IMG/VR virus record: IMGVR_UViG_2671180574_000007
Span: 1-8,354 of that record
Source: a virus
Taxonomy: Duplodnaviria; Heunggongvirae; Uroviricota; Caudoviricetes
Length of the DNA stretch: 8,354 nucleotides
Strand: one strand, 5' to 3'
The notes below the pieces were generated by a model that saw only the letters and a program-made list of their open reading frames with translations, did no database searches and was not told the origin of the DNA. Positions within the stretch are counted from its first letter, which is position 1, and the number at the start of each line of letters is the position of its first letter. Positions 1 through 8,354 of this stretch are shown one piece after another. A program made the position numbers and the translations under genes.

Positions 1-122
1 GAAGCATGGGCTGAGCGGCAGTTAAAAAAGGTAACTAGGTAACAAGGTTGATTTTTCCGGAATCTGTGGTAAATTCGTCATAACGATGGGCGTTTTATGC
101 CTGACGTTAGAAGAGTTTCTAC

Positions 123-146
123 AACCCGCCGCCGAGCGGGTTTTTT
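123..146 (+). terminator. Rho-independent terminator (stem cccgc/gcggg, 6-nt loop, T6 tail)
   Basis: Hairpin 125-129/136-140 with flanking A-T pairs, followed by TTTTTT at 141-146; sits downstream of a frame-1 stop at 40-42. Confidence 0.6.
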
Positions 147-266
147 ATGACTGAAATCGCGTCAGTACAGTAAACGCGCTGGTGGCGGTGAATACCTGTC
201 TTTCAGCTTGCTGGCTTTTTCGACAAGAGTTATTGGTGTGTCACGTTAACCGGAAAAGGAAAAGAC

Positions 267-464
267 ATGCTAAAACAGCAGGATATGACAGAAACCGCCA
301 GAGTGGTGTTTAATGAATTAAGCGTTACCGAACCGGCGACAGTCGGGGAGATAGCGCAGAATACTTACCTTTCACGCGAACGCTGCCAGTTAATACTGAC
401 CCAGCTGGTTATGGCGGGTCTGGCAGACTATCAGTTCGGTTGTTACAGACGCCTTCCGCAGTGA
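267..464 (+). CDS. Small winged-helix DNA-binding protein, FaeA/PapI-like (hypothetical regulator, 65 aa)
   Basis: ATG with AGGA-type Shine-Dalgarno about 8 nt upstream; pattern VVFNEL...TVGEIAQNTYLSRERCQLILTQLVMAGL resembles PapI/FaeA-type small winged-helix regulators; intrinsic terminator overlaps the stop codon. Confidence 0.5.
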   Translation: MLKQQDMTETARVVFNELSVTEPATVGEIAQNTYLSRERCQLILTQLVMAGLADYQFGCYRRLPQ

Positions 465-476
465 AGGCTTTTTTAT
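450..476 (+). terminator. Rho-independent terminator overlapping the stop of the 65-aa ORF
   Basis: Perfect 6-bp stem gccttc(451-456)/gaaggc(463-468), 6-nt loop, then TTTTTT(469-474)ATTTG. Confidence 0.65.
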
Positions 477-493
477 TTGTGGTAAATGGGCGG

Positions 494-582
494 CTGGTGG
501 GTGTTAGGGGCACCCACCAGCCATCTGCTCATGCGTTGGGTTCACAAGCAAACCTCAGGCCCACTGCTTTGCGCAAAAGCAG
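494..582 (+). promoter_or_regulatory. Structured leader upstream of the methyltransferase gene (two stable hairpins, neither terminator-like)
   Basis: Perfect 10-bp inverted repeat ctggtgggtg/cacccaccag (494-503/511-520, 7-nt loop) and 7-bp stem ctgcttt/aaagcag (564-570/576-582); no T-run after either. Confidence 0.4.
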
Positions 583-614
583 AATGAGCCTATCAGAGAC
601 AGGCTTAATGATCC

Positions 615-1673
615 ATGCTTAATACTGTAAAAATATCCAGTTGTGAGTTAATCAACGCCGACTGCCTGGAATTTATCCGGTCGTTACCCGAAAATTCTGT
701 TGACCTGATAGTCACGGACCCGCCGTACTTTAAAGTGAAGCCTGAGGGCTGGGATAACCAGTGGAAGGGCGACGATGATTACCTGAAGTGGCTGGACCAG
801 TGTCTGGCGCAGTTCTGGCGGGTGCTGAAACCTGCCGGAAGTCTTTACCTGTTCTGTGGTCATCGCCTGGCATCTGATATCGAAATCATGATGCGTGAAC
901 GCTTCAGTGTGCTGAACCATATTATCTGGGCGAAGCCGTCCGGACGCTGGAACGGATGCAACAAGGAAAGCCTGCGGGCGTATTTCCCCGCCACAGAGCG
1001 CATTCTGTTCGCGGAACATTATCAGGGGCCGTATCGTCCGAAAGATGCCGGGTATGCGGCGAAGGGCAGTGCACTGAAACAGCATGTGATGGCCCCGCTG
1101 ATTTCTTACTTTCGTGATGCGCGAGCTGCCCTGGGGATAACGGCAAAACAGATTGCAGATGCCACAGGAAAGAAAAACATGGTGTCGCACTGGTTCAGTG
1201 CCGGTCAGTGGCAGTTGCCGAATGAAAGCGATTATCTGAAATTACAGGCGCTGTTTGCCCGGGTGGCAGAAGAGAAGCATCGGCGTGGTGAACTGGAAAA
1301 GCTCCACCACCAGCTGGTGGATACGTATACCTCACTGAACCGGCAGTATGCGGAGCTGCTGAGTGAATATAAACATCTGCGGCGGTATTTTGGCGTGACG
1401 GTGCAGGTGCCGTATACCGATGTGTGGACGCATAAACCGGTGCAGTTCTATCCCGGGAAACATCCGTGCGAAAAACCGGCAGAAATGCTGCAGCAGATAA
1501 TCAGCGCTAGCAGTCGTCCGGGTGACCTGATTGCAGATTTTTTCATGGGGTTGGGTTCGACAGTGAAAGCGGCACTGGCGCTCGGGCGTCGTGCAATTGG
1601 CGTTGAGCTGGAGACTGAACGTTTTGAGCAGACGGTTCGGGAAGTACAGGATTTAGTCAGCCAGAACGGATGA
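615..1673 (+). CDS. DNA methyltransferase, beta-class (motif IV before motif I), probable N6-adenine specificity; orphan (no adjacent restriction enzyme)
   Basis: 352-aa ORF; N-terminal LIVTDPPYF (motif IV, DPPY) and C-terminal DFFMGLGST (motif I, FxGxG AdoMet site); central insert with HTH-like/coiled-coil segment typical of a target-recognition region. Weak Shine-Dalgarno. Confidence 0.88.
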   Translation: MLNTVKISSCELINADCLEFIRSLPENSVDLIVTDPPYFKVKPEGWDNQWKGDDDYLKWLDQCLAQFWRVLKPAGSLYLFCGHRLASDIEIMMRERFSVLNHIIWAKPSGRWNGCNKESLRAYFPATERILFAEHYQGPYRPKDAGYAAKGSALKQHVMAPLISYFRDARAALGITAKQIADATGKKNMVSHWFSAGQWQLPNESDYLKLQALFARVAEEKHRRGELEKLHHQLVDTYTSLNRQYAELLSEYKHLRRYFGVTVQVPYTDVWTHKPVQFYPGKHPCEKPAEMLQQIISASSRPGDLIADFFMGLGSTVKAALALGRRAIGVELETERFEQTVREVQDLVSQNG

Positions 1674-1713
1674 TATTGAAGAATTAATTACGCGTCGTTA
1701 TTATGCGGCTCCC

Positions 1714-1789
1714 GGCCCTTTAGCTCAGTGGTGAGAGCGAGCGACTCATAATCGCTTGGTCGTTGGTTCAAACCCAACAGGGGCCACCA
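1714..1789 (+). tRNA. tRNA with anticodon CAU, tRNA-Ile2-like (lysidine-dependent AUA decoder); elongator tRNA-Met not excluded
   Basis: Hand-folded cloverleaf: acceptor 1714-1720/1779-1785 (one G-U), D-stem gctc/gagc, anticodon stem agcga/tcgct with loop cTCATAa (anticodon 1747-1749), T-arm gttgg-ttcaaac-ccaac, discriminator A, encoded CCA. Acceptor and anticodon stems resemble E. coli ileX-type tRNA from memory. Confidence 0.85.
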
Positions 1790-1797
1790 TATCTATC

Positions 1798-1836
1798 AAG
1801 GGGTTACGTTAACAGCGTGACCCCTTCGTTTTTTCT
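1798..1836 (+). terminator. Rho-independent terminator downstream of the tRNA
   Basis: 7-bp stem aaggggt(1798-1804)/acccctt(1820-1826) with structured loop, followed by cgTTTTTT (1829-1834). Confidence 0.65.
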
Positions 1837-2115
1837 AGGATACCTATAGGATACCGTGACAGAGTATAAGCAGGTATAAAAACAACAAGTTACGCAACAT
1901 CATACCTGTCATGAAACTTTAACTATCCGACATGATAGCTGGTCGATGATCACGGATAATCCGTTATGTGGATCCCCATATCGGCATCAGGCCCACCAGC
2001 GTGAAGCGTTTTTCATTTTTCGCGGGTATAAAAAATCGATGGGGCTGGCAGTCCGGAAGACGTCAGGGTACAGAGATTTGACCCGCCCCTCCCTGTGCAT
2101 GGGCACAATAAGTAA

Positions 2116-2139
2116 CCGAAGGCGGAATTCCGCCCTCGG
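2116..2139. repeat. 24-bp near-perfect palindrome (11 of 12 pairs) centred on GAATTC
   Basis: ccgaaggcggaattccgccctcgg; T-rich flank on the minus-strand side, so it could act as a weak terminator for the convergent minus-strand cluster. Confidence 0.55.
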
Positions 2140-2172
2140 TACTCACATATGAGAAACGATATTTCTTCCTCT

Positions 2173-2253
2173 GATACCCAAAATATGGGTATCACAAGTA
2201 ACCCCCAAAATCTGGGTGTTGCTCTTACTACCCAAACTACGGGTAGTTTCCGT
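2173..2253. repeat. Three tandem 27-bp units, each containing a dyad-symmetric core ACCCAAA-N4-GGGT
   Basis: Units 2173-2199, 2200-2226, 2227-2253; cores gatacccaaaatatgggtatc (perfect 8-bp arms), aacccccaaaatctgggtgtt, actacccaaactacgggtagt; centre-to-centre spacing 27 bp. Confidence 0.7.
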
Positions 2254-2265
2254 AATTTCATGGTC

Positions 2266-2285
2266 GAGTTGCAGATCTGCAACTC
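2266..2285. repeat. Perfect 20-bp palindrome centred on AGATCT
   Basis: gagttgcagatctgcaactc, 10 of 10 pairs; no U-run on either side. Confidence 0.7.
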
Positions 2286-2330
2286 ACCCACCAGCCAACG
2301 CAATTTTGCGTTATCGGGAATATCAGCAAG

Positions 2331-2618
2331 TTACCGCCGCAGCCGTTCCGGCTTCTTCCACTGGTAAGTATTTTTCGCGCTCTCCCTCCGTTGTTGAGAA
2401 CGGCGACGGTATGCCAGCAACTCAAGGACTCTTGTTCGTATGTTGCGCATATCCACGCCGTTAAGCTCAATACCGTCACGGAGCATCACCTCAGCCACCA
2501 CACGCGCGTAATTTTCAGCGGTGACTGTATCCGGCTGCGCGGCCTGTTCGTCAGCCAACTGGCTGATTCCACCAGCACAGCGGATTAATCGCAGTATTTC
2601 AGATTCGGTCATTATCAT
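2331..2618 (-). CDS. Hypothetical 95-aa protein translationally coupled to the small terminase gene; possibly a truncated remnant
   Basis: ATG at 2616-2618 overlaps the TGA of the upstream gene (ATGA coupling); Arg-rich C-terminal tail (RRRSQQRRESAKNTYQWKKPERLRR) runs into non-coding palindromic DNA; no recognisable motif. Confidence 0.45.
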   Translation of the reverse strand: MIMTESEILRLIRCAGGISQLADEQAAQPDTVTAENYARVVAEVMLRDGIELNGVDMRNIRTRVLELLAYRRRSQQRRESAKNTYQWKKPERLRR

Positions 2619-3100
2619 GCCTGTTTTGCGACCTCATTCACTACGTCATTTTTTACCATCCGGCTGATAATCTGATTACGCAAATCGTCAATAATTGACT
2701 GCACTCTGTTTACTGCCATCGGTTTAAGCCCGGCATCACGTGCCAGAATATTGGGGAGTTTTGCCAGTTCCTCGCTTACGATTTCCCCCCATATAGCCAT
2801 CTCTTTTCGCACATCATCGGCGGGTATGAGTTGCGCCGTTTCCTGTTCGAACTTGAGGCGCTCACGTTCGGACTGATACCAGGCCTTACGGTCATGTGGC
2901 TCCATTTCTTCCAGTGATGCCGGAACGGGAAGATCAAGAAAACAGGTCAGAATGTCAGTCACCCGATAGAGTTTCAGCTTGTCATGCCCTCCGGCTGGCT
3001 GGATGTTTTTCAGCCTTGCCGCCGCAGTCTGACGACATATTCCCGCTATCGCCGCCAGTTGATTAATGTTCAGCATCAGATTTTTCAGTTCTCGATCCAT
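2615..3100 (-). CDS. Terminase small subunit, lambda Nu1-like (DNA packaging protein), about 161 aa
   Basis: Start placed at the internal ATG (3098-3100) preceded by GGAG 5 nt upstream; the six-frame ORF extends to 3187 without a Shine-Dalgarno. N-terminal HTH pattern LNINQLAAIAGICRQTAAARLKN...GG..KL.LY and downstream helical region align by eye with lambda Nu1. Confidence 0.65.
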   Translation of the reverse strand: MDRELKNLMLNINQLAAIAGICRQTAAARLKNIQPAGGHDKLKLYRVTDILTCFLDLPVPASLEEMEPHDRKAWYQSERERLKFEQETAQLIPADDVRKEMAIWGEIVSEELAKLPNILARDAGLKPMAVNRVQSIIDDLRNQIISRMVKNDVVNEVAKQA

Positions 3101-3371
3101 ACCCGCTCCAGAATGTTTTAAACATGCATCTTGCGAACAACTTTCAGAAGAGTTCAAAAAATGCGCTATATGTTGAGCATAAAACAAGCAAAACTAACAT
3201 ACCAAAAATAAAAATACTTAAAATTCAATATCATATGAAGATGATGATGACGAATGAAAATGCAAAAACTAGCCTTTTTCCGCGCCGCTCCCGCCCCGCG
3301 GCAGGCCACCTCACCGGGAGGACCCACCCAAAAAAGGCGACTGTCACTATTGTTTATGCTCCATGAGCGAC

Positions 3372-3393
3372 AAAACCGCCCGCAGGCGGTTTT
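3372..3393. terminator. Bidirectional intrinsic terminator hairpin
   Basis: aaaaccgcc-cgca-ggcggtttt: 9-bp stem including A/T arms, 4-nt loop; T-run on both strands; lies about 18 nt downstream of the gpI-like stop on the minus strand. Confidence 0.65.
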
Positions 3394-3410
3394 ACATAAA
3401 ACGTTTTGTA

Positions 3411-4052
3411 TCAGCGACCAATCACCACAATCTGGCCGCCATCCCCTTCATCTGCCGTGCTGATCTCTTGCGAAATCACCCGCGACCCGACGCGCATTTC
3501 ACCGTACAGAACAGGCACAACATTGCCCTGGGCAACCATGTTATCCAGAGAGGAGAAATAGGTGTTCTGCTTACCGTTATCCGTGGTGCTGGCTGTTGCT
3601 GTGCTGGCTTTCGGTGCCAGCATCTGTGCAACACCACCAAGTGTCATCGCCGCCCCCATTGAAAAGAGAATGTCACTGAAAGCGATACTGATTCCTGGCA
3701 TCCAGATTGCCGTAGCAATCAGCGCCGCACCAAGCACCGCCTGAAACACGCCGCCACTTTTGGCACCAGCCAGACGCGGTACGATGTGGATCACGGCACC
3801 ATTTTCCAGCGGTTCATTAAGACGGGCTGATAATTCGTTTTCGCCTGTATCACGCCCGGCAATACGCACCTGATACCAACCATCGCTCAGTTTCTGACGA
3901 AACGCTGGGATCTGCATGGCCAGCGCCCGGATGGCTTCGGCCCCCGTTTTCACATGAAGATCGATGCGGCGGCCAAATCGTTGTAAATCCCCGTAAAGGC
4001 AGATGCGTGCCATGCCCGGTGACGCCAGAGGGAGTGTGTGCGTCGCTGCCAT
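3411..4052 (-). CDS. Phage lambda gpI-like tail (tip) assembly protein
   Basis: 213-aa ORF with N-terminal ubiquitin-like region, central hydrophobic Gly/Ala-rich segment and C-terminal block TTDNGKQNTYFSSLDNMVAQGNV.PVLYGEMRVGSRV.SQEISTADEG that matches lambda tail assembly protein I as recalled from memory; GAGAGG Shine-Dalgarno about 10 nt upstream. Confidence 0.6.
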   Translation of the reverse strand: MAATHTLPLASPGMARICLYGDLQRFGRRIDLHVKTGAEAIRALAMQIPAFRQKLSDGWYQVRIAGRDTGENELSARLNEPLENGAVIHIVPRLAGAKSGGVFQAVLGAALIATAIWMPGISIAFSDILFSMGAAMTLGGVAQMLAPKASTATASTTDNGKQNTYFSSLDNMVAQGNVVPVLYGEMRVGSRVISQEISTADEGDGGQIVVIGR

Positions 4053-4141
4053 TTGTCGGTATACCTCTCTCGTTTGCTCAGTTGTTCAGGAATATGGTGC
4101 GGCAGCTCGCCGCCCCACGTGTTCAAAGTACCGCCTTGTTG

Positions 4142-6055
4142 TCATGCTCCATTCGATTTCAGCAATCCACGATAATCGAGGGCCGCGACACCTGCATCTA
4201 TGCGCACCTTCCAGGCGACACCATCAACAGTAAAGCCCACCTGCTCCTCAAGATATGGCGTATCCATACCATCAAGATAAGCGACTTCTATTGTGTCCAT
4301 CCCCTTAGCTGCGGCTACATACCATTCCTTGCTATTGGCCTTATCAAGACGTGGCTCAACAATTACTTCTGCCATATCTTTCACAACGTTAATGATGCCG
4401 GGGTTCTGATTGATAGTGCCCTCATCACCAACCGGAAAGACTGATGACGATGACAGAATGGCGCGACGCGCGGCAGATTCCAGCGCGGCAGGGACCAGAA
4501 CAAAAGCAGGGGTAATATTCAGTGAGTCGCCGTTAGCATCCTCCTGGAGGCGCATCAGCTTACGGGCTTCATCAAGCCCCACCATGTCCATATCCTTCGC
4601 AATAAGATTTTTATGATCGGCATGGAATAACGCTTTACCATCCGTAAACTTGCCGTTGCTGGTTAACAGGAGATAAACCAGATTGCCAACTGTTCTGGCG
4701 GCTGCGCGTCCCATCGCCATGGGGATTGTAGTTAACTGGGTCAGGTCATCGTTGATAATGGCCTGACGGGTAACGGAAAAAATATTCCCGTACGTGGCCA
4801 GCGCAATAGGTACACCTTTATCGCTGGTGGTGATGTATTTATATTCCGCACCTTCCGGTACTTTATCCAGCTTTGAAAAACCATTCAGACCAACGCGCTT
4901 TGCTTCATGAAAGTTTGAAAGCGAACCGGTACGCGTCCATTTCTGGAACGTTTCGCCGCTGTCCTGCCAGCCTTTCAGTACAGATTTTTCAGCCCCACCA
5001 GCCAGAATATGAGAAAAATCACTGCTGCTGTGTGTAAAAGCCGCATTAACAACCTGCGAGCGATTAATAAAACCACTCACAGTGATACCACGATCAACCA
5101 GTGATGCCTGGGCCATTTCAAAAAGGCTCATCATCGCGTAAGGGTTGCCTCGTTCAGGGCGTTCATACCCAAGACGGGAATAAAGCCCCTGACGAATTGC
5201 ATCACCTGTTATGTTTCCGTTTCCGGCATAGATATGAGGCGGGGTATTTTTATTGGATGGCGTGGACTCGCGCCCCAGCTCGTTCAACAGCTTTTCACGG
5301 GCCATTTCCGGTGTACATGATGCATCTTCCAGACACGCCATTTTGATCCCGTCGTAACGACTGCCGAACAGGCTAAACACTTCACTTATTCCATTGATGC
5401 GTTTCTGTTCATTACCAGCAATATTTGCCGCTCCCTGTGGCGGTGTAATCATTCCTTTAATGGTTTCCGGCATATGTAAAAAATCTCCTGTGCGCTTCGA
5501 TTCAATTCGCGCCATTGCTCTGACGGATGGCAACAATTCATCAGCAAAACCGTGCTTAAGGCATTCTTTCCCGTCCATCCAGGTTTCATCTTCCAGCATG
5601 GCGGTAATTTCCTGTGCTGATTTGCCCGTTTTTCTGGCATAAGCAGGGACTAACACGGTTTCCACCTTATCCAGCAAATCAGCATAATCACGCATATCAC
5701 CAGCATTTCCGCCAGAGATACCCCACGGCTTATGTATCATCATCATGGCGTTTTCCGGCATCACAACACGATCGCCAGCCATTGCGACCACCGAAGCCAT
5801 TGAAGCCGCAACACCATCGATATAAACCGTAATGTCTGCCGGATGATTCCGTAGCAGGTTATAGATGGCGATGCCTTCAAACACATCACCACCTGGTGAA
5901 TGGATCCTCAGATTGATATGTGAAACATCGCCAAGGGCTTTCAGGTCTTCCGCGAACTGCTTTGCAGTAACACCGAAGCCGCCAATCTCCTCATAGATAG
6001 ATATATCCGCCGCTCCGCGAACATCCGCCGCCTTAATGGTGTACCAGCGATTCAT
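4142..6055 (-). CDS. Fusion protein: ClpP-like (S14) prohead protease N-terminal domain plus HK97-fold major capsid protein C-terminal domain
   Basis: 637 aa; N-terminal ...LRIHSPGGDVFEGIAIYN...GVAASMASVV...MMIHKPWG... carries ClpP catalytic Ser/His context; C-terminal roughly 330 aa has capsid-like architecture (motif-level assignment, weaker); ATGA overlap with upstream small ORF. Confidence 0.75.
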   Translation of the reverse strand: MNRWYTIKAADVRGAADISIYEEIGGFGVTAKQFAEDLKALGDVSHINLRIHSPGGDVFEGIAIYNLLRNHPADITVYIDGVAASMASVVAMAGDRVVMPENAMMMIHKPWGISGGNAGDMRDYADLLDKVETVLVPAYARKTGKSAQEITAMLEDETWMDGKECLKHGFADELLPSVRAMARIESKRTGDFLHMPETIKGMITPPQGAANIAGNEQKRINGISEVFSLFGSRYDGIKMACLEDASCTPEMAREKLLNELGRESTPSNKNTPPHIYAGNGNITGDAIRQGLYSRLGYERPERGNPYAMMSLFEMAQASLVDRGITVSGFINRSQVVNAAFTHSSSDFSHILAGGAEKSVLKGWQDSGETFQKWTRTGSLSNFHEAKRVGLNGFSKLDKVPEGAEYKYITTSDKGVPIALATYGNIFSVTRQAIINDDLTQLTTIPMAMGRAAARTVGNLVYLLLTSNGKFTDGKALFHADHKNLIAKDMDMVGLDEARKLMRLQEDANGDSLNITPAFVLVPAALESAARRAILSSSSVFPVGDEGTINQNPGIINVVKDMAEVIVEPRLDKANSKEWYVAAAKGMDTIEVAYLDGMDTPYLEEQVGFTVDGVAWKVRIDAGVAALDYRGLLKSNGA

Positions 6056-6261
6056 TGTTCCCCCACCGATGCAAAACCATTCTGATTAAGCCAGGTGTTT
6101 ACGGCATGTCTGACAATCTGCGCCACACCTGGTAATGGTTGGTCAGGATGATGATTTATATGGTCGATCCTGTACTGCTTAAGGCGCATAACGGTCTGCG
6201 CATCCAGATGAACGGAACCACCTCTGGTATCACCTGTGTTCAGGTCATTAATACAACTCAC
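6052..6261 (-). CDS. Hypothetical 69-aa protein, first gene of the capsid operon
   Basis: GTG start with strong GAGGAAG Shine-Dalgarno 5 nt upstream; stop overlaps the fusion-gene ATG; AT-rich putative promoter region upstream (6262-6360). Confidence 0.55.
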   Translation of the reverse strand: MSCINDLNTGDTRGGSVHLDAQTVMRLKQYRIDHINHHPDQPLPGVAQIVRHAVNTWLNQNGFASVGEQ

Positions 6262-6361
6262 AGCAACTTCCTCTGACTGACTAAACTATGCACATTATTG
6301 ATCTATAAAAGTGGTAAATAAACATATTTCTATCATAAAAACAGATTAATTAGATTCAGAC

Positions 6362-6387
6362 ACAAAAAAGCCGGATTTCTCCGGCTT
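6362..6387 (-). terminator. Rho-independent terminator on the minus strand between the origin and the capsid operon
   Basis: 8-bp stem aagccgga/tccggctt (6368-6375/6380-6387), 4-nt loop; on the minus strand followed by TTTTTTGTG. Confidence 0.7.
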
Positions 6388-6514
6388 CTGTCACTCGTTG
6401 CTTAAAACGGTATGTTATCCCCGTACGGATCATCATTCCCCGCCTGTTGTTTTGGTGTGCTTCGCTGTCATAGGCTTTATCTCACAGCAGTAAATTAAAA
6501 TTTTTGCGTTTTAA

Positions 6515-6745
6515 CCCTTCACCTGTTCACCTTTTGATATTTTCTCTATTAATTCATAATGTTAAGGGGTGAACAGTTTCAAAAAAACTATTCACCAACT
6601 GTTCACCACTGTTCACCCTTGAAGCTCAATAAACAATCAAAAAGGTGAACAGTGAATAGTTTGGTGAACAGTTCATAAATAACTGCTCACCCTATAATAT
6701 ACTGATATAAAAGATATTTATGACAGGGTGAACAGTGGTGAACAG
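6515..6745. repeat. Iteron cluster: putative P4-type replication origin (octamer TGTTCACC / GGTGAACA)
   Basis: Perfect octamers at 6524-6531(+), 6568-6575(-), 6600-6607(+), 6610-6617(+), 6644-6651(-), 6663-6670(-), 6727-6734(-), 6737-6744(-), plus degenerate copies (6517-6523, 6590-6596, 6652-6659, 6684-6691); AT-rich flanks; directly downstream of the primase stop. Confidence 0.8.
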
Positions 6746-6758
6746 TTATTCCATAAGT

Positions 6759-8354
6759 TTAATTTTTGCTATCGTCATTAGTGACCGATACACATGATGG
6801 CATCCAGTCTTCTGATTCCTCCGTCAGTGTCACGTTTGAACGCAAACCGTGCTTCGTTTTCCGTTTCATATACTCCCTGCCATATTCCGCCATTGCCCCC
6901 GGCATATCTTTACCGAAGCGCGTCAGTGTTACAGGTTTACCAAACCCATGTGCCCTCATATAAGCCAGATAGGCATGATAGAGATACCTGCGTGGGCTGA
7001 ATGGCACAATTTCAGCATTACCCACTAACAGGCCATCACACATTACCGACGCCATGAGATAGCCGCAGAAGTCCACCAGCGAATCCCCCTCTCGCTTTAT
7101 CGCCAGTGCTTCTTCAGATTTCTGCTGCTCATATAACAGGCGTCTGGCTTCGTCCTGGTCAGCAAACCGTGTAAGCAGATGGCGAATCACTACCGCCAGC
7201 TCACCTTCTATTTTTTCCGCCAGCATTGGATCACGTTCGTTCTCCGGTACAACTTCCGAAAAATTGAATATCACCCGACGACGTGAGATCCCCCCACTGC
7301 GGTCACTGAATGACATGGCGTTATTGTTAACCGCCAGCACTACTGCCGGAATACGCGTTGAGTAGGGGGCTTTGTGTTTCGGGTCAATTGCCACCTTGTC
7401 ACCGCCTGTAATAGCCTTAATCCCTGCCCCATCACCAGCGTAGCGGGTCATATCCGGCATGATAATCAGCGAAAAGCCAACCACTAACGCGCGTTCCCTT
7501 GCATCTTCCAGCGCCTTCATGCTTGCCGATACTGTGTTGGCCTTACCCGCCAGCATGGTGCAAATCTCCGCCATCACGCTTTTACCACTTCCCCCTGGAC
7601 CTGTTACCTCAATGAATAACTGCCAGTCGTACCGGTTCGCCAGCACCATGAATAATGCAGCCAGTACGCGATCCGCCTTGCGGTCATTCTCAGCCACCGA
7701 ACGGCGTAACCACTTCCAGAAATTCGGCGCATGTGTTGCCAGCGTTTCCCCCTCTGCTGGTGGGCTGAAAGGTAATTCACTGGCAATTAACAACCAGTCG
7801 TTTTTGTTATGCTCCCGAAAATTACCTGTTCTGGTATCAAATACCCCGTTACTGAATCCAATCAGGTTACGGGCTGTATTCCCCATAACAGGCAAACTTA
7901 ACTTCATGGTATCGACCGCCGATTTAATGGCGTTCTGCGAATAGCTGATCTCCGCATCAATGAAAATCTGCGCCATAGCTCGCTGTAATTCTTTATCCTG
8001 TACTGGCTCCCATACAACGCCGTTGTAATGGTGAACAGTGTCAGAGTCAGCATGAATCGCCAGTTCACCGCCATAATGTGCCAGGAGAACTTCGCCGCGT
8101 TGACTTGCTCCCATCTGGTTAAGCGCCAGTGATGAAGCGTTATCGTCTTTTACCCGCTCTTTTTTCTTTACAGGCAGTTCAACTACCTTTTTCTTTTCCG
8201 CCAGCTCTGCCCGTTCACGTTCCAGATATTCACGCCAGTTCTCCCGTTTCTGGCTGTGCATTCCTTCAGGGTAATAATCAGCATCCCTGACACCTGCCTC
8301 TGCCAGTTTCTGCCCGATGGTATTAACAAGCCCCGGACGCAATAACCCCGCCTG
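6759..8354 (-). CDS. Primase/helicase of the phage-plasmid P4 alpha family (C-terminal part; N-terminus beyond the window end)
   Basis: Reading frame stays open to the window edge (the 8342 start in the ORF track is a TTG, not the true start); Walker A GPGGSGKS; stop TAA at 6759-6761; followed by matching iterons. Confidence 0.85.
   Translation of the reverse strand, partial: QAGLLRPGLVNTIGQKLAEAGVRDADYYPEGMHSQKRENWREYLERERAELAEKKKVVELPVKKKERVKDDNASSLALNQMGASQRGEVLLAHYGGELAIHADSDTVHHYNGVVWEPVQDKELQRAMAQIFIDAEISYSQNAIKSAVDTMKLSLPVMGNTARNLIGFSNGVFDTRTGNFREHNKNDWLLIASELPFSPPAEGETLATHAPNFWKWLRRSVAENDRKADRVLAALFMVLANRYDWQLFIEVTGPGGSGKSVMAEICTMLAGKANTVSASMKALEDARERALVVGFSLIIMPDMTRYAGDGAGIKAITGGDKVAIDPKHKAPYSTRIPAVVLAVNNNAMSFSDRSGGISRRRVIFNFSEVVPENERDPMLAEKIEGELAVVIRHLLTRFADQDEARRLLYEQQKSEEALAIKREGDSLVDFCGYLMASVMCDGLLVGNAEIVPFSPRRYLYHAYLAYMRAHGFGKPVTLTRFGKDMPGAMAEYGREYMKRKTKHGLRSNVTLTEESEDWMPSCVSVTNDDSKN

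Follow-up and report, generated by a model that had tools for sequence, protein, structure and literature searches.

A winged-helix gene and an adenine methylase behind a conserved RNA leader probably open a lambdoid prophage's Q-dependent late operon

The two genes at positions 267–1673 of the 8,354-nt stretch of viral DNA analysed here (the window) probably stand at the head of a lambdoid prophage's Q-dependent late operon, arranged so that a toxic methylase is kept silent until induction. Under this model, the late promoter PR' (48–75) would fire constitutively, and in the lysogen its transcripts would end at a tR'-like terminator (123–148). Transcripts that read through would then face a second terminator (451–475) and a three-helix hairpin (476–548), and these elements together would hold a toxic, promiscuous methyltransferase of the M.EcoGI/II group silent. 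Upon induction, Q would load at a lambda-like qut box and polymerase would read through, and both the methylase and the 65-aa winged-helix protein would then be produced alongside the late genes. The enzyme would methylate adenines with little sequence preference in replicating or packaged phage DNA, and this methylation would shield the progeny from restriction in the next host. Gene content, synteny, promoter and qut similarity, terminators, conservation, covariation and fold were established directly; expression timing, enzyme specificity and the roles of the hairpin and the small protein are what we infer from them. The features are as follows.

1–42, + strand: 3' end of a Q antiterminator gene (…EAWAERQLKKVTR*), collinear with an E. 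coli prophage gene
48–90, + strand: lambda-type late promoter PR' with a qut/pause-like box, from comparison with lambda
123–148, + strand: tR'-like intrinsic terminator (AACCCGC…GCGGGTT, then TTTTAT), from a terminator scan
267–464, + strand: gene for a 65-aa winged-helix protein, PHROG 331 (match at E=1.4e-37)
451–475, + strand: P0, a terminator hairpin with T-run that overlaps the small-ORF stop codon (TGA 462–464), from the terminator scan
476–548, + strand: late-leader hairpin of three stacked helices, from pairing and covariation
487–563, + strand: candidate alternative pairing of TGGGC 487–491 with GCCCA 559–563, from RNAalifold
564–607, + strand: two small methylase-specific hairpins, from folding and alignment
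615–1673, + strand: beta-class N6-adenine DNA methyltransferase (PF01555, E=7.9e-42)
1714–1789, + strand: tRNA with CAU anticodon, phage ileZ type, from ARAGORN and Rfam
1790–8354, − strand: left part of a phage satellite, outside the module, from Pfam

The layout of a lambdoid late operon was found at the left end of the window: a Q gene, PR' with a qut/pause element, and terminators, all on one strand. The E. coli prophage counterpart of the Q gene encodes a 273-aa 'antitermination protein' that carries PF03589 (Antiterm). Downstream of it, the promoter comprises TTGATT at 48–53 and TAAATT at 70–75, with the box AACGATGGG at 82–90. The arrangement is TTGATT-16-TAAATT-cgtcat-AACGATGGG in the window and TTGACT-17-TAAATT-tgactc-AACGATGGG in lambda, where we take the AACGATGGG box to be the pause/qut element. 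A GC-rich hairpin with a U-run directly after it, the signature of an intrinsic terminator, occurs at both 123–148 and 451–475, and the predicted RNA from PR' to the first of these is about 66 nt long. PR' is constitutive and its transcripts end at tR' until Q acts (PMC7547250). From this report and the architecture, we infer that read-through depends on Q and that the methylase is expressed late and Q-dependently.

The setting recurs in other phages. Homology to them starts at the position of the tR'-like terminator (123–148), and the hairpin of this terminator also lies ahead of the module in a Stx2c phage. Stx phages and E. coli prophages share the order Q, small ORF, methylase, ileZ-argN-argO, and then stx or lysis genes. 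In Salmonella, Photorhabdus, Xenorhabdus, Providencia and Buttiauxella, Q genes of unrelated families stand ahead of the module. A tblastn search with four Q types detected Q in 23 of 66 loci; its sensitivity was low, and Pfam was therefore applied to a sample instead, in which the nearest upstream gene belonged to a Q family in five of the six distant loci tested.

The second gene of the module encodes the methyltransferase, which matched PF01555 with 144 bits (cut-off 26.7). Its motifs, DPPY at residues 35–38 and FMGLG at about 310–314 near the C-terminus, stand in the beta-class order. The gene lies between Q and the tRNA side of the locus with no endonuclease gene next to it. The earlier note's description of an orphan adenine methyltransferase holds. 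The protein is 95% identical to the enzyme of phage 1720a-02, which has been called very similar to M.EcoGII (PMC5778455). In E. coli O104:H4, prophages carry the non-specific adenine methyltransferases M.EcoGI and M.EcoGII; these are unexpressed in the lysogen, deleterious once expressed, and thought to be switched on at induction (PMC5778455). Judged by sequence kinship through the 1720a-02 enzyme, the window methylase appears to be a member of this known promiscuous group. A few substitutions can alter the specificity of a methyltransferase, which weighs against assigning it an M.EcoGII-like specificity.

A phage satellite has integrated into the tRNA gene of the prophage, downstream of the methylase. 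The tRNA is chimeric: its 5' half aligned with the phage type, and its 3' half with the satellite/chromosomal ileX type. The satellite genes encode a DUF1441 protein, a tail-assembly-like protein, a ClpP-capsid fusion and a D5/P4-type primase. The same element was also found at chromosomal ileX, and in another prophage between ileZ and argN.

The region between the small ORF and the methylase is rich in RNA structure. Folding of 440–640 gave −76.6 kcal/mol (z = −4.4), and none of 200 shuffles was as stable. P0 has the stem GCCTTC/GAAGGC at 451–468 followed by TTTTTT. The earlier note had credited the small ORF with its own terminator; the hairpin and T-run are indeed there at 451–475, but they are better explained by the late-operon architecture. 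A hairpin at the P0 position is kept in nearly all Enterobacteriaceae relatives, those lacking the small ORF included, and it varies by U.G wobbles on the + strand. The long hairpin that follows consists of an outer helix (TTTGTGG 476–482 / TCACAAG 542–548), a middle helix (ATGGGC 486–491 / GCTCAT 527–532) and a top helix at 492–503 / 511–522. The top helix is the perfect hairpin noted before, although its stem is 12 bp and not 10 bp. The second hairpin that had been claimed for the leader was located at CTGCTTT 564–570 / AAAGCAG 576–582 (88% of cells paired), and a third at about 585–607 (TGAGCCT 585–591 / AGGCTTA 601–607; 82% of cells paired).

The 492–522 hairpin has no terminator U-run; ATCTGCTC comes next, and the terminator scan did not report it. 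Since a U-tract is missing here and is not conserved after the hairpin between phages, the conserved role of the big hairpin is probably other than termination. No promoter was found inside the leader, and Rfam 15 gave no + strand match over the leader of the window at E<=1. Two coding explanations were rejected, an overlapping 60-aa ORF (440–622) and a mini-ORF from ATG 486 (MGGWWVL* in most relatives), neither of which keeps its frame and sequence across genera.

The leader is under strong selection, as the conservation, covariation and folding data indicated. Column identity over its 140 nt was 0.82, comparable to that of first and second codon positions, against 0.465 for third positions. 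The 23 pairs of the three-helix hairpin were paired in 98.6% of cells across 92 distinct sequences, every single-side variation was G.U-compatible on the + strand, and the covariation score was reached by none of 500 shuffles. A covariance model of the leader matched once per locus, on the + strand only, and always abutting the methylase; a gene-blind pattern search likewise placed the methylase start 129–133 nt downstream in 116 of 120 instances. The leader thus combines above-neutral conservation, retention of pairs by compensatory and wobble changes, and strand asymmetry, one region giving an opposite-strand signal; these properties are to be read with the caveat that the sequences are related and were aligned by fitting to a model.

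Searches with the leader model pointed beyond methylase-bearing phages. Lambda (20.8 bits), HK022 (18.9) and P22 (18.5) gave matches that are weak (E about 5e-5 to 3e-4, from a roughly calibrated model); each ranked first in its locus and fell, on the same strand, in the interval from tR' to the holin gene. The helices are compensated between phages (CGUGA/UCACG vs UGUGA/UCACA; GCGGGU/GCCCGU vs AUGGGC/GCUCAU), and the top stems differ entirely between versions with pairing retained. Neither the small protein nor the methylase is present at the hairpin position in lambda, HK022 or P22. The late-operon architecture, in which Q-modified polymerase passes through tandem hairpins that follow PR', explains the hairpin better. 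The 564–607 hairpins are absent from these three leader versions. Rfam gave no match at all in the late regions of lambda, P22 and HK022, and in their records this stretch of the late leader carries no annotation. The 5' half of the leader appears to belong to a conserved + strand RNA hairpin family, common to lambda, HK022 and P22 and seemingly undescribed. Known prophage RNAs were compared and set aside: the sRNA HnrS (EcOnc10-12) maps near cos, elsewhere than the leader, the other EcOnc sites checked lie near genes that follow the tRNAs, and the lambda LPR2 probe lies off the lambda hairpin, upstream of it.

On the late-operon model, the leader hairpin would act in cis on the late transcript, through back-up termination or pausing, or by affecting how the transcript is processed or stabilised. 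Both the leader's 3' half and the initial 30 nt of coding sequence are methylase-specific and would most likely limit translation. This limit is proposed because the methylase start has no Shine-Dalgarno sequence at normal spacing and its start codon is flanked by hairpins on either side. Third-position identity in codons 1–10 was 0.86 vs 0.41–0.59 later, which indicates synonymous constraint. A more far-reaching version, which we consider unlikely, holds that the three-helix hairpin is an unrecognised cis RNA module needed for late expression in lambdoid operons, joined here to a methylase-specific switch and a winged-helix partner that gate the toxic methylase. Its part in late expression would be processing, stabilisation or read-through control, lambda itself included, and the winged-helix partner would possibly be a binder of RNA hairpins or a reader of methylated adenine.

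The leader might instead be a methylase-specific RNA switch, which we regard as quite improbable. In such a switch the long hairpin would exchange with a three-way junction (487–491 paired with 559–563, plus an inner helix), and a signal, for example SAM/SAH, temperature or a protein, would gate translation or read-through, much as in riboswitches and attenuators. The alternative pairing encloses a junction, one helix of which joins about 524–529 to 547–552. This pairing and the middle helix exclude one another, and each is conserved. An inner pair covaries (CG 31 / UA 30 / AU 20), and the closing helix shows one double compensation (to A-U). The very strong conservation of codons 1–10 and of the leader's 3' half, the start codon lying between hairpins without a Shine-Dalgarno sequence, and the lack of a match to any Rfam family would also suit a switch. 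However, the closing helix is based on that single compensatory event, no invariant core resembling a ligand pocket was identified, the junction fold was not seen in lambda, P22 or HK022, and on the + strand the long hairpin is the fold of minimum energy. The mismatches of the alternative fold are mostly C.A/A.C, which correspond to G.U on the opposite strand. Because this pairing has its own covariation together with opposite-strand-type mismatches, our structure model of the leader is incomplete. Our first model, a three-way junction of P1, P2 and P3, contained one helix with systematic C.A mismatches; it has largely been superseded by the three-helix hairpin, and part of it still covaries.

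The small ORF upstream of the leader is a real and conserved gene, in support of the earlier note. It starts with ATG, 6 nt downstream of AAGGA, and matched PHROG 331; variation is highest at its third codon positions. A profile search returned 408 homologues at E<=0.001, enterobacterial throughout among the matches listed. Its AlphaFold model has a winged helix-turn-helix (wHTH) topology with a pLDDT of 93. The FaeA/PapI-like label did not survive. In Pfam, the protein had only sub-threshold matches to generic winged-helix families (TrmB, E=0.0026) and none to FaeA (PF04703) at E<=1, and FaeA was not among the 25 most frequent of the 38 families matched by 30 diverse homologues (E<=1). A PDB search with the family profile (E<=10) returned no PapI. 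Foldseek against PDB and viral structures returned generic winged-helix matches only; the top 50 PDB neighbours were O-methyltransferase dimerisation domains, OhrR/MarR, IclR and SelB, without PapI. No fimbrial operon lies nearby, the neighbours being Q, the methylase and tRNAs in every locus examined. We therefore reject kinship with PapI/FaeA; as far as profiles and a predicted fold can tell, this is a generic minimal winged-helix protein. With that relationship unsupported, the methylation-dependent epigenetic switch that was built on it is also unsupported.

The two genes usually go together, although each also occurs without the other. Of 77 species loci, 61 have the small ORF directly upstream of the methylase, as do 111 of 120 viral instances, and the pair is retained down to about 40% identity of the small protein. 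Methylase and leader occur without the small ORF in 16 of the 77 loci, and the small ORF with the first hairpins also stands ahead of a different cargo, an AraC-like gene. Co-occurrence of 79–92% suggests a functional link between the two, for which the late-operon model does not account.

One such link would make the small protein a dedicated controller of the methylase, binding as a dimer to the inverted repeat 492–522 (as DNA) or to the RNA hairpin, and timing or limiting methylase expression by a logic like that of C proteins or PapI. The frequent pairing, the confident wHTH model, the perfect repeat in the window and the presence of SelB-type, RNA-hairpin-binding winged helices among the structural neighbours are consistent with this idea. 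We nevertheless find it improbable. As DNA, the repeat is imperfect in most relatives, in which transitions preserve only the G.U pairing of RNA; the leader and methylase persist in the 16 loci devoid of the small ORF, which itself persists ahead of the AraC-like gene; and the homologous hairpin of lambda, HK022 and P22 exists where the protein is absent. Neither Pfam, the PDB profile nor the structural neighbours revealed similarity to C proteins or PapI.

It is very improbable that the conserved sequence acts as DNA, either as a Chi site (GCTGGTGG, 493–500) or as a recombination joint that shapes lambdoid mosaicism. The Chi sequence does lie in the invariant 5' arm of the hairpin, the window carries Chi on both strands (514–521 on the other strand), and the element is flanked by two mosaic joints, one upstream at P0 and one just past GCTTATG. 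Against this, Chi is broken in at least nine distinct relatives, where T to A or C is tolerated in the RNA helix; the Providencia and lambda versions have wholly different, compensated stems and no Chi; and conservation reaches far past 8 bp.

We give least credence of all to a cis-antisense RNA that would be transcribed out of the region around the methylase start, cross the leader and repress the toxic gene, as type I toxin-antitoxin systems do. In its favour, one helix pairs almost perfectly on the minus strand alone (C.A/A.C in 228 cells vs G.U in 5), the minus-strand minimum-energy folds form a neat three-way junction and the synonymous constraint in codons 1–10 could conceal a promoter. 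Against it, neither the window nor two typical relatives yielded a minus-strand promoter, + strand-only wobbles prevailed in the closing and top helices (P1+P2; 37 vs 8) and in the 585–607 hairpin (P5; 103 vs 8), one top-helix pair occurs as UA 42 / UG 36, and for the segments that the 'minus-strand' helix overlaps, the outer and middle helices of the + strand hairpin are the better explanation.

To our knowledge, how a phage silences and deploys a toxic enzyme of the M.EcoGII type has not been described. M.EcoGII-type enzymes are widely used tools, and the present analysis places such a gene in what is probably a Q-controlled late operon. The strongly conserved leader and the recurrent partner gene are now defined, and both are directly testable. 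If the hairpin is confirmed, a regulatory region that ranks among the best studied in biology would gain a conserved RNA element. In many Shiga-toxin phages the module also lies just upstream of stx, where modulators of read-through would bear on toxin expression.

Several known systems resemble parts of this locus. PapI/FaeA proteins (PF04703) are, like the small protein here, single-domain winged-helix proteins of about 65–77 aa; they regulate fimbrial phase variation, whereas the window gene has no fimbrial operon near it. The C proteins of restriction-modification systems share the placement of a small DNA-binding gene just ahead of a modification or restriction gene, which plausibly delays a dangerous enzyme. 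In those systems the regulator is an Xre-type HTH protein, its operators are C-boxes and an endonuclease is its partner, whereas the window protein is a winged-helix protein with no endonuclease and its pairing with the methylase is not obligatory. The methylase resembles M.EcoGI and M.EcoGII in motif order (DPPY first, FxGxG last), in size (about 350 aa) and in prophage location; the upstream small gene, the leader and the late-operon position are absent from the description of M.EcoGII (PMC5778455).

The leader hairpin invites comparison, as an analogy only, with the RNase III sites of T7 and the put RNA of HK022, since it too consists of stacked helices with internal loops over about 75 nt and lies in cis on a polycistronic phage transcript. 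The put sites lie in early operons, whereas the leader-type hairpin of HK022 sits in the late leader. Lambda reportedly has tandem late terminators, said to have been described by Luk and Szybalski in 1983. With the late control region of lambda, the window shares the −10 hexamer, the pause box, a Q gene immediately upstream, and multiple hairpins ahead of the first long late gene. Like the lambda PR'/qut/tR' region with its 6S RNA, and Stx phages with StxS (PMC7547250), it would yield a short RNA that runs from PR' to a terminator. It differs from the lambda late region in having two extra genes between tR' and the tRNA/lysis genes.

The small ORF and the methylase lie at the start of a lambdoid late operon. 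At 93–97% identity, window positions 1–1790 matched Stx-converting phages as well as prophages present in 3,667 of 5,426 complete E. coli genomes; the gene order in these was always Q, small ORF, methylase, ileZ-argN-argO, and then stx or lysis genes. The −10 hexamer and downstream box of the promoter were the same as those of lambda PR' (TTGACT-17-TAAATT-tgactc-AACGATGGG). PR' is constitutive, and its transcripts halt at tR' until Q acts (PMC7547250). The features of the window are as follows.

1–42, + strand: last 13 codons of the Q antiterminator gene
+ strand: PR'-like promoter and downstream box, TTGATT-16-TAAATT-cgtcat-AACGATGGG
123–148: first canonical terminator (terminator scan)
267–464, + strand: 65-aa ORF, its stop codon inside the second terminator
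451–475: second canonical terminator (terminator scan)
476–482 (TTTGTGG) with 542–548 (TCACAAG): outer helix of the leader hairpin
486–491 (ATGGGC) with 527–532 (GCTCAT): middle helix
492–503 with 511–522: top helix, a perfect 12-bp hairpin, with two smaller hairpins after it
615–1673, + strand: methyltransferase ORF
1714–1789: tRNA with a CAU anticodon
1714–8354: satellite

The ORF, terminator, hairpins and methylase ORF described in the earlier note were all present, with a stem of 12 bp, not 10 bp.

The 65-aa ORF is a real gene. Its frame was kept down to about 40% identity among homologues from Escherichia, Salmonella, Klebsiella, Citrobacter, Photorhabdus, Xenorhabdus, Providencia and Morganella, and variation was highest at third codon positions. 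AlphaFold gave a confident winged-helix model (pLDDT 93). The protein belongs to PHROG 331 ('unknown function'), and the database names 'TrmB family' and 'DprA-like winged helix' came from sub-threshold evidence. The earlier note had called it FaeA/PapI-like and proposed a methylation-dependent epigenetic switch. Pfam gave no FaeA match for the window's protein at E ≤ 1, FaeA was absent from the 25 families that 30 diverse members matched most often, and a profile search of PDB did not find PapI. The best structural neighbours (O-methyltransferase dimerisation domains, OhrR/MarR, IclR and SelB) were generic winged helices. A PapI/FaeA relationship is not supported, and neither is the switch reading. 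The protein could be a regulator of the leader, an RNA-hairpin binder, a reader of methylated DNA or an unrelated passenger.

The gene pair and its hairpins are real and conserved. Of 77 species-level loci, 61 had the small ORF immediately before the methylase, and it preceded 111 of the 120 instances located in viral contigs by the leader pattern alone; the lack of co-occurrence that the earlier note named as refuting was thus not seen. The link is not obligatory: in 16 loci, the leader and methylase were present but the small ORF was not. An upstream small ORF, with its terminator and the leader's first ~55 nt, also stood ahead of other cargo in E. coli O111:H8 (L216, 11928–12260), viral contig L148 and Sakai Sp4 (L214, 1344–1804); in the first two, it was confirmed as the winged-helix homologue. 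The recombination joint was directly after GCTTATG. The cargo in O111:H8 and Sp4 was an AraC-like HTH gene, which in O111:H8 had its own promoter (TTGATG…TATAAT).

The methylase is of a known kind, and its regulatory setting is now clear. METHYLTRANSFERASE (615–1673) is a beta-class N6-adenine enzyme (PF01555, E = 7.9e-42; DPPY precedes FxGxG), 95% identical to that of phage 1720a-02, and the identical protein occurs very often, Shigella sonnei being one example. The 1720a-02 enzyme has been described as closely resembling M.EcoGII and M.EcoGI, which are non-specific, prophage-borne, unexpressed in the lysogen, harmful once expressed, and suggested to turn on during prophage excision (PMC5778455). 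The late-operon placement agrees with that suggestion, and the window's allele is presumably non-specific as well. The gene had no Shine-Dalgarno sequence at functional spacing, and its AUG was flanked by two hairpins (585–607, and 624–641 inside the gene), which suggests that translation is deliberately limited. Codons 1–10 (615–644) were almost invariant at synonymous sites, with a third-position identity of 0.86 versus 0.41–0.59 later, and contained a small hairpin (ACTG 624–627 / CAGT 638–641; ACUGU…ACAGU in most relatives). A GATC at 609–612, directly upstream of the start, hardly varied between genera (CTGATCTATG; window: AATGATCCATG).

The leader is the most informative part of the module. 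The fold of segment 440–640 was much more stable than those of shuffled sequences (z = −4.4). Across 43 loci with methylases 61–97% identical, the 140 nt preceding the methylase start (477–614) had a mean column identity of 0.82, compared with 0.79, 0.85 and 0.465 at first, second and third codon positions, and the constraint extended into codons 1–10. A covariance model of 45 leaders, searched over ~0.6–0.7 Mb each time, gave one match per locus, on the + strand only and always abutting the methylase; Rfam had nothing at the window's leader. A three-way junction, the first model, had 88% pairing and double changes at 14 pairs (0 of 500 shuffles were as good), but one helix had systematic C.A mismatches. 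The 5' half is better described as one irregular hairpin with three stacked helices: its 23 pairs were 98.6% paired over 92 distinct sequences, all single-sided changes were wobbles valid on the + strand only, and Providencia leaders had the top stem swapped for a compensated one. An alternative pairing, TGGGC 487–491 with GCCCA 559–563, partly still covaried (inner pair CG 31, UA 30, AU 20), and the leader may be a two-state element. Photorhabdus and Xenorhabdus loci (L048–L085) kept the small ORF and methylase with a shorter, ~95-nt leader: GUGAAAUG, then one hairpin, often with a terminator-like U-run. These leaders matched the model weakly (19–24 bits) or not at all.

Other readings of the leader fared less well. 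That the leader serves the small protein as a DNA operator was judged less likely. The Chi octamer GCTGGTGG is carried by each arm of the perfect hairpin (493–500, +; 514–521, −); the + copy was kept in most relatives, broken in at least nine distinct ones and missing in the versions from lambda and Providencia, and this loss in many relatives weakens the Chi reading. A mini-ORF (486–587) begins with an ATG in the 5' strand of the hairpin and has two adjacent Trp codons. The encoded peptide is 33 aa long in the window; most relatives have MGGWWVL*, and Photorhabdus has MDGWWS*. Conservation was lost in Providencia and in most Xenorhabdus, so the mini-ORF probably just follows from the stem sequence and is not a leader peptide. 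No promoter for an antisense RNA across the leader was found in the window or in two relatives, and differing coordinates speak against identity with HnrS, EcOnc small RNAs or lambda LPR2.

Homology to phages ended exactly at the 3' end of the tRNA, which is chimeric: its 5' half is of the phage ileZ type, and its 3' half and everything downstream matched an 11-kb satellite. Satellites of this kind (~10–11 kb; also L216 13002–23550 and locus L003 8935–19771) encode an integrase, an Icd-like protein, a P4/D5-type primase, a ClpP-capsid fusion and a DUF1441 protein. The satellite was found elsewhere at chromosomal ileX of strain F1140, and in E. coli O111:H8 a related one interrupted another lambdoid prophage between ileZ and argN. 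These insertions indicate that the phage-borne tRNA serves as an attachment site and that the late operon is split; in the window, PR' and the methylase are parted from the rest. The window's exact junction was not found in any complete E. coli genome of the collection.

The hairpin also recurred in classic phages. The covariance model's top match within each phage was at 45,017–45,129 in lambda (L205 1218–1330; 20.8 bits), 37,098–37,210 in HK022 (L217 7099–7211; 18.9 bits) and 38,077–38,208 in P22 (L218 4078–4209; 18.5 bits), all on the late strand, in the interval from tR' to the holin gene. Parsed by hand, the three helices recurred with compensatory differences: CGUGA/UCACG versus UGUGA/UCACA (outer), GCGGGU/GCCCGU or AUGGGU/GCCCAU versus AUGGGC/GCUCAU (middle), and wholly different stems (top). 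Lambda and P22 share the loop GCGCUAACA despite their different stems. The site carried no feature in the three phage records, and Rfam gave no match in their late regions. Tandem terminators were reportedly described in the lambda late leader in 1983, and may cover the hairpin site. Lambda has a U-tract after the top helix (GUUUU); P22 and the window have none, making termination unlikely as the conserved function. We infer that the hairpin acts in cis on the late transcript, by pausing or as a back-up terminator, or through the processing or stability of the RNA. These comparisons suggest that it is not methylase-specific. The leader apparently holds a conserved, so far undescribed RNA hairpin family common to classic lambdoid phages, and also a methylase-specific part.

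In a lysogen, PR' transcripts would end at 148, and leak-through would meet the terminator at 475 and then the long hairpin. After induction, Q-modified polymerase would read through, the small protein and methylase would be made late, and the methylase would then hypermethylate phage DNA. An RNA of ~66 nt is expected from PR' to the first terminator (82–148). HnrS of EHEC, also 66 nt, maps elsewhere, near cos; by position, the predicted RNA would be the counterpart of lambda 6S RNA and StxS.

Follow-up and report, generated by a model that had tools for sequence, protein, structure and literature searches.

Between positions 2116 and 2285 of an 8,354-nt stretch of viral DNA (called the window throughout), a first-pass annotation had recorded a 24-bp palindrome, three dyads phased at 27 bp and a perfect 20-bp palindrome, and all of them lie exactly where it placed them. 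The question raised by this locus is what so much symmetric sequence does in one short intergenic stretch. Cooperative binding of a dimeric regulator, a recombination or boundary site, and a structured RNA had been offered as answers, in preference to simple terminators.

RESULTS

The palindromes lie in the 3′ trailer of a satellite's late operon

Everything to the right of ∼1745–1790 is a ∼10.8-kb Gram-negative PICI-type phage satellite, inserted in a prophage-borne tRNA(CAU). Its genes are all on the minus strand, and the gene set comprises an integrase, AlpA, an Icd-like protein, a DUF4222 protein, a P4-type primase, a protease/capsid fusion, terS and p95. Homology to Stx phages stops at 1793. 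Compared with the chromosomal ileX copy, the prophage tRNA has a different 5′ half but the same sequence from the anticodon loop onward, and the 3′ half, from ∼1745, was contributed by the satellite. The junction between convergent gene sets that had been noted here is real, but the element itself ends at the att site in the tRNA (∼1745–1790), ∼330–400 bp to the left of the palindrome region.

In a circular 10,790-bp copy of the element, of the NZ_CP148328-like type, the order is p95, cassette (the dyads and the 20-bp palindrome, see below), 24-bp palindrome, cos, Chi, attP, int. In the direction of minus-strand transcription, the trailer reads p95, hairpin Ha, Chi, 20-bp palindrome, dyads 3, 2 and 1, 24-bp palindrome, P27/SfII-type cos and attP (Table 1). 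The palindrome region makes up the non-coding trailer at the 3′ end of the late (capsid/packaging) operon of the satellite. That no credible ORF covers it holds in so far as there is no coding signature, although mechanical ORFs do span it (2149–2367 on the plus strand, 72 aa; 2013–2303 on the minus strand, 96 aa).

Two cos sites are present in the window. For the helper-type cos, the regions compared were non-coding genome ends or HNH–TerS intergenic regions, with a ‘cos-site’ annotated in phiP27, and the equivalent of the annotated 10-nt cohesive end of phiP27 is at 2041–2050. An A-tract (∼2026–2036) lies on the TerS side of this cos, and the site of HK97-type TerS is an A-tract 15–29 bp from the cut (PMC11331095). 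P27/SfII-type phages have the order HNH, cos, TerS, and the dyads fall on the HNH side. The second cos was assigned by alignment with the regions upstream of terS in mEp460 and 569R4, and it resembles the lambda cosQ/cosN strings in the supplement of PMC6092414.

Chi sites number 12 in the window versus 0.27 expected, while satellite ends carry on average ∼1.5 per 700 nt or less; the two that flank the palindrome region are both outside the dyads, just beyond 2116–2285. Given the established polarity of RecBCD and Chi, the site at 2288–2295 would be oriented to act on RecBCD that enters at the P27-type cos cut and moves into the satellite. Apart from the palindromes, the element is noteworthy for carrying two types of cos, for its Chi-rich ends and for having inserted into a prophage tRNA.

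Table 1. Features of the window, numbered from its first base
Feature	Position	Strand	Remarks
tRNA(CAU) gene of host prophage	1714–1789	+	ARAGORN and Rfam; attachment site of the satellite
Chi site GCTGGTGG	1993–2000	−	Exact; att side of cos
Helper-type cos, P27/SfII/ST64B family	2011–2093		92–95% identity to SfII, ST64B, 720R4, phiP27
Near-palindrome, 24 bp, CCGAAGGCGGAATTCCGCCCTCGG	2116–2139	−	One mismatch
Small palindrome CTCACATATGAG	2142–2153		Overlaps AGAAACGATATTTCT
Small palindrome AGAAACGATATTTCT	2152–2166		Overlaps CTCACATATGAG
Dyad 1, GATACCC-N7-GGGTATC	2173–2193		Core 2176–2190; 17-nt unit 2175–2191
Dyad 2, core CCCA-AAATC-TGGG	2200–2220		Core 2203–2217; 17-nt unit 2202–2218
Dyad 3, CTACCC-AAACTAC-GGGTAG	2228–2246		Core 2230–2244; 17-nt unit 2229–2245
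Perfect 20-bp palindrome GAGTTGCAGATCTGCAACTC	2266–2285		GATC at centre
Chi site GCTGGTGG	2288–2295	−	Exact; directly abuts 20-bp palindrome
Hairpin Ha AACGCAATTTTGCGTT	2297–2312	−	Begins 18 nt past p95 stop codon
p95 gene	2331–2618	−	Last gene of late operon; 95-aa orphan, Arg-rich C-terminus (..YRRRSQQRRESAKNTYQWKKPERLRR); phrog_1561
Satellite small terminase	2615–3100	−	DUF1441 / phrog_141
Second cos, lambda/mEp460-like	3280–3326	−	cosQ-like + cosN-like; upstream of satellite terS
Replication origin	6510–6760		Inverted sets of GGTGAACAG / CTGTTCACC iterons; just downstream of primase gene

Three unequal dyads at a fixed spacing

The 24-bp palindrome extends to 13-nt arms at 2115–2140 with 92% complementarity. 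In alignments, the two small palindromes beside it are kept together with it, and they are predicted to fold as hairpins. The dyads start 27 and 27 bp apart and are unequal, with stems of 7–8 bp (GATACCC/GGGTATC), 4 bp (CCCA/TGGG) and 6 bp (CTACCC/GGGTAG). The motif ACCCAAA-N4-GGGT is exact in copies 1 and 3, and copy 2 has one mismatch (CCCCAAA). With up to one mismatch it has four matches in the window versus 0.20 expected, a number reached by none of 200 shuffles; the looser ACCC-N7-GGGT gave no further copy in the window or in the complete 10.8-kb circular element. Dyad 3 overlaps a further dyad, AAACTAC-GG-GTAGTTT at 2234–2249, and variants with a 9-bp deletion retain only this one.

For the cooperative dimeric regulator, no positive support was obtained: the dyads are non-equivalent and ∼2.6 turns apart, the motif occurs nowhere else in the element, and we found no partner that co-varies with it.

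The cassette is satellite-specific and strongly constrained

The three dyads (as 27-nt units) and the 20-bp palindrome form a satellite-specific cassette of ∼115 bp. It is common to classical, helper-embedded and capsid-forming PICIs (cf-PICIs), which differ in integrases, capsid modules and terminases, and the att sites of its carriers are in tRNA genes, tqsA and prophage late genes. Of 118 contexts, 114 have a p95 homologue 50–850 nt upstream of the cassette, and three of the remaining four are truncated contigs. This linkage holds with DUF1441 TerS, with the P27-type TerS/TerL/HNH set, with another TerS, or with none. The stretch is non-random and tied to a mobile element, as had been suspected, and not a widespread non-specific intergenic repeat.

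A search for more divergent copies with nhmmer over 212 loci returned only the known ones and reverse-strand self-matches, and a scan of species-representative genomes gave two p95 loci, neither with the cassette. At a 47%-identical p95 locus, other hairpin units stand in its place. The cassette sequences were not found in the literature searched, the PICI and cf-PICI papers making no mention of them.

Cassette identity (0.81–0.98) exceeded identity at p95 third codon positions (0.51–0.88) in 15 of 15 pairwise comparisons, and in almost all pairs it exceeded identity at p95 positions 1+2 as well. Divergence of the cassette tracks that of p95, with lineage L006 the most divergent in both. Because divergence follows p95 and conservation is above that of p95 non-synonymous positions, purifying selection is indicated, not only recent spread. 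A neutral relic was rejected since cassette conservation exceeds that of p95 codon positions.

The constraint is spread over nearly the whole cassette. Dyad 1 has conserved arms around 7 central nt that vary freely, dyad 2 is nearly invariant with its centre included, the centre of dyad 3 is also invariant, and the 20-bp palindrome is nearly invariant across unique variants. Linkers between the hairpins are conserved as strongly as the stems. In the unique variants examined, where divergence is low, the dyads keep their 27-bp spacing throughout and no indels fall between them.

The same cassette is bordered by five or more unrelated sequences on the left and by five or more on the right. Four loci have two cassettes, 434 bp apart, which bracket an inserted second cos with iterons; in these loci each cassette has a cos site beside or near it, two in all. 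One cf-PICI (L005) has a cos-like sequence of its own, which lies between hnh and terS at a distance of 2.6 kb from the cassette, thus the cassette need not adjoin cos.

The protein p95 has 852 database entries and gave no match in Pfam, NCBIfam or PDB; the matches listed in the PDB sequence search were weak ankyrin-repeat ones, judged spurious, and RppC was not among them. Its AlphaFold2 model has three predicted helices (pLDDT 72), with no fold match (best E 2.3). In EcCICFT073, too, p95 is the last gene. Some closely related p95 alleles are accompanied by the cassette and others are not (e.g. that of EcCICFT073), hence no co-variation backs p95 binding. Several loci have repeated remnants of p95 3′ ends downstream of the gene.

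The 24-bp palindrome looks like a terminator

The first-pass annotation had set the palindromes apart from simple terminators, and for one of them this is not supported. On the minus strand, the 24-bp palindrome scores as an intrinsic terminator in a terminator scan (11 pairs, 8 of them GC, loop AATT, tail TACTTATTGT), and both the last operon gene and the cassette lie immediately before it. The corresponding place in cf-PICI contexts is taken by another hairpin, followed by GCTTTT (a U-run), and lineage L006 has an equivalent hairpin without a U-run. The U-tract of the terminator is weak (UUACUUAUU). Judged from its sequence, the 24-bp palindrome looks like the intrinsic terminator of the late operon. 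Neither strand has a T-run at the three dyads or the 20-bp palindrome.

A proposed role of the cassette as transcribed stem-loops

The 236-nt stretch folds far better than its shuffles, with z = −8.4 (−101 kcal/mol) on the minus strand and z = −6.9 on the plus strand. Rfam 15 covariance models gave no match in 2100–2330 at E ≤ 1 on either strand. Ha has at least five sequence types, all palindromic, whose pairs covary in RNAalifold, and in 17 of 23 variants the better fold is that of the sense (minus) strand, with the aid of G·U pairs. In the cassette, one compensatory change was found in dyad 1 (A-T to C-G) and one in the 20-bp palindrome, where one lineage has a symmetric double change from GCAGATCTGC to GCAAATTTGC. 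The RNAalifold covariation term is −0.1, double changes occur in only 5 of 40 pairs, mostly in Ha and dyad 1, and wobble pairs in the cassette have no clear strand asymmetry. That compensatory events are only two and without strand bias is due to the low divergence.

The explanation that we favour, though tentatively and well short of conviction, is that the cassette is a set of transcribed stem-loops closing or stabilising the late mRNA, possibly bound by p95. We infer transcription of the region, hairpin formation in the RNA and any role of p95. The transcript would run from p95 through Ha, the 20-nt palindrome and dyads 3, 2 and 1 to the 24-bp palindrome, which would serve as intrinsic terminator. 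The ∼115-bp cassette would be part of the transcript and would function at the RNA level, its successive stem-loops sealing and shielding the 3′ end of the late mRNA and keeping read-through from reaching cos, attP and int; the Arg-rich p95, encoded immediately upstream, may bind this RNA. The hairpin reading is suggested because the arms of dyad 1 are kept around a free centre, compensatory changes occur, and the stem of Ha is kept through sequence turnover. A structured RNA is the best supported of the options offered earlier; against it stand the minimal covariation in the cassette, the stem of only 4 bp in dyad 2, the empty Rfam search and the weak U-tract.

The likeness is to the REP-type 3′ stabilisers of Escherichia coli operons, which share a series of hairpins after the last ORF of a long unidirectional operon, a GC-rich stem and a U-rich tail, and a hairpin next to the stop codon (here Ha) that keeps its structure while its sequence turns over. 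However, REP elements are dispersed through the genome, whereas the cassette is specific to one satellite group and linked to one gene, and its primary sequence, linkers included, is conserved beyond the need of a stabiliser. Simple stabiliser hairpins would not call for linkers as conserved as the stems.

A more elaborate form, in which the cassette and p95 make up a ribonucleoprotein switch, is distinctly unlikely. The Arg-rich tail of p95 would sit on boxB-sized stem-loops and control read-through into cos, attP and int in the manner of N or Nun; alternatively, a stable 3′-derived small RNA would act on the helper phage or host. Like lambda N and HK022 Nun, p95 is a small protein with an Arg-rich, predicted helical tail (RRRSQQRRESAK..YQWKK), beside 15-nt units, and dyads 1 and 2 have a CCC/GGG stem core and a 5-nt loop. 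The comparison with N/Nun and boxB is one of resemblance only: the Arg/Trp register of p95 differs from that of N, the cassette loops are not GNRA-like, and the hairpins are at the end of an operon, not after an early promoter.

A DNA-level array is the main rival

If the cassette does not act as stem-loops in RNA, it might act as DNA, a reading that is possible though we doubt it. A dimeric or ring-shaped protein (p95, a helper or a host factor) would occupy the three ACCC-N7-GGGT sites and the 20-bp palindrome, and could aid termination of packaging at cos, shield the DNA end, or organise the cos–attP region. The cassette would be at the last-packaged genome end, the one that, by analogy with lambda, would be injected first. 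Dyad symmetry, the conserved half-sites and free spacer of dyad 1, the invariant 27-bp spacing (though at low divergence) and the conservation of nearly every base, linkers included, are as expected for bound DNA. In the window the cassette is 80–240 bp from a bona fide helper-type cos, on the last-packaged side; two-cassette loci have two cos sites, each by a cassette; and proteins are often encoded beside their sites, as p95 would be in 114 of 118 contexts.

However, the dyads are not equivalent (stems of 7, 4 and 6 bp; centres invariant in 2 and 3, free in 1), and 27 bp (∼2.6 helical turns) puts neighbouring sites on different sides of the helix. The terminase systems found alongside the cassette are unrelated, or there is none, and in a cf-PICI 2.6 kb separate it from the cos of the element. 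The likely helper TerS site, the A-tract, is across the cut in the conserved cos core, and the p95 model has no recognisable DNA-binding fold. EcCICFT073 transfers via cos1 and cos2, upstream of p95, without the cassette (PMC6092414).

The nearest parallels are the R sites of lambda cosB and the cosB of EcCICFT073, the latter divergent and read by an Rpp–TerS complex (Fillol-Salom 2018, 2019). Similar are three repeats near cos in a PICI with a small satellite protein beside them, and a satellite-specific sequence that replaces that of the helper phage at this position. In contrast to cosB, the cassette is opposite the phage TerS side of the cut and occurs with several unrelated terminases. 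A cosB-type TerS array was rejected on the grounds that the cassette is not between the cos cut and terS and has no single cognate TerS family. Sites for the helper P27-type TerS are unlikely, being on the wrong side of the cut and present in satellites with other terminases. RppA is a separate Nu1-like protein, and p95 is not Rpp: the idea of an Rpp homologue acting on the dyads as cosB is not supported, since p95 has no PDB sequence or fold match, and EcCICFT073 has both RppA and p95 but no cassette. The Nu1-like RppA candidate of EcCICFT073 is a separate gene (L204, 10660–11094), and p95 is the next gene.

Recombination, plus-strand and coding readings

A recombination or boundary site had been another of the earlier proposals, and it is half right: non-homologous sequences flank the cassette on both sides Chi adjoins, and the satellite end is ∼400 bp away. 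In this form, the cassette and its flanking Chi would be a homology block for swapping end cassettes (cos types, terminators, accessory genes), with a mainly evolutionary effect and with palindromes incidental to a triplicated 27-bp unit. We consider this reading unlikely. The many unrelated left and right flanks on one cassette agree with it, two-cassette loci are the expected product of unequal crossing-over, and the Chi at 2288–2295, the Chi excess of the window and the repeated p95 3′-end remnants point the same way. Yet homology suffices for swapping without any particular sequence, while the cassette is better conserved than the non-synonymous positions of its neighbouring gene, and the preserved stems and compensatory changes are left unexplained. 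Chi-protected ends and lambdoid ‘boundary sequences’ are comparable in that Chi flanks cos and the cassette is at a mosaic junction with alternative flanks; we know of no role of the dyads or the 20-bp palindrome in RecBCD biology.

Plus-strand prophage transcription in the window is directed toward the satellite's end, and a terminator scan found a terminator-like hairpin after the tRNA at 1798–1826. A plus-strand element read by incoming transcription, as a nut-like site or a barrier to antisense transcription, is very unlikely. The comparison is with the lambda nut site, in boxA and boxB dimensions: a boxA-like GCTCTTA (2221–2227, plus strand) is immediately before dyad 3, and dyads 1 and 2, taken as 15-nt units, match lambda boxB in size (5-bp stem, A-rich loop of 5 nt), with the prophage transcription just described heading their way. 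Dyad 3 read as boxB has a mismatched fifth pair, leaving a 4-bp stem and a 7-nt loop. Against this, ∼70% of variants have ACTCTTA, not GCTCTTA, the loops (AAAUA, AAAUC, AAACUAC) are not GNRA-like, the hairpin at 1798–1826 intervenes, and no N-like gene is evident. Helper-embedded PICIs are moreover co-oriented with the late genes of the helper, in which case the plus strand would not be read (PMC10111431).

Least probable of all, to the point of being hardly credible, is a plus-strand small protein gene (2149–2367, 72 aa) in which 27 bp is nine codons (repeat SDTQNMGIT / SNPQNLGVA / LTTQTTGSF): the frame stays open across the cassette in 51 of 52 variants, three different left flanks supply an in-frame ATG and both indels are 9 bp, but variable columns at codon positions 1, 2 and 3 are 18:12:19, synonymous/non-synonymous changes (19/55) are not better than those of other frames, databases contain only 20 near-identical proteins, the majority of them partial calls from short contigs (versus 852 for p95), no match was found in PHROG, NCBIfam or by tblastn in phages, no Shine–Dalgarno sequence or promoter precedes it, and the C-terminus changes with each right flank.

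Roles as origin, att arm, TerS-specific site or coding sequence are excluded. We take TGTTCACC to be the iteron of the P4 alpha protein. Origin or crr iterons for the P4-type primase are at 6510–6760, and none were found in the repeat families of 1790–3300; in Gram-negative PICIs the ori sits downstream of pri (PMC6092414, PMC10111431). For attP arms or integrase–Xis sites, arm sites were taken as lying within ∼150 bp of the crossover core and as specific to the integrase or att type; the dyads are 385–500 bp from the tRNA att, and the same cassette occurs at several att types. Arm-like direct repeats (GGTGTAGTTAAT ×2) are elsewhere in the circular copy, and the doubled motif of helper-embedded PICIs, TGTATTGC, is a different sequence (PMC10111431). 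Type III toxin–antitoxin repeats and CRISPR-like mini-arrays were rejected by inspection only, from the 27-nt period and the lack of a downstream toxin ORF. The E. coli repeats of these kinds that we know of bear no similarity to the cassette.

DISCUSSION

PICIs carry virulence and defence genes between enterobacteria. To our knowledge, their proteins and cos sites have been studied and their non-coding ends have not. The cassette described here is constrained more strongly than the gene beside it and is linked to the orphan p95, which is also the last gene of the model element EcCICFT073. If it is a terminator region only, the finding is ordinary. If it controls the fate of the late transcript or the handling of the cos-proximal end, it would be a common control point for satellite transfer and also a handy sequence marker for such satellites.

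A satellite in the tRNA gene of a lambdoid prophage

Positions 1-1793 show ~94% identity to Stx-converting lambdoid phages and encode a DNA methylase and a tRNA. To the right of this prophage part lies a different element with all genes on the minus strand, and its gene organisation, judged from the sequence, matches the one that PMC6092414 and PMC10111431 give for phage-inducible chromosomal islands (PICIs) of Gram-negative bacteria. The same element, with 100% identity over 1900-2500, is present in E. coli DETEC-P169 at the chromosomal ileX tRNA beside mug, where it extends into DUF4222, Icd-like, YlcI and HTH genes and a tyrosine integrase. Because the 5′ halves of the prophage tRNA and ileX differ and the two become identical from the anticodon loop onward, we place the satellite boundary at ~1745-1790. 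The satellite sits in the tRNA(CAU) gene of a Stx-like lambdoid prophage (1714-1793), in an orientation opposed to the prophage genes, and the same satellite type occupies ileX beside mug in other strains; prophage transcripts toward Q would need to traverse ~11 kb of antisense satellite.

Moreover, this PICI type is present complete and in circular form as record NZ_CP148328.1 (10,790 bp), which was submitted as a non-mobilizable E. coli plasmid. Its genes run int, alpA, a number of small genes, primase, protease/capsid, I, terS and p95 (a 95-aa orphan protein), and it may be an excised or replicating PICI form caught by assembly. The replication origin, just downstream of the primase gene, consists of dense inverted arrays of GGTGAACAG / CTGTTCACC, and their core TGTTCACC is the P4 alpha iteron, which connects the PICI replicon with those of P4 type. 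The lambda tail-assembly-I-like gene, and a truncated ‘phage tail protein’ pseudogene in the DETEC-P169 copy (L001 11081-11242), look like helper-derived late genes.

Coordinates of features in the window and in compared loci (L204, EcCICFT073; L005, a capsid-forming PICI)
Feature	Window	Strand	Other loci	Remark
tRNA(CAU)	1714-1789			
24-bp near-palindrome	2116-2139			one mismatch; arms extendable to 2115-2140
Further small palindromes (three)	2142-2153, 2152-2166, 2297-2312			
17-nt unit (dyads 1, 2 and 3)	2175-2191, 2202-2218, 2229-2245			27/27 spacing
Perfect 20-bp palindrome	2266-2285			
Repeated-unit array after p95	2297-2330		L204 11656-11860; L205 4262-4700; L035/L076 6283-6700	
p95, 95-aa orphan	2331-2618	minus	L204 11374-11655; L005 8373-8654	
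DUF1441/phrog_141 small terminase (terS)	2615-3100	minus		
lambda-I-like tail-assembly gene	3411-4052	minus		
ClpP-protease/major-capsid fusion	4142-6055	minus		
Replication origin	6510-6760			
P4/D5-type primase	6759-8342	minus		

A constrained non-coding cassette specific to satellites

The three dyads and the 20-bp palindrome form a core of ~115 bp, the cassette, which is real, non-random, strongly constrained and non-coding; it occurs specifically in PICI-type satellites of enterobacteria, in linkage with an orphan gene. Both palindromes and the phased dyads described in the first-pass annotation were all recovered from the sequence of 1900-2500 with a repeat finder. With at most one mismatch, ACCCAAA-N4-GGGT occurs four times in the window versus 0.20 expected, a count that none of 200 shuffles reached, and no ACCC-N7-GGGT was found outside the three dyads in the window or the complete element copy. 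The stems of the dyads are unequal (7-8, 4 and 6 bp). Predicted folding of the 236-nt stretch is far more stable than that of shuffled sequences, with z = -8.4 for the minus and -6.9 for the plus strand. The earlier description of the region as non-coding and non-random holds. A plus-strand ORF (2149-2367), in which 27 bp equal nine codons and give a 9-aa repeat, is open in 51 of 52 variants; it was rejected as a gene since its substitutions lack codon-position or synonymous bias, and it has almost no database relatives and almost no family matches.

Cassette identity (0.81-0.98) exceeded p95 third-position identity (0.51-0.88) in all 15 pairs from six contexts, and nearly always exceeded first- and second-position identity as well, while the divergences of cassette and p95 run in parallel. 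Therefore, the cassette is under purifying selection, and a neutral relic is ruled out by its identity above that of p95 codon positions. The best conserved parts are the 20-bp palindrome and the segment spanning dyad 2 and the left arm of dyad 3; most variation falls in the first linker and in the seven central nucleotides of dyad 1.

Pieces of 2000-2335 were found in 2,327 of 5,426 complete E. coli genomes and behave as modules: cos alone (in prophages), the 24-bp palindrome with the cassette, or the cassette alone (2168-2290). Its hosts include a capsid-forming PICI (cf-PICI) in tqsA and helper-embedded PICIs (HE-PICIs) in prophage capsid or terminase genes, each time downstream of a 93-aa p95 homologue. 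Among 118 contexts, collected by a protein-seeded scan and a separate 16-mer scan of IMG/VR, a p95 homologue lies 50-850 nt from the cassette in 114, and three of the other four are truncated contigs; a widespread non-specific repeat is thus not what we observed. On its left the same core adjoins at least five flanks unrelated to one another, and on its right at least five. INPHARED phages yielded no copy and plasmid records only three, and neither the literature searched nor the PICI literature examined contains or describes the cassette. Four loci (L117, 780-1500; L098; L138; L169) carry two cassettes 434 bp apart, which flank a divergent second cos, P27-like, together with GCGGGTTAT iterons in inverted arrangement about an AT-rich stretch, an architecture that appears ori-like.

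The orphan protein p95 and the DNA behind it

p95 is the last late-operon gene in classical PICIs (including EcCICFT073), HE-PICIs and cf-PICIs; in EcCICFT073 it stands last, after RppA and an inverted cos2, without the cassette. Its 852 close database relatives fall into only 38 clusters at 50% identity, and among species-representative genomes it occurs only in Shigella and, weakly, Cedecea. Members of this conserved family (93-95 aa) share an invariant tail, YxWKKPERLRR, and are predicted to form three helices; searches for family, structure or literature annotation returned none. No PDB relative was found by sequence or by fold, on which ground p95 was rejected as Rpp, a small satellite protein acting with TerS. 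The p95 C-terminus ends in ..YRRRSQQRRESAKNTYQWKKPERLRR and is arginine-rich. N and Nun are arginine-rich proteins that pair with boxB hairpins, and with p95 ending in this way the cassette may be superficially likened to that pairing.

In many PICIs, the DNA after p95 consists of repeated units with TAACCCGTTGAT.., a hairpin and ..GCTGG(TGG); a CAAAATTG-like sequence forms the centre of this hairpin, whose stem sequence changes while pairing stays. Several loci with this array contain leftover p95 3′ ends. Downstream of p95, four GTGAC direct repeats with 10-11-bp phasing occur at L009 6520-6560 and L033/L069 6300-6345, near a GC-rich cos-like block in L033 and L069. They form a candidate protein-binding array, different from the cassette but equivalently placed.

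Possible RNA trailer or DNA-binding array

The cassette fails tests for cosB, Rpp-cosB, ori iterons, att arm sites, Rfam families and coding genes. Iterons stand at the origin instead, att arm sites would be at the wrong distance and the cassette is present with several att types, Rfam gave no known RNA family for the region, and the motif published for HE-PICIs differs in sequence. A TerS-specific cosB was rejected: the cassette flanks the P27-type cos on its HNH side, co-occurs with three terminase systems or none, and in the cf-PICI stands 2.6 kb away from the cos-like site of that element. HK97-type TerS recognises an A-tract at 15-29 bp from the cut (PMC11331095); an A-tract of this kind lies inside the conserved cos core, across the cut from the cassette.

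We rank first, tentatively, a transcribed 3′ trailer at the end of the late transcript that acts as RNA. The cassette always follows the last ORF and precedes a terminator-like hairpin in three flank types, resembling terminator-proximal stabilising stem-loops. The hairpin Ha begins 18 nt past the p95 stop and exists in at least five sequence types with the stem kept in all, and in 17 of 23 variants its G·U pairs suit the sense strand. In dyad 1 the arms are kept around a variable loop, with one A-T to C-G double change, and a symmetric change from G-C to A-T is present in the 20-bp palindrome. However, linkers are conserved to the same degree as stems, covariation within the cassette is minimal, and wobble pairs are without strand bias.

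A DNA-binding array, ranked second and rather unlikely, accounts for base-by-base conservation and fixed spacing, but its three sites are not equivalent, its phasing equals 2.6 turns and it has no co-varying partner; for these reasons the RNA trailer is placed above it, and the dimeric regulator proposed for the phased dyads is disfavoured. A recombination linker comes third and is improbable. The earlier view that the palindromes are not simple terminators is not supported for the 24-bp palindrome, an ordinary terminator-like element that a scan of the minus strand recognises as an intrinsic terminator.

Chi and cos sites at the satellite end

On the minus strand, the p95 stop is followed by Ha (2312-2297), Chi (2295-2288), the 20-bp palindrome, dyads 3, 2 and 1, two mini-palindromes, the 24-bp palindrome, the P27-type cos, a second Chi (2000-1993) and attP with the tRNA. 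The circular copy keeps this order, followed by arm-like repeats and int. Chi (GCTGGTGG) occurs 12 times (at 178-7763) in 8.35 kb versus 0.27 expected from shuffles, two minus-strand copies (1993-2000, 2288-2295) bracketing the P27-type cos, and 71 unique satellite ends (≤700 nt after p95) contain 48 sense and 59 antisense copies. This abundance suggests a role at cos-generated ends, either in RecBCD protection or in stimulating recombination.

Window 2011-2093 has 92-95% identity to non-coding genome ends or the HNH-TerS intergenic region of SfII, ST64B, 720R4 and phiP27, and the annotated 10-nt phiP27 cos aligns to 2041-2050. The cf-PICI L005 carries a cos-like sequence of its own (10,700-10,790), placed between hnh and terS, which shares the architecture of the P27-type cos (a GC-rich inverted pair with a T/A tract) and differs in sequence. 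A second, lambda/mEp460-like cos lies at ~3280-3326, upstream of the satellite's own terS. One satellite thus contains two kinds of cos, a P27/SfII/ST64B-type of the HNH-dependent family near its end and a lambda/mEp460-type cosQ-cosN upstream of the DUF1441 terS, which could broaden the range of usable helper phages.

Follow-up and report, generated by a model that had tools for sequence, protein, structure and literature searches.

PICIs are recognised by SatelliteFinder from a core of integrase, regulator, primase-replicase, capsid-morphogenesis and TerS genes (PMC10085698). Characterised members have their replication origin immediately 3' of pri, and EcCICFT073 carries homologs of capsid and decoration genes (PMC6092414); deleting the capsid or the decoration homolog left lambda plaquing below normal, such that these homologs do not account for interference (PMC6092414), which means that interference by a PICI need not come from its capsid gene. 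Helper late genes are captured in PICI "Late zones", and PICIs integrating at tRNA-Ile2, a subtype stated to be without alpA, are listed with a CLP_protease gene (Tommasini et al. 2023, PMC10111431). A first-pass annotation of the locus described here held that no known satellite family combines such a replicon with a capsid gene and a TerS, which these precedents contradict; only the orphan gpI is atypical.

Comparison with described satellites

We analysed an 8,354-nucleotide stretch of a viral record (IMG/VR IMGVR_UViG_2671180574_000007, positions 1 to 8,354; hereafter, the window). It is highly probable, in our assessment, that positions 1744-8354 represent the right-hand ~6.6 kb of a Gram-negative PICI, SatelliteFinder "Type A" and of the tRNA-Ile2-integrating subtype, which entered the ileZ gene of a lambdoid prophage by site-specific recombination and would follow the helper-dependent life cycle proposed below. 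This portion corresponds to the right two-thirds of an island of ~10.4-11 kb. On the minus strand, the window reads Pri replicase, iteron origin, terminator, orf69, ClpP-protease/scaffold/capsid fusion, gpI, terminator, cos-like region, DUF1441 TerS, and orf95 (Table 1); domain searches and terminator and iteron scans recovered all elements of the first-pass gene order at or near their original positions. Neither the integrase nor the regulator falls within the window; both were found in complete related copies, where the additional genes are int, Icd and a regulator (HTH_17 or AlpA). These copies have att repeats at both ends and the order int, HTH_17/AlpA, Icd, Pri, iteron origin, late zone.

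The enterobacterial "Type A" PICIs (EcCI family, EcCICFT073; Fillol-Salom 2018/2019) share with this island their ~10-11 kb size, the order int, regulator, Icd-like, Pri, iteron origin, late zone, a capsid-morphogenesis gene, a packaging-specificity gene beside a cos with helper-copying cosQ/cosN, and an orf95 homolog, which comes last among the late genes of an EcCICFT073-like island. They differ in that the EcCI capsid genes are lambda E and D homologs, whereas the present island has a ClpP-protease/scaffold/HK97-type fusion; their specificity factor is Rpp rather than a DUF1441 TerS homolog; and their helpers are lambda and phi80, as opposed to the mEp460/Gifsy-type helper predicted here. 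The present island also adds a tail gene, unlike the EcCI family, and the tRNA-Ile2 subtype has an HTH_17 regulator rather than Pfam Phage_AlpA. In islands with the tRNA-Ile2 integrase, this HTH_17 protein occupies the alpA position, while islands with the same late module and other integrases encode Pfam Phage_AlpA in that slot.

The same island type is represented by the tRNA-Ile2 PICIs of Tommasini, Mageeney & Williams (2023, PMC10111431), which have the same target, a distinctive 475-aa integrase, no alpA, a CLP_protease late gene and the same four zones (Integration/Bro/Replication/Late). That study treats them as chromosomal, whereas the window copy and a second locus, L028, target prophage ileZ just downstream of Q. 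The late module itself also occurs within prophage TerL, as a helper-embedded PICI (HE-PICI); published HE-PICIs are co-oriented and lie within protein-coding late genes, whereas the island in the window runs against the prophage late operon. With a prophage tRNA gene as its target, an opposed orientation and a tRNA-Ile2-type attP arm, the window copy falls outside the HE-PICI definition (sensu Tommasini), although that definition does cover sister copies sharing its late module.

Among other satellites with capsid genes, cf-PICIs (EcCIEDL933; Alqurainy et al.) similarly encode a protease and capsid protein distant from phage homologs, as well as their own TerS. Unlike them, the present island is without portal, head-tail connectors, TerL and HNH, and thus needs helper head proteins to make or fill a capsid. 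In SaPIbov5 (Ccm) and PmCI172, too, the satellite encodes an HK97-fold capsid homolog, for which the formation of satellite-sized capsids has been proposed or shown (PMC6092414); the present homolog is instead a full protease-scaffold-capsid fusion. The psu-delta-sid operon and epsilon of P4-like satellites are absent from complete islands of the present type.

Table 1. Features of the window, with strand and supporting evidence
Feature	Position	Strand	Evidence or remark
Lambdoid prophage flank, outside satellite	1..1713	+	Identity of 96-97% with E. coli prophage Q-hyp-methylase-ileZ regions and 93-95% with Stx phages
Q antiterminator 3' end	1-42	+	Prophage flank
65-aa ORF	267-464	+	Prophage flank
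N6/N4 DNA methyltransferase	615-1673	+	Pfam N6_N4_Mtase
Hybrid tRNA-Ile2, anticodon CAT (attL)	1714..1789	+	ARAGORN, Rfam tRNA
attP arm specific to tRNA-Ile2 integrase type, non-coding	1756..2092	.	Homology to other-integrase islands begins only at about 1923-2120
Terminator closing late zone	2115..2140	-	11-pair stem in scan; 46-nt stretch folds at -26.8 kcal/mol, z = -6.8
orf95, satellite-specific small protein, translationally coupled to TerS	2331..2618	-	PHROG 1561; overlaps TerS stop
TerS, DUF1441 family, 161 aa	2615..3100	-	PF07278 3e-36; PHROG 141 "terminase small subunit"
Putative cos site	3150..3330	-	GC-rich cosQ/cosN-like 3246-3330, then diverged cosB-like 3150-3245
Hairpin terminator after gpI, A- and T-run flanks, bidirectional type	3372..3389	-	-15.7 kcal/mol, z = -2.9
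gpI, lambda tail-tip plug protein, 213 aa	3411..4052	-	PF06805 Lambda_tail_I 4e-23; 88% identical to a prophage gpI
K' remnant, last 53 codons of tail gene K	3950..4111	-	Matches a prophage gpK (residues 195-247) at 92% identity
ClpP-like prohead protease/scaffold/HK97-fold major capsid protein fusion, 637 aa, satellite-specific short form	4142..6055	-	CLP_protease 2e-35; Phage_capsid_4 3e-54; NF045540 901 bits
orf69, small protein, always coupled upstream of satellite capsid fusion	6052..6261	-	PHROG 4934; overlaps fusion start
Terminator between origin and late operon	6366..6389	-	-18 kcal/mol, z = -4.0
Replication origin, 10 iterons CTGTTCACC in both orientations	6523..6745	.	36-37% GC DNA; immediately 3' of pri
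Pri replicase (primase-helicase), C-terminal 531 codons, N-terminus cut by window end	6759..8354	-	D5_N, DUF5906, Pox_D5; PHROG 864 DNA primase 7e-179

Island boundaries and distribution

Compared base by base with phage ileZ, with the attL/attR of chromosomal ileX and with metagenome loci, the tRNA-Ile2 gene in the window proved to be a hybrid, its 5' half being prophage ileZ and its 3' half deriving from the satellite attP, with the crossover core ACTCATAATCGC at 1744-1755. Reciprocal hybrid attL/attR enclose 10,387 bp in L028, and in another complete copy, L001, 11,016 bp lie between direct repeats no shorter than 46 bp; the island is a discrete unit of ~10.4-11 kb with att repeats. In Shigella sonnei-type genomes, prophages with the identical methylase are IS-ridden remnants, so the prophage hosting the window copy may not be a working helper.

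The features of a "Type A" PICI can be followed across these copies: an integrase and an att-bounded island of ~10-15 kb (L001 and L028, with attL in the window); a primase-replicase with the origin directly downstream (a D5_N/DUF5906/Pox_D5 protein, then 10 iterons); a capsid-morphogenesis gene, the predicted role of the ClpP/capsid fusion; and a small terminase or packaging-redirection gene with a cos/pac site (the DUF1441 TerS beside a cos-like mosaic). Such islands are also expected to have no further phage structural, tail or lysis genes; gpI and the K' fragment break this expectation here, but only in a 23-genome subset, and most islands of the type conform to it.

As to conservation across genomes, which the first-pass annotation had proposed to examine, the capsid and TerS modules are each present in 184 of 5,426 complete E. 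coli genomes. At least five integrase/att modules are followed by the identical 637-aa capsid protein, which occurs at ileX, at an ileY-like site, within prophage TerL, at cspD/clpS and at rcnR/thiM. A 10,790-bp circular record ("plasmid") represents one copy and is the one indirect hint of helper-dependent induction, replication and transfer; almost every copy lies in a chromosome, together with an integrase and att sites (26,734 chromosomal places versus 74 plasmid). Purifying selection acts on the late genes, all of them intact, and the late module is common to islands with different integrases.

Replication, capsid and packaging genes

The Pri frame is open up to 8354, and the full protein has 605 aa in related loci; against TIGR01613 it scores 95.6 bits, below the cutoff of 108.7. 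The iteron motif CTGTTCACC is enriched, with 15 copies in the whole window versus 1.7 expected (15 or more in 0 of 200 shuffles).

Lacking a 29-aa linker, the capsid fusion falls in a short-form clade that is spread over Enterobacterales and always occurs in int-AlpA-replicase islands; among 50,697 phage records, no homolog exceeded 57% identity. Its ClpP-type motifs AASMAS and MIHKP (S85, H108) are invariant, and dN/dS is 0.06-0.10 in satellite-to-satellite pairs (57-509 differences). Islands of Escherichia, Serratia, Yersinia and Pectobacterium conserve orf69 alongside the fusion; it is possibly a ribbon-helix-helix DNA binder, with a low-confidence structural model consisting of an extended segment and two helices. 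A reading of orf69 as a portal remnant was rejected.

TerS, initially described as Nu1-like with a TTG start at 3187, instead belongs to Pfam DUF1441, not Phage_Nu1, and starts at an ATG at 3100. It is 66-71% identical to TerS of mEp460-type phages, with an identical middle, a diverged N-terminal region and a diverged C-terminal tail that is unlike the acidic tail of helper-type TerS. The upstream region, previously noted as AT-rich, is not only that: it includes a GC-rich cos-like segment, part of a mosaic whose identity to mEp460-type/prophage DNA is ~90% at 3246-3330, 53% at 3150-3245 and 94% in the 5' UTR. Conservation suggests a candidate cosN within 3246-3330; published PICI cos sites share this layout, and the PICI cos rule is matched (PMC9026076). 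Beyond the EcCICFT073-like homolog, orf95 had one weak match among 50,697 phage records, and its dN/dS is 0.1-0.3. The packaging module varies among related islands, with TerS lacking in L028 and some encoding only a 74-aa DUF1441 protein.

An optional tail cassette

The ~0.8 kb K'-gpI cassette (about 3409-4118) sits within the terminator hairpin that trails the capsid gene in gpI-less islands and was found in 23 genomes only. The cluster at 2331-8354 has no TerL, portal, tail tube, tape measure or J, as first reported, and the same holds for complete island copies; K, also listed as missing, is represented by its last 53 codons. By sequence, this K' remnant is a capture scar between the capsid gene and gpI, the one such scar in the cluster. 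The gpI gene, whose role in lambda has been described (PMC11101478), is intact in 10 of 10 loci and differs from prophage gpI mainly in hydrophobic helices and the plug region.

Alternative explanations

The first-pass annotation had offered a choice between a new helper-dependent satellite architecture and a deletion-scarred cryptic prophage. The helper-dependent satellite stands, but neither the novelty nor the prophage does. A cryptic lambdoid prophage, in which capsid, gpI and TerS are leftovers of internal deletions with no current function, would be compatible with the K' pseudogene fragment adjoining gpI, the circular order of a lambdoid genome that the three genes retain, and the DNA-level homology of late genes to prophage genes. 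We nonetheless reject it as very improbable because precise att repeats accompany a PICI-type int, regulator and pri, because the same module recurs in 184 genomes behind at least five integrase/att modules, and because a dN/dS of about 0.1 in satellite-to-satellite comparisons indicates strong purifying selection. Complete copies furthermore contain no repressor/early, lysis or tail-shaft genes, and the identity of the capsid gene to phage genes, 57% at most among 50,697 records, is too low for a recent remnant. Gene content likewise rejects a cf-PICI that makes complete capsids and steals only tails: despite an encoded protease, TerS and a capsid protein only distantly related to phage homologs, the defining portal, head-tail adaptor/connector, TerL and HNH are all absent from complete islands, leaving this reading with next to no plausibility. 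Scarcely any weight can be given, either, to a P4-like satellite or small plasmid, as might be suggested by the P4-family similarity of the Pri C-terminus and the single 10.8-kb circular copy; this is contradicted by the lack of psu, sid, delta and epsilon in complete islands, the sub-cutoff TIGR01613 score, and the predominantly chromosomal location with integrase and att sites.

It is also conceivable, though in our view unlikely, that the island is a PICI whose capsid fusion and gpI act as poison subunits, spoiling helper heads and tails as a population-level defence. PICIs commonly interfere with helpers, tail-assembly interference by PICI-borne elements is documented (PMC11364771), the satellite capsid protein has diverged from helper versions, and the divergence of gpI is concentrated in the helices and plug noted above. 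However, the strong purifying selection that conserves the ClpP-type motifs and the whole capsid domain is at least as compatible with an assembling protein as with a poison, there were no matches to PADLOC defence models, and gpI occurs in only about 12% of islands.

A proposed helper-dependent life cycle

Under the preferred reading, a PICI that depends on helper head proteins, the cycle would begin with a lambdoid helper (mEp460 / 1720a-02 / Gifsy-like type) switching on the island regulator. This helper identity is suggested by gene relationships, as such phages have a DUF1441 TerS, gpA-type TerL, portal and ClpP-capsid fusion. Int would then excise the island and Pri would replicate it from the iterons. 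The satellite TerS may bind the satellite's own diverged cosB and bring helper TerL to a cosN/cosQ nearly identical to that of the helper, such that satellite DNA would be cut and packaged in preference to helper DNA. The protease-scaffold-capsid fusion, whose linker is shorter than in phage versions and whose ClpP-type active site is intact, would assemble on the helper portal, either by itself or together with helper capsid protein, building satellite-sized heads or otherwise biasing head assembly, with portal, connectors, TerL and tails supplied by the helper. The K'-gpI cassette was probably acquired recently, as an optional addition, from a lambdoid tail module, and gpI, if expressed, may enter the helper tail tip as a plug protein.

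The island is therefore an already catalogued type of enterobacterial PICI, with its own replication, capsid and packaging-specificity genes, and neither a new architecture nor a decayed prophage. What is unusual about it is the extra lambda tail-tip gene and the insertion into a prophage-borne tRNA gene.

Gene content of the window

All six minus-strand open reading frames of the first-pass annotation are present, and their domains are borne out by profile searches. Pri carries D5_N, DUF5906 and Pox_D5 domains and matches PHROG 864 ("DNA primase") at 7e-179; its frame is open through the last base of the window, and the protein is 605 aa long in related loci. The 637-aa capsid fusion combines CLP_protease with Phage_capsid_4 and scores 901 bits against NCBIfam NF045540 ("ClpP-like prohead protease/major capsid protein fusion"), while the 213-aa gpI has a Lambda_tail_I domain and is preceded by K', the final 53 codons of the K tail gene. 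The small proteins orf69 and orf95 match only PHROGs, both of function-unknown type. The TerS gene also stands (DUF1441; PHROG 141, "terminase small subunit"), but its start had to be moved to the ATG at 3100, giving 161 aa, which is where the alignment with phage TerS begins; similarly, the "AT-rich region" described upstream of it also contains a GC-rich block. The iteron origin was confirmed, with ten copies of CTGTTCACC in the origin region (36-37% GC) and 15 across the whole window against 1.7 expected, a count that no shuffle reaches. Three terminator hairpins fold well. A tRNA was the sole Rfam match in the window, and the satellite proteins had no match among PADLOC defence models.

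Coordinates of features in the window and in related loci
Feature	Position	Remark
Prophage stretch, Q-hyp-methylase-ileZ	1-1793	
65-aa ORF	267-464	
Methylase	615-1673	
Hybrid tRNA-Ile2	1714-1789	
ACTCATAATCGC	1744-1755	within hybrid tRNA
Terminator hairpins	6389-6366; 3389-3372; 2140-2115	good folding
orf95	2331-2618	coupled to TerS
TerS	2615-3100	
5' UTR of TerS	3101-3149	94% identity to phage region
Stretch after GC-rich block	3150-3245	53% identity
GC-rich block	3246-3330	~90% identity
gpI	3411-4052	
Capsid fusion	4142-6055	
orf69	6052-6261	coupled upstream of capsid fusion
Iteron origin	6523-6745	
Pri	6759-8354	
270-bp insertion	L001 13662-13932; L002 ~5938-6210	corresponds to window ~6361-6375
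Composite of two islands	L005 1-12485	metagenome contig
223-aa gpI allele	L023 12103-12675	TerL-embedded
Hybrid tRNA; attR	L028 15002-15077; 25419-25470	E. coli O111:H8
orf95-capsid region	L028 15619-16158	
74-aa protein	L029 11059-11283; L032 11076-11300	Serratia/Yersinia
Island in ClpP-capsid gene	L031 1168-13973	Pectobacterium brasiliense

Settings of the complete island

In a megablast search of 5,426 complete E. coli genomes, window positions 1714-8354 matched part of a discrete island at 99% identity. In strain Z0117EC0133 this island lies between nfeF and the mug-adjacent chromosomal tRNA-Ile2 gene, spans 11,016 bp and has the 3' part of the tRNA directly repeated at its two ends; its genes run int, a hypothetical protein, an HTH protein, YlcI/YnfO (on the opposite strand), an Icd-like protein, a hypothetical protein, DUF4222, Pri, the origin, the capsid fusion, K', gpI, TerS and orf95. 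This copy holds the integrase (475 aa) and attachment repeat (at least 46 bp) that the first-pass annotation had proposed to look for in flanking sequence, with an HTH protein in the position of alpA. The lack of lambdoid genes that it remarked on extends to every complete copy, none having a portal, TerL, connector, tail-shaft, tape-measure, J or lysis gene.

The module has two further settings: one is a circular record of 10,790 bp that was submitted as a plasmid, and the other is the TerL gene of a lambdoid prophage, where it is accompanied by a different integrase as in a typical helper-embedded PICI. Looking up the exact 637-aa protein returned 947 blocks of the collection and five contexts—ileX, a second site by csiD, prophage TerL, cspD/clpS and rcnR/thiM—across which the integrase has 475, 399/412, 412 or 406 aa and the regulator is HTH_17 or Phage_AlpA. 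E. coli CP032523.1 (L017, L018) carries two copies with identical capsid proteins, at the mug-proximal tRNA-Ile2 site and the csiD-adjacent site. The metagenome contig L005, which has no gpI, is a composite: its capsid fusion is split at about codon 98 by another island bearing a second, 74% identical fusion, which fits the reported case of an "HE-PICI inside a tRNA-Ile2 PICI at CLP_protease:110" (PMC10111431).

Classification of the island

From the sequence of the window, the cluster had been read as either a new satellite architecture or a deletion-scarred cryptic prophage. Decay is contradicted by the conservation of the modules and by the substitution pattern. The capsid+orf69 module and the cos-TerS-orf95 module are each present, at 80% query coverage or more, in 184 of the 5,426 genomes, and the capsid protein recurs in five contexts. 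Satellite-to-satellite comparisons put dN/dS at 0.10, 0.076 and 0.061 for the capsid fusion (at 125, 57 and 509 differences), 0.04-0.23 for orf69, about 0.1 for TerS, with few changes, and 0.1-0.3 for orf95. The gpI gene is intact in all ten loci read.

The case for novelty was that known satellite families do not combine these functions, and this is contradicted by published descriptions. The SatelliteFinder paper counts integrase, regulator, primase-replicase, capsid morphogenesis and TerS as the core of a PICI, and notes that other structural genes are usually missing (PMC10085698); EcCICFT073 encodes capsid and head-decoration homologs and has its origin directly 3' of pri (PMC6092414). 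Tommasini et al. distinguish four PICI zones (Integration, Bro, Replication and Late), the Late zone holding captured helper late genes, and set apart tRNA-Ile2 PICIs that lack alpA, have an integrase of a distinctive type and carry CLP_protease (PMC10111431). By these descriptions, the island is a member of an already described kind of satellite. A cf-PICI, which needs a portal, connectors, TerL and HNH, is ruled out, and a P4-like satellite was rejected. The island is very probably a helper-dependent PICI of the described Type A/tRNA-Ile2 kind that uses its own TerS/cosB with helper TerL. For a scan, the chief value of this result lies in filing the island correctly, as a PICI and neither as a new satellite class nor as prophage debris.

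A capsid fusion of the satellite lineage

Among 50,697 phage records searched with tblastn, the best identity to the capsid fusion was 57%, the matching phages being Stx/1720a-02 and lambdoids of the mEp460/mEp043/mEp213 type. A search of 5.8 billion proteins recovered relatives of 612-646 aa at 70-99% identity in Escherichia, Shigella (97-99%), Klebsiella, Pectobacterium, Dickeya, Serratia, Yersinia and other genera. All contexts of these relatives that we examined are int-AlpA-replicase islands, located at fis in Serratia and Yersinia and in the helper's own ClpP-capsid gene in Pectobacterium. Compared with phage fusions (652-675 aa), the satellite clade is without a 29-residue Pro/Ala-rich linker after the protease and gains 8-11 residues by an insertion towards the end of the capsid domain, and the ClpP-type AASMAS and MIHKP motifs are kept invariant. 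The capsid gene belongs to a satellite lineage and is not a recent capture; the fusion clade appears confined to satellites across the Enterobacterales and is under strong selection there without portal or TerL.

A conserved ORF of only 59-69 aa with the motif VH(I/L)DA...P..P.P...Q..R..V..W always lies upstream of the fusion gene. Comparing orf69 with a portal C-terminal remnant yielded no alignment, and single-sequence AlphaFold models of orf69 and orf95 were of low confidence (pLDDT 65 and 60), with nothing in the PDB at E < 1 by Foldseek. The Pectobacterium brasiliense island has a short-form fusion of its own and interrupts the ClpP-capsid gene of the helper prophage; besides AbiC-like and GmrSD genes, it has an AAA_25 replicase.

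The K'-gpI cassette

The capsid-K'-gpI-cos junction occurs in only 23 of the complete genomes. Alignment to gpI-less islands delimits a K'-I cassette of about 0.8 kb, with its own terminator, inserted into the hairpin normally found 3' of the capsid gene, and the cassette is 86-87% identical in DNA to prophage K-I regions. It is thus an optional virion-protein gene of recent capture. The TerL-embedded island of L023 encodes the identical capsid protein but has a different gpI, a lambda-like allele of 223 aa (77% nucleotide identity), which suggests that I genes continue to be exchanged with phages. The lambda tail tip contains three copies of gpI, which block the tube beneath the tape measure; the hydrophobic helices of gpI have been proposed to insert into the outer membrane upon ejection (PMC11101478). 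Tai tail-assembly-inhibition systems, considered since they lie downstream of pri in PICIs, were set aside: their escape mutations map to the central tail fibre J, and gpI is absent from the paper (PMC11364771). The orphan gpI gene matters for satellite detection, because tail genes are "forbidden" in SatelliteFinder-style rules and islands that carry one may escape them.

TerS and a putative cos site

The 230 bp upstream of TerS align to the same region in mEp460, Ayreon and the L003 prophage, with a conserved GC-rich block and 5' UTR on either side of a divergent stretch. The same identity pattern is known from EcCI PICIs, in which, according to Feiss and colleagues, cosQ and cosN are almost the same as in the helper and cosB is unrelated (PMC9026076). 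The lambda cosN consensus was not found above chance. Satellite TerS is 66-71% identical to mEp460-type TerS, with substitutions across the N-terminal region, an identical centre and a different C-terminal tail; it ends in ...ISRMVKNDVVNEVAKQA (window 2615-2660), as opposed to the acidic ...AGADDEEELQQEE of the phage protein. We infer that satellite TerS would read its own cosB and offer the shared putative cosN to helper TerL. The pair would offer DUF1441-type terminases a clear-cut natural switch of specificity, with the putative nicking site conserved and the putative binding site diverged.

In phages the TerS gene is followed by TerL, whose place in the satellite is taken by the coupled orf95. 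This protein shows no similarity to the TerL N-terminus of which it might have been a remnant, has one weak match in the 50,697 phage records, and by sequence finds only a weak ankyrin/DARPin-like match in the PDB (per-repeat E ~100); TerS and an Rpp-position protein had no PDB matches. Between origin and late operon, L001 and L002 have a 270-bp insertion, absent from the window, that holds a second copy (~73 bp, 93% identical) of the GC-rich cos-like block (window 3254-3326), recalling the two cosN copies reported for EcCICFT073. In the Serratia/Yersinia fis-site PICIs, the capsid fusion is followed by a 74-aa protein that matches the N-terminal part of DUF1441 only and could be a DNA-binding-domain-only relative of TerS. 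The related, prophage-embedded island of L028 keeps orf95 and the capsid fusion but lacks the TerS gene that would separate them.

Integration into a prophage tRNA

The left part of the window does not belong to the E. coli core chromosome. It comes from a lambdoid prophage, namely from the Q-hyp-methylase-ileZ stretch that argN, argO, nanS-p and lysis genes normally follow. The tRNA-Ile2 is a hybrid, its 5' half and upstream flank being identical to phage ileZ and its 3' half, from just past ACTCATAATCGC, being the attL version of chromosomal ileX islands. Its acceptor stem pairs the phage 5' strand GGCCCTT with the satellite 3' strand AGGGGCC, leaving one G-U pair. E. coli O111:H8 strain 7-58 72A (L028) has the full arrangement—ileZ hybrid, 10,387-bp related island, attR with a phage-type 3' half, and argN-argO—which proves that integration into a prophage tRNA took place by site-specific, reciprocal recombination. 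The exact junction of methylase, tRNA and island in the window is absent from the complete E. coli genomes and had no match in GTDB representative genomes.

The island runs counter to the late operon of the prophage. Proteins identical to the methylase, whose best PADLOC match is a Type II MTase, occur in thousands of assemblies, and a 65-aa ORF upstream has a weak TrmB-like HTH match. Because the identical methylase is common in IS-ridden prophage remnants by ompW, in genomes including Shigella sonnei 53G, the prophage around the window's island may not be a competent helper; looking up this methylase returned only satellite-free prophage remnants. Together with the Shigella homologs of the capsid fusion at 97-99% identity, this suggests that the window may come from a Shigella/E. 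coli lineage. tRNA-targeting PICIs can enter prophage-borne tRNA genes, and so a potential helper's late operon.

Possible roles of the capsid fusion

The fusion could build or co-build a shell, possibly a smaller one, or it could be purely an interference factor. By simple arithmetic, one unit of ~10.4-11 kb could occupy a roughly T=3-sized head, or a head as large as that of mEp460 could be filled by four units, which at 10.8-11.0 kb each amount to 97-99% of the 44.5-kb genome of that phage. A more speculative scheme, which we consider rather unlikely, is that of a "half capsid-forming" satellite: the fusion would form a satellite-sized shell on a stolen helper portal, filled by the island's TerS with helper TerL; the gpI-bearing subset would also swap the helper's tail plug protein; and insertion into ileZ, which lies between Q and the lysis/structural genes, would hold back the helper's late transcription for as long as the island stayed in place. 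If this scheme were true, the lineage would be a functional intermediate between classical PICIs and cf-PICIs.

Follow-up and report, generated by a model that had tools for sequence, protein, structure and literature searches.

How a mobile element that encodes a small terminase subunit (TerS) and no large subunit (TerL) might direct the packaging of its DNA, and what kind of protein stands in the place that TerL would otherwise hold, are the questions raised by an 8,354-nucleotide stretch of Caudoviricetes DNA (IMG/VR record IMGVR_UViG_2671180574_000007, positions 1 to 8,354; hereafter the window). Judged by their sequence, positions 1714-8354 make up the right-hand three quarters of a phage-inducible chromosomal island (a PICI-type satellite) of approximately 10.8 kb. 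The region of interest appears to be the packaging-specificity module of this island, in which a lambda-like cos site and the island's own TerS gene are followed by a 95-codon open reading frame (ORF), p95, that closes the late operon. Taken as a whole this is the best explanation of the locus and a likely one, including the mechanism proposed below in which TerS and cosB would govern packaging. Its solid part comprises the family assignments, the homology of the cos site, the lack of TerL and the confinement of the difference between the satellite and its presumed helper to cosB and TerS.

The small terminase and its cos site

The TerS gene (2615..3100, minus strand) starts with an ATG that has GGAG 8 nt upstream and encodes a 161 aa protein of the DUF1441/phrog_141 family (PF07278, 1.7e-36; phrog_141, 1.5e-57). 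The PF07278 match scored 125.8 bits (cut-off 35.1), with residues 10-148 corresponding to profile positions 1-145 of 147. Identity to its counterparts in lambdoid phages of the mEp460 type is 66-70% (66% for mEp460 itself) and reaches 71% for other lambdoid phages; in these phages the homologue is gene 1 and TerL follows directly. The description of this protein as a Nu1-like small terminase in an earlier, sequence-only reading of the DNA holds for the small terminase and fails for the Nu1 family. PF07471 did not match, BLASTP against lambda Nu1 gave E = 2.8, and the sole link to Nu1 is a remote profile match of residues 70-142 to the Nu1-type phrog_57 (1.3e-6). True Nu1 homologues, 38% identical to lambda Nu1, are encoded by sister islands. 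Searches of PDB sequences with TerS and p95 matched no entry for Rpp, while a true Rpp encoded by a sister island scored 5e-31 against 6HLK. TerL is absent from the window and from complete copies of the island, and the earlier proposal that a TerS without a TerL marks a satellite strategy is borne out in that the element is a satellite of the PICI type equipped with a cos and a TerS of its own.

TerS adjoins this cos site, with cosQ and cosN lying 186-226 nt upstream of its ATG. The cosQ-like heptamer GGGTCCT (3319..3325, minus strand) aligns with cosQ of lambda, mEp460, 1720a-02 and the presumed helper prophage of E. coli A20, and the pattern cosQ-N(15-30)-GGGCGG occurs once in the window where 0.01 occurrences would be expected. 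A 12-nt cohesive end, GGGCGGGAGCGG (3285..3296, minus strand), is predicted for cosN from alignment to lambda (GGGCGGCGACCT), from which the probable nick positions were also taken; the same sequence is present in the cos sites of mEp460 and the A20 helper prophage. Both GGGTCCT and the cosN counterpart are recovered in a three-way alignment with lambda and mEp460, and cosQ and cosN together are approximately 97% identical to those of mEp460. The distance from the predicted left end to the start of TerS is 197 bp, compared with 191 bp in lambda. Within this distance lies a part of cosB that is specific to the satellite (3145..3244, minus strand; bp ~53-152 from the predicted left end) and differs from helper-type phages, while its flanks at 3245-3325 and 3101-3144 are approximately 95-100% identical to them. 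In lambda the matching interval contains the repeats R3 to R1, with R3 at bp 50-65 (PMC9026076). As a control, a repeat search recovered lambda R3, R2 and R1 near bp 53, 109 and 155; the same script found no repeats of this type in cosB of either the satellite or mEp460 (12-mers with two mismatches or fewer).

A natural comparison within one genome is provided by E. coli A20, in which the satellite is inserted in the terL gene of its presumed helper prophage. The cos sites of the two elements are identical across cosQ, cosN and approximately 50 bp further, and again over the final 44 bp before the ATG, and divergence falls between. The TerS proteins differ in the recognition-helix and wing regions (prophage VHRQTAAARLQNLPVAGGHESNL, satellite ICRQTAAARLKNIQPAGGHD-KL). 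Identity between them is 42/60 over residues 1-60, 33/43 over residues 61-103, 27/47 over residues 104-150 and 2/11 over residues 151-161. A common cosQ and cosN combined with a differing cosB interval and a differing TerS DNA-binding region fits a switch in packaging specificity, and A20 could be used for mapping the cosB specificity of DUF1441 terminases. Homology, which is the sole guide here, suggests as helper a lambdoid phage with a head module of the mEp460/cdtI/Gifsy-2 type. The Stx-type prophage that flanks the island was also considered for this role; its closest relative, phage 1720a-02, has cosQ and a DUF1441 TerS that is 54.5% identical, but its cosN region is different. The match at cosN therefore favours phages of the mEp460/A20 type over the flanking prophage.

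Based on homology and on cosB and TerS having diverged together, we infer that the satellite TerS binds cosB and recruits TerL. Upon induction of a lambdoid helper with a head module of this type, the satellite TerS would bind the satellite-specific cosB and would then bring the gpA-type TerL of the helper to the common cosN. TerL might be delivered by direct contact, or by mixing of the satellite TerS with the helper TerS via their well-conserved central region. Recruitment of the helper TerL by the satellite TerS and cosB would result in satellite concatemers being cut and packaged instead of phage DNA. In lambda the C-terminal 30-40 residues of TerS bind TerL (PMC9026076), and the satellite TerS has no counterpart to the acidic tail with which the phage TerS ends (KNDVVNEVAKQA vs EAGADDEEELQQEE), which makes direct recruitment of TerL uncertain; an Rpp-like hetero-oligomer with the helper TerS is equally possible as the route. 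A stronger form of this alternative holds that the satellite TerS is mainly Rpp-like, diverting the helper TerS to the satellite cosB in mixed oligomers and having no TerL binding of its own. Conservation between the two TerS proteins is indeed best in the central region and is lost at the extreme C-terminus, the part that binds TerL in the lambda protein, and there is precedent for Rpp in sister islands with the same layout of p95 and cos. The satellite protein is nevertheless a full-length TerS homologue that remains 57% identical to the helper protein over residues 104-150, and Rpp is shorter (144-153 aa) with no detectable similarity to it. This stronger form is thus the less probable one, although it retains appreciable weight.

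The island and its integration site

The sequence from 1714 to 8354 is 99% identical to islands found at a tRNA-Ile gene adjoining mug, in which the order of genes is int, HTH regulator, Icd-like, DUF4222, primase, ClpP/capsid, gpI, DUF1441 and p95. The identical gene set is present in a circular assembled record of 10,790 bp with 13 annotated genes, and many of the IMG/VR contigs that carry the island are 10-11 kb long. [quoted passage not shown] The end of the satellite is marked by a hybrid tRNA gene with a CAU anticodon (Ile2/ileX-type; 1714..1789, plus strand), the chromosomal counterpart of which is named tRNA-Ile in RefSeq. Its 5' half is identical to a tRNA borne by Stx phage and its 3' half is of the island/chromosome type, showing a site-specific crossover. 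This is where the element ends, and no recombination junction is present at 2330-2420, where one had been suggested earlier. The location of a satellite in a tRNA gene carried by an Stx-type prophage adds to the ways in which satellites embed themselves in likely helpers.

Several traits support assignment to the PICIs. An integrase gene is present at one end of the 99% identical copies, outside the window. A D5_N/primase-helicase gene (6759..8342, minus strand), identified by profile matches (D5_N/Pox_D5/DUF5906) and cut by the window end, is followed by an origin with eight copies of the iteron TGTTCACC at 6524-6744; the iteron pattern is matched nine times in the window, where 0.29 matches would be expected. 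As judged from the circular copy, the island falls within the size of ~10-15 kb typical of PICIs and carries neither lysis genes nor a complete virion set. Its phage-like genes are limited to capsid/protease, gpI and TerS. The first of these (4142..6055, minus strand) encodes a 637 aa fusion of a ClpP-like prohead protease and a major capsid protein (PF00574 and PF25209); its alignment with mEp460 gp05 shows 58% identity and a gap of 29 aa within the linker that joins the protease and capsid domains. The second (3411..4052, minus strand) encodes a lambda gpI-like tail assembly protein (PF06805, 3.9e-23; phrog_32). Tail assembly inhibition (Tai) was considered as a function for this gene and set aside; the Tai paper contains no mention of gpI, gpK or 'tail assembly protein'. 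NCBIfam and PADLOC gave no match for p95, TerS, gpI or a 69-aa ORF, PADLOC gave none for the capsid fusion, and Pfam gave none for p95. The small terminase has been described as a core PICI component by de Sousa et al. (PMC10085698), and PICIs at tRNA-Ile2 that carry a CLP_protease gene are a described type of element in which alpA is lacking (PMC10111431); no experimental study of this subtype was found in the literature searched. In the copies that include int, a small HTH regulator is annotated beside it, outside the window. The hallmarks of cf-PICIs, namely their own TerL, portal and head-tail connectors, are absent from the window and from full copies of the island.

It could be argued that the region is a fragment of a decayed prophage with no present function, in which TerS and p95 are relics. 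The order of capsid, tail-protein remnant, gpI, cos and TerS is what a circular lambdoid genome would show after large deletions, and the remnant (~3950-4111), which is annotated in RefSeq as a tail-protein pseudogene, implies that some decay has happened. Yet all of the ORFs of the island are intact and 97-100% conserved over many strains, the p95-TerS-cos module is present at a coverage of at least 80% in 185 of 5426 complete genomes, and the element encodes an integrase and a primase, carries an iteron origin and exists as a complete circular copy. Its attachment sites also vary, being a chromosomal tRNA, a phage-borne tRNA or a prophage terL gene, and three different sites imply ongoing mobility. 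Simple decay is therefore very unlikely, and the PICI-type satellite remains the preferred reading.

The p95 family

The p95 gene (2331..2618, minus strand) encodes a conserved, PICI-specific protein of phrog_1561, with residues 3-95 matching profile positions 1-93 of 93. The first ATG overlaps the TGA stop codon of TerS (ATGA), in agreement with the coupling of the two genes noted previously. A second ATG (2612) lies two codons further on and 2 nt past the TerS stop; it would give a protein of 93 aa and is the start used by RefSeq and by most homologues. Among homologues there are 852 clusters at 90% identity, nearly all of 93-97 aa, and the gene is found in 1571 of 5426 complete E. coli genomes (29%); among GTDB species representatives a single locus was found, in Shigella flexneri. 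Wherever it occurs, it follows a packaging gene and ends the run of co-oriented genes, in five architectures that include that of EcCICFT073, and the protein is 74-100% identical whether it stands behind a DUF1441 TerS, a Nu1-type TerS, Rpp or a cf-PICI-type TerL. The C-terminal tail (YRRRSQQRRESAKNTYQWKKPERLRR) is basic, as had been stated in the sequence-only reading, but to call it low-complexity was mistaken, as nowhere else is the family so well conserved, and the C-terminal motif Y-x-W-K-K-P-E-R-L-R-R hardly varies.

The AlphaFold2 model of p95 had a pLDDT of 59 at first and 74 with a more diverse alignment, the latter predicting helices at residues 5-15, 34-47 and 54-84. Foldseek searches with it against the PDB and BFVD returned nothing below E = 0.5. 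A resemblance to ankyrin/DARPin proteins was rejected as spurious, the whole-sequence E-value being 5e-6 and the i-Evalue of each single stretch above 100. In a search of 1.8 billion proteins the only matches outside the family were long repeat proteins, one of which was scanned and proved rich in SEA domains. Against 50,697 phage records tBLASTn gave one weak match, a p95-like ORF between the TerL gene and the integrase gene of a Klebsiella 'phage' record.

That p95 serves specifically the DUF1441 TerS, as its partner or adaptor, corresponds to the small TerS partner suggested earlier and would be consistent with translational coupling by ATGA overlap or 2-nt spacing in all 26 DUF1441-type loci. 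Against this, the protein is still 74-89% identical when it follows a Nu1-type TerS, Rpp or TerL at gaps of 11-279 nt, and variants of its tail do not co-vary with the type of neighbouring gene, so that a partnership of this kind is most unlikely. The proposal that the ORF is an N-terminal remnant of TerL truncated at a recombination junction is favoured by its position, which is that held by TerL after the homologous phage TerS, and by a C-terminal TerL fragment 365 nt downstream that results from insertion within prophage terL in some genomes (for the window copy and the tRNA-integrated copies, the operon does not continue into a nearby TerL gene); it is refuted by conservation of p95 at full length as an independent family, strongest at the C-terminus, by the lack of a significant match to TerL N-termini in profile or structure comparison (BLASTP against mEp460 TerL, E = 5.5) and by its presence 13 nt after an intact 553-aa TerL gene in cf-PICI-type islands, and its probability is negligible. 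On sequence grounds, then, p95 is a full-length gene family in its own right. What is removed as a lead on TerL is replaced by a very common PICI gene family with a sharply conserved C-terminal motif.

Published constructs bear on its function. The EcCICFT073 orthologue cloned in pBAD18 did not block lambda, and it is missing from the marked island c1504-07::cat in the list of strains used for transfer. Together these argue against an essential role in packaging and imply that p95 is dispensable in EcCICFT073. Mutation of 'hypothetical gene 1792' of EcCIEDL933, which was considered as a possible p95 homologue, severely lowers transfer of that cf-PICI. Our best guess is that p95 is a non-essential late accessory factor acting through its basic C-terminal motif, with either nucleic acid or an acidic partner common to many helpers as its target.

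As noted in the earlier reading, the gene is followed by palindromic non-coding DNA. The operon tail (2100..2330, minus strand) is densely palindromic as far as 2335, and 2100-2335 folds as RNA with z = -8.4 relative to shuffled sequences. It contains a terminator-like hairpin (2115-2140), three 17-bp palindromes of the form TACCC-N7-GGGTA (2175-2191, 2202-2218 and 2229-2245, spaced 27 nt) and a further palindrome at 2261-2290; nothing credible was found in Rfam over 1780-3420. The array of palindromes follows p95 in some related loci (28 of 58) and is thus a separable module. The motif could bind the RNA of this hairpin array in the manner of an arginine-rich peptide, or could dock on a conserved acidic element of the helper packaging machinery, one candidate being the acidic C-terminal tail of the phage TerS that is absent from the satellite TerS. 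That p95 is a hallmark late effector of enterobacterial PICIs, its motif either docking an acidic packaging element of the helper or binding the RNA of the array, is a speculative and rather improbable proposal. If either reading were true it would constitute a new and widespread layer of satellite-helper interaction, which the EcCICFT073 work would have missed because the marked islands used there lack the p95 gene.

Relationship to known satellites and phages

The integrase, regulator, primase and origin, capsid gene and small terminase are those of the Gram-negative PICIs (Fillol-Salom et al. 2018, PMC6092414; SatelliteFinder, PMC10085698), and the island, at ~10.8 kb, also resembles these in lacking lysis genes and a complete virion module. 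The tRNA-Ile2 CLP_protease PICIs (PMC10111431) share the tRNA-Ile2 target, although the window copy lies in a prophage-borne tRNA rather than the chromosomal ileX-type gene. The cf-PICIs of the EcCIEDL933 type also have capsid and protease genes and a p95 homologue in last place; they differ in carrying, with an intact TerL in the locus examined, a full head and packaging set, of which the present island has no more than the capsid/protease fusion and TerS.

A satellite TerS homologue without TerL is also found in the pac SaPIs, where it redirects the helper TerL to satellite DNA (PMC6739421, PMC6092414). Packaging in SaPIs is by the headful (pac) mechanism, with an unrelated TerS family and a Gram-positive host, whereas the present island has a lambda-like cos that differs only in cosB; no Ppi-type inhibitor was identified in it. 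The order of cos, specificity gene, p95 and island end is the same in the islands that encode Rpp of the EcCICFT073 type (RppA/RppC, PDB 6HLK/6HN7), and in both cases cosB is unlike that of the helper and cosN is helper-like. Rpp itself is a TerS-derived DNA-binding protein of 144-153 aa that needs the helper TerS, whereas the window encodes a full-length DUF1441 TerS. The TerS result confirms the textbook satellite strategy in cos-packaged Gram-negative PICIs, in which it has so far been studied only via Rpp. The closest correspondence outside the satellites is with the head module of the mEp460/cdtI/Gifsy-2-type phages, to which TerS (66%), the ClpP-capsid fusion (58%) and cosQ/cosN (~97%) are homologous; in the phages TerS is followed by TerL, a gpW-like gene and portal, and in the island by p95 and then the end of the element.

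Gene content and family of the satellite small terminase

The gene for the small terminase (TerS) occupies 2615-3100 on the minus strand and yields a 161-aa product from an ATG that has GGAG in front of it. By mechanical calling the ORF would reach a TTG at 3187; the ATG is the start in RefSeq and in all homologues. The stop codon of TerS overlaps the first ATG of a 95-aa ORF (p95; 2331-2618, minus strand) in the sequence GCATGATAATG; the second ATG of p95, two codons on, is the RefSeq start and also that of most homologues.

TerS matches PF07278 (DUF1441) at 1.7e-36 and phrog_141 'terminase small subunit' at 1.5e-57. It had been described as Nu1-like from the sequence alone, a label that has to be withdrawn: its family is DUF1441 and not Pfam Nu1, BLASTP against lambda Nu1 gave E = 2.8 and the Nu1-type profile phrog_57 was matched at 1.3e-6, which suggests that any kinship to the Nu1 type would be remote only. 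Homologues with 54-71% identity are encoded by the first gene of lambdoid phages such as mEp460, Ayreon and phi458 and of the Stx-type phage 1720a-02. In mEp460 and 1720a-02 this gene is followed directly by a gpA-type large terminase (TerL), a gpW-like gene and the portal, with a ClpP-capsid fusion coming after the portal in mEp460.

Positions 1714-8354 are 99% identical to islands in many E. coli genomes. In Z0117EC0133 the complete element lies between tRNA-Ile (adjoining mug) and nfeF, with genes in the order integrase, hypothetical, HTH regulator, YlcI/YnfO, Icd-like, hypothetical, DUF4222, primase, ClpP/capsid fusion, tail-protein pseudogene, gpI-like, DUF1441 TerS and a small ORF. A near-identical gene set is found in the circular record NZ_CP148328.1 (L002; 10,790 bp), which is annotated as a plasmid of strain Z1323HEC0475 and is probably an excised or replicating satellite rather than a plasmid. 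TerL is absent from both complete copies and the surrounding genes are of PICI type, which upholds the initial observation of a TerS without TerL in a satellite setting. The gene set matches the published definition of a PICI, comprising integrase, regulator, primase-replicase, capsid gene and a small terminase 'responsible for redirecting the packaging' (PMC10085698). A PICI at tRNA-Ile2 that carries a CLP_protease gene and whose integrase is distinctive has been mentioned previously (PMC10111431) and a terS homologue was already noted in some Gram-negative PICIs (Fillol-Salom et al. 2018).

The primase in the window carries D5_N, DUF5906 and Pox_D5 domains. Directly downstream of its gene, at 6524-6744, are eight copies of the iteron TGTTCACC on both strands (nine matches to the pattern in the window compared with 0.29 expected), and this block is likely to be the origin of replication. 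Relative to mEp460 gp05, to which it is 58% identical, the 637-aa ClpP-capsid fusion (4142-6055) has a 29-aa gap in the linker that connects protease and capsid domains. The start of the fusion gene shares a 4-nt overlap with a 69-aa ORF (6052-6261; phrog_4934). An intact gpI-like tail assembly gene (3411-4052) lies beside the tail-protein pseudogene (3950-4111). A circular lambdoid genome with large deletions would show this order of capsid, tail-protein remnant, gpI, cos and TerS.

Positions 1-1793 correspond to the late-regulatory region of Stx/lambdoid phages (small ORF, DNA methylase, tRNA) and match Stx2 phages at 93-95% identity. The tRNA at 1714-1789 is a hybrid, its 5' half being of the phage-borne type and its 3' half of the island/chromosome type; the satellite is therefore integrated in a prophage-carried tRNA-Ile2 gene, in an orientation opposite to phage late transcription. 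This phage-tRNA/island junction was found in none of the complete E. coli genomes of the collection. In E. coli A20 (L096, L097; NZ_CP028755.1 4585461-4607200) the island cargo, with a different integrase, lies inside terL of a lambdoid prophage, giving the order prophage TerS, 331-aa N-terminal TerL fragment, island, 374-aa C-terminal TerL fragment, portal, capsid, a helper-embedded PICI configuration. Six IMG/VR loci (L016, L019, L022, L023, L026 and L027) have a phage capsid gene approximately 3.2 kb beyond p95 and may share this terL-embedded arrangement.

The cos site and packaging specificity

The TerS gene is preceded by 200 nt that align with the cos junctions of both lambda and mEp460. 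This alignment places cosQ (GGGTCCT) at 3325-3319 and a predicted cosN, GGGCGGGAGCGG, at 3296-3285, both on the minus strand, the latter opposite the lambda cohesive end GGGCGGCGACCT. The predicted end lies 197 bp from the TerS start (191 bp in lambda), and the window has a single match to the pattern cosQ-spacer-GGGCGG, where 0.01 would be expected. In EcCICFT073 and several Nu1-type islands the gap that immediately precedes p95 contains a second cos, in inverted orientation. Loci with a second cos include L086 (10941-10982, plus strand; 11751-11710, minus strand), L037, L060 and L002 (5939-5979); in the circular 10.79-kb copy the second cos is direct and lies between primase and capsid, a feature absent from this window.

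In A20 the cos sites of the satellite and of the prophage, its presumed helper, are identical in cosQ, cosN, approximately 50 bp beyond and the last 44 bp before the ATG, but diverge in the middle interval, equivalent to 3145-3244. The lambda repeats R3-R1, recovered by a repeat search of lambda, fall in the matching interval, R3 being at bp 50-65 (PMC9026076). R-type repeats were not found in the satellite cosB by the same script that recovers those of lambda. The two TerS proteins of A20 are 70% identical over residues 1-60, 77% over 61-103 and 57% over 104-150; the final 11 residues are unrelated, and the presumed recognition helix and wing differ. Judged from these alignments, satellite and presumed helper share their nuclease sites and diverge in cosB and TerS, the pattern that a switch in packaging specificity would predict.

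A serious alternative is a mode of action like that of Rpp, in which satellite and helper TerS form mixed oligomers in place of direct TerL recruitment by the satellite protein. This follows from the lack in satellite TerS of the acidic tail in which the phage TerS proteins end, together with the finding that the C-terminus of lambda TerS binds TerL (PMC9026076).

The p95 family and its genomic neighbours

The sequence-only reading had proposed that p95 was either a TerL remnant or a small partner of TerS. The first proposal is refuted: p95 shows no similarity to mEp460 TerL (E = 5.5), phrog_1561 covers it from end to end, and it is conserved at full length as an independent gene family, an outcome named beforehand as contrary to a remnant. 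At 90% identity the family comprises 852 clusters, almost all of 93-97 aa, from Escherichia, Shigella, E. albertii and Salmonella. Of 5426 complete E. coli genomes 1571 carry it, with as many as six copies in one genome. The family is narrow, since only 38 clusters emerged when 1.8 billion representatives were scanned exhaustively with HMMER. No match was found in Pfam, NCBIfam or PADLOC, and an AlphaFold2 model with three predicted helices (pLDDT 74) gave no fold match. The basic C-terminus is the best-conserved part: its motif Y-x-W-K-K-P-E-R-L-R-R is nearly invariant, including in members whose overall identity is 44-47%.

A search of 50,697 phage records gave one weak match only. It comes from a Klebsiella 'phage' record of 106 kb with sparse annotation (P12620-1; PQ569648.1 86675-98836; L095), where a TerL gene precedes the p95-like ORF and an integrase gene comes after it. 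An excised cf-PICI-type island would be expected to have this arrangement, and the stretch looks like such a satellite, circularised and either embedded in the phage sequence or co-assembled with it.

The context of p95 was surveyed in 80 IMG/VR loci, one Shigella locus, EcCICFT073 and one distant homologue, and in all of them it is the last co-oriented gene of the island late operon. The preceding gene encodes DUF1441 TerS in 26 loci (4-nt overlap), a full-length Nu1-type TerS in 34 (gaps of 11 to approximately 255 nt) and the 553-aa TerL of cf-PICI-type modules in 13 (13-14 nt). Elsewhere the preceding gene encodes an Rpp protein (5e-31 against PDB 6HLK; gap of 279 nt), and in a 47%-identical relative it encodes a 175-aa protein with a Nu1-type HTH. 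In the prototypical EcCICFT073 the p95 homologue lies 279 nt after rppA. Across the DUF1441, Nu1-type, Rpp and TerL contexts p95 remains 74-100% identical, and which tail variant it has does not depend on the neighbour, which speaks against a specific pairing with DUF1441 TerS and hence against the second proposal. The Nu1-family TerS of many sister PICIs (L032 9435-9989 and similar) shares 38% identity with lambda Nu1, a similarity that extends into the C-terminal region, and is not Rpp, since it has no PDB match; no TerL was found in the 10-11-kb contigs carrying these genes.

Downstream of p95 a run of palindromes (2100-2335) comprises approximately seven hairpins in 236 nt and folds as RNA at -101 kcal/mol, compared with -63 for shuffled sequence (z = -8.4); both the coupled ORFs and the palindromic DNA first remarked upon are thus real. 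The array contains three 17-bp palindromes, TACCC-N7-GGGTA, at a spacing of exactly 27 nt, a terminator-like stem and, around AGATCT, a 30-bp palindrome that is nearly perfect. Of 58 related loci 28 carry the array, and these belong to three island types; from one island to another the half-sites are kept and the spacers vary. The array may represent protein-binding sites or an RNA structure.

Published primers (Table S5 of PMC6739421) were mapped onto the EcCICFT073 genome. The 'c1505' pBAD18 clone holds the entire p95 gene, and the 'c1504-07::cat' marker replaces it. Among the cloned genes c1503 (rppA) alone blocked lambda, and c1504-07::cat islands, including c1503* derivatives, appear in the strain list of the same study, which reported RppA-dependent transfer (PMC6739421). 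We infer that p95 in EcCICFT073 is neither a lambda-interference factor nor essential for transfer. From its synteny and its conserved basic tail, p95 may be a dispensable accessory factor of the late phase whose target is a nucleic acid or an acidic partner.

Comparison with known systems

The joint divergence of cosB and TerS offers a handle on DUF1441 terminase specificity, and p95 is a very common, uncharacterised hallmark protein of PICIs. Also of interest is the embedding of these islands in prophages, by a phage-borne tRNA here and by terL elsewhere. Functionally, this TerS without TerL would resemble the TerS strategy of SaPIs. The Rpp of sister islands occupies the same genomic slot as the satellite TerS; unlike Rpp, the latter is by family a DUF1441 phage-type TerS in a Gram-negative PICI. 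The arrangement is thus a known strategy and not a new kind of system, in which the DUF1441 member is new.

Follow-up and report, generated by a model that had tools for sequence, protein, structure and literature searches.

A predicted lambda-type cos site upstream of the small-terminase gene of a PICI-like satellite of Escherichia coli

Introduction

The PICIs described in Escherichia coli carry lambda-like cosQ and cosN sequences together with a divergent cosB, which lies beside a gene for a winged-helix specificity protein (PMC6092414, PMC6739421, PMC9026076). In lambda itself, the cosB element R3 occupies bp 50-65, and chimeras between lambda and phage 21 assigned specificity for cosB to the small terminase's N-terminal half and specificity for the large terminase, TerL, to its C-terminal half (PMC9026076). 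For helper-embedded satellites and gram-negative PICIs, a sequence at the position of cos has been noted that satellite and helper have in common (bioRxiv 10.1101/2022.07.18.500453). We compare with these systems a non-coding stretch upstream of a small-terminase gene (terS) in 8,354 nt of viral DNA, hereafter the window. A sequence-only reading of the window had proposed that this stretch holds a cos/pac-like packaging site recognised by the TerS of the island.

Results

The island and its gene order

All genes of the island lie on the minus strand (Table 1). The protein that we call TerS was assigned to Pfam DUF1441 (1.7e-36), not to Pfam Phage_Nu1, and to PHROG 141, annotated as 'terminase small subunit' (1.5e-57). 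In the slot that TerL takes in phages stands the PHROG-1561 gene, whose 95-aa product is essentially absent among 50,697 phage records; neither the window nor the island contains a TerL gene. Truncated tail-gene fragments adjoin the cos site in the island. A copy of the flagged region that is 99.4% identical was found in E. coli DETEC-P169, where the island, of about 11 kb over the span from the integrase to the DUF1441 gene, extends from the tRNA with the CAU anticodon to a tyrosine integrase. The element in the window has a primase with an origin, a few captured late genes and an incomplete set of virion genes; the integrase, and the position next to the tRNA, are seen in the near-identical island of DETEC-P169. 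It is a PICI-like phage satellite of about 11 kb that has no TerL, no portal and no full tail set.

The hairpin of the intrinsic terminator behind the tail-I-like gene is the upstream boundary of the cos region. A consensus scan of 2900-3600 gave no sigma-70-like promoter for terS, and an Rfam scan of the whole window (E<=1) gave the tRNA as its sole match and none in 3000-3500.

Table 1. Features of the island and of the predicted cos region (positions in the window; bp are counted from the cosN nick; slashes bound the predicted cohesive end)
Feature	Position	Strand	Remarks
PICI-like satellite			window covers most of its length; adjoins tRNA (CAU anticodon) at 1714-1789
D5/P4-type primase gene	8342-6759	minus	
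Origin (ori)	6520-6760		with GGTGAACAG iterons
Small PHROG-4934 gene		minus	listed between ori and capsid gene
Fused ClpP-protease/major-capsid gene	6055-4142	minus	
Lambda-I-like tail-assembly gene	4052-3411	minus	upstream neighbour of the cos region
Intrinsic-terminator hairpin	3372-3393	minus	3' of tail-I-like gene; 9-bp stem, fold z-score -3.0
Diverged duplicate of capsid-gene end and terminator (GGAGCATAAACAATAGTGACAGTCGCCTTTTTT)	3330-3361	minus	outside the site; holds right arm of inverted repeat
cosQ, GGGTCCT	3319-3325	minus	heptamer identical to lambda cosQ in the alignment
cosN, 16 bp, CG/GGGCGGGAGCGG/CG	3283-3298	minus	aligned to lambda ACG/GGGCGGCGACCT/CGCGGG
Predicted 12-nt 5' cohesive end, GGGCGGGAGCGG	3296-3285		nicks 3297/3296 (minus) and 3285/3284 (plus)
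cosB equivalent, 182 bp	3101-3282	minus	about 31% G+C; from cosN to TerS start codon; position and length as lambda cosB
Block beside cosN, CGCGGAAAAAGGCTAGTTTTTGCATTTTCAT	3254-3284	minus	bp 13-43
Candidate element TCGTCATCATCATC	3240-3253	minus	bp 44-57; at lambda R3 position
IHF-like position	3223-3235	minus	bp 62-74; at least 2 mismatches in the window, degenerate; weak evidence
Dyad	3168-3202	minus	arms 3202-3193 and 3177-3168 (bp 95-104, 120-129); position conserved
Conserved block beside terS	3101-3144	minus	includes RBS GGAG; identical or nearly so in satellite, phi458 and helper B1-56 types
TerS gene, 161 aa	2615-3100	minus	DUF1441 / PHROG 141
95-aa protein gene, function unassigned	2331-2618	minus	PHROG 1561; ATG overlaps TerS stop (ATGA)

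Alignment with lambda cos

The sequence-only reading had described a G/C-rich block at 3262-3330, some 170-230 bp upstream of the TerS start, followed by a very A+T-rich tract at 3188-3260. The richness of the block stood: positions 3280-3329 contain 84% G+C, the top value for 50 nt across the 8,354-nt window, and the minus-strand string that had been quoted is the exact reverse complement of this interval. Its start had been set about 18 nt too low and belongs near 3280. The distance was right as well, the block lying 180-229 nt from the ATG at 3100. The tract at 3188-3260 contains 23% G+C, and 3190-3239, with 16% G+C, is the most A+T-rich 50 nt in the window.

On the minus strand, the G+C block aligns to the core of lambda cos, with GGGTCCTTTCCGGTGATCCGACAGGTTACG/GGGCGGCGACCT/CGCGGG in the lambda row and GGGTCCTC-CCGGTGAGGTGGCCTGCCGCG/GGGCGGGAGCGG/CGCGGA in the window row. 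Lambda and the window have in common cosQ, the string CCGGTGA, the sequence CG/GGGCGG at the nick and the CGCGG that follows the 12-mer. The first base of cosQ precedes the nick by 29 nt (by 30 nt in lambda), and a spacer of 20 nt separates cosQ from cosN. The pattern GGGTCCT-N18-24-CGGGGCGG has a single occurrence in the window, against 0.00 in 200 shuffles; a 19-mer from the cosN region is likewise unique in the window, 0.01 being expected by chance. By manual count, the partial two-fold symmetry of cosN involves 8 of 16 positions; lambda has 10 of 16. Three bases ahead of the nick the window has G (GCG/), whereas lambda and nearly all relatives have A (ACG/); this base falls outside the 16-bp cosN and is the same in PICI-B. 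The cohesive-end string was met in the literature only in unrelated papers on G-quadruplexes and primers. Counted from the nick, the TerS ATG falls at bp 197 and the start of lambda Nu1 at bp 191, which bears out the lambda-like distance that had been noted for the small-terminase gene.

The same site in phages and satellites

The flagged DNA matches, in phi458 and VT1-Sakai, the non-coding stretch that separates the lysis genes from TerS-TerL and, in mEp460 and its derivative, the DNA directly upstream of TerS-TerL. The deposited records of cdtI and Tritos start with GGGCGGGAGCGT and end with CCTGCCACG, which is the junction predicted from lambda. The record of the Hafnia phage yong2 starts with CGCGG at bp 13, 12 nt further in, and has the 12-mer at its right end, as the 12-nt stagger would produce under the other convention for ends. 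These record ends are supporting evidence and not proof, and lambda may have served as the model for placing them, in lieu of end mapping. The end of the mEp460 record, which starts arbitrarily some 27 nt ahead of terS, was rejected as a mapped terminus, and the start of the mEp460_4F5 record, 5 nt off the junction, was set aside. The TerL proteins of the related phages contain the Pfam domains GpA_ATPase and GpA_nuclease. Large terminases of the gpA class make 5' cohesive ends. The same step from TerL class to cohesive ends has been taken for mEp213 and LLS (PMC12315714).

A scan with the TerS protein yielded 85 loci; genome contigs gave only 5, and viral contigs carried the comparison. Of the 85 loci, 72 have a strict cosQ-N20-cosN motif that lies 214-227 nt upstream from the TerS ATG; among the remainder are near-variants (with cosQ as GGCTCCT) and loci whose upstream sequence is too short. 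Across the 64 distinct upstream sequences that we aligned from related loci, the cosQ heptamer is nearly invariant. The loci fall into two classes: phages, in which terS is followed by a gene for a 700-aa TerL, and satellites, in which terS stands between the fused capsid gene upstream and the PHROG-1561 gene downstream and a full TerL is missing. Some ten of the satellites sit inside the TerL gene of a prophage. A fully annotated example of such a helper-embedded element is in E. coli B1-56, where a satellite with an identical TerS is lodged in the helper TerL gene. Helper and satellite of B1-56 have the same cosQ, the same cosN (only the final cohesive-end base being different) and the same 45 nt before the ATG; they differ in the middle of cosB and in the N-terminal half of TerS.

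The comparison with lambdoid cos regions that had been suggested as a check thus turned out well for the proposal of a lambda-like G+C-rich cosN and A+T-rich cosB upstream of terS: cosQ is identical, cosN is homologous, phage records start and end at the junction, and the distance to the gene is conserved. We conclude that 3101-3325 (minus strand) is probably a homologous lambda-type cos site.

Candidate elements of cosB

The interval from cosN to the start codon is presumed to be the region bound by TerS. It contains none of the lambda-type R3, R2 and R1 repeats. The block beside cosN is largely common, with 1-3 differences, to phages whose cosB and TerS are of other types. In the element next to it, the CATCATC/CACCACC core is kept in all cosB types, that of Hafnia phage yong2 included, and we regard this element as the candidate primary TerS site. 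At the IHF-like position, the phi458 and L015 types have a perfect WATCAANNNNTTR, and the L042, L053, majority-phage and VT1-Sakai types have 1 mismatch. Phage L052 has the dyad as GTATGTTGA..TCAACATAT, and the majority phage type has it as TATGTCGAA..TTCGACATC; between types, T:A is replaced by C:G on both arms (TATGTTGA/TCAACATA versus TATGTCGA/TCGACAT). In the window, its match is no better than 6 of 9. The dyad is a candidate for R2/R1-like TerS sites. An indel of 11 nt, one helical turn, sets the cosB type of the window apart from the other types.

Modularity and predicted fold of TerS

Phage homologues of the island TerS are encoded directly upstream of a gpA-type TerL. Between phage L052 and the window, the N-terminal half of TerS (residues 1-94) is 100% identical and cosB 97%, whereas the C-terminal half is 51% identical. 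One C-terminal half is common to all satellites and another to all phages, with about 50% identity between the two, and the satellite half had no match above 60% identity in the 50,697 phage records. It is joined to at least four types of N-terminal half, those of the window, L053-like elements, phi458 and VT1-Sakai. In each case examined, the type of cosB matches that of the N-terminal half, while cosQ, cosN and the C-terminal half stay satellite-like. From this pattern, which recalls that of the lambda/21 chimeras (PMC9026076), cosB and the N-terminal half of TerS appear to be one cassette that is swapped between elements. Linkage alone could yield their co-inheritance, both being adjacent; the reuse of two joints, one at about bp 25-30 after cosN and the other in the conserved centre of TerS, suggests selection. 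The Spearman correlation between the identities of the TerS halves and of cosB was high, is confounded by linkage and shared ancestry, and is no evidence of function.

An AlphaFold2 model of TerS, built on an alignment of 28 sequences (pLDDT 79.7), has an N-terminal beta-alpha-alpha-beta-beta-alpha arrangement followed by long helices. The top Foldseek matches of this model were winged-helix proteins of the MerR family, and weak (MtaN, E 0.06, probability 0.96). With hhalign, residues 9-51 of TerS aligned weakly to residues 2-47 of Nu1 (E 0.002, probability 13%), and likewise to the corresponding region of RppC. BLASTP of TerS against lambda Nu1 was not significant, and searches of PDB chains with TerS, both by single sequence and by profile, returned no match to Nu1, RppC or HK97 TerS. 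The predicted N-terminus is therefore consistent with a Nu1-like DNA-binding domain, by a resemblance too weak for family membership.

The inverted repeat around the site

The packaging interval had also been described as bracketed by an inverted repeat. The repeat exists but is weaker than had been described, with a 1-nt bulge: its arms measure 13 nt (3175-3187) and 12 nt (3350-3361), and its perfect core 9 nt. A perfect repeat of 9 nt arose in 11-32% of dinucleotide shuffles and the bulged 13/12 repeat in 1.6-5.4%, the latter being a post-hoc figure. Both arms occur together only in a near-identical sub-group that carries a tail-gene insertion; in other relatives each arm varies independently of the other. 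The left arm varies among relatives (ATGCTC, GTGTTC, TTGGTC, TTGTTC) with no compensating change. In most satellites, GGAGCATGA, which contains the capsid stop, is followed by CAACAA, the G+C hairpin terminator GGGCGGCGATAGCCGCC, a T7 run and then cosQ. In the sub-group of the window, tail-gene fragments have been inserted between the capsid end and cosQ, and the original copy of the capsid end is kept at the window's own capsid-gene end, near 4142. Since GGAGCATAAACAATAGTGACAGTCGCCTTTTTT is a diverged duplicate of that capsid end, the right arm is a relic. The sequence in its place in phages is unrelated, their homology ending around the cosQ side. We conclude that the inverted repeat is coincidental and lies outside the site: near chance level, unconserved and with a relic for its right arm, it forms no part of it.

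Discussion

We consider it likely that 3101-3325 is a cos site at which the island TerS would act on cosB and a gpA-family TerL of the helper would cut cosN. The arguments are homology, position, conservation, the cassette structure and the fold class of TerS, and it is from these that we infer the cutting, the binding of TerS to cosB and the use of helper TerL. According to this model, induction and replication would give rise to island concatemers. The island TerS would bind cosB, with the CATCATC block in the place of R3 and the dyad downstream of it as candidate sites, and possibly with bending by IHF. Bound TerS would then recruit the gpA-family TerL of a lambdoid helper of the mEp460, phi458 or Gifsy-2-head type, and this enzyme would nick cosN 12 bp apart, translocate the DNA and stop at the next usable cosQ-cosN. 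By analogy with lambda, TerS would read only the A+T-rich cosB, and cosQ and cosN should be the substrate of the helper TerL. We picture cosQ and cosN as a possible common currency of satellite and helper, and cosB with the N-terminal half of TerS as a specificity cassette that could be exchanged. As to whether the island TerS works autonomously or by way of the helper TerS, we lean slightly towards the former; the binding of its C-terminal half to helper TerL is putative, given about 50% identity with phage TerS.

The same DNA might be read in other ways. Recognition sites next to terS are typical of pac phages too, and the sequence-only reading had left a pac site with headful packaging open. 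Against this stand the lambda gpA-family TerL of the related phages, the lambda cosQ and cosN in the sequence and the genome records with fixed ends at the junction; we keep the cos half of the earlier 'cos/pac-like' label, drop the other, and find a pac site barely conceivable. The G+C block could instead be a terminator, an RNA element or a promoter-associated hairpin with no role in packaging, for it is flanked by the runs GCCTTTTTT and AAAAAGGC and a long imperfect hairpin (-35 kcal/mol) can be drawn from it. However, its RNA fold is no better than that of shuffles on either strand (z -1.3 and -0.7), Rfam gave no match in the region and the scan of 2900-3600 no terminator-like call at the block, the T-run beside it derives from the relic terminator, which phages do not have, and homology to lambda cos fully accounts for the sequence, so that such a role is highly improbable. 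Hardly any probability attaches, either, to the inverted repeat as a functional bracket, whether a pair of protein-binding sites or a recombination boundary. The low frequency of the bulged repeat in shuffles and the overlap of its left arm with a conserved cosB element speak for it; the origin of the right arm in the capsid-stop duplicate, confined to the sub-group with the tail-gene insertion, the uncompensated variation of the left arm and the unrelated phage sequence at the right arm speak against it.

Two further readings accept the homology with cos. In one, the island took a cos-terS fragment, along with late-gene debris, from a prophage, and the fragment is now an inactive relic that no longer serves packaging. 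This would explain the truncated tail-gene fragments next to the site, and it agrees with the loss from the island of the second cos of its closest relative, with the base before cosN being off consensus (a relative, L022, is altered at the first cohesive-end base as well) and with the degenerate IHF-like site and dyad of the window. Yet neither cosQ nor the 16-bp cosN is damaged, and both are the same as in most of about 35 satellites at several integration sites, the reading frame of TerS is unbroken, with 96-100% conservation, and the cassette of cosB and TerS N-terminal half has been replaced several times in satellites with the architecture kept, which argues for selection; we think a relic quite unlikely. 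In the other, the cos is genuine and the island protein is Rpp-like, forming mixed dimers or oligomers with helper TerS, which would supply the TerL-binding end, so as to read the island cosB and starve the helper of functional TerS. For such a protein there is published precedent (PMC6739421, PMC9026076). The satellite C-terminal half has no more than about 50% identity with the phage half, whose neighbour TerL is 99% conserved, and the central segment ERKAWYQSERERLKFEQETAQLIPA, nearly invariant in both classes, could mediate hetero-oligomers. At 161 aa, against 163-164 aa, the island protein is nevertheless a TerS homologue of full length that has not been shortened, outside the winged-helix region no relation to RppA or RppC could be detected, and its cosB is long (ATG at bp 197), unlike the short N15-like cosB with an ATG at about bp 102. 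An Rpp-like mode of action is a real but minor possibility.

We tentatively propose that satellites may have a third route of cos redirection besides Rpp and the copying of the helper cos, although we would give it clearly less than even odds. This would be a chimeric small terminase in which freely exchanged, phage-derived cassettes of cosB and N-terminal half, of at least four types, are in every case set on a satellite-only C-terminal half. The joint may lie at the conserved centre, ..KFEQETAQLIPA/DD.. (the slash marking the joint), and the translationally coupled 95-aa protein, satellite-only and encoded in the TerL slot, may belong to the same system. If this is true, the C-terminal half, perhaps with the 95-aa protein, would capture the helper TerL, out-compete the helper for it or poison helper TerS oligomers, and the cassette would decide which DNA gets packaged.

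A cos upstream of terS in an element of lambdoid derivation is an expected feature of an already known kind; the part worth pursuing is the satellite-specific C-terminal half of TerS with its coupled 95-aa partner, which poses the question of how a satellite TerS recruits a helper TerL. The predicted packaging site of a common E. coli satellite family is here placed with single-base precision; DNA similar to the region, in prophages and satellites together, is present in about 1,560 of 5,426 complete E. coli genomes. The placement gives a precise prediction for end mapping and for the construction of cos-plasmid or transduction tools. For DUF1441 small terminases we know of no solved structure and no mapped binding site, and a literature search for 'DUF1441' returned three unrelated phage papers. 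The natural swaps of cosB and TerS N-terminal half on a constant cosN are ready-made specificity chimeras for this family.

Among known systems, lambda cos resembles the predicted site in its cosQ, in the order and orientation of the elements, in the 12-nt stagger predicted for the window, in a cosB interval of about 190 bp up to the TerS start, in a winged-helix TerS, which is predicted for the window, and, as regards the related phages, in a gpA-family TerL. It differs in 5 of the 12 cohesive-end bases (GGGCGGGAGCGG in the window versus GGGCGGCGACCT), in a distance from cosQ to the nick that is 1 nt shorter in the window, and in its R3, R2 and R1; the window for its part has a DUF1441 TerS and no TerL. 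Direct homologues are found in the lambdoid phages with a DUF1441 TerS and Gifsy-2-like fused heads, namely mEp460, phi458, cdtI, Tritos, VT1-Sakai and mEp213/LLS, whose nucleotide sequences are 76-94% identical across cosQ-cosN and some parts of cosB. Unlike these phages, the element of the window has no TerL, portal or full tail set, and the C-terminal half of its TerS is satellite-only.

The satellites of Tommasini, Mageeney and Williams (bioRxiv 10.1101/2022.07.18.500453) have the same order of integrase, regulators, Icd-like gene, primase, origin and captured late genes, and the element family of the window, some members of whose TerS group lie inside a helper TerL gene, matches the helper-embedded satellites and gram-negative PICIs of that study. 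Their model element has no terS, and cos anatomy and TerS chimerism are absent from the paper (bioRxiv 10.1101/2022.07.18.500453). PICIs of the Rpp type (EcCICFT073 and relatives) likewise combine a helper-like cosQ and cosN with a cosB of their own and a winged-helix gene, and EcCICFT073 has two cos sites, as does the closest relative of the window island. They differ from it in their lambda cohesive end, in an rpp ATG at about bp 102 and in an Rpp of 135-153 aa that has to pair with helper TerS. In the cos sequences of PICI-A, PICI-B and PICI-C, taken from Table S1 of PMC9026076, the cohesive end is GGGCGGCGACCT or GGGCGGCAGACG, against GGGCGGGAGCGG in the window. Our comparison of TerS with Rpp proteins gave hhalign probabilities of 3% for RppC and 0.9% for RppA, over the helix-turn-helix only, and no RppC match in the PDB. 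The TerS of SaPIs (TerS(S)) in Staphylococcus aureus is, like that of the window, a small-terminase homologue of the satellite's own, encoded beside its own site and, as is proposed for the window, working with a TerL borrowed from the helper. SaPI packaging is headful (pac) and aided by Ppi, whereas the system of the window would be of the cos type, with a DNA-binding half that is shared with some phages. By analogy, then, the system in the window appears more like the TerS strategy of SaPIs, transposed to cos, than like an Rpp module.

Results

The C-terminal half of the small terminase, TerS, set the satellites apart from the phages. This half, DDVRKEMAIWGEIVSEELAKLPNILARDAGLKPMAVNRVQSIIDDLRNQIISRMVKNDVVNEVAKQA in its sequence, was common to all satellite TerS proteins and was joined to at least four differing N-terminal halves. 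It shared about 50% identity with the corresponding half common to all phage TerS proteins of the DUF1441 family, and its top match among 50,697 phage records reached no more than 60% identity. Immediately after TerS, at the place where phages carry the gene for the large terminase (TerL), lies a 95-residue PHROG-1561 gene, which was found in most satellites of the group whose locus reaches beyond TerS. Its product was nearly missing in the phage records, with one weak match, in a Klebsiella phage.

Next to the predicted cosN, the third base before the nick (position 3299) departs from the usual one: the window reads GCG|, whereas lambda and nearly all relatives read ACG|. In L022, a related locus, the cohesive end is altered as well, with its initial G replaced by A. 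PICI-B likewise has GCG| before the nick (Murialdo and Feiss, Table S1). Between cos and the capsid gene, a tail-gene insertion, through which some 15 nt from the end of the capsid gene became duplicated, was present in only one satellite sub-group, formed by the window and four related loci (L022, L025, L032 and L033).

Features of the island and its surroundings (window positions)
Feature	Position	Strand	Remarks
N6/N4 DNA methyltransferase gene	615-1673	+	directly upstream of the tRNA
CAU-anticodon tRNA	1714-1789	+	tRNA-Ile in RefSeq; Met by ARAGORN
PHROG-1561 gene	2331-2618	-	ATG overlaps TerS stop codon (ATGA)
TerS C-terminal half	2615-2900	-	residues ~95-161
Lambda-I-like tail-assembly gene and truncated tail gene	3411-4141	-	truncated gene from RefSeq annotation of DETEC-P169 copy
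Fused ClpP-protease/major-capsid gene	4142-6055	-	
Deletion of second cos	~6370-6390		~270 bp; compared with 14330-14600 in L005 (DETEC-P169 island)
Iterons GGTGAACAG / CTGTTCACC	6520-6760	both	at least 8 copies, directly downstream of primase gene

Discussion

How the satellite DNA is packaged may be considered from the size and gene content of the island. The island measures about 11 kb, roughly a quarter of a helper genome of 42-45 kb, and encodes its own fused ClpP-protease/major-capsid protein, with neither portal nor TerL. Both packaging as a tetramer in helper heads and packaging in small capsids are therefore conceivable. The iteron array is presumably the replication origin of the satellite.

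The same satellite lineage uses both chromosomal and helper-embedded sites. Indeed, the satellite at locus L097 of E. coli B1-56 (chromosome 2376039-2407239), which encodes a TerS identical to that of the window, is inserted in a lambdoid prophage, within the gene for its gpA-type TerL and in the same orientation, and cuts this gene into 5' and 3' parts; the copy in the window instead adjoins the tRNA. In E. coli DETEC-P169, mug occupies the position of the methyltransferase gene, so that the host of the window either differs here or has another insertion.

The island of DETEC-P169, the closest relative of that in the window, also has a second cos between the origin and the capsid gene, with a cosB of the cdtI/Tritos type and without terS. 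Exactly this segment is cleanly deleted in the window, and the deletion has a terminator-like hairpin on either side, the two being similar (GCCGGAG.AATCCGGC-T run). The second cos of the DETEC-P169 island recalls the pair formed by cos1 and cos2 in EcCICFT073.

Follow-up and report, generated by a model that had tools for sequence, protein, structure and literature searches.

Genes and features of the window

The window, i.e. the whole stretch of 8,354 nt analysed here, can be assigned on its gene content to the late end of a Gram-negative PICI satellite, with a primase, a replication origin, a capsid fusion gene, a probable cos site, a DUF1441 gene and a tRNA-Ile2 attachment site (Table 1). 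The hallmarks of PICIs are distributed between the window itself (primase, and iterons GGTGAACAGT at 6560-6760 that mark the origin) and islands of 98-99% identity, where integrase, HTH regulator and icd-like genes were found. One assembly holds a complete circular (episomal) copy of the island of 10,790 bp (NZ_CP148328.1), and an I-bearing island is also present in strain Z0117EC0133. Related islands sit at the chromosomal tRNA-Ile2 gene, whereas the attachment site used here is a prophage-borne copy of this tRNA, the sole match in an Rfam scan of the window. Its 5' part is prophage-type, while its 3' end and everything rightward belong to the island. Another copy of the island lies inside a prophage terL gene. 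The candidate cos site resembles the sequence immediately preceding the DUF1441 small-terminase gene in a lambdoid prophage (L002, 24780-24863); together with the episomal copy, this lends indirect support to helper-dependent induction, packaging and transfer. PGAP starts the DUF1441 gene of the window at an internal Met and annotates it with 161 aa.

Table 1. Position, strand and basis of assignment of the features in the window.
Feature	Position	Strand	Basis
tRNA, CAU anticodon (tRNA-Ile2-like), island attachment site	1714..1789	plus	tRNA call, Rfam
DUF1441 / phrog_141 small-terminase-like gene	2615..3187	minus	profile matches
Probable cos site	3242..3325	none	93% identity to lambdoid prophage region
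Split capsid-gene terminator, 3' arm and U-run on minus strand	3330..3345	minus	plus-strand AAAAAAGGCGAC-TGTC
Whole insert relative to I-less sister islands, 785 bp	3346..4130	minus	junction comparison
Phage I-J intergenic spacer	3358..3410	minus	homology to phage I-J region
Gene I homologue, 213 aa	3411..4052	minus	ORF call, Pfam, PHROG, PDB match
K 3'-end remnant, last 53 codons and stop	3950..4112	minus	protein comparison with phage K
Split capsid-gene terminator, other half, adjoining capsid stop codon (4142-4144)	4131..4141	minus	plus-strand CCGCC-TTGTTG
ClpP-like prohead protease / major capsid fusion gene, 637 aa	4142..6055	minus	upstream neighbour of I
PICI primase (D5_N / DUF5906 / Pox_D5), runs off window	6759..8354	minus	profile matches

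Between the capsid and terminase genes lies a homologue of the phage tail-tip gene I, as the original prediction had it: I starts 89 nt downstream of the stop codon of the capsid fusion gene and is followed by the cos/DUF1441 small-terminase-like region. This is not the position between K and J that I holds in siphovirus tail-tip operons. An intact tail-tip gene is also at odds with the absence of tail genes by which PICIs are recognised; in SatelliteFinder, tail and lysis genes are ‘forbidden components’ for satellites (PMC10085698).

A full-length gpI homologue

The I reading frame is intact. Profile searches matched residues 14-97 of its product to Pfam Lambda_tail_I (PF06805; E=3.9e-23, 82 bits against a cutoff of 23.8) and the full length to the tail assembly family phrog_32 (E=1.8e-83; residues 12-204 against profile positions 2-202). 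Lambda gpI aligned end to end (PDB 8iyk chain I; E=5.4e-104, residues 1-213 against 1-223), and PDB 9e7m matched residues 126-212 (E=2.6e-43). The product can be regarded as a full-length homologue of lambda gpI; the intact homologue proposed originally, with homology to be confirmed by HMM, is borne out by these matches.

Over its full length, the protein shares ~85% aa identity with lambda gpI (TAPI; PF06805; PDB 8IYK, 8K35, 8XCG, 9E7M), including the ubiquitin-like N-terminal Lambda_tail_I domain, the AKSGG motif (residues 96-100) directly before residue 101, a hydrophobic helix region (~residues 97-147, Kyte-Doolittle maxima of 1.2-1.9) and the C-terminal plug and beta-strand domain, which is conserved almost unchanged. 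It differs in a 10-residue deletion in the hydrophobic linker and in the plug segment, which reads KASTATAS in the island allele and KARTPRIQ in lambda; the KASTATAS form also occurs in an ordinary prophage (L095). Identity to the I protein of the prophage in which the island is embedded is 88% aa, and the sequence around APKASTATASTTDNGK is a candidate source of island-specific peptides. The lambda protein forms a structural trimer in the tail tip, where it plugs the lumen, holds the gpH C-terminus and pairs by beta-strands with gpJ; it is resolved from residue 101, right after AKSGG (PMC10721106, PMC11101478). The genetic setting differs as well: I of the window stands outside a tail operon, with K cut to 53 codons and L, M, H and J absent, and is encoded by a satellite whereas all its partners would come from the helper.

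Inherited expression signals

The stretch 3358-4112 shares 86-94% nt identity with the K-I regions of mEp460 and E. coli prophages, in line with the capture of helper late genes by PICIs (PMC10111431); the prophage allele nearest to the insert is 93.6% identical in nt. Phage homology ends 8 nt short of the position of the J start codon, and J fragments are indeed absent, as predicted. K fragments had been thought to be missing too, and residual K was to be sought in 4053-4141; yet the 3' end of K is present at 3950-4112. Phage K proteins share 92-94% identity with its product over their residues 195-247. The remnant overlaps the start of I by 103 nt and, in the PGAP annotation of all related islands, is listed as a pseudogene of a truncated ‘phage tail protein’.

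Two expression signals that had been credited to I itself turned out to be part of the same phage block. The ribosome-binding site (GAGAGAGG, 4064-4071) lies within the K remnant and represents the native K/I overlap, and the supposedly dedicated terminator is a hairpin of the phage's native I-J spacer (AAAACCGCC-UGCG-GGCGGUUUU, 3372-3393). RNA folding gave this hairpin an 8-bp stem followed by U-rich sequence, a simple terminator scan did not call it, and it is predicted to be a modest terminator only. A promoter scan of 4053-4141 upstream of I found no sigma-70-like promoter. A phage moron, i.e. an autonomous promoter-gene-terminator cassette, was therefore rejected, as the promoter was not found and the downstream hairpin is inherited only. 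Neither I nor the small ORFs of the window matched PADLOC defence models.

A phage fragment in the capsid-gene terminator

In sister islands without I, the capsid stop codon is followed by a perfect, conserved terminator hairpin (GGCGGC-TRTC-GCCGCC and an A/T run). The insert splits this hairpin between loop and 3' arm and is composed of 755 nt of phage DNA (3358-4112) between 12 nt (3346-3357) and 18 nt (4113-4130) of filler, and its two ends map at most 4 nt apart in the intact hairpin of the I-less islands. Of the 5426 complete E. coli genomes searched, the I-less junction is found in 162 (91.8-100% identity) and the insert in 23. Left and right junctions, each searched separately, occur in the same 23 genomes, which argues for a single origin. 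The phage piece, made up of the K end, all of I and the I-J spacer, was thus inserted once, by illegitimate recombination, into the loop of the capsid-gene terminator. The I-less form is commoner and more diverse than the form with the insert, which is present in ~12% of the islands with this late module. As the insertion destroys the terminator of the capsid gene, I is probably co-transcribed with it.

This junction analysis effectively rules out the ~10-kb deletion offered originally, i.e. a loss between capsid gene and I, sparing I, in a former island or phage that had all genes from capsid to tail: the gene order capsid ... K-I-J of helper-type prophages and a K remnant directly after the capsid gene would suit such a scar, but the insert ends meet within an otherwise conserved hairpin, the flanking capsid gene is the island's own (97% identical to that of I-less islands, not a prophage capsid), no intermediates occurred in the 5426 genomes, and neither a deletion series nor decaying copies were found. 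Two longer forms, contigs L260 and L261, were considered as ancestral ‘long capture’ intermediates and rejected. In both, island-type sequence gives way ~150 nt into I to phage-type sequence that extends through J and lom to the side tail fibre gene, but they share the right island junction and an island-specific CCG codon before they diverge, which identifies them as secondary homologous recombinants. They arose independently, with two different phage alleles, and lose the island cos and small-terminase end within the sequenced contig.

Copies of the lambda-type cassette are 96-100% identical to each other. I was intact in 8/8 inspected E. coli copies and in 8/8 copies from metagenomes and IMG/VR, and none of these 16 full-gene copies was decaying; one island has a stop codon in the DUF1441 gene and an intact I. 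Intactness weighs little, however, since the cassette is young. Three I alleles were found in it, which implies at least two gene conversions with lambda-like I. Allele A showed only one synonymous and one non-synonymous change, and dN/dS within the cassette is uninformative at such low divergence among the lambda-type copies. The module was found with three unrelated integrases; since its origin it has spread among islands of these three types, and tracts within it have been exchanged with the I genes of phages.

Orphan I genes in other satellites

By the usual definition, satellites lack tail genes, yet I is carried by related satellites of several genera. HK97-type orphan I genes, again without K, L and J, were found in cf-PICIs, ClpP-capsid PICIs and capsid-E PICIs of Kluyvera, Citrobacter, Enterobacter, Serratia, Klebsiella and E. 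coli, and 44-45 of the best 80 IMG/VR relatives have a PICI context. These genes belong to the same family (phrog_32) as I of the window and, like it, close the late zone, in one E. coli island even at the same tRNA-Ile2 site and with a capsid fusion 79% identical to that of the window. They differ from it in being only 31-37% identical in protein sequence, in deriving from HK97/N15-like phages, in being older and diversified within satellites, and in being usually paired with a 116-aa partner that is absent from the window.

The I genes of satellites group separately from those of phages and have dN/dS of 0.04-0.25 (with dS saturated), which points to purifying selection. Over the last 90 residues, copies from satellites and from phages hardly differ. 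None of the ~50 I-bearing PICI loci examined contains K, L or J, and homologues of M and L are absent from ~1400 satellites (PMC10111431 Table 1). The HK97-type module consists of I and the 116-aa ORF, with or without a lipoprotein gene. The 116-aa ORF is neither an N-terminal fragment of J nor an HK97 moron; it belongs to no PHROG family, its sole Pfam match is insignificant (Phage_TAC_4, E=0.027), and neither it nor the lipoprotein matched a PADLOC defence model. In cf-PICIs, I is located at the 3' accessory end, in one case next to an abortive-infection gene. A TerL-anchored prevalence test found I in 0/57 cf-PICIs with close relatives of one TerL, and the HK97-type I is thus accessory rather than core.

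The closest published counterparts of the island are the tRNA-Ile2 PICIs with a CLP_protease gene (Williams lab 2023, PMC10111431), which are of the same island type and share the attachment site, the four-zone layout and a late zone with nt similarity to prophage late genes. The helper-embedded PICIs of that paper are comparable to the copy of our island type within a prophage terminase gene. That study highlighted captured capsid genes and treated the tail genes M and L as prophage signatures; Lambda_tail_I is found only in a supplementary list of gene profiles, for two Klebsiella islands, and neither the insertion mechanism nor the recurrence of I is described. Outside subscription journals, the literature on PICIs and tail assembly proteins yielded only this table entry and a report on Pseudomonas phiAH14b (PMC4936722, 2016), a small P4/PICI-like satellite that likewise carries an orphan I homologue. 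There, I is 71-74% identical to that of the helper and the sole region shared with it. Host and satellite lineage are different, and a lipoprotein gene follows I. The authors noted the gene without explanation and assumed that I is not part of the mature tail (PMC4936722), a view overturned by later structures.

Possible roles of the satellite gpI

The best explanation of the locus, to which we assign a probability of about 45%, is that a K-I piece was captured into the terminator loop and that the island gpI joins helper tail tips as a plug subunit. Upon helper induction, I would be transcribed together with the capsid gene, and its product would probably be cut after AKSGG by the K protein of the helper. 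The C-terminal part could then form, with helper J, L and tape-measure protein, the trimeric plug inside the tail tip, and tails made in such a cell would be chimeras of helper components and a plug from the satellite. The most plausible payoffs would be a secured or increased supply of the tail-tip initiator or an altered DNA ejection or entry of island-carrying particles. Retention for a purpose in helper tail-tip assembly, the second scenario of the original prediction, is thereby supported only indirectly, by the recurrence of orphan I, purifying selection, intact copies and gene conversion. Against a plug role speak the rarity and youth of the lambda-type cassette, the accessory status of the HK97-type I, and the failure to predict a promoter before I or more than a modest terminator after it. 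In addition, I seems dispensable for the island life cycle given that I-less sister islands are commoner, and an island-specific benefit is not obvious because tails are common goods within the cell.

A serious rival, though in our view a doubtful one, is that I is a neutral passenger. In this view, a phage fragment was joined at random into a fragile hairpin while island and helper replicated together, and it persists only through its youth and by hitch-hiking with capsid and cos, so that the protein may be made without any gain. Filler at both junctions and a hairpin-loop site are typical of illegitimate repair, the insert is rare and recent, islands without it are more common, the cassette recombines freely with phage I genes, and late zones of PICIs are known to gain and lose helper late genes (PMC10111431). 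On the other hand, a neutral fragment would hardly be expected to contain little beyond a single functional gene plus its ribosome-binding site and hairpin, or to keep its reading frame intact at only 93.6% nt identity to the nearest prophage allele. Nor does it account for the recurrence of I in at least four island architectures and a Pseudomonas satellite when K, L and J accompany it in none of the ~50 loci examined and M and L are missing from ~1400 satellites, or for the low dN/dS of satellite I genes.

Interference seems unlikely. Here, the island gpI would act as a plug that is mismatched or dominant-negative and so ruins tail tips, either those of the helper or those of rival lambdoid phages, similar in logic to Rta of PLE11, which restricts ICP1 tail assembly (PMC12987554). 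When satellites encode versions of helper virion proteins, these often redirect assembly, e.g. Rpp acting on TerS (PMC6739421) or the PLE tail components and Rta, and both the accessory position of I in cf-PICIs, once beside an abortive-infection gene, and the divergence of the island allele from lambda in the plug segment and from the I of the embedding prophage would be compatible with such a role. However, the island itself depends on these tails for transfer, and the near invariance of the C-terminal domain that contacts J and H suggests normal assembly rather than poisoning. The distinctive plug segment is shared with an ordinary prophage, and no PADLOC defence model was matched. Among clones of the EcCICFT073 late region, only rppA blocked lambda, with the reservation that this island may lack I (PMC6739421).

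Even less probable is that the DNA homology is useful and not the protein, with a near-identical I serving as a handle by which the island swaps or captures helper tail genes or forms cointegrates. The conversion tracts in the three alleles and the crossovers of L260 and L261 from island into phage sequence might be read this way, but a preserved reading frame and low dN/dS of satellite I genes would be left unexplained, and the recombinants, which are without the island cos and small-terminase end on their contigs, look like dead ends.

Satellite-made tail parts, proven and proposed

The only demonstrated case of a satellite that encodes its own versions of parts of the helper tail interior and tip, which join hijacked helper parts, is PLE of Vibrio cholerae, where chimeric tails contain the satellite's tape-measure protein, tail assembly chaperone and baseplate hub protein (Mathur et al., Nature 2026, PMC12987554). 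The plug proposed here would be similar in principle. The PLE proteins, however, are 20-41% identical to those of the helper, a myovirus, and their role is proven by experiment, whereas in our case a single gene, ~85-94% identical to helper alleles, is known from sequence alone. Tentatively, and with less confidence than for the window itself, the pattern might be extended: many enterobacterial PICIs including cf-PICIs, and at least one Pseudomonas satellite, may encode their own gpI-type plug that is assembled into helper tails, so that chimeric tails would be a general satellite strategy and the window a fresh, independent acquisition of the lambda type.

PICIs and cf-PICIs are defined, and computationally searched for, as free of tail genes, a rule that is contradicted by a recurrent and conserved tail-tip gene. 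Islands with I may be rejected or trimmed at their ends by satellite-detection tools, and if gpI-type plugs are widespread, the rule would systematically hide such islands and the view that cf-PICIs ‘steal only tails’ would be affected. The locus also provides a clean and datable example of the capture of a single helper gene, by insertion into a terminator hairpin and subsequent gene conversion with helper alleles. If the protein indeed enters helper tails, it would add a second example to the one known of tail parts made by a satellite, and the lambda/HK97-E. coli setting, with its existing I mutants, tail-tip structures and PICI transfer assays, would make the roles of the gpI plug and of its N-terminal domain directly testable.

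Gene content and island type

The window genes, taken from a six-frame ORF listing and profile searches, have the layout of a Gram-negative phage-parasitising island (GN-PICI), a satellite. Downstream of the primase, at 6560-6760, direct and inverted GGTGAACAGT iterons form a cluster that corresponds to the replication origin expected of a PICI.

Features of the window, with strand and basis of assignment
Feature	Position	Strand	Basis or remark
D5-type primase	8354-6759	minus	runs off the window
69-aa ORF	between primase and capsid fusion	minus	ORF listing
ClpP-protease/major-capsid fusion, 637 aa	6055-4142	minus	ORF and profile
Ribosome-binding site of I	4064-4071		
Gene I homologue, 213 aa	4052-3411	minus	ORF and profile
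Hairpin after I	3372-3393		
DUF1441 (phrog_141) small-terminase-like gene	3187-2615	minus	ORF and profile
95-aa ORF	2618-2331	minus	ORF listing
tRNA, CAU anticodon	1714-1789		Rfam scan
DNA methylase gene	615-1673		adjoins tRNA

Over positions 1-1793 the window shares 93-95% identity with the methylase-tRNA region of Stx-converting lambdoid phages. The remainder shows 98-99% identity to islands of 10-11 kb found in E. coli chromosomes, which additionally hold DUF4222, an icd-like gene, an HTH/AlpA-like regulator and an integrase. The island fits the description of the Williams laboratory's "tRNA-Ile2 PICIs bearing a CLP_protease gene" (PMC10111431). It sits in the tRNA(CAU) gene of a Stx-like lambdoid prophage rather than in the chromosomal tRNA-Ile2 gene, with its genes antisense to the prophage late direction; the 5' part of this tRNA is phage-type and its 3' end agrees with the island attachment site. 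The arrangement would count as helper-embedded, at a type of site absent from the published list (PMC10111431).

A GC-rich 84-nt element at 3242-3325, upstream of the DUF1441 gene, is the probable cos, since it is 93% identical to the region upstream of a lambdoid prophage's DUF1441 small-terminase gene. Similar elements occur in three comparison loci (L001 13861-13944, L004 10891-10974 and L005 5938-6010). Related islands have a second cos-like copy between the primase and capsid genes, which the window lacks, and this doubling is reminiscent of the cos1 and cos2 sites of EcCICFT073. The complete I-bearing island L005 (NZ_CP148328.1) is on record as a circular "plasmid" of 10,790 bp from strain Z1323HEC0475, which suggests an excised, replicating episome in that culture.

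Identity of gene I and origin of its flanks

The 213-aa ORF behind the capsid gene had been predicted to be an orphan homologue of lambda gpI, and it proves to be a true homologue, with matches to Pfam Lambda_tail_I (E=3.9e-23) and phrog_32 (E=1.8e-83) and an end-to-end alignment with the lambda gpI of PDB 8IYK (E=5.4e-104). The predicted spacing from the capsid gene is also right (89 nt). The protein keeps the AKSGG motif, the hydrophobic region and the C-terminal domain; the main differences from lambda gpI are the loss of 10 residues from the hydrophobic linker and the presence of KASTATAS instead of KARTPRIQ at the plug start, a variant found in an ordinary prophage too. Recent structures present gpI as more than an assembly factor: three copies of it make up a plug or tripod within the tail-tip lumen, and two hydrophobic helices may go into the outer membrane upon tip opening (PMC10721106, PMC11101478). 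Virion gpI is resolved from residue 101, immediately past AKSGG.

The original prediction, largely right as an observation, missed a remnant of K. Nucleotide homology to lambdoid phages covers 3358-4112 and ends 8 nt ahead of the J start codon, so that the stated absence of J fragments stands; the same claim for K does not, as 3950-4112 encodes its last 53 residues at 92-94% identity. This remnant, a truncated tail-protein pseudogene according to PGAP in all related islands, overlaps the start of I by 103 nt, much as K overlaps I in lambda. The ribosome-binding site and the hairpin after I, regarded earlier as the gene's own signal and a dedicated terminator, are both part of the phage-derived block and show conservation among phages; they were inherited from phage rather than gained by the satellite.

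A single insertion into the capsid terminator

A deletion of about 10 kb that spared I, one of two explanations proposed for the gene, is refuted by the structure of the locus. In alignment with the window, the I-less sister island of strain N2250 matches as far as 3345 and resumes at 4134, and the two break points are just 5 nt apart in N2250. Four I-less islands (92-100% identity) all read AAAAAA(A)GGCGGC-TRTC-GCCGCC-CTTGTTG-TCA (capsid stop), a perfect intrinsic terminator hairpin immediately behind the capsid gene. In the window this terminator is split into AAAAAAGGCGAC-TGTC up to 3345 and CCGCC-TTGTTG from 4131, and the halves are separated by 755 nt of phage DNA, preceded by 12 and followed by 18 nt of filler. 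Since a deletion would be unable to rebuild a perfect conserved hairpin, the ancestral state lacks I and the 785-bp segment was inserted.

Among 5426 complete E. coli genomes, 162 have the I-less junction (91.8-100% identity), while the left and right junctions of the insert occur in 23 each. These are the identical 23 genomes, and half-sites or longer or shorter forms of the insert, including any deletion intermediates, were found in none of the 5426, so the insertion took place once. Islands that carry the insert today have integrases of three unrelated kinds: the first targets tRNA-Ile2, the second goes with insertion in a prophage terL gene, and the third is a further type. In E. coli A20 (L002 12760-23162) the same I-bearing late module belongs to an island within the large-terminase gene of a lambdoid prophage that has its own K-I-J, with an I merely 88% identical to that of the island.

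Intactness and exchange with phage alleles

Gene I is intact in all eight extracted E. coli copies and in eight more from metagenomes and IMG/VR. In E. coli L73 (L094 1-151) the DUF1441 small-terminase-like gene beside an intact I is annotated with an internal stop. Three alleles occur among island copies: A (213 aa, the window type), and B1 and B2 (both 223 aa), in which the central part is swapped for lambda-type sequence and the island-specific extreme C-terminus is retained; in B2 the plug segment is lambda-type as well. These mosaics require at least two gene conversions with phage I genes. The closest E. coli prophage allele has 93.6% nucleotide identity. Island versus phage dN/dS is 0.17-0.27, equal to phage versus phage, and variation within allele A is too small for a selection test.

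Two human gut metagenome contigs, L260 (1-12570) and L261 (1-5273), begin like the island: they have its capsid gene, the identical right junction, the CCG codon specific to the island and ~150 nt from the start of I. From there they pass into two different phage alleles and on through full-length J, lom and side tail fibre genes, with the partition genes SopB and SopA coming next in L260. They were rejected as ancestors, given the shared island junction and CCG codon followed by differing phage alleles, and are secondary homologous recombinants from two independent events in which the cassette recombined with tail operons of phages or phage-plasmids.

Orphan I genes in other satellites

Among the gene profiles that a supplementary list gives for two Klebsiella islands is Lambda_tail_I (PMC10111431), and a 2016 paper reported an I gene with a lipoprotein gene in the Pseudomonas satellite AH14b and left it unexplained (PMC4936722). 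Capsid-forming PICIs (cf-PICIs) were defined as being without tail genes, and SatelliteFinder treats tail genes as forbidden components, initially rejecting 73 cf-PICIs over a single nearby tail or holin gene (PMC10085698). Tail parts encoded by a satellite have been demonstrated only for PLE, which makes its own baseplate hub protein, tape-measure protein and tail assembly chaperone (PMC12987554).

I genes are independently present in other satellites. Using the island primase as anchor, 71 loci were fetched from GTDB species representatives, and four (Kluyvera ascorbata, K. georgiana, Enterobacter hormaechei and Serratia) have an orphan I homologue downstream of the primase without K, L or J. 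These are HK97/N15-type (phrog_32 E ~1e-70; 64-75% identity to phage copies), and their close homologues fall in three island architectures: capsid-forming PICIs at fis, where I follows terL; capsid-E/decoration PICIs, where it follows an AlpA-like gene; and ClpP-capsid PICIs, where it follows a truncated DUF1441 gene. The third includes complete ~11-kb contigs and an E. coli island that occupies the tRNA-Ile2 site used by relatives of the window; one homologue lies in an ordinary M-L-K-I-J tail operon. The DUF1441 gene of these ClpP-capsid PICIs is a 62-85-aa N-terminal helix-turn-helix fragment overlapping the I start (L007 7382-7639, L078 9781-10014, L086 9337-9525); that of the window is full length. 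The cf-PICI of Serratia sp. H1w (L017 18846-20116) has two tandem I paralogues with 51% mutual identity after its large-terminase gene.

The HK97-type I of PICIs usually has behind it a conserved 116-aa ORF that overlaps it (e.g. L084 10600-10950, L090 11486-12222, L086 10117-10853) and that matched no PHROG and no significant Pfam family (only Phage_TAC_4, E=0.027); often a lipoprotein gene (111 aa, phrog_914) follows too. In some phages, and also in the Pseudomonas AH14a/AH14b pair, homologues of this lipoprotein occur between K and I. The module is accessory and not core, as it is carried by 0 of 57 cf-PICIs with close relatives of one TerL. Among the best 80 IMG/VR relatives, 44-45 have a PICI context that lacks K, L and J and 35 a phage context, and a neighbour-joining tree places satellite copies apart from phage copies, with ~3-4 context switches. 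Satellite copies compared among themselves have saturated dS and a dN/dS of 0.04-0.25, and the C-terminal 90 residues are nearly invariant between satellite and phage copies.

Possible role of the satellite gpI

The split terminator, together with a promoter scan that found none upstream of I, suggests that I is co-transcribed with the capsid gene. Its product would then probably be processed and assembled with K, J, L and H of the helper, giving tails built of helper parts and a satellite-encoded plug. The benefit could lie in a better supply of tail-tip initiators, in changed ejection or entry, or in being compatible with particular helpers. One island copy is surrounded by a helper-type prophage whose tail is lambda-type and whose I is 88% identical.

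It is plausible that I is retained for a purpose tied to helper tail-tip assembly, the other explanation originally proposed. The main rival is a neutral, young passenger cassette, which the rarity of the cassette and the thriving of I-less islands would favour; yet I, and only I among tail genes, recurs in satellites, and the satellite copies are under purifying selection. Two further readings, that I interferes with the tail assembly of the helper or of competitors and that it serves purely as recombination homology, are less likely.

The element is a GN-PICI with a captured late gene, which is of a known kind, and its cargo is unusual and under-recognised. Its value lies mostly in the general pattern that it exposes, the presence of I genes in satellites, and in its testability in the lambda system.

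Follow-up and report, generated by a model that had tools for sequence, protein, structure and literature searches.

The window, by which we mean the whole 8,354-bp stretch of DNA analysed here, carries at its right end the 3′ 1.6 kb of an initiator gene (6759..8354, minus strand) that is annotated as 'DNA primase family protein' or Pri-Rep, runs past the end of the window and encodes 605 aa in full-length copies. Directly behind this gene lies a cluster of 12 iterons in two inverted modules of roughly 105 bp (6516..6744, no strand assigned), which we predict to be a replication origin and whose first iteron is 14 nt from the TAA stop codon of the initiator (6759-6761, minus). A preliminary description of this DNA had proposed a P4-type origin downstream of a 'primase' gene, and its placement is borne out. 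So is the intrinsic terminator that it put before the capsid operon (6358..6389, minus; hairpin 6389..6366 followed by a T-run, −18 kcal/mol, z = −3.9), at which the initiator/ori transcript stops before the late (capsid) operon. Between the last iteron and the terminator there are about 125 bp, which places the iterons within the transcript of the initiator gene. A tRNA is the only Rfam family detected in the window at gathering thresholds; none falls in the cluster or near it.

The cluster is built on the octamer TGTTCACC, with eight perfect copies in 6524-6744, three on the plus strand (6524, 6600 and 6610) and five on the minus strand (6568, 6644, 6663, 6727 and 6737), just as had been counted before. 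A ninth, the sole other perfect copy in the window, is isolated inside the initiator gene (8030..8037, minus) and is also present in L003, a complete copy of the element. Dinucleotide-preserving shuffles gave a mean of 0.29 copies per window and none of 200 reached nine or more; scaled to 230 bp, this rate corresponds to about 0.008 expected copies, so that the low chance expectation claimed earlier holds, whereas the figure given for it, 0.06, was some eightfold too high. The 'about four' degenerate copies reported alongside number exactly four: CCTTCACC at 6516-6523 (plus) and TATTCACT at 6651-6658 (minus), each with two mismatches and in register with relatives, and TATTCACC at 6589-6596 (plus) and TGCTCACC at 6684-6691 (inverted within its module), each with one. 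Because AC directly precedes nine of the ten perfect or one-mismatch octamers on their 5′ side, the repeat unit is longer than the octamer (acTGTTCACC).

Aligning both halves of the cluster with the origins of P4, vB_KppS-Ant and EcCICFT073 yielded a common module in which two adjacent iterons are followed by a spacer of about 35 bp, an inverted iteron and, about 12 bp further on, three iterons in tandem at intervals of 10-11 bp; the spacer is AT-rich except in the distal copy of EcCICFT073. Module A, the one distal to the initiator (6516..6617, plus), runs from the adjacent iterons 6516-6523 and 6524-6531 over a 36-bp AT spacer to the inverted iteron 6568-6575 and then to the tandem trio 6589-6596, 6600-6607 and 6610-6617, spaced by 10-11 bp. 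Its initiator-proximal counterpart, module B (6644..6744, minus), starts with the tandem pair 6737-6744 and 6727-6734 and continues over a 35-bp AT spacer to the inverted iteron 6684-6691 and the trio 6663-6670, 6651-6658 and 6644-6651. The same two-module layout recurs in vB_KppS-Ant, EcCICFT073, EcCIIHE3034, EcCIRM13514 and 12 other loci.

Set against a window average of 49.5% GC, the spacers of module A (6532..6567) and module B (6692..6726) have 19% and 20% GC, respectively, and are candidate unwinding regions, the former being the counterpart of the spacer of about 35 bp that separates the iteron pair from the inverted iteron in the P4 ori. The 26-bp centre between the inverted modules (6618..6643) has 27% GC. 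A tract on the distal side, next to the last pair of iterons (6485..6515), has 26% and a conserved equivalent, AAACGCATATTTTTTAATTTTAT, in relatives from other genera. AT-rich flanks had been described for the cluster, which is right for this distal tract, whereas most of the AT-rich DNA is in the internal spacers.

From position 1714 to 8354, the window is 98-99% identical to many E. coli chromosomes. One chromosomal copy, L004, adjoins a tRNA-Ile gene, itself after mug, and its genes run on the late side from a DUF1441 protein through a tail-assembly-I-like protein and a ClpP-protease/major-capsid fusion to the iterons and, past these, through the 605-aa 'DNA primase family protein', DUF4222, a hypothetical protein, an Icd-like protein, YlcI/YnfO, an HTH regulator and a further hypothetical protein to the integrase. 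L003 represents the whole element as a 10,790-bp circular record in one complete assembly; as a sign of episomal replication this circle is suggestive only, and the assembler may have picked up an excision product, in which case the 'plasmid' record would not stand for a maintained replicon. The two copies represent different variants, as L003 has an AlpA regulator and an EcCIIHE3034-type integrase and L004 an HTH_17 regulator, and the latter fits a group of PICIs that a preprint describes in 'tRNA-Met' genes, with a CLP_protease gene and without alpA.

The annotations of L003 and L004 comprise a size within the PICI range (about 8-15 kb; the window itself stops short of the int end), an integrase, an AlpA or HTH regulator, pri-rep, unidirectional genes and att, and no full virion set. 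None of psu, delta, sid and epsilon is annotated in either copy; since these genes, with int, alpA and alpha, form the core set of P4-like satellites (PMC8628076), the element is not P4-like by that definition. It is a Gram-negative PICI-type phage satellite of about 10.8 kb, neither P4 nor P4-like. As its DUF1441/TerS-like protein has no similarity to the EcCICFT073 late protein C_RS07025, we make no Rpp assignment.

To the left of the satellite, window 1-1713 is lambdoid-prophage late-regulatory DNA, with the 3′ end of an antiterminator gene and then a DNA methyltransferase, and the tRNA at 1714-1789 is a tRNA-Ile of prophage type, behind which ordinary prophages have two tRNA-Arg genes and the lysis genes. 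Given this prophage DNA and the type of the tRNA, the copy in the window appears to be inserted in a prophage-borne tRNA; none of the complete E. coli genomes contains at least 80% of the window contiguously.

The initiator combines D5_N, an SF3 helicase (DUF5906) and a C-terminal Pox_D5 and is 48% identical to residues 290-771 of P4 alpha, a span that covers the helicase and the origin-binding domain (OBD). Its own OBD, a winged helix (residues 497-593; 6798..7088, minus), is homologous to that of alpha, to which it is 47-55% identical and with which it shares the form of the wing; in sequence it matches 1KA8, the solved P4 domain, with an E value of 1.8e-24. As a single-sequence AlphaFold model of the domain was unusable (pLDDT 36), we replaced it with one from a 45-sequence alignment, which is of moderate confidence (pLDDT 70-78 in the core, 57.6 overall) and has 1KA8 as its sole significant Foldseek match (E = 5e-5), at a TM score of only 0.45-0.49. 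In this model, residues 571-574 and 577-580 form a predicted β-hairpin wing (KRKTKHGLRS, residues 571-580; 6837..6866, minus) that would follow two helices, the first of which holds the conserved tyrosines of wH helix alpha-2.

Whereas Pfam finds both a Zn-ribbon and a Toprim in alpha, it finds neither in the initiator, so that the 'primase' of the preliminary description is without the primase domains of alpha. For the N-terminal ~140 residues, which are shared with the EcCICFT073 initiator, the sole match is a PHROG of unknown function. A degenerate Toprim, considered for this part on account of the motif 'EVIIFAGSDAW', was rejected, as hhalign of the N-terminal profiles of the initiator and alpha (28 versus 44 sequences) aligned linker only, with a probability of about 1% and an E value of 0.056. 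With the Zn-ribbon and Toprim missing and the profile comparison negative, P4-style self-priming cannot simply be assumed, and an alpha-type initiator without a primase domain raises the question of who primes.

The OBD co-varies with the iterons. For 80 loci encoding relatives of the initiator, one per species, we determined de novo which 8-mer recurs most often in the 450 bp that follow the initiator stop, and the resulting octamers fall into four classes, with six loci lacking a clear class: class A, TGTTCACC / TATTCACC, at 62 loci including the window, vB_KppS-Ant and P4; class B, TGTCTACC / TATCTACC, at 7 loci including EcCICFT073; class C, TCTCCACC, at 5; and class D, TGTCCGCC / TGTCCACC, at 4. 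In the 78 clearly classed loci the octamers of the other classes are nearly absent, with one or two strays at 7 loci. Pairs of initiators from different classes can be 93-98% identical in the helicase core while their OBDs are only 67-71% identical, as with L006 and L014 (core 0.98, OBD 0.69) or the initiator of the window and L009 (core 0.93, OBD 0.70).

These between-class differences are concentrated at residues 568-585 and in the C-terminal tail. At residues ~570-585, class A reads KRKTKHG-----IRSNVTL, class B KRKQCTRGPDKGRTISNVLL, class C IRKKSTKG----NMRSNIRL and class D KKAESKKKATRGRIQSNITL; P4 alpha has the class A form (EKRHTKQG-----IQTNLTL), and in the EcCICFT073 initiator, placed in class B, the PDKGR insertion is missing and the OBD diverges further. 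Most DNA contacts of winged-helix proteins are made by the recognition helix and the wing (PMC2777425). Taken with the class differences and the modelled hairpin, this suggests that it is the wing that determines the bases at the variable centre of the octamer (TGT-TC-ACC, TGT-CT-ACC, TCT-CC-ACC and TGT-CC-RCC). The four natural pairings of iteron and wing offer a ready-made specificity-swap series for a winged-helix initiator.

The P4 record X51522 labels the TGTTCACC octamer 'ori type 1 repeat' at both ori and crr, which agrees with its earlier identification as the P4 type I iteron, and lists 16 such repeats, six at ori and ten in crr, consisting of TGTTCACC and one-mismatch variants. In a blastn search of 2.3 Gb of phage DNA, window 6550-6622 matched P4 ori 9304-9378 with 78.7% identity (E = 5e-6). 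Local alignment to the P4 ori gave 80% over 76 columns for module A (z = 25) and 72% over 109 columns for module B (z = 20); this is the best alignment of both modules and has the same orientation in each, whereas alignments to crr are shorter and reach a z of at most 15. Tocchetti et al. reportedly delimited, in 1999, a minimal ori1 that measures 123 bp and comprises six iterons and an AT region of 35 bp; a module of this type, with six iterons at roughly helical spacing and an AT-rich region of about 35 bp, is present twice in the window, in inverted orientation.

The ori of Gram-negative PICIs is located 3′ of pri-rep (Fillol-Salom et al. 2018, ISME J, PMC6092414). [quoted passage not shown] The cluster in the window is likewise 3′ of pri-rep, with iteron sets flanking AT-rich DNA in a shared organisation. 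Our reading, in which we have high confidence from sequence comparison, is that 6516-6744 is the vegetative replication origin of the ~10.8-kb Gram-negative PICI-type satellite. Its function as an origin would follow from homology to origins that have been tested, the one experimental precedent being EcCICFT073, in which the iteron differs and the initiator shows 49% identity.

The cluster might instead be a crr-like cis enhancer, that is, a site that the initiator must bind in cis while replication starts elsewhere in the element. It resembles crr in lying just downstream of the initiator gene and in its type I iterons, which include a tandem pair, a spacer of about 35 bp and an inverted copy; in P4, moreover, the iteron region directly downstream of alpha is crr and not ori, and the first half of each crr repeat resembles the module (z = 11-15 for module A). 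Yet crr is made up of a direct 120-bp repeat in two copies, each with five iterons in a different order, whereas the modules of the window are inverted, have six each and align better, and over more columns, to the P4 ori. The complete 10,790-bp element has no second cluster and just the isolated octamer in the initiator gene; nor did we find a second cluster in the related PICI-type loci, for which 6 kb to each side was scanned. For plasmid maintenance in EcCICFT073, pri-rep together with the single region that corresponds to the cluster was enough in the experiments cited (PMC6092414). We consider an enhancer of this kind highly improbable. The 'P4-type origin' first proposed is in essence upheld, except that the element is a PICI-type satellite and has no second site.

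Plasmid iteron arrays commonly serve both initiation and negative control, and the array in the window, itself transcribed, is situated between the early/replication and late operons. It might accordingly be mainly a regulatory array bound by the initiator, for copy-number handcuffing, autoregulation or control of the capsid operon, and not a start site. Such roles are compatible with origin function, as the two usually coexist. No sigma-70-like promoter was found in 5950-6900, and the array is set apart from the late operon by the terminator and then ~100 bp more of AT-rich DNA. The colinear region of EcCICFT073, moreover, behaves as an ori in the published plasmid assays (PMC6092414), and we give this possibility very little weight.

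The cluster might also be what is left of a P4-type origin that has decayed and no longer works, the initiator of the satellite having lost its primase domain; this would accord with the missing Zn-ribbon and Toprim and with the four of 12 iterons that are degenerate. The initiator ORF is intact, however, and 594 of 5,426 complete E. coli genomes (~11%) contain the ori region at 90% identity or more. Across 16 class A origins from eight genera, iteron columns, as defined from the window itself, are 90% conserved and spacer columns 70% (p = 2e-12). P4's own annotated iterons include degenerate copies, and an initiator of the same domain-truncated type works in EcCICFT073, so that a relic is hardly credible. 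A packaging (cos/pac) or recombination site, which the cos sites carried by PICIs and the adjoining morphogenesis genes might bring to mind, is exceedingly unlikely, as the repeats are the P4 alpha-binding octamer and not a terminase-type sequence and co-vary with the DNA-binding domain of the initiator, the attachment site is at the tRNA end of the element, some 4.7 kb from the cluster, and the cos sites of EcCICFT073 are described as separate lambda-like cosN regions.

If 6516-6744 is the origin, replication may proceed as follows. Pri-Rep, a relative of alpha that keeps the SF3 helicase and the winged helix, would bind with its winged helix the 12 acTGTTCACC iterons, which form two inverted copies of the module that occurs once in the P4 ori. 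Through cooperative binding, the hexameric helicase would be loaded and either or both of the spacers of 19-20% GC melted, after which bidirectional theta replication of the excised circle would ensue. With the modules side by side, a single site could do the job of the two distant sites of P4, ori and crr. The choice of iteron would be set mainly by the β-hairpin wing of the winged helix, and, as the initiator has no recognisable primase domain, priming would have to come from its N-terminal ~110-140 residues or from the host.

More speculatively, the origin of Gram-negative PICIs may not be a separate type of replicon but an inverted duplication of the P4 ori1 module joined to a primase-less derivative of alpha, its specificity having been switched repeatedly by exchange of the wing (at least four octamer/wing pairs), and the initiators of this PICI and of P4-like satellites may recognise each other's origins; we regard this as possible but rather doubtful. 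Cross-recognition is conceivable because this PICI and P4-like satellites share both octamer and wing form and are both common in E. coli, and, if true, it would lead to cross-activation or incompatibility between two satellite families in one cell. For the rest, the analysis is mostly confirmatory, yielding a well-supported origin on a satellite found in ~11% of complete E. coli genomes, the placement of which is useful for annotation and for PICI-based delivery vectors.

Compared with P4, the window shares with ori (ori1) an identical octamer, the same six-iteron module and an AT-rich spacer of about 35 bp, and with alpha a homologous helicase and winged-helix OBD with a common wing form, KRxTKxG-[IL][RQ][ST]N. 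The two differ in layout: P4 has one ori module and a distant crr, required in cis according to X51522, whereas the window has two adjoining modules, inverted and 26 bp apart, alone. The P4 ori is upstream of the early operon and not after alpha, whereas the cluster of the window follows the initiator gene; in P4 the terminator t-alpha comes before crr, and in the window the iterons come before the terminator. P4 also has type II repeats, of which the window contains no cluster (YCAYTTAAAG; one chance-level match at 3673), and its alpha has the Zn-ribbon and Toprim primase domains that the initiator of the window is without.

A further element for comparison is vB_KppS-Ant (LR881103), a capsid-forming, PICI-like element whose post-primase region is 74.5% identical to window 6492-6766 and has the same two-module TGTTCACC architecture, followed by a terminator and then a capsid gene. 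Unlike the element studied here, which has only the protease-capsid fusion, the tail-assembly-I-like gene and the TerS-like gene on its late side, vB_KppS-Ant encodes terminase, portal and head-tail connector genes.

Among PICIs proper, EcCICFT073 has its ori just 3′ of pri-rep, with 11-12 repeats arranged colinearly with those of the window around spacers that are AT-rich in most modules, and the same overall layout of int, small regulator, Icd-like, DUF4222, pri-rep, ori and late genes. Its initiator shares with that of the window, at 49% identity overall, an N-terminus unlike that of alpha. EcCICFT073 and EcCIIHE3034 have TGTCTACC/TATCTACC iterons and a different wing, whereas the window has TGTTCACC; the element has the ClpP-protease/capsid fusion and the DUF1441 TerS-like gene in place of the capsid, decoration and Rpp set; and its integration site, a tRNA(CAT) gene, is absent from the att sites in Table S1 of PMC6092414. 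According to the founding PICI paper, no other known bacterial replicon has this organisation (PMC6092414), whereas we find the building block of the PICI origin and the core of its initiator in P4 as well. In an incomplete search of the literature, from which we claim no priority, we found neither the homology of the PICI ori module and initiator core to the P4 ori and alpha nor the co-variation of wing and iteron stated, and full-text searches for the octamer returned unrelated primer sequences only. The published PICI EcCIRM13514 has nine TGTTCACC copies in the same order and arrangement as the window, and with the same octamer array present there, the cluster belongs to a kind of origin that has been described before, of which it is an ordinary example.

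Among 80 loci encoding relatives of the initiator, one per species (L006-L085), we found four iteron classes, TGTTCACC, TGTCTACC, TCTCCACC and TGTCCRCC, the first of these being the octamer of the window and of P4. The predicted wing, a beta-hairpin in the C-terminal winged-helix origin-binding domain (window 6837-6866, minus strand), co-varies with iteron class across these loci in both sequence and length, and the remainder of the initiator can be 93-98% identical between classes. The iteron/wing pairings are a natural specificity-swap series.

The initiator itself, annotated as 'DNA primase family protein', is encoded on the minus strand at window 6759-8354, with its full length at 14330-16147 of L004, an Escherichia coli chromosomal copy beside mug/tRNA-Ile, and contains neither a Zn-ribbon nor a Toprim primase domain. 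The sole match to the first ~140 residues of the protein is phrog_2850; this N-terminal part is shared with Pri-Rep of the published PICI EcCICFT073, and no profile similarity was found between it and the N terminus of P4 alpha. The coding region also carries an isolated perfect TGTTCACC (window 8030-8037, minus strand), which recurs at 4264 in L003, a circular record with the whole satellite, and, 32 bp from it, a copy with one mismatch (window 8062-8069, plus strand). Just beyond the distal iteron pair of the predicted origin lies an AT-rich tract (window 6485-6515) that is kept across genera, with the consensus AAACGCATATTTTTTAATTTTAT in relatives, and that could belong to the origin, perhaps as a site of unwinding or of host-factor binding.

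The Xenorhabdus and Photorhabdus loci (among L035-L084) encode full-length alpha-type proteins (~813 aa) in the same size class as P4 alpha, with only 1-5 perfect copies of TGTTCACC, located downstream of the alpha-type gene in a crr-like position. A P4-style ori would be expected upstream of that gene, and a search for perfect octamers alone, which covered this region, revealed no additional cluster within 6 kb upstream.

As for the late genes, a 69-aa open reading frame (ORF; window 6052-6261, minus strand) terminates with a stop that overlaps the start of the protease-capsid fusion gene. This ORF matches phrog_4934 (E = 5e-33) and is unannotated in the RefSeq copies examined. Two further minus-strand genes, one lambda tail-assembly-I-like (window 3411-4052) and one DUF1441/TerS-like (window 2615-3187; phrog_141, terminase small subunit), are the only tail or terminase genes in the satellite and adjoin a truncated 'phage tail protein' pseudogene in RefSeq copies. 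They possibly serve in helper interference or packaging redirection; the DUF1441/TerS-like protein has no detectable similarity to the one EcCICFT073 late protein with which it was compared (C_RS07025).

The left flank (window 1-1789) is lambdoid-prophage late-regulatory DNA, comprising the 3' end of an antiterminator gene, a small ORF (267-464), an N6/N4 DNA methyltransferase gene (615-1673) and a tRNA with anticodon CAT, annotated as tRNA-Ile (1714-1789). In ordinary prophages, two tRNA-Arg genes and the lysis genes come after this tRNA-Ile. The window has the satellite in their place, and its copy thus seems to lie within a prophage and not at the chromosomal mug/tRNA-Ile site. None of the complete E. 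coli genomes searched holds at least 80% of the window contiguously.

In one complete E. coli assembly, the entire satellite forms a 10,790-bp circular 'plasmid', pZ1323HEC0475-3 (L003, NZ_CP148328.1, 1-10790), which may be its excised, possibly self-replicating form. The integrase and AlpA module of this circle is of the type found in EcCIIHE3034, another published PICI, and the replication/late half is therefore common to PICIs with different integration modules. E. coli PICIs exchange whole replication modules, beyond wings alone. The published PICI EcCI042 (L087) has the same overall layout as the satellite but carries a RepA-family helicase where the satellite has its alpha-type initiator, followed by unrelated repeats, AAAGTGAGG (5204-5403).
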